A DNA stretch of 64,000 nucleotides, from positions 4,526,001 to 4,590,000 of the forward strand of contig CM035355.1 in the NCBI GenBank assembly GCA_020137815.1, in the 5' to 3' direction. Shown here in pieces: positions 1-64,000 of the stretch. The DNA comes from Hormiphora californensis (Eukaryota > Animalia > Ctenophora). Position numbers and translations under genes: made by a program. The stretch's first letter is position 1; every line of letters starts with the position of its first letter. The notes beneath the pieces were generated by a model. The model made no database searches, was not told where the DNA came from, and saw nothing but the letters and a program-made list of their open reading frames with translations.

Positions 1-301
1 AGCCACACACATCCAAAAGTGAACACCACGAAAAAGGGGAGCACTGGATGCGCTGTAACAAGATGGGGTGCTCAAAAAGAACCAAAATACACTAATTTCT
101 TTAGTCCTCTCTCTCACACACACACACATGGCCATTATATATTTCGTCTCCCTCCTTCTCTCACACTGCACGTGTTTAGTCCAGGATGCCCAGATCACTT
201 CTGCAGTACACGACTACAAAAAAAACTCAAATTTTAGTTGTCTCACTTTCTATATCTTGCTATATAATTCTCCGGGAAAAAAGAAAGTCTCTATCTTTTA
301 G

Positions 302-2749
<2,448 letters not shown>

Positions 2750-2760
2750 CCTACAGCATA

Positions 2761-3150
2761 GAGAGGGGTTAGTGGGGGAGGAAGGGTAAGTATGGGGCAG
2801 GGTGGGTGGTTAGAGGGGAGGAAAGGGTTAGTAGGGGGAAGGGTGGGTGGTTAGTGGGGGAGGAAAGGGTTAGTAGGGGGAAGGGTGGGTAGTTAGAGGG
2901 GAGGAAAGGGTTAATAGGGGGAAGGGTGGGTAGTTAGAGGGGAGGAAAGGGTTAGTAGGGGGCAGGGTGGGTGGTTAGAGGGAGGAAAGGGTTAGTAGGG
3001 GGAAGGGTGGGTGGTTAGAGGGAGGAAAGGGTTAGTAGGGGGAAGGGTGGGTGGTTAGAGGGGAGGAAAGGGTTAGTAGGGGGAAGGGTGGGTGGTTAGT
3101 GGGGAGGAAAGGGTTAGTAGGGGGAAGGGTGGGTGGTTAGAGGGGGAGGA
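2761..3150. repeat. G-rich ~41-bp minisatellite immediately upstream of the RAD23 ATG
   Basis: About 9 copies of ggggaggaaagggttagtagggggaagggtgggtggttaga. Confidence 0.9.
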
Positions 3151-3369
3151 ATCTGAGAGGGGATTATGTCGGGGTTGAGACGGTATTCGGTACTAAGTTA
3201 GAACTTCTAACCCGCCTTCACATTTGTTTTGCAAAGAGATAAGAGAGGGTCGAACAAGGCAAGCTAACAAGATTGGACACATTTTCAGTCCATGTAATAG
3301 CAGATATCGATATCGCGGTAATGGAAGATACAACCAGTTAGCGGATGGGCTTGTTAAAATAACCCCACA

Positions 3370-3642
3370 TTCCTCCATGTGTTCACTTCTTCGGTGTAAT
3401 GACAGTTCTGCTGGAATCTGGAACCCTTCTGGACAAGATCAGTACTCGAATATAACCGTCTCTGGGTGATTTCTCATAACATGTCTTCTCCAGCCGTATA
3501 GACTCAACAATACAATCCCATAATCATGACGTCATGTTCGGTTGTGCTCATGATGGATAGGATGTCTAATATAGCTCAATCTTGTGGACACTGTTAGTCC
3601 ACATCGGTCAACTGGACATGGCCATTGAGTCTTCCCAACAGC
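3370..3642 (-). pseudogene. Degenerate C2H2 zinc-finger array remnant
   Basis: One frame reads WPCPVDRCGLTVSTRLSYIRHPIHHEH..T*RHDYG..SLYGWRRHVMRNH..FEY*SCPEGFQIPAELSLHRRSEH, with two in-frame TGA codons and lost cysteines. Confidence 0.5.
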
Positions 3643-4143
3643 TATAACGGGGGTAGTAAAATACTGTAGTTTCCATTGTTAGGACGACATATATAATCCC
3701 TGATTCTGTGACACTGTGTTCCTAGAATTTTTTCAACACAAATTTATTTGTCTCTGAGACATTGTTATTTGTCTCAACTCTCAACCCCCTGTAGGATCTA
3801 GCCTAGCCTATGGAAAAAGTAATGGCCAATCATGAAAATAATTCACAGAAATACAGTCGGACACCGTGTCCGGGACACGCCCCAATTTAACGGACAAAAC
3901 CCTTTTCCCCCGAGGATGCCGGGGTCCGATTATGCTTGGAAAAAGTAATGGGCTGCAATGGAGTGTGTTTTTCATGGTGACTTGAAACGAAATTTAAACT
4001 GGTATGGGGACTGGTATCCCCTGATTTTGAAAGATTACACCAGCGACTGTAGTCACTTCAGAAAAGTAAATTTCTAGGAGATCTCCAGGTTCAGCAACCT
4101 CAGAAAGGGTCGCTGGAACTTTTCGTCTGACGAAATCCATGTT

Positions 4144-4300
4144 GAGGGGGTGATCCCTGTATTGATCTCACGTGGTTCGAAGTTTGGTCAGGCATAGAAA
4201 CATTTTGCTATTGAAATTTGTTCACCTTTGTAACATCCCGAGTCTTCTATGCCTGACCAAACTTCGAACCACGTGAGATCAATACAGGGATCACCCCCTC
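4144..4300. mobile_element. Small fold-back/MITE-like inverted repeat with 56-bp arms
   Basis: 4144-4199 is the exact reverse complement of 4245-4300. Confidence 0.75.
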
Positions 4301-4529
4301 TCTACCACGGAAGGTGTCATCAGCCCTATACAGCTGATCCAGAGGTGACGAAATCCAGACCGGAATTCTCAATTCTCATCCGACCCTGTGCTGTTGCTGT
4401 AACCCAAACACAGCATAAATATTAGTTACTCTCAAGTGCATACTGGATACTATACAACCCTTCTTCACCTCTGACTCAAGAGATCACGACGTGACATCGC
4501 AAATTTAAAAAAACTAAAAACGTCATAAT

Positions 4530-5570
4530 ACGGGTGCCATTACGATCTGAGTGTTTGCTGGCGTGTTTACAGGTGCACACTGCCAAAAAGTACCTTTGTA
4601 TTGGCTAAAATGGCTCTAATGCTGCATTCTCGGAGGATGTAAGGCCAGTCGTCACACGTCTTTCCAAGGTTGGGGGTGCAAAAGAGCACACAAAGGACTA
4701 GCAAATCCTGTCATATGAATACAGGGAGAAGGCGCATATGCAGTAACGTGCGATGTCTTATTTCTAAAGCAACTCACTCTTGTTAGCATTCCCACTCAGG
4801 GCTACAGCTACATCTTTGCACCTCCAGCTCGGAATGACGCGCGACGAGAAGACAGCATAACCACCAAACCACTCAACCGTTTGGGATGATCCAAAGTTTA
4901 TCTGATAGGAAATTTCAGCCCTAACCCCAATCCAAACTGTACTTTGGCCCTAACCCTAAAAAACCGTTAGTGCTGACACTCCAAACACCTAGATGTTAAC
5001 GTTGGCTTGGCAAATGCTATTGACGCTATGGGATAAGACAGCACTTTTTAAAAAGTTGGCCCGTAAAAACCGCGGGCGCCTGAGCTGGAAACCTGGCCAA
5101 CGTTAAAAACTGGGTGATTGGAGTGCCGGCACTCACGGTTTTTAGGGTTAGGGCTAAAGTAGGGTTTCGATTGGGGTTTCGATTGGGGTTTGGGTTGGGC
5201 TTGACATTTCCTATCAGATAAACTTTGGATTTGCCAAAATGGTTGAAAGCAGGGTACTTTTTTGACAGCGTGCACCTGTAAATAGGCCTCCAAACAACCA
5301 GATCGTAACGGCACCCTAGAAACTTGGCAAACGCTGTAGTGCTTTTCAACCTGAGGAAACAACTTGGCAACGACTGTTGACCGTATTGCAGCGCGGGATA
5401 AGGCAGCGCTTTTCAAGGAAACAACAAGCCGACACCGGGGCGTCCCGTCTCAGAAGCCTCAAAATATTAAAAAAGCTTGGCAAACGCCGCTGACGGGATA
5501 AGGCAGCGGTTTCGGTTGGCAAACGTTGCTGGCCCCCGATAGCGCGGGATAAAGCAGCGCTTTTCAACGG
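4530..5570. repeat. Dispersed repeat family with CCCTAA-like internal runs (cgttacgatctgggtgtttgg...tgtttacaggtgc...ccctaaccctaa); two copies here in opposite orientation
   Basis: Related copies at 6828-7076, 35072-35290, 57172-57415 and 57555-57830. Confidence 0.75.
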
Positions 5571-5604
5571 TTTCGGGTTTTCAAAAAAACAAACCTCCCT
5601 AATA

Positions 5605-7105
5605 AAGTCGGATTTTTTGAAACTGTCACCCCCCTAGAGTTTTCAAATTTCTTTAAATGACCATAAGTCCGGTTCCTGATGAGATAGAGACTTGAAATTT
5701 GGAAGTTACGAAGATCTTGCTAAGTTCTTGCGAACCTCCAAATTTCAAGTCTCTATCTTATCAGGAACCGGAGAAATGACAAATTTTTTATTTAAGGGGG
5801 TTGGCATACGTTGCAGGCCCCTTATAATATAATATAAGGGGCCTGGAGGGAATACCGCGCTAGGGGGGAATACATAATCAATCATATCTCCGGTTTCAGA
5901 TAAGGTACAGAAATCGTTTTGGTAGCGTTGGAAAGAGGAAGATAACAGCTTTCAAATGCAACCGGTTTCAGGTCTCTATCTTATCAGGAACAGGAGATAT
6001 GAACCAAACTCCGCAAAATCGAGTGCGGTAAAATCAAAATTTGAATGAAATTTTAAAAAAGGTGTCCCTGCAAGAATCTGTGACGTCACTTTTTGAAAAC
6101 AACCCATCTTTCAACGGCTATTGCTCAGCCTCCTTAAGTCCAATTAACTTCTCTCAAAAACAGCAAGGTAGATAATCGTCAGATCTAACAACTGGTGAAA
6201 GAATCAAGTCAAACGGACTTCAGGAGCCAAAGTTATAAGCACCGCCGTTTTTTCGACCGCAAAGTTATCTTCGACCCAGCCGGGATCAGGCCAAACGCGC
6301 GCGCGGCATTCCCTCCAGTCCCCTCGTTGCGGGGGTGCGCGCATGAGGGGGCTGCAGCGCATTCCAATTAAGGGGGGTGACAGTTTCAAAAAATCCGAGT
6401 AAAGTCGGATTTTTTGAAACTGTCACCCCCCTGGGTATTTTCAAATTTCGTAAATGACCATGAATCCGGTTCCTGACGAGATAGAGACTTGAAATTTGGA
6501 GGTTACGAAGATCTTGCTAAGTTCTTCCGAACCTCCAAATTTCAAGTCTCTATCTTATCAGGAACCGGAGATATGTCAAATTTTGTTAATTCAGGGGGGT
6601 GACAGTTTCAAAAAATCCGACTTTAAAGTCGGATTTTTTGAAACTGTCACCCCCCTGAATTAACAAAATTTGACATATCTCCGGTTCCTGATAAGATAGA
6701 GACTTGAAATTTGGAGGTTCGGAAGAACTTAGCAAGATCTTCGTAACCTCCAAATTTCAAGTCTCTATCTCGTCAGGAACCGGATTTATGGTCATTTACG
6801 AAATTCGAAAATACCCAGGGGGGTGACGGGCGCCGTTACGATCTGGGTGTTTGGTGGCCTGTTTACAGGTGCGCGCTGCCAAAAAAGTTGATTCACTAAA
6901 ACGGCTCTAACCGCCGAACCAATCAACCGTTTTGGCTAATTCAAAGTTTATCTGGTAGGGAATGTCAAGGCCTAACCCCAACCCAAACCCCAACCCTAAC
7001 CCTAACCCTACTTTAGCCCTAACCCTAAAAAACCGTTTGTCAGCACTCACGAAACACCCAGATTTTAACGCTGGCCGGGGGTGACAGTTTCAAAAAATCC
7101 GACTT
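5605..7105. mobile_element. Cluster of TA-flanked MITEs with TIR AAGTCGGATTTTTTGAAACTGTCACCCC
   Basis: TIR copies at ~5605, 6372-6398, 6402, 6595-6623, 6626 and 7078-7105. Same family at 26896-27046 and ~35350-35563. Confidence 0.8.
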
Positions 7106-8102
7106 TATATAAAAAAAGCAAAGCTCAAAACAAAAAAGTAAAATGTAAAAACCGAAGGCGCGCGCGGCGCTAAATCAGCCGCGCCAAGTTAAATTTAAAA
7201 TTATTGCCGCGGCTCGTTGTCGTGGGAAGATTTTTAATTTTCATTTGCAAAAATTCTGATGAGCCGTATAAATGGACCCCCTTTCATAGCCAGAGTTGGC
7301 CATGGGCATGGAATACCGAATGGGATTCCTCTGAGCTGCAACTCACCAGAAAATATTGGGATGAGTCCAACTCCAAGTGTGCGCGCAGTGATTTTGGTCG
7401 CGCAAAGTGCTGACAGTTAACAGAGAGGACGTCGCGCCCTACTTCAAGAACTGGTGAGCACTGGTCCCCGTCCTGTGGCAGTGGCACCAACCTGCAGTGT
7501 CACACAACCTGTCGGGCGGCGCCACACCCCGACATGATTCTCAGTACGCTCAGATGGGATCTGCGGCGCAGGACAGGTGCCACAGGACCGATTCTCGCTC
7601 GGTTTAGGGGTAGTCCTAAGTCCCTTAGTCCTCTAGTCCCTTCGACCAATGAAACCATGAATTTGAAATTCAATGTTGGTATGAGTATGACTATATAATG
7701 AGGTATCTCGAGCATAGACCTGATATGAGCTCAAAACGGGGTCTTGTGCTATCAGATAGGCTCCCGTTGACTAGGTTTAGAAGAGCAGTTAGTACAGGGA
7801 AAGTGCTGTTAATTAATCTCTAGGGAACAGATTTTGTCTAAGCCGTTCTAAGTCTAGCCTCTCTTTGTTTCTATCTGTCACTGTTTCAATACAGTCCTGT
7901 CAGACCGGGGGGGGGGGGGGGGTAGGCGTCTCTTTAATTTTCCAGACTCCAACCTCCTACCTAGTACCTGGTCAATACCATGACTCATGTCTTGTGTCCT
8001 TGTGATATTGCCAGCCGGTCATTGAAGTGTCAAAAGCAATGAAAAGGGTGCTATTATAGTTTTACCTCTCCTTGGTCCTCCCAATTATTACCACTTCGTA
8101 AA

Positions 8103-8202
8103 TAGTAGGGACGTTAGTGTCGGGATTGATTGATTGATTGATTGGGTGATGTCAGGGATTTTGAAATTTCCCTGACATCACCTCACACTATCGTCCCTAC
8201 TA
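8103..8202. mobile_element. Small MITE-like hairpin element (TAG...CTA termini, possible AAA target duplication)
   Basis: Termini tagtagggacg...cgtccctacta with an internal gtgatgtcaggga/tccctgacatcac stem. Confidence 0.55.
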
Positions 8203-8885
8203 AAACGAGTAGGACACACTTTTAGTTTTTACAGAGTGGAAACAAAATGGAACTTGGTGGTGGTATGTTCTACAGAGTGAAACTTGGTGGTGGTATAAAT
8301 GTCCGACTGCGTTCCTCCCAGCTGCTGTCACTTTTAGCAGCGTCGATCAATTCGATTAACCACGATAAGGGCAAATAGAGATTTAAATCTCAAGAAACGT
8401 CTGACGTGTCTGACTAGTTCATTATACGGACCAAATTAAATGTCAACATTTCTCACCAAAAATGGATTACTTGCCCCCGTTTCCCCGAAACCAATCCTAA
8501 AAGTAAACAGTCTATCACAGAGAAGTGGTAAAATATTAGCTGTCAATGTATTGGGGATTCCATGGTCCTTCCTTTTTCTAGTAAGGGGCCAATCAATTTT
8601 GACAGCCCCAGCTAGGATGTTTTAGTGAAGGAATCAGCTTGATAGATAGTGGTTTGATCCCTTACTATTCTGACTGCCATGCCCCCAAAAATTACAGGAA
8701 TTACCAAACTGTGGAATTCAAGACAATTTCCCCGGACAAAAACTTCTTCTTCGCCAAAAGATCATCCCTACTTCAAAGTGAGCTTCCAATTGTGAGTTCT
8801 TACCACCGCCGTCTGATCTGATCTTGTTGAACAATATCCTGTATCTGATCGGACCTTGGGGAACACACATGCCACCAGAGTGAAG

Positions 8886-9035
<150 letters not shown>

Positions 9036-9389
9036 CAGAATAACCGGTGGTGGTGAACTTCCAATCCCGGGAGACGATAAAGTGGTGAAGTTACAAGCCA
9101 CCTGTCCAAATTTACTGGCCCGGTAATCTAGCTAAAGAAAGTGAGAAACAGAGATACGAAACTAGCTTCTGCTCTGTCTCGACTGTCTGATCTGGCAGCA
9201 GTTTCAGTTAAATCAGAAACAGTAACTTTAGTAATTTCTGATCACATGGTATCATATAGAAAGGAATGGGAGAGATAGAGGAAGATAGGTAGCACCAGAC
9301 TTGGAAGTGATCGTGGAGGTTTATACTTTATAGTTCTGAAGTCTTGTCATCTGGAACTAAACTATTTTATAGCAAGATAAAAACTTAGG

Positions 9390-12300
9390 GACCCCCCCCC
9401 TCTCTCTCACTCTCACTCTCTCTCTCTCTCTCTCTCTCGTCTCTTTTTTTGTTTTCTCTCTTCCCCCTTTTCCTCCCCCTCCCCTTTTTTCCCCCCCTTC
9501 TCTTTTTCTCTCTCCCCCTTTTCCCCTTTTTTTGGAAATCTTCCTTTTTAAATTTTGGGAAAATTAAAACCCTTTTGCATCATGTTCGACGTCACCCTTT
9601 CCCCTTCCGTTTTCCCCTTTTGGGGTTCCCCTATTAGGGGGTTTCCTAAACCCAAACCCAAATCCCTAAGGGGTTTTATGCTCTAACTTCTAAATTTCTG
9701 GGGGGGGTGCGAGGCAATCAGAGATCTTGACATCTCACCTAATAGATTTCGACCCCCCTCCAGTCCCCATGCATGGGTGGACAGCTTTTTAATAGGCAGA
9801 GCTTTTTTTTTTTTTCTTTGGGAGGGATTTTTTTTAAAATTAACCCCCCTTTTCCAACTAATAGCTAAGTAAAGGTGACCACTAAAAGCTAAAAATTTTT
9901 AAATTATTTTATTTAATCACTGAAACTCCCCAGAAACTGCATTTTTTCCTTTGGGGTATTTGGGGTTTTTGTTATGTTCAAAACCCCTTCCTTTAAAGGG
10001 GTTTTGAGGGGGGAAAACCCAAAAAAAAAACCCCCCCCCCCAAAAAAGGCAGATGCCCCTCGGGGCAACTTTTACAGGGCCAAAAACCTTTCTCATTTTT
10101 TTAAAATTTTTAAGGGTTCTGACGGGGGGGAACCCGGGTAAATTTGGGCCGCCTGACAAAACAACCATAACCATACTTTGTTGAGTAACCCCTATAGTGG
10201 AGAAAGCGGGGGGGAAAGTAATTAAATAGCAGGGGGGGGGATACTGGGGGTGATGAACTTTAAAACCGCCCTTTGTGCTCATTTCCCAAAGGCCCCGGGG
10301 AAAATGTCCCAAAAAATTTATTTTTCAGGCTGATCACTTATAAAAATATTTTAACAGCTTTTTTAACCGCCCCCTCCTCCGGAAAGGAAAAGGGGGGAGA
10401 GGGGGAAGGGAGTGAGAGAAAAGGGAGAAAAGAGAAGGGAGAGAGAAAAGAAAAGAGAGAGGACGAAACCAAAGGGAGGATGATGGTGAGGGGAAAATGA
10501 TTGTAATGAATTTTTTTTGCCAGAAAAAAACACACTGATGGGGGGGGACGGGAATTTATAGAAGTTGCCAATCGATCAAATATTAGCCTGCCTTTGTACT
10601 CATTCCAGCAACCCTCTTTTTTCTCTTCTCTTTTCCTCTCTCTCCCCTCCCTCTCTCCCCCTTTTCTCTCCCCCCTTCCTTCTCTCCCGTTGTCTTTCCC
10701 CCCTTCCCCCTTTTTTTCTTTTTTTCTCTTTTTTTTCCCCCTTTTCCCCTCTTTTTCCTTCTTTTTCTTTTCCCCCCCCTTCCCTTTTTCCCCCCCTTTT
10801 TCCCCTTTTTCCTCGGCGGTCCCTTCCCCCTTTTTTTCCCTCGTCCTGTCTTTTCCCCCCTTTCCTTTCCCGCCCCCCCCTCCCCCCGTTTCCCTTTTTT
10901 CCTTTTTTTGCCCCCTCCCTCCTTTTTTCGCTCCCCCTTTTCCCTTCCCCTTTCCCCTTTCTCCGTTCCTTCTTTTTTTTCTTTTTTTCCCCTCCTCTTT
11001 TCCCCCCTTCTTTTTCTCTTTTTTTCCCTTTTTTCCTCTTTTCTCCCCTTCTTTCCTTTTTCCTTTGTTTGGGCCTTTGAACCCCTTTAATTTAGTAAAT
11101 TGGTTTTATCACGGGCTTTTTTAGAAATTTTTTGTTTTTTTGGTTTTCAGAAGGAAAATCCAACCCCACAGGGTCCCCCGGACCCAAATTCGGTTGGACC
11201 GGGGGCATGGGCCCCCTTAGTTTGTTCCCCTTTTAAGGGGGGGGGGGGGGGGGGCCGGGGGTTTAGGCCCGCCCTTCGCCCCACGGGGATGGGGTGGGCG
11301 CGGGGGTCCCGTTTCTGGGGGCTCCTCCTGGCTCCTCTCTCGGCCCTTCTTCCCCCTTAATCCCCCTTTCGCTCTCCTCTTGGGTCTTACCGGGGCCTCG
11401 GTTCTTCCCTCCTCTTGGGGGTCCTCTCCTTTTCTCCTTTTTCCCCTAAATTGGGGGCCTCTTTCGCCCTCCCTCTCGGCCTCCCCCCCCTCCCTCCCAA
11501 GGGGGGGCCCCCCGGCAATCCCCAAGGGGAAAGGAGATTGGGGACCGGGAGCCCGGGAAATTAAAATTCTTCTTCTCTTCTTTTCTTCTTTCCTCTCTTT
11601 CTCTTTTCTCTTTCTTCTCCCTTTTCTTTTCCTTTTTTTTTCAATTCTTCCCCTTTCTCTTTTTTGTTTTTCTTCCTTCCCCCCTTTTTTTTCCCCTCTT
11701 CCTCTCCCTAAGGGGTTGCCGAAAAAAAATTTTAAATGGTGATTGAAAAAGGAATTAGAGGCCATTCTTTTTGGTGTCCCAATTCTTTTAAAACCTTTTC
11801 CGCCCTTCATTATTACCTCCCAAAAACCATCTAATTTGAAAAAGCAACCAAATTGAAAACCCTTCCAGGGGTCCATTGGGGCCGTGACCCCCCAACCCCT
11901 TTCTTTTTCCCTTTTTCCCTTTTTTTTTCTTTTTTTGGGGTTTTTTCCTCTTTTTTTTCCACCTTGCCCAAACAAAACCGTTTTCCTCTCCTTCCCAGGT
12001 TCACGGGGGTTCCTTCTCGCCTGTTTTGGGGCCCCTTTGGGTTTCCCCCCGGGGTTTTTGGGGCCCCTTTTCCCCAATCCTGGAGTTAGAAAAATTCAAA
12101 CCCGCCCTGCCCTCGGCCCTTTGTTGCACGTGCCATTTTAAAGGGTTAAACAAATAGTCAGTTTCCCCAAAACCAAATGGGAAGGGCTATAGCTTCCAAT
12201 AAACCAGGATTAAATCTTTTTTGGATAAATGGGGTTTTTAAAAAAATTGTGGGGGGGTTGAGTTTTTTTTTAATTTTATTTTCCTCTAAACCCCCCGGGA

Positions 12301-12620
12301 AAACGCCCAATCCAAAAATTTTTTTTGGGCGCCCCATTTTTAAAATATTAGGGGGAAAACAAGATTATTTTCAAAAAACAATAAAAAAAATCGGTGGTTT
12401 ATACTAGATGCTGAACCGTGTCTACAAATTCGGGTTTTATTTAAAATTCCAAAGGGCCCATATAATCAAACCAAAAACCTGTGTCCAGGGTTTAAAAGTA
12501 CAAATAAAAATAAAAAAAACTAATTGAAAACACAAAATGGTAACAAGTGTCTAGAAACTAGAATTTTGGCCCAGAGTGCCCAATTCTGGGTTTGAAAGAA
12601 TTTTTAAAACTTGTCTGGGG
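9390..12620. other. Probable low-quality or error-rich assembled sequence
   Basis: Abrupt switch to homopolymer-inflated sequence (runs of t, c, g and a) unlike the flanks. No coherent ORFs or repeats. Confidence 0.75.
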
Positions 12621-12715
12621 TGTAGATTAATATCCCAAAGCTGATGACATGCTTATATAATGTGATGAATAATATGAATAGAAACAGAAAACACAAAAAC
12701 CCCGGGACACTGATC

Positions 12716-12965
12716 ACCAATATATAACGAAAAAACATGACCAATTAATATACTGAATTGACCAATTAATATACTTAATTGACCAATTAATATACTGAAT
12801 TGACCAAATAATATACTTAATTGACCAATTAATATACTGAATTGACCAATTAATATACTTAATTGACCAATTAATATACTGAATTGACCAATTGATATAC
12901 TGAATTGACCAATAAATATACTTAATTGACCAACAAGTATACTTAATTACCATTTAGTATACTTA
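12716..12965. repeat. 21-bp AT-rich minisatellite
   Basis: About 11 copies of aattgaccaattaatatact(g/t). Confidence 0.9.
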
Positions 12966-13580
12966 ACTGATGGCTCAGCAACAATCTTGTATTCATCTTG
13001 TATCTTTGTATCTTCTTAATCTCATTATCGCCTATCTCTTTCTCTTCATAATACTGTCATATATTGGTAGTGTTATATATATTTATATATATAGCATTAT
13101 GTGTATATATCAAACCTAAAAATGGGTAAAAAATGTGACATAATATGTATGACAAAATAATATAATCATTATACTATAACCATCATTATTAACAGATGAA
13201 TTCAAAAAGTTGATTCAGTTGGATAAATGTATGTTAACTAACTTGAACAGTTAAGTTAATCAAATACAGCCAACTTTGTATTATAGAGGAAGTGTAAAAC
13301 TTTCTTCATATATAGTTTGGGGGATTCTGTGTGTATAAATAAAATATATGTGTGACTTAAAAAAGATATGTGACAAAACATTCCCATCAAAAAACATGGG
13401 TCTCTCATTATAATATCGCACTTTGCTTCTTCATTGTTACCGTATTTCTAATCTCTCCTGTCTGCTGGTCTGGAGATCTCATCAAAAAGCAATTTATATT
13501 CAGGACCTTTCAACTCCTCTCTCTCTATATCTCTCTTATACATCTCTCTCTCTCTCTTTCTCCCTCTTTATCTCCATCTT

Positions 13581-13655
<75 letters not shown>

Positions 13656-14286
13656 GAATTTCTCTGTATCTCTCTCATCAAATAATATAAAGGTGTACAA
13701 CATTAGCGGGAGAAATAACTCTTCAACGCATCAATGGCACCCTTCACTTTGACAGAGGGAAGATAGCACCCTTGATAATAACACTGAGCAATTCCGATCT
13801 GTTATTGAGATCGATCAGGTGCATTGTTCTGCCATCTTCATCTTCTTCCCCAGTTTCTCTTTATCTAACATCTCTTTCTCACTCTATAATATCTTCTTCT
13901 CCTCCTCGAGTTTGTCACTCTTTATAACATATTTGATCGATCTATATATTTCTCACTAGCTCGAATCTCACTTCAATTTAACCCTTGTGTGGACATAATA
14001 ATACTACTAATAATAATAAGTAACATTATAATACTAATAATAACACACGAACGTCAGCTTAGTACAGGGCCAGATTTATTTATTTTAATATCCAAAGTGA
14101 GTAGCATAGAGAATAATAATAAAGAGCTCAATGGATATCGTTTAGATTTTGAATTTTTGAAAGAAAAACGATAGCCATTTTCTCTTTTTATCTTTCTCTC
14201 TCCATGCATGGTTCTACTATATACAGCAAAATACACATAAATCAACAGCGGCATACAACAACAAAAACACAGTACGATATAATATA

Positions 14287-14371
14287 CAGGGTGCTTCAAA
14301 AAACTTGACCCATATCGGGGTACTTTCAGTATACGGTACTTGGTATGAGTCATGTTTTTTGAAACACCCTG
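14287..14371. mobile_element. Short Tc1/mariner-type MITE
   Basis: ta|CAGGGTGcttcaaaaaac...gttttttgaaaCACCCTG termini. Confidence 0.65.
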
Positions 14372-14587
14372 CACTACATATTATAATATATGATCATAAC
14401 ATGAATCTTATATGTATAGAAAAAATACACAAATGTATACGCTATACACGTTAGTGTACAATAAACCCCAGTGTGTATAACATGTATAGCAATGTATATT
14501 TAATGTACAAACGTAGGGGGGAACTGCGTATGCTACATACCGATAAAAAATCAAAATATTTCAATAACGTCAAGTGATGAGGACCAG

Positions 14588-14764
<177 letters not shown>

Positions 14765-14969
14765 CTCAAACTAGATCTGCTGGTTCGCAAAATAAATCTA
14801 CTGAATATAGTCAGGAAAATGGTTAAAATTAAAGAAACCCTAGGATTATGACCCGTTTCAACCCTGTGATAATATATCAGTAAAGAAACAATTAATATTT
14901 TACAGCTAAGGCTATATTTTACACGTACAACAAACAAAGCTAATTCTAGGCTGAATAACAACAATTAGT

Positions 14970-15078
14970 CAGGAACCGACCGACACAAGTAAACAACCAA
15001 TCATAACTCGTTATTTAGGTCACGTGACTGGTTATCAGCCAATCAGTGACCAGTATTTCCTGATTCGGTCGGTTCCTG
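14970..15078. mobile_element. ~110-bp MITE with TIR CAGGAACCGACCGA; partial copy at ~31002-31082
   Basis: caggaaccgaccga...tcggtcggttcctg termini. The second copy shares the caagtaaacaaccaatca and gtgactggttatcagccaatcag internal sequence. Confidence 0.75.
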
Positions 15079-15343
15079 CAACTAGTTCAATCAAATGATG
15101 TCTCATTATATTTTCAGAGATCTCATATCATACTCAGTAATACTTTTGATAATAATTTTCTCATTTCTTCTAGCTTATATAACTCAAATATAACTCTCTC
15201 TCACTTTATATAAATAGGATGTGACGTCATATCTCTCCGAATGGTCTGACAAGGGCCCATGATAGTAATGTTCATATAAATTAGGGGGAAGTTGTGTGTG
15301 ACGGTGTGTGATATACGGGCCTATAATGGTGGTAAAATAGTGT

Positions 15344-25927
<10,584 letters not shown>

Positions 25928-26895
25928 ATCAGGAGTTGAGGTTGTGTTGTTGGGCGCCCGATTCAGCTTTGTATACACGTCATTGCACACGCTTGAGAGG
26001 ATGCATACTTTTTGAAGAATCTGAGAGAGGGGGTAAAATAGTTGGAGTGGTCGTCGTCGGTAAATCATTTACATTCTGTCTGAATGAGCTGTATTTTGAG
26101 CTCTATTCAAGAATTTCAAGGAGGAGGGAAATGAATCTAGGTCTCTGAAGGGGCTGGGCCTTACAAATCTGGCGTTATTAGGGTTATTATAGGCATAAGG
26201 CATGTTCCTAAAGGCACTCGCTTGATTGAGTGTAATACATCGTCTCTCTCTCCCCCTCTATCTCTCCCCCTCCCTCTCTCTCTCTATAATACTCCTCCGA
26301 GCAGGCTATGCTACTACATAACTACAGTATTGGGGGGTAGTCACGTGTCCACCGTATTGCTAACAATATTACTTGACTATTGTGAGTAGCACACACAAGA
26401 TTTTACGGATTAATAAATGTAAAATTGTAGAGCGCCATGTGTGACAAGAAGAAGTAGGCCACGCCTAACACATCTTACTACTATGTAGTATGATCCCCCC
26501 CCTAGATAAGCTGATACACGCCCTATTGATATTAAACATGGCCCCAAAACAATAAGCATATTGAAGACACGCCCAATTGACACACAGCTTTACTGGAAAC
26601 TAAATAGTGTGAAGGGGCTTAAAATCGAATTGTGAAATTAGTCGGCAGATGACAAAATAAGGAGTAAGTGGGTAAAACCACAGAGGGTCATTAATTACTT
26701 AATCTTACATTAATCTAGACAAAGTGCAATGCTTACATTTGTAGAGATGGTTGTTTGGATACTATCTTTTAGGGAAATTTTCAGTTCTTCGCCAATTGAG
26801 TTTATCACTTCGGCAAACGTCTGGAAAGAGAAATCAAAATCAGGAACATGTAAACACTCAAATCTTGCAAAACATGATTTAACTTATAGTGGGTA

Positions 26896-27046
26896 AAGTC
26901 GGATTTTTTGAAGTTGTCACCCCCCTTTTCGTGCGCGGAATGTTTTTGCGCGTCACATCATATGTTAAAGTGTGGTGTGCGCGTCAAAATTGATAAATTT
27001 CACATGCGCGGTCATTTTGGGGTGACAACTTCAAAAAATCCGACTT
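26896..27046. mobile_element. MITE of the AAGTCGG-TIR family
   Basis: TA|AAGTCGGATTTTTTGAAGTTGTCACCCC...GGGGTGACAACTTCAAAAAATCCGACTT|TA. Confidence 0.85.
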
Positions 27047-27475
27047 TAAGTTACTGAATACTGAAACATGCTACAAATAATGCTGCAGGCAGTGAAGCAG
27101 CTATTGCAGCTGTACTATCGCGTACCTGTGTTAGAATATCGTTGGTTGTTGACCAGCAGAAAACTGAGTCCGTATTGTCATCACAGGAAATGATTGTTTG
27201 AGTCGAGGTTTCAGTCATGTTTTGCACTAGGTAACAAAGTGTAACAAAATGTTACTGACAATATAATGATAACAATTCGGAAGGGTTGACCTCCTTTTTG
27301 TACCCGCTTCAAAAACACGTGCACACAATTTGTAATATTCTACACGTGATTTAAAGAGCTCACCCAGCTATTGGTATTTTGTAGTGGGGGCATGCTTTTC
27401 AAAACTGTTCTCCCTTCATTAATGTTATATATCGTTTAATAAATATAGCTAATAAACTATGAGAGAGAGAGAGAG

Positions 27476-29294
27476 CACCCCGTGCCTGAACAAAGTTTAA
27501 CCTCGGATGAAAAATGCTCCCTAAGTTGACTTCACTAGGGTCTTCAGATAGGTATTTGGAGTGGAAAAATGTAAAAAAACACCCCATTTTTTCGAGAAGG
27601 TTTTTCTCTACATGGATTTTAAAATGGGTCGTTTTGACTGTCAAAACGGCTTAAAAACCATGCTGGGTGCAGATTTGTAGTCCTCTTCCGGTAAAAAGGT
27701 TGTACCTGACCTTTTTTTTGCACGTAGAATCGATTGCCGGTGAAGAGAAATCTCTAAAACGACTGGAAAATGGTCAAAATTTGATTTTTTGACGTTTTTT
27801 GAGGGTTTTTCGCCCCTAACCCCATCATGACATCAAGATAGGAAATTTTCACTAGTGTCAAACGTTAAAATGGACATTTTTCTACCGGATCCCAAAGTTT
27901 CAGATAAATCCAATAGCAGGGTAAAGTTTGGCTAATTATTGAAAGTGGGTAGATTAGAGAAAGTGAACTTGAACTTAATTTTTTCACAATTTTGGCCTTT
28001 TTGACCAACTTCTGATTGAAATGGTCAATCAGGACCATGCTCACGCTAAAGAAGGGACAATTTCCTACTAACATGCAAATTTTCATGTCGATACGGCAAC
28101 AGGTCATGGATCTGTAGGAAATTTAAGCGAGCTAACTAGGCTATTTCTACTGTCAAAAACTGTCATTTTTTCTTATTTTCGGGTCGATTGGCAGTAATAA
28201 AGGGTACCCAACCTATTTTTGCCCGTAGAATTGATTTCTGATGGAGTTGGACCTCCAGATCGTCAGTAAAATTAAAGAAAACGAATATTTCAGTTTTTTA
28301 AAGGAAATAGCCAGAAAATGAGTAAAAAAACAAAAATAGCGAAATTAACCTATTTTCTCGTAGATTAAGAGCTCCAATTCCATTTTAGAGCGATTTTACG
28401 TGAAAATTTGGGCTGGGAACCCTTTTGATTGCCGATTGACACTAAATTACCATTTTCTGGCTATTTCCTTTAAAAAACTGAAATATTCGTTTTCTTTAAT
28501 TTTTCTGACGATCTGGAGGTCCAACTCCATCAGAAATCAATTCTACGGGCAAAAATAGGTTGGGTACCCTTTATTACTGCCAATCGACCCGAAAATAAGA
28601 AAAAATGACAGTTTTTGACAGTAGAAATAGCCTAGTTAGCTCGCTTAAATTTCCTACAGATCCATGACCTGTTGCCGTATCGACATGAAAATTTGCATGT
28701 TAGTAGGAAATTGTCCCTTCTTTAGCGTGAGCATGGTCCTGATTGACCATTTCAATCAGAAGTTGGTCAAAAAGGCCAAAATTGTGAAAAAATTAAGTTC
28801 AAGTTCACTTTCTCTAATCTAGCCACTTTCAATAATTAGCCAAACTTTACCCTGCTATTGGATTTATCTGAAACTTTGGGATCCGGTAGAAAAATGTCCA
28901 TTTTAACGTTTGACACTAGTGAAAATTTCCTATCTTGATGTCATGATGGGGTTAGGGGCGAAAAACCCTCAAAAAACGTCAAAAAATCAAATTTTGACCA
29001 TTTTCCAGTCGTTTTAGAGATTTCTCTTCACCGGCAATCGATTCTACGTGCAAAAAAAGGTCAGGTACAACCTTTTTACCGGAAGAGGACTACAAATCTG
29101 CACCCAGCATGGTTTTTAAGCCGTTTTGACAGTCAAAACGACCCATTTTAAAATCCATGTAGAGAAAAACCTTCTCGAAAAAATGGGGTGTTTTTTTACA
29201 TTTTTCCACTCCAAATACCTATCTGAAGACCCTAGTGAAGTCAGCTTAGGGAGCATTTTTCATCCGAGGTTAAACTTTGTTCAGGCACGGGGTG
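27476..29294. mobile_element. 1.8-kb fold-back non-autonomous DNA transposon, Chapaev-like (CAC...GTG termini, possible 4-bp TSD AGAG)
   Basis: Arms ~27476-28320 and ~28450-29294 are near-perfect reverse complements, which explains the mirrored ORFs 27399-27644 and 29126-29329. Confidence 0.85.
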
Positions 29295-29827
29295 AGAGAT
29301 CGAATTTGCAAAGAAAGGGACAAGTTTAAATTGTTCTTAAGAGGGACCTTTTCAACTGCTCAATGAGTGGGGTAATAACCACTAAGCATGAGCAGTGCCA
29401 TTGATTAGTGGTTATTGTCCCACTTCCCTCTCTCACCACGCCCGCCTGGTTTGAACAAAACAAGAGTTGTTCCCGCGTGTGATCAAACTCGGGGCGAACA
29501 CAACTTGATAACTGATAAGTCACAGCTATGCTGCAGATTGCAGAGCATTGGCCTGGCCTTATATTCTCATTTCTTCGGAGCGCACGAGAACTGCAGATAA
29601 GAACAGCGGCCTTACAGTGCAGAGAAATCTGTAAAACGCCACTATCAGACTATAGAAAAATGATTTTAATGAGAGGGAAAATGAATTCAGCCAGTATATA
29701 TCCATCGTTTTTTTGCACAATGCAACTAAAAAATGGACCCGTGCAGCGGTTTAACTTTTGACCATGCAATAGCCAGGACACACTTCAATAAAAACCTGGA
29801 CAGTATACATAATATGCCACGGTCATA

Positions 29828-29910
<83 letters not shown>

Positions 29911-30195
29911 ACTAGCTGATAGAAGGAGGAGTCATGCACATTTGTACACCTCCCTCGTTCATCCCAGCTCCTTACTCATACTATATGTGCATCAAGCTGC
30001 GAGGATGAAAATACTACTACTACTACTACTACTAGGGGGTGAGAGAACGATAGAGAGAGAGGGAGAGAGAACGATAGAGAGAAGAGAGCGCATTGAAGCT
30101 TACTATAGTGGTAGACTCACTCTGCTCTGCGGTGTTAATCAATCACTGATGGACTACGGAGCCGACTAGGCGACACCACCGACATGATCCGCAGC

Positions 30196-30321
<126 letters not shown>

Positions 30322-30324
30322 GTT

Positions 30325-30372
<48 letters not shown>

Positions 30373-30778
30373 TTGTGAGAGAGAGAGAAGAGTTGTGAGA
30401 GATAACATGCTTGCAGGGTAATACTTGGAGAGAGAAAGTTAGTTGGCCCTCCCGCAAGACATGTGATACAAAGGTCGTAGTGGTTGTGATGGTATAGACG
30501 GCGTCTGAAAACCATGCCAAAGAAAAGAAAAGATAGAGAGATAGATAGATTGAGAGAAGAAAAGATAGAGAGATAGATTGGGTAGTGTCATGCAGTAATC
30601 TGCAGCAGCGCCGTGAGAGAGGGGTGTGAAACCCTCCTTACTTATTGAATGAGTTATATTGAGTGTCAACTATTAGCTCCTCCCCTGCTTGCGACACTTA
30701 ACTCCTATATTGTTTTCAATCTCCATCTCCTCCCTCTATTACTACTTTATATCTCTCTCTATCTTTCTCTCTCTCTAT

Positions 30779-30866
<88 letters not shown>

Positions 30867-31464
30867 CTCCGTCACCAATTGGATTAATTGAGGTGAACCC
30901 ACCATCAGCTTGGCTCCTATCCTACTGCACTAAAACCATTCAACTGGATGAACTCCAATATAACGCTCAGAAGGGACGAGAGATATATCAAATCTGGAGT
31001 CCAGGAACAGACCGAAACAAGTAAACAACCAATCAGAACTCTTTTTTAGGTCAAGTGACTGGTTATCAGCCAATCAGGGACAAGAGATATAATACCAAAT
31101 CTGGACTATCCTTCAATAGGATAGATGATCTTTCCGCACTTAACAGCGGAACCACTGATGGAGCAACACACTGCTTTGATTGTGTGTGTGGGAGTGCCTC
31201 TGTCAATAATGGAGGGCATTGCAAAACGATCATTTTATAATGGGAGAAACTATCAATTTCCTGATTCTTCTCCCTCCTCCCTCCTAATTCCTCTCCTCTC
31301 TCCGTTTTATGGATGGTGGTGAATAGCACTGGTGACAATGGTGCAATATCACCATTGAATCACCATTGAATATGACACACAAAGGAGGATGGTAAGCGTG
31401 GTGGTTATAACTAGGTAGATGATAATGGAACTGCATAGAGAGACATGGACAGAGGGAGAGAGAG

Positions 31465-31571
<107 letters not shown>

Positions 31572-31729
31572 GACAGAGAGAGACAGAGAGAGACAGAGAG
31601 AGACAGAGAGTAGGTGGTTAGATGGGTAGATGCAGAAGGAGCTGAGATGCAGGACATTCTGACACTAAATTAGTTCATTTTGAGGGCAGTAATAATACCT
31701 TAAGGGCACAAGTGTATATATATTATATA

Positions 31730-33290
31730 CAGGGTGTCCCATATATTCTGTGGGTCGGTTGGCGAGCTGTCACGCAAAAACGGTGATAGTTGTGTGAAAA
31801 CAAACTACGGGAGTGTGCTGGATTAATTCCTTCCTAACTGATGGCTTTGTTTTTAAATTAAATTTCAAAAGTTCATTTTTCATGAATGAACATTCCTGTC
31901 ATTCATTCGTGAATTCTAAAATATTGTTTACCTTGAGTAAAAAACTTTTCTTTGGCTCGAAATTATCTTTCCAATGAGCACCATAAAAATCAAATTGAAG
32001 CACCGGATCGCATGGCAGGTGAGAAAATGCAAATGCATGATTTTGGCCATTCCTGCGACTTTCAATCAGCTGTATCACCGCTACTTTCAGTTCAATCCTT
32101 TTAAAAGTTTGGGTGAACATTGGTGAAGATAAGATCTTTGCTCACAAGAAAAATCAAGGTCAAAACTCAAAGTTCATTTTTCATTTTTGGTAGTTCATTC
32201 CACTCATTCAGGAACAAACATCCCTAAAGTGACGAAAAGGTTTGGGTTTTGTTTGGCCCATGTCCTGAAACGACAGAGAGGTGTAAAAACGTGTTTCCGG
32301 GCTAGTTAGTGGGTGTCCATGTGATCATTATGATATCTGACACCTGTGCTGAGCCATAATTAAGAGATTTTCTCAAATTCAAACATGGGATACGAGTATT
32401 CTGCGATTGGTATCGTGCACCAATAACAAGAGATCCCATAGCACCTCAAAAATTATGATTAGCTAAATGAAATGAGTTGATTCACGCTTGAAAATGTTCG
32501 TTTAGTCCGAATTTACATTGGTTTTAATCTTTTCAATCGTAAATCAACTCATTTTTAGCTAATCATAATTTTTGAGGTGCTATGGGATCTCTTGTTATTG
32601 GTGCACGATACCAATCGCAGAATACTCGTATCCCATGTTTGAATTTGAGAAAATCTCTTAATTATGGCTCAGCACAGGTGTCAGATATCATAATGATCAC
32701 ATGGACACCCACTAACTAGCCCGGAAACACGTTTTTACACCTCTCTGTCGTTTCTGGACATGGGCCAAACAAAACCCAAACCTTTTCGTCACTTTAGGGA
32801 TGTTTGTTCCTGAATGAGTGGAATGAACTACCAAAAATGAAAAATGAACTTTGAGTTTTGACCTTGATTTTTCTTGTAAGCAAAGATCTTATCTTCACCA
32901 ATGTTCACCCAAACTTTTAAAAGGATTGAACTGAAAGTAGCGGTGATACAGCTGATTGAAAGTCGCAGGAATGGCCAAAATCATGCATTTGCATTTTCTC
33001 ACCTGCCATGCGATCCGGTGCTTCAATTTGATTTTTATGGTGCTCATTGGAAAGATAATTTCGAGCCAAAGAAAAGTTTTTTACTCAAGGTAAACAATAT
33101 TTCAGAATTCACGAATGAATAACAGGAATGTTCATTCATGAAAAATGAACTTTTGAAATTTAATTTAAAAAAAAGCCATCAGTTAGGAAGGAATTAATCC
33201 AGCACACTCCCGTAGTTTGTTTTCACACAACTATCACCGTTTTTGCGTGACAGCTCGCCAACCGACCCACAGAATATATGGGACACCCTG
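31730..33290. mobile_element. 1.56-kb fold-back Tc1/mariner-type MITE, copy 1
   Basis: TA|CAGGGTGTCCCATATATTCTG...CAGAATATATGGGACACCCTG|TA, with ~750-bp inverted arms and a short spacer. Confidence 0.92.
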
Positions 33291-33445
33291 TATAATAAGC
33301 GAATACAGCTTGTCTGCATGAACCCAGCCATATATACTTTAATCCTTCCCCCTTACTACTATTCTCCATCAGCTTACATTCCAACATGGATTGCAACAGT
33401 ATGTATGCGTCTAAGTAACCACTTTACTGTCGCCTAAACTTGGCG

Positions 33446-33490
<45 letters not shown>

Positions 33491-33999
33491 ATTTTGTGTC
33501 TCGTTTCCCTATCGTGTTCTCTCAAAATGGTACCTTATTACAATGAACATAAGTGAGCATGTAAGAGAAGCAGACATTAAAGTGGTAACGTGGTTCAATT
33601 TTCTAAGCTCATCGTCATCGATTTCGTGCGCCGCCAGACATTATAAAATTTGGAAACAGCCTACGCCCCATATTGCAATTATGGCTTTGTGCCAGATCAT
33701 TTACGCCACACGTCAGAGTTCTTGCTTGAGCCGCATATTTTAGGTCTAAAATTACACCCTTATAACAAAGTCTACTTGCACAAATTAAATACAGGTTTAC
33801 AAAAGGTTTACAAGTTACAAACAAAAACATTTAGTCCTCTAGGTGATTGCACGGATGTTTCCACAGTCCATAAAAGTACATAACTACCACTGGAACGACG
33901 ACACGCCAAAGTTACCCGTTTTACCGATTGAACACAGAACAATGGATCGGGTACTTGGTGGTGAACTTCTAAAAGAAACAGCAACAATCCTTGTGTTAA

Positions 34000-34790
34000 G
34001 AAATGGAATGAAGTTTACCATTTGCTTAGAGAGGACCTGCCTCGTTACTCCACACAACTTCAACTCAATTGGCGTATTCCGCATGTGTTATTTCCGAACT
34101 CCATGGATAACATTTCACAACTCTACATGATCGGCCATTTACGAAGTCATTTCACAGGTTTCCCTGAGTTTCGAGTTCCGCCGCAGTACGTCCAACTTGG
34201 ATGTACTACGGTGGAATGGATGATCCAACTCTATCTTGGTTGTCCTCGTCTGGAATTTCCGTGGAGAGGTACAGGCTCGTAACACTTTGTTAAACGTCAG
34301 TTCAAGATTTCGAGCATCATGGTCACTGGCCGACGCTCGTTGAGGCTGTCTGGCGCCGCGACCCCATCTGAGCGCACTGTCAAATCGGCACGGGGTACCA
34401 CATTGAAGGGAAGAACTCGGATAACAATAAGCTTTGTTTAATGTTTTGTTCAGGGTATAGTTGAGGATTTCGAACTTGTCCTCATGAAGAAGCATATATT
34501 GTTGTTCTTCGACCAATAAGCTATCCTATCGAGATCACCCTGAAGTGATCCCATGTCCTCTGCTTGTTCGATCGATCGCCTGCTCTTCGTGTCGTCTACA
34601 AAAGTTAGTCTACCACCCAACGTGCATGTCAAATCACCTACATAGATTATAAATAGAAGTGGACCTAGCACTGAGCCCTGAATTACACTGCTGATGACAT
34701 ATTCTGGTCTGGAACAGTAGCCTTCCATCACTACAGCCTGTGCTCTACCTGTAAGGAAAGCGTCTATCCAGTTCAACAATTTTCCTCGGA
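34000..34790 (-). pseudogene. Degenerate CR1-group LINE reverse transcriptase fragment
   Basis: LLNWIDAFLTGRAQAVV...VIQGSVLGPLLFIIYVGDL...FVDDTK followed by frameshifts and stops. Confidence 0.8.
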
Positions 34791-36316
34791 TCCCGTATCT
34801 TCGTTGCTAGCGTTCCTGGTTCTGGAATCTGGAACTAGATCGTGATCGATTACCAGTCCGGTTTTTCGGCTGGTACTGGCGGGAGCGTTGCAGTTCCGTT
34901 GCCCGGCTATCTGCCATTCTCCCTTCTCGGTTCTTCTGGTATTTTGCACGCTAAAACTACGAATTATTAGCAATGAAAGGCACCCCGATTTTAAAGTCCA
35001 TTTTTATTCAACTGTTCACCCCTCGACTTTGGGGGGTGAACAGTTGAAAAAAAAGGGCTTTAACGTTTTGAAGGGGCGCGATTATAATCTGGGTGCCTTG
35101 CAGCCTGTTTACAGGTGCGCGCTACCAAAAGAGTATACTTAGACCGACTTTTTTCAAACGGCTATAGCCATGAAACCACATGGCCGATTTGAGTAAACTA
35201 AACGGTATCAGTTAGAGAATCGATAGCCCTAACCGATAACCCCAAACCAAACCCTAACCAGACCCTAACGGATAGCCCTAACCCGTCGCGCGCGCCAAAA
35301 CTACGAATTGTTAGCAATGAAAGGCACGTTTTCCAATTTGAAGCAAAGGATTTTTTGAAACTGTCACCCCCCTGATATAACAAAATTTGCCATATCTCCG
35401 GTTCCTGATAAGATAGAGACTTGAAATTTGGAGGTTCGGAAGAACTTAGCAAGATCTTCGTAACCTCCAAATTTCAAGTCTCTATCTTGTCAGGAACCGG
35501 ATTTATGTTCATTTACGAAATTTGAAAATACCCAGGGGGGTGACAGTTTCAAAAAATCCGACTTTATTTGAATTTGATTTTGGACATACTCGCACACGCG
35601 AAGCATGTTCTACACCGCAACAAATATGAATTTATGTAACGCGCCTTAATTTTTAAGTCTTACATGCCAAACTGTGACGCGCGTCACTGGGTAAAAATCT
35701 TAAAAACTGTCCAAAAATGGTCACTCAAAATGCTCAAAATTGAAAACCGTCACATGTTATTTGAACATTTGGTAGGGCTCCCCCCTTTTTTAGAATTTAT
35801 ATTTTTTACAGTGTGTAGGCGTGAAGATATATTTACTTTACTTCAAACAGCAATCCGACAATACCGGGTTCCATGATGGATACGAGGGTACTCTCGACAC
35901 TTCAGTGGAGTGGGCCCGTGGGACTGCTTGTGCGGGGGATGTTCGATTGGACTGACACCATTATATGTTGATATATGAAGTTTATTACAAAGTTACAAAG
36001 TTACCACTTTGCAGGTTCACTATGTGACCGATCGTGGTGTGCGTTTATTATCTGAGACCCCGGTGTCGGATTGCTGTTTCTCATGTTGATTGTTGGTGTT
36101 GGAGTTTGTACCTGTTTTTATCCTCTCTGGCCGCTATCTCACACGTTTCAGGGTAGCTCATTAGGGAAAGCAGTGGACGTGCAACCCAGAGTTGTCAGGT
36201 TTTTGAAGCGACCGCAAAAATCTAGGGCGCTGGCCGCCCCCGCCGGCCGCCGGTTTAATCATTCTCACTCCCAAATCTGCATATTTAACTCATTTTAGCT
36301 GTATGGTTGGTTTGAT

Positions 36317-51779
<15,463 letters not shown>

Positions 51780-51974
51780 ATATTAGAACAATCATTGAGT
51801 GTGTGAGTCTGCGTGTATTTACTGTGTGTATGTATCTTTGTGTGTGAGAGAGAGAGTTATTTCTTTGTTGTTGTTGTTGTTGTGGTGCTGCGATTCGGAC
51901 TATGCAGAGCATATCGCCTCAAACGCTCCAAGGAGTCTAACTCCCGGCCTAACCAAGTAAAACTTGGGAATTCC

Positions 51975-52145
51975 CTATATGAATCTGGAACTAGGTAACG
52001 TTTTGCCTTTGAGAGATTCTTGAGTTTGATTTGATCTGGAACAAGGTAACGTTTTGCCTTTGAGAGACTCTTGAGTTTGGTCTGGAACAAGGTAACGGTA
52101 TCCCTTGGAGAGATTCTTGTGTTTGGTTTAGTCTGGATCAAGGTA
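51975..52145. repeat. Short ~48-bp tandem repeat downstream of the PIX stop
   Basis: 3-4 copies of tctggaacaaggtaacgttttgcctttgagaga...gagtttg. Confidence 0.7.
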
Positions 52146-52685
52146 TTGGACAAAAATGTAGCTGTAATTTAGTAATGAGACCAGGCCAGGCCCGAGAGAC
52201 AGTTCAGTGGTAACTGGGAGGTCATGTGTGATGGAAATGAGAACTAGAGACAGATTTGAGTTGCACTTTATTGAGGAAAATAGCCCTTTTTGGAGTCTGA
52301 GACAAGCAAGAGTGAAACGAAATGCAGCGTAACGAACCTTATTTCTTTGTAACTCAATGTGTTTTTTGCCATTTTGTTTTGTATTACACATTTTAAAATC
52401 TACTGACAACATTTACACAACCTTGAAAATGTGCCGATTTTATTTCTATATGTTTGGTTTCCCTAGCCACGAAGACGGAGGGCGCGGGGACCTGATTTGT
52501 TTTAAATCATAGTTGTCAGCAGAAAAGTGGCGCGCGGGGAACCATCTCTTCCACTTGAGATGTGAGCGCTATCAGATTAGCGCCGCGCGAATTGCTAAAT
52601 GCTGACATTTTGTAACGTGGGTCTCGCGCGGGACACCAAGTGACCGGGTCCACTGAAGAATGTGGCCTGGTTCCAAATGGATATA

Positions 52686-52826
52686 CAGTCGGACCCCGAT
52701 TTACCGGGATGCTCGGGGGAAAGGGTTTTGCCCGGTAAATCGGGGTGCCCGGTATATCGGGGCGAAATACTGTTAATTTCTTATATCGGGGGAACTTTAT
52801 CCTCCCGGTAAATCGGGGTCCGACTG
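52686..52826. mobile_element. TA-flanked Tc1/mariner/pogo-type MITE with TIR CAGTCGGACCCCGATTTACCGGG
   Basis: Perfect TIRs with TA on both sides. Degraded relatives at ~3855-3930, 15553-15690 and ~37858-37940. Confidence 0.88.
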
Positions 52827-53424
52827 TAGCCAATGTTCCGGAACATTCCCTAGATTCTAGAAGTACTTAGTAAAAAGTCACTTAACAAAATCTAGAGGGC
52901 TCTAGAAGTTCTTTGCATGTCGATCTTTGCATGTCGATGGTCGGGCTCTAATTTGAAATAGCTTCTGTAGCCTTCGATTTGAAGTTTTATTAATATTATT
53001 ATTCAAAATCTGAGAGGCATGAAAATTGAAATACAGCATCCTTGATCGTAGAGTTTGGTGAAAGGAATTGAATGGCCTATAATGTAGGAAACGAAATAGA
53101 AAACACGATACTTGGGAGTAAGAATAAAGTCTAGAAGGCAAAATAAACATGACAATGGGCAATTATAAGTATTAACAATAATCAGAGCTAATACACGTCA
53201 GCAGTCAGCGATGATCGCAAAAAAGTGCGATAAACAGAATGAACTTCCCTAGTAGTCAGAAGAATACAGCTAATAGTCATAATCCACATGAATAATGAAC
53301 TAAAAGACTGGGATCCAGTCAATTCATAACATTTTCGATGAAAAAGTAAATCATATTTGAGTTAGTTGGCTACTACATCTACAGATCTAATAATGCATTA
53401 TAATGTCTCTCTCTCACACCCATC

Positions 53425-55963
53425 TCACAGGATTGAACACCAAGAGGAGGTAGATGGAGGTCCGTGTCCGCACTGAGAGACAGGGTCCTCATACCACTTG
53501 GAAATGAACTGATTCTGTATTCCAATGACCTTCCCAAACGCCCTGATAGTTCCTTCGATATCAAACTCAGCGGCACCTGGTATGTGGGGGATATATCGGG
53601 TTACAAACTCTCTTATGAAACCTGTTCATGCCACGCTGTTCAATGAACTAGCTAGGTATACCATGAGGAGGAACTTTTTCTATAAATTTCAGATCAAATT
53701 ACTAAGTTCGTTAGTCCTTCATTTCCAGCTCCTGTGGAGCGCGTTTCAAAAATATCAGGTGTCTAGCTCTGGTTAGTCTACAACTATTATACACAACTAC
53801 ACATTTTGAGGGGTACATCACCATACCTGGCTGGATGCTCTGTGGTAACTATATCGTATCATGTTGAGGGGTGGGGTACATCATCTAACCTGGTTGGGAG
53901 CTGTTTTTGTAGTTGTACAATTCAGCAATGATAGCATCTTGAACAAATGTCAGGAGGATCTGGAGGTGAATCAGCTCCACTTTAATGATCCTGTGCATAC
54001 TTCCCATCCTGTCCAGCACGTTCAACATGCTCCCATCGTAAGGCTTGGTAACCAACCTGGGGGGGGGACAGTACTAGTAGGGGGAACTAGAGTTTGGTAA
54101 CCAACCTGGGGGGGGGGGACAGTACTAGTAGGGGAACTAGAGTTTGGTAACCAACCTTGGGGGGGGGACAGTACTAGTAGGGGGAACTATAGTTTGGTAA
54201 CCAACCTGGGGGGGGGACAGTACTAGTAGGGGGAACTATAGTTTGGTAACCAACCTGGGGGGGGGGGGACAGTACTAGTAGGGGAACTAGAGTTTGGTAA
54301 CCAACCTTGGGGGGGGGACAGTACTAGTAGGGGGAACTAGAGTTTGGTAACCAACCTGGGGGGGGGGAACAGTACTAGTAGGGGGAACTAAAGTTCGGTA
54401 ACCAACCTGGGGGGACAGTACTAGTAGGGGGAACTAAAGTTTGGTAACCAACCTGTCATGGGGGGGGGGGGAACAGTACTAGTAGGAGGAACTAAAGTTT
54501 GGTAACCAACCTGGGGGGGACAGTATATAAGTACATTATACTAGTAGTAAGTAGGGGAGCTGGGATTCAGTAGGACTGCGGGGGAACAGTAACTACCAGG
54601 GGATCAGAATTCAGAGGAATTCCGAGAAAGGGACTGAAAATTCAATTTTCACTTCTCATACTATTAGGAATGTATGGAACTGAATCTGAAGGAAGGAAAC
54701 CTGATTATCATGTGGCTGGGAAAAGATCATTGGTTGATGGAGACCCGATCAAGAACAAGATTTTCTACAATTCTAACCTTGCTAGATAGAGTTTTAAAGC
54801 TCCCTTTCTCATTCCAATCTGAGGCTTGTTCTGGTCATAGTTGTCAAGAGTTGAAGATGAATTATCGACTTCTCCGTCATGTTTCTCTTTTTCTCCGTAA
54901 AAAATCTAAAAAAGATTCGTGAGTAGACGTTTTGTGTGATGTTTATACTGCTGACTACGGTGGCAGATTCCGGCCAAGTGTTTTTTAGTCAAGTGAAATA
55001 TTTTTGCTTGAAGTTTTATAAAAATTTTATTTCAAAATAAAAATAAACATGTCCTTAAAATTATTGGCCGGAATCTGCCACGCGAGTGGCAGATCTCGGC
55101 CAAGATTCTAAAAAAACCTTGGCCAGAATCTGCCAACCACGTGGCAGATTCCGGCCAACAAACTGAAACTTACTTATAGCAAAGCGAAAACCGCTGTACC
55201 CGACTAATTTTGATACGCTGAATCACGTAAGCAACTTTTCCAATCCCTCAGAGGTCGGGAAAGTGTCCTAATTGAGCATAATAGGGTCTAATTGACCCCA
55301 CTTACAACTTTTCACCTGGAAACGATAGACGCTTATGTGAAGGCACTATTCCGACTAATTTTGATACGCTGAATCACGTAAGCAACTTTTCCAAGCCCTC
55401 CTTATTTTGAAATAAAATTTTTATAAAACTTCAAGCAAAAATATTTCACTTGACTAAAAAAACACTTGGCCGGAATCTGCCACCGTAGCTGACAGCTCAG
55501 AAAGAACTTTAAGAAAGAACTATAAATAGAATTCTATAGAATTCTATAGAATTCTATAGGGGTCCTGCTTGATCTACCGAAGACTCACAAGCCACAGAGT
55601 GCAATCCATGCGCGAGAATTTCCCAAAACGTATCACTTACACGTTTTGTACAATCAAATGAGAAGAGCTTGTCGTAAACAGCGTCAACCAAGTCAGGCAA
55701 TCGAGGGGCGAGGATACTCGCAGAGGCTGAAATAGTAAGTGTAGTATCATAGTGAGAATAGGTATTTCATTGTAATTACAGCTGTAGTCAGTACAGTAAC
55801 TGTAGTGTAGAGCAAGTCAAGATTAAGTAAACAGAGCTGCCTGTCAGTTAAACTCACCATGCACAAGGGCAATGTCTTTCTCCCCAAAGTCTAAGAAATC
55901 GCAGATGTATTTGTATCTGTAGACCAGATCAGAGTACAGTTTGTATTCATTGATATGCTGCAT
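53425..55963 (-). CDS. Protoglobin/globin-sensor-domain protein, 212 aa, with C-terminal CaaX (CSIL). Exons 55858-55963, 55641-55726, 54778-54905, 53890-54056, 53425-53576
   Basis: Spliced protein: MQHINEYKLYSDLVYRYKYICDFLDFGEKDIALVHASASILAPRLPDLVDAVYDKLFSFDCTKRIFYGEKEKHDGEVDNSSSTLDNYDQNKPQIGMRKGALKLYLARLVTKPYDGSMLNVLDRMGSMHRIIKVELIHLQILLTFVQDAIIAELYNYKNSSQPGAAEFDIEGTIRAFGKVIGIQNQFISKWYEDPVSQCGHGPPSTSSWCSIL*. Intron phases 1, 0, 2, 1 all match. The motifs VDAVYDKLFSFD, LVTKPYD..M...LD..G.MH and RAFGK..IQN match the protoglobin family as I recall it. Confidence 0.87.
54047..54525. repeat. ~49-bp minisatellite built from the protoglobin exon-4 splice acceptor
   Basis: About 10 copies of ggtaaccaacctggggggggacagtactagtagggggaactagagttt. 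Confidence 0.92.
54955..55488. mobile_element. MITE with ~85-bp TIRs (CTACGGTGGCAGATTCCGGCC) and 4-bp TSD CTGA, in protoglobin intron 2
   Basis: ctga|CTACGG...CCGTAG|ctga. Internal repeats of tggcagattccggcc in both orientations. Confidence 0.85.

Positions 55964-64000: not shown

Follow-up and report, generated by a model that had tools for sequence, protein, structure and literature searches.

The window, a 64,000-nucleotide stretch of ctenophore DNA from Hormiphora californensis, contains a real, expressed, and spliced globin gene. By profile and fold, its product is an S-family sensor single-domain globin (SSDgb or Sgb, Pfam family PF11563) and not an archaeal-type protoglobin. We give about even odds to a fuller reading, in which the protein would be a haem-binding homodimer, likely geranylgeranylated on a C-terminal CSIL motif that replaced a hydrophobic helix, and would serve at the membrane as an O2 buffer and a scavenger of NO and oxidants rather than as a signal relay.

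The initial annotation described five exons that splice in phase, and RNA contigs contain the predicted junctions. The spliced product is 212 aa long and ends in WCSIL-stop. Its four introns, all GT-AG, measure 131, 735, 721, and 313 nt. The features are as follows.

55972..55973, minus strand: AG acceptor for trans-splicing; one X1 contig has the spliced leader attached 8 nt ahead of the ATG
53425..55963, minus strand: window gene, globin coding sequence in five exons, spliced in phase; holds the motifs first quoted for it
55858..55963, minus strand: exon 1, beginning with the ATG at 55963; residues 1-35, covering the N-terminal helix and the first part of helix A (RNA contigs)
55727..55857, minus strand: intron 1, 131 nt, GT-AG, phase 1; joined in X1 and X6
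55641..55726, minus strand: exon 2, residues 36-64, helix B with Tyr53 (inferred B10); PF11563 match
54906..55640, minus strand: intron 2, 735 nt, phase 0; joined in X1, X4, X5, and X6
54778..54905, minus strand: exon 3, residues 65-107, with Phe66 (inferred CD1), Arg97 (inferred E7), and Leu101 (inferred E11)
54057..54777, minus strand: intron 3, 721 nt, phase 2; joined in X1, X4, X6, and X8
53890..54056, minus strand: exon 4, residues 107-162, proximal His128 at 53995-53993, helix G; PF11563 match
53577..53889, minus strand: intron 4, 313 nt, phase 1; joined in six of eight runs (X1-X4, X6, X7)
53425..53576, minus strand: coding part of exon 5, residues 163-212, helix H, linker, CaaX, and stop (RNA contigs)
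53428..53439, minus strand: C209-S-I-L, the CaaX motif, located where the hydrophobic helix of the Bolinopsis orthologue starts
53246..53424, minus strand: 3′ UTR, minimum extent, to 53246 (RNA contigs); a separate contig extends to 53129

The RNA contigs were taken from eight of the ten listed sequencing runs (X1-X8); X10, a run under the same species label, showed no shared sequence words. All four junctions are bridged by one 730-nt contig (X1) and by one 815-nt contig from another study (X6). Contigs of six of the eight runs (X1, X2, X3, X5, X6, and X7; four studies) pass the stop codon without a joint, and no alternative last exon was seen in the contigs, whose assembly drops rare forms. 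At 55973, a single X1 contig carries a loose end of 12 nt, identical to the last 12 nt of the ctenophore leader described in PMC8527503 and of the leader copy that the window itself contains at 47327-47286. Within the 64-kb window, we found no second copy of the globin gene (tblastn) and no hidden exon coding a helix tail. The Pleurobrachia bachei model P0001 (166 aa) matches the window protein at 158 of 163 residues and lacks exon 5. Contamination is ruled out by the four GT-AG introns and a Bolinopsis copy on a 20.9-Mb contig, marks of the kind used in PMC6005172, as well as by the spliced leader and the P. bachei copy.

Repeats were also observed in this region. A MITE-like inverted repeat occupies 54955-55488, inside intron 2. 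A 49-bp tandem array of 9.4 copies (54045-54519) repeats the exon-4 acceptor ten times. The nine upstream acceptor copies were rejected as functional sites: they lead to a stop five codons in, and all four bridging contigs use 54056.

Membership in PF11563, as first assigned, was confirmed by a profile match above the cut-off. Taken one at a time, exons 2, 4, and 5 match the profile, in the same order as along it, with exon 4 scoring 25.3 bits where the cut-off is 25; neither exon 1 nor exon 3 gives a match. The P. bachei model scores 82.1 bits (E 5.7e-23), and the Bolinopsis microptera orthologue XP_063682118 (LOC134816989) scores 111.6 bits. This 235-aa orthologue is identical to the window protein at 114 of 190 positions (60%), and it is the protein on which the full-length fold was modelled (pLDDT 88.8), not the window protein. 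Its best fold matches are globin-coupled-sensor domains (5ohe, Z 19.4, rmsd 1.8, 152 aligned residues; 8h17, Z 19.1), compared with Z 16.6 for protoglobin 7ute and Z 13.2 for neuroglobin 2vry. The P. bachei model, which lacks helix H, gives the same order. Both models show the 3/3 globin fold extended by an additional N-terminal helix, and their top seven matches all belong to the S family.

Calling the protein a protoglobin was thus right for the Pfam family and wrong for the branch, which is that of the SSDgbs, distinct from archaeal protoglobins. The latter reach a profile E of 6e-4 at best, 15% identity, and Z 16.6 versus 19.4 for the top sensor domain, whereas Sgbs share 40-49% identity. 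The likeness to planctomycete and fungal proteins noted at the outset holds: the Sgbs of fungi, rotifers, protists, and planctomycetes are its nearest relatives. Like SSDgbs, the protein has a single domain, is shorter than about 260 aa, and has no output domain; its start is set by the leader and its end by RNA contigs, and its N-terminus aligns with the beginning of bacterial and eukaryotic homologues. SSDgbs have been described in fungi, bdelloid rotifers, Naegleria, and planctomycetes, the bdelloids being the one animal group already recognised as having them (PMC3287990; PMC7475203). A phmmer search of the PDB found nothing with an E value of 10 or less, archaeal protoglobins included, and Foldseek found nothing at E up to 0.001. 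NCBIfam has no model for these globins, structure-atlas look-ups returned only PF11563 clusters, and a PDB search found no solved SSDgb structure.

The protein also differs from the neuroglobin and globin X lineage, as the initial annotation held. In addition to the fold score for neuroglobin, it has Arg97 at the inferred position of the distal His E7 that marks the F family. The F-family introns B12.2 and G7.0 are absent; its introns follow residues 35, 64, 106, and 162, none of them near the inferred B12 (residue 55) or in helix G. Membrane-bound animal globins, globin X among them, are described as N-acylated (PMC7771090). The window protein has no N-terminal Gly2/Cys acylation signal, residue 2 being Gln and the first Cys residue 21.

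Horizontal acquisition, raised as a possibility at the start, may have occurred: free trees part ctenophores from fungi and rotifers, but vertical descent and transfer both survive the AU tests. Transfer from a non-animal into the ctenophore stem, before the Pleurobrachia/Bolinopsis split and independent of rotifers, has a slightly better than even chance. The trees are unrooted; a distant PF11563 outgroup aligned too poorly (at most 17.5 bits) and was dropped. They were built from 79 rows, from a reduced set without 20 long-branch or redundant rows (quick PMSF tree only), and from 35 rows for two AU analyses, in the first of which two constrained trees were better than the free tree, its search being incomplete. 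In three free trees, fungi and rotifers split from ctenophores, protists, and bacteria with branch support of 97, 96, and 96/92. Among scored pairs, the globin region of the window protein is closer to bacterial copies (43-49% identity) than to fungal (37-41%) or rotifer ones (32-34%), although short bacterial branches inflate identity. Among animals, two reviews name bdelloids alone. However, the AU tests leave standing both ctenophores with rotifers (the animal-constrained criterion of PMC6005172; p 0.285 and 0.125) and ctenophores with rotifers and fungi (p 0.616 and 0.287), and ctenophores are nested inside bacteria in no tree. Ctenophores with bacteria (p 0.624) and with protists (p 0.434) are likewise not rejected. 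Names were looked up for 30 matches only, and copies from choanoflagellates or sponges may thus be hidden. Transfer from a protist could be proposed tentatively, and transfer from a bacterium would be unlikely.

Vertical descent of a tail-anchored globin of ancient eukaryotic origin, with loss from almost every other animal lineage, falls a little short of an even chance. Named homologues occur in Cyanophora (a glaucophyte), Fabomonas (an ancyromonad), Tsukubamonas (Discoba), and four fungal lineages, and the accessible part of PMC3287990 adds Naegleria. The hydrophobic helix tail is common to the ctenophore (Bolinopsis) and fungal members, and an opisthokont clade survives the AU tests. In two trees, a weak branch (87 and 81) divides the eukaryotes from the bacteria among the named copies, but in the later 35-row tree the bacteria are not all on one side of a branch. 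Descent also requires many losses, and the best trees keep ctenophores apart from fungi. Five further clade members (P0003, P0153, P0155, P0176, and P0014) are likely ctenophore by tree position only; a genome search for them found none among 102 candidates, and a metagenome search for their DNA returned 80 loci at 38-46% identity, none of the clade. The literature that we searched names no ctenophore SSDgb or protoglobin, though one may be listed in supplementary data of PMC3287990, of PMC7771090, or of the metazoan HGT compendium.

The C-terminus is the textbook GGTase-I motif that it was first taken to be, with Cys at position -4, an aliphatic a2 residue, and Leu at the true end according to the RNA contigs. 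Of the window's 5018 six-frame peptides that end at a stop codon, 3 terminate in C-x-[IVL]-L. On plant ROPs in vitro, CSIL is geranylgeranylated and not farnesylated; in the same report, two other CaaL proteins were not prenylated, and it was suggested that a basic patch perhaps matters (bioRxiv 10.1101/2023.09.04.554920). None of the 15 residues before Cys209 is Lys or Arg, such a polybasic second signal being common and not obligatory. Judged from the motif, GGTase-I would quite likely attach geranylgeranyl to Cys209, and Cys198 could be a candidate for acylation.

Among the ctenophore orthologues, the CaaX is not conserved. The Bolinopsis tail is hydrophobic (hydropathy 1.98 over 17 residues) with a helix predicted at 219-233; three other clade members also end in a hydrophobic helix, and two (P0176 and P0014) are tailless. 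Helix tails are present in 17 of 63 complete representatives versus 0 of 79 bacterial genome copies. In the careful tree (35 rows), a helix-tailed member is the first branch in the ctenophore clade. By parsimony, the ctenophore ancestor would have been tail-anchored by a helix, which the window-gene lineage cut at its first turn while keeping a CaaX. Because the window protein stops where the helix starts and ends in CSIL, the CaaX likely took the place of an older membrane anchor; because CSIL sits at the start of the former helix, its I-L could be a leftover. The idea of a lipid anchor gained on domestication is thus revised: the CaaX is present, and the anchor appears swapped rather than added.

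It is unlikely that the CaaX is incidental, the tail helix having been lost by truncation and the protein now being cytosolic like the tailless clade members and bacterial forms. P0176 and P0014, the absent polybasic patch, and a Cys at -4 in one of 79 bacterial copies, presumably by chance, would fit such a loss, but GGTase-I has been proven to modify the exact CSIL motif when other proteins carry it, and two rotifer-type relatives end in a basic patch and a Cys(-4) motif. A diverged, Pleurobrachia-like X6 contig bears on the same question, its selection figures coming from one contig with 11 of its 22 differences listed. Nine of ten listed coding differences are silent (pN/pS about 0.03), CSIL-stop is unchanged among the listed differences, and indels begin directly after the stop. 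The last 21 codons show no replacements, where neutral evolution would have produced about 5.4 (P about 0.005), which argues for purifying selection on the whole tail. For the four CaaX codons and stop alone, 1.3 changes are expected and the result is not significant (P 0.27), as an incidental motif would allow.

With replacement of the helix by a lipid as the preferred reading, the function first proposed, that of a membrane O2/NO/redox sensor, fared less well in its sensor part. Bacterial relatives have an Rrf2 regulator gene head-to-head in 74 of 160 loci and an FNR-like gene in 9 of 160, these loci being related and not independent. Since Rrf2 lies head-to-head with these relatives, a stress effector is, by analogy, better supported than a sensor, and we consider it fairly probable that the protein would act as such an effector, with host reductases returning it to the reduced state. 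It seems improbable that it is a prenylated O2/redox sensor at the membrane, signalling to a separate partner. True sensor domains are the best fold matches, relatives are fused to EF-hands (P0014) or occur as four repeats within a large protein (P0002), and fungoglobin is termed a candidate sensor (PMC11034785). However, the 212 residues include no output domain, no partner is known, and the divergent Rrf2 or FNR-like regulators that adjoin bacterial copies have the layout of a regulated effector.

The proximal His proposed in MGSMH is His128, whose column aligns with the helix-F His of the Geobacter and Methanosarcina proteins and holds His in 75 of 79 rows. We take this aligned His to be F8. 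Tyr53 is kept in 75 rows, Phe66 in 73, Arg97 in 74, and Leu101 in 71, and by profile and fold the distal set is Tyr/Arg/Leu, without a distal His. The FG corner is six residues shorter than in Bolinopsis, the deletion falling directly after His128, and is also shorter than that of the Geobacter sensor; model confidence is lower nearby (81 and 78). This shortening may perturb haem binding. P0176 has a deletion of the same length. By analogy with fungoglobin, the protein would very probably bind haem and O2. A degenerate globin that has lost haem binding and become a membrane scaffold is very improbable, for although the shortened corner and its lower confidence lie beside His128, all five pocket positions are kept, pN/pS is about 0.03, and P0176 keeps its His despite the equal cut.

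The dimer model of the Bolinopsis orthologue scored 0.88 (best of three controls, 0.00; contact agreement at least 92%; pLDDT at least 83), a pass that the model may owe to related sensor-globin dimers already solved. Of solved pairs, 21 of 30 reach the score mark (17 of 29 in eukaryotes); of single chains, 0 of 23 do (0 of 30 in eukaryotes). Haem was included in the modelling, without a score of its own. At the interface, 34 of 53 aligned residues are identical between the window protein and Bolinopsis. The homodimer predicted for the orthologue, via the N-terminal, G, and H helices, would have two C-termini, and two lipids per dimer could compensate for the absent polybasic patch.

Ctenophores are, with this gene, a second animal group with SSDgbs, beside bdelloid rotifers. 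A genome survey with animal-type globin probes found no globin in P. bachei (PMC7771090); the window gene and the P. bachei copy indicate that a genus scored as globin-less has a sensor-family globin. A CaaX globin beside a helix-tailed orthologue offers a natural pair for comparing anchor type and location. SSDgb function is nearly unstudied, and Cys209 gives this small, expressed animal representative a switch of a single residue. It is also relevant to how O2 and NO are handled by an early-branching animal without NO synthase (PMC10073611). We think it rather doubtful, on present evidence, that Pleurobrachia and bdelloid rotifers, both scored globin-less, each acquired a microbial S-family globin separately and each made its C-terminus a prenylation signal. 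If true, these would be the first prenylated globins and a convergent replacement of lost membrane-bound animal globins, and the helix-to-lipid switch would place an NO scavenger at the cell surface. In pilot tests, NO-donor doses were toxic to Bolinopsis and not immediately toxic to Pleurobrachia (PMC10073611); a surface scavenger might explain this difference in tolerance.

Among known systems, the uncharacterised Bolinopsis XP_063682118 is an orthologue or close paralogue in the same tree clade, and differs in its C-terminal hydrophobic helix in place of the CaaX and in its full-length FG loop. SSDgbs of fungi, bdelloids, Naegleria, and planctomycetes are alike in S family, PF11563, a single domain below 260 aa, and the lack of an output domain (32-49% identity), whereas the window protein has a CaaX end where many eukaryotic relatives have a hydrophobic helix, and an FG corner six residues shorter. 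The globin-coupled sensor domains of AfGcHK (5ohe), Geobacter (2w31), and HemAT (1or4) match at Z 19.4, 17.9, and 16.3 and align at Tyr B10 and His F8, but their proteins carry kinase, MCP, or other output domains and are 16-17% identical to the ctenophore globin. Archaeal protoglobins (Methanosarcina 2veb, Aeropyrum 7ute) share the Pfam family, stand alone, and also have an N-terminal extension. Fungoglobin FglA of Aspergillus fumigatus is presumably an Sgb of the same clade as the window protein. In the accessible part of its description, this stand-alone fungal globin binds haem and O2, supports low-O2 growth, being required below 0.5% O2, and is given no CaaX (PMC11034785); ascomycete-type Sgbs are more distant from the window protein. 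The predicted membrane tethering, together with proposed roles in lipid protection or sensing, is shared with globin X and other N-acylated animal globins (PMC7771090) and with the Acanthamoeba truncated globin AccaN, which has a predicted C-terminal helix (PMC4081604). Our search of the literature found no C-terminally prenylated globin. Globin X and AccaN belong to the F or T family and use N-terminal acylation or a helix, whereas the window protein carries a C-terminal prenylation motif.

The globin gene occupies the minus strand of the window, where the motifs quoted in the initial annotation are located, and has five exons:

55963-55858, minus strand, exon 1
55726-55641, minus strand, exon 2
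54905-54778, minus strand, exon 3
54056-53890, minus strand, exon 4
53576-53425, minus strand, exon 5

The introns (131, 735, 721, and 313 nt) are all GT-AG, and splicing yields a 212-aa protein ending in WCSIL-stop. RNA contigs from 8 of 10 listed runs bear out this five-exon, in-phase model: each of the four junctions is supported by at least two studies, two contigs (run X1, 730 nt; run X6, 815 nt) span all four, and contigs of six runs cross the CSIL stop codon without a joint, in keeping with the proposed last exon. Within a 49-bp array the exon-4 acceptor occurs ten times; of these, the final one alone is open, and all four bridging contigs use it. At 55973, one contig of run X1 is extended by 12 letters; together with the shared AG, they reproduce the 3′ terminus of the ctenophore spliced leader, as printed in the accessible text of PMC8527503; with the leader joined there, the first ATG, 8 nt downstream, is the start. 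In or beside the gene lie three MITE-like elements whose inverted arms are perfect:

54955-55488, in intron 2, arms 32-60 nt
56064-56342, immediately upstream of the gene, arms 88 nt
52684-52828, immediately downstream of the gene, arms 26 nt

An exact 42-nt spliced-leader copy, with no GT donor after it, is found at 47327-47286 (minus strand), 141 nt ahead of ORF1 (ATG 47145, 413 aa) of a minus-strand LINE in the interval 47327-42549. Its ORF2 (42980-45982, minus) encodes endonuclease and reverse transcriptase domains, and (GTTT)n arrays lie at both ends (47331-47741 and 42549-42637). It looks as if a trans-spliced LINE mRNA was reinserted together with its leader, which could explain a share of the leader copies, numbering in the hundreds, that are reported from ctenophore genomes. 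A search near a second LINE ORF (17215-20736, minus; 1173 aa, endonuclease and reverse transcriptase) found no leader copy. Degenerate interstitial telomere-like hexamer arrays of ∼10 copies each occur at 6971-7028 and 57311-57369.

A protein search with exon 4 returned, among five candidates, one protein, the Pleurobrachia bachei model P0001 (sb/3472403), identical to the window protein at 158 of the first 163 residues; on this match, the window is assigned to Pleurobrachia. The P. bachei model ends after exon 4 and hence lacks helix H and the CaaX motif (C209-S-I-L); the missing exon 5 is probably an annotation error. Two short gene calls (P0072 and P0169) are close to exon 1 and then read into the intron at an identical position, probably representing another ctenophore that shares intron 1.

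The Pfam Protoglobin profile (PF11563) is matched separately by exons 2, 4, and 5, in profile order, and by the P. bachei model at 82.1 bits, which upholds the family assignment. The protein falls outside the archaeal-type protoglobins; relatives and fold ranking point to the sensor single-domain branch. Exhaustive searching yielded 275 representatives (E up to 0.001), and the named ones among the 30 hits looked up come from Pleurobrachia, Bolinopsis microptera, Rotaria, Cyanophora, Fabomonas, Tsukubamonas, Rhizopus, Catenaria, Sorochytrium, and a chytrid. Of the bacterial relatives, 462 were confirmed and 80 kept, and they mostly bear the labels Planctomycetota and Verrucomicrobiota; the Planctomycetota and the last four named relatives agree with the suggested resemblance to planctomycete and fungal proteins. 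Judged by its sequence, the window globin is a sensor single-domain globin (Sgb/SSDgb) of the group described in the accessible text of PMC3287990 and PMC7475203, where the animal case named is bdelloid rotifers. The predicted folds of the P. bachei model and the Bolinopsis orthologue are closest to globin-coupled-sensor domains (for the orthologue, Z 19.4), then protoglobin (Z 16.6), then animal globins (Z 13.2), a ranking that fits the proposed separation from animal neuroglobin-type globins. Within the ctenophore clade, P0014 fuses an EF-hand pair to an SSDgb; the 2207-aa Cyanophora paradoxa model P0002 has four tandem SSDgb domains after a weak Arf-like region.

The Bolinopsis orthologue (XP_063682118) is identical to the window protein at 114 of 190 positions. 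Beyond helix H, it continues into a linker and a predicted hydrophobic helix, and the Pleurobrachia C terminus falls where that helix begins. Three further members of the ctenophore clade have a helix tail and two have no tail; the CaaX motif is thus not kept across the orthologues. Helix tails occur in 17 of 63 complete representatives, in all five named fungal sequences, and in none of 79 bacterial genome copies, with Cys at −4 in one of the 63 and one of the 79. In the careful tree, the earliest branch of the ctenophore clade is a helix-tailed protein and the next is Pleurobrachia; the quick LG tree leaves this order unsettled. The simplest reading would be an anchor swap, from tail helix to CaaX, in the Pleurobrachia lineage.

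The X6 contig is diverged from the window and agrees with P. bachei at residue 46. Its tallies cover the 11 of 22 differences that are listed; because every listed one lies at least 31 nt from an end, we infer that the other 11 are near piece ends. Nine of 10 listed coding differences are silent, CSIL-stop has no listed change, and indels start directly after the stop. Across the last 21 codons, no replacements are observed versus ∼5.4 expected (P ∼ 0.005), and on plant ROPs CSIL is geranylgeranylated, not farnesylated (bioRxiv 10.1101/2023.09.04.554920, accessible text). These observations make it unlikely that the CaaX motif is incidental, a reading favored by the CaaX and stop taken alone (1.3 replacements expected, P = 0.27), by the two tailless clade members, and by a search of the window protein that found no basic patch upstream of CSIL. 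A putative geranylgeranylated CSIL would place the globin at membranes. Rotaria sordida Sgb P0118 (CAF4066437.1) and the rotifer-like P0075 end in a basic patch with Cys at −4 (CICS or CLCS), possibly an independent prenylation signal; a second Rotaria protein, P0170, lacks this ending.

Modeled as two copies, the Bolinopsis globin domain reached a score of 0.88, versus 0.00 in the best of three controls, with contact agreement of at least 92% and pLDDT of at least 83, a result that may derive from sensor-globin dimers already solved. Among solved pairs, 21 of 30 attained the dimer-score mark, against 0 of 23 single chains (eukaryotes, 17 of 29 and 0 of 30). The modeled interface is formed by helices G and H and the N-terminal helix; of its 53 aligned positions, 34 have the identical residue in the window protein, a dimer of which would carry two lipids.

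Among 160 bacterial loci, the SSDgb gene faces an Rrf2 regulator gene head-to-head in 74 (68 of 137 where at least 700 nt upstream is available) and an FNR-like, Cys-rich gene instead in nine, counts that are not independent because the loci are related. SSDgb and Rrf2 matches are 114-235 nt apart (e.g., bacterial loci L136:896-1489 and L137:921-1361, minus strand). Regulated stress effectors have this gene arrangement, which argues against a true sensor; we consider a sensor role improbable, even with globin-coupled-sensor domains as the best fold match.

Pocket residues were placed by profile alignment to Geobacter and Methanosarcina proteins. Tyr53, Phe66, Arg97, Leu101, and His128, which we take to be B10, CD1, E7, E11, and F8, are conserved in 75, 73, 74, 71, and 75 of 79 rows, respectively; His128 is the candidate proximal His of the initial annotation, and a distal His is absent. 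After His128, the loop lacks six residues relative to Bolinopsis, a cut found in one other clade member too; it would suit a heme-less scaffold, which the kept pocket makes very improbable. Fungoglobin is presumably a member of the Sgb clade containing the window protein. It binds heme and O2 and is required at very low O2 (PMC11034785, accessible text). The reading we favor, at about even chances, is that the window protein is a lipid-anchored heme dimer acting as an O2 buffer and NO/oxidant scavenger at membranes. According to the accessible text of PMC10073611, Pleurobrachia has no NO synthase and took no immediate harm from NO-donor doses that were toxic to Bolinopsis; because Beroe tolerated those doses too and Bolinopsis also has the gene, NO tolerance is a lead only.

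On the sequences compared, the gene is older than the Pleurobrachia–Bolinopsis split. The ctenophore clade has full support in all trees and, in these unrooted trees, is not nested within bacteria; a branch of 97, 96, and 96/92 in the three free trees separates it from fungi and rotifers. AU tests rejected none of four placements (first run: ctenophores with rotifers, p = 0.285; with rotifers and fungi, 0.616; with bacteria, 0.624; with protists, 0.434), and the 35-row careful run gave 0.125 for an animal and 0.287 for an opisthokont clade. The separation from fungi and rotifers speaks for the proposed horizontal acquisition, and neither transfer nor vertical placements are rejected. Horizontal transfer into ctenophores, with a protist source likelier, is somewhat probable; vertical descent with losses elsewhere is a strong possibility, a little short of even.

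A literature search, with subscription journals and some supplements largely outside it, found no paper on a protoglobin in ctenophores and, judged by titles and the opening of abstracts, no prenylated (CaaX) globin among the matches listed; the gene was likewise not found among those listed for ctenophore or Pleurobrachia globins. In their accessible text, a survey with animal-type probes scored P. bachei, as well as Adineta vaga, a rotifer, without globin (PMC7771090), the main text of a Mnemiopsis transfer study lacks the word "globin" (PMC6005172), and a truncated globin from an amoeba is predicted to have a C-terminal helix (PMC4081604). The SSDgb family is already known, on the text available, also in one animal group, the bdelloid rotifers. 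What appears new relative to these systems is an S-family globin in ctenophores, a tail helix widespread among eukaryotic SSDgbs, and a CaaX motif taking the place of that helix.
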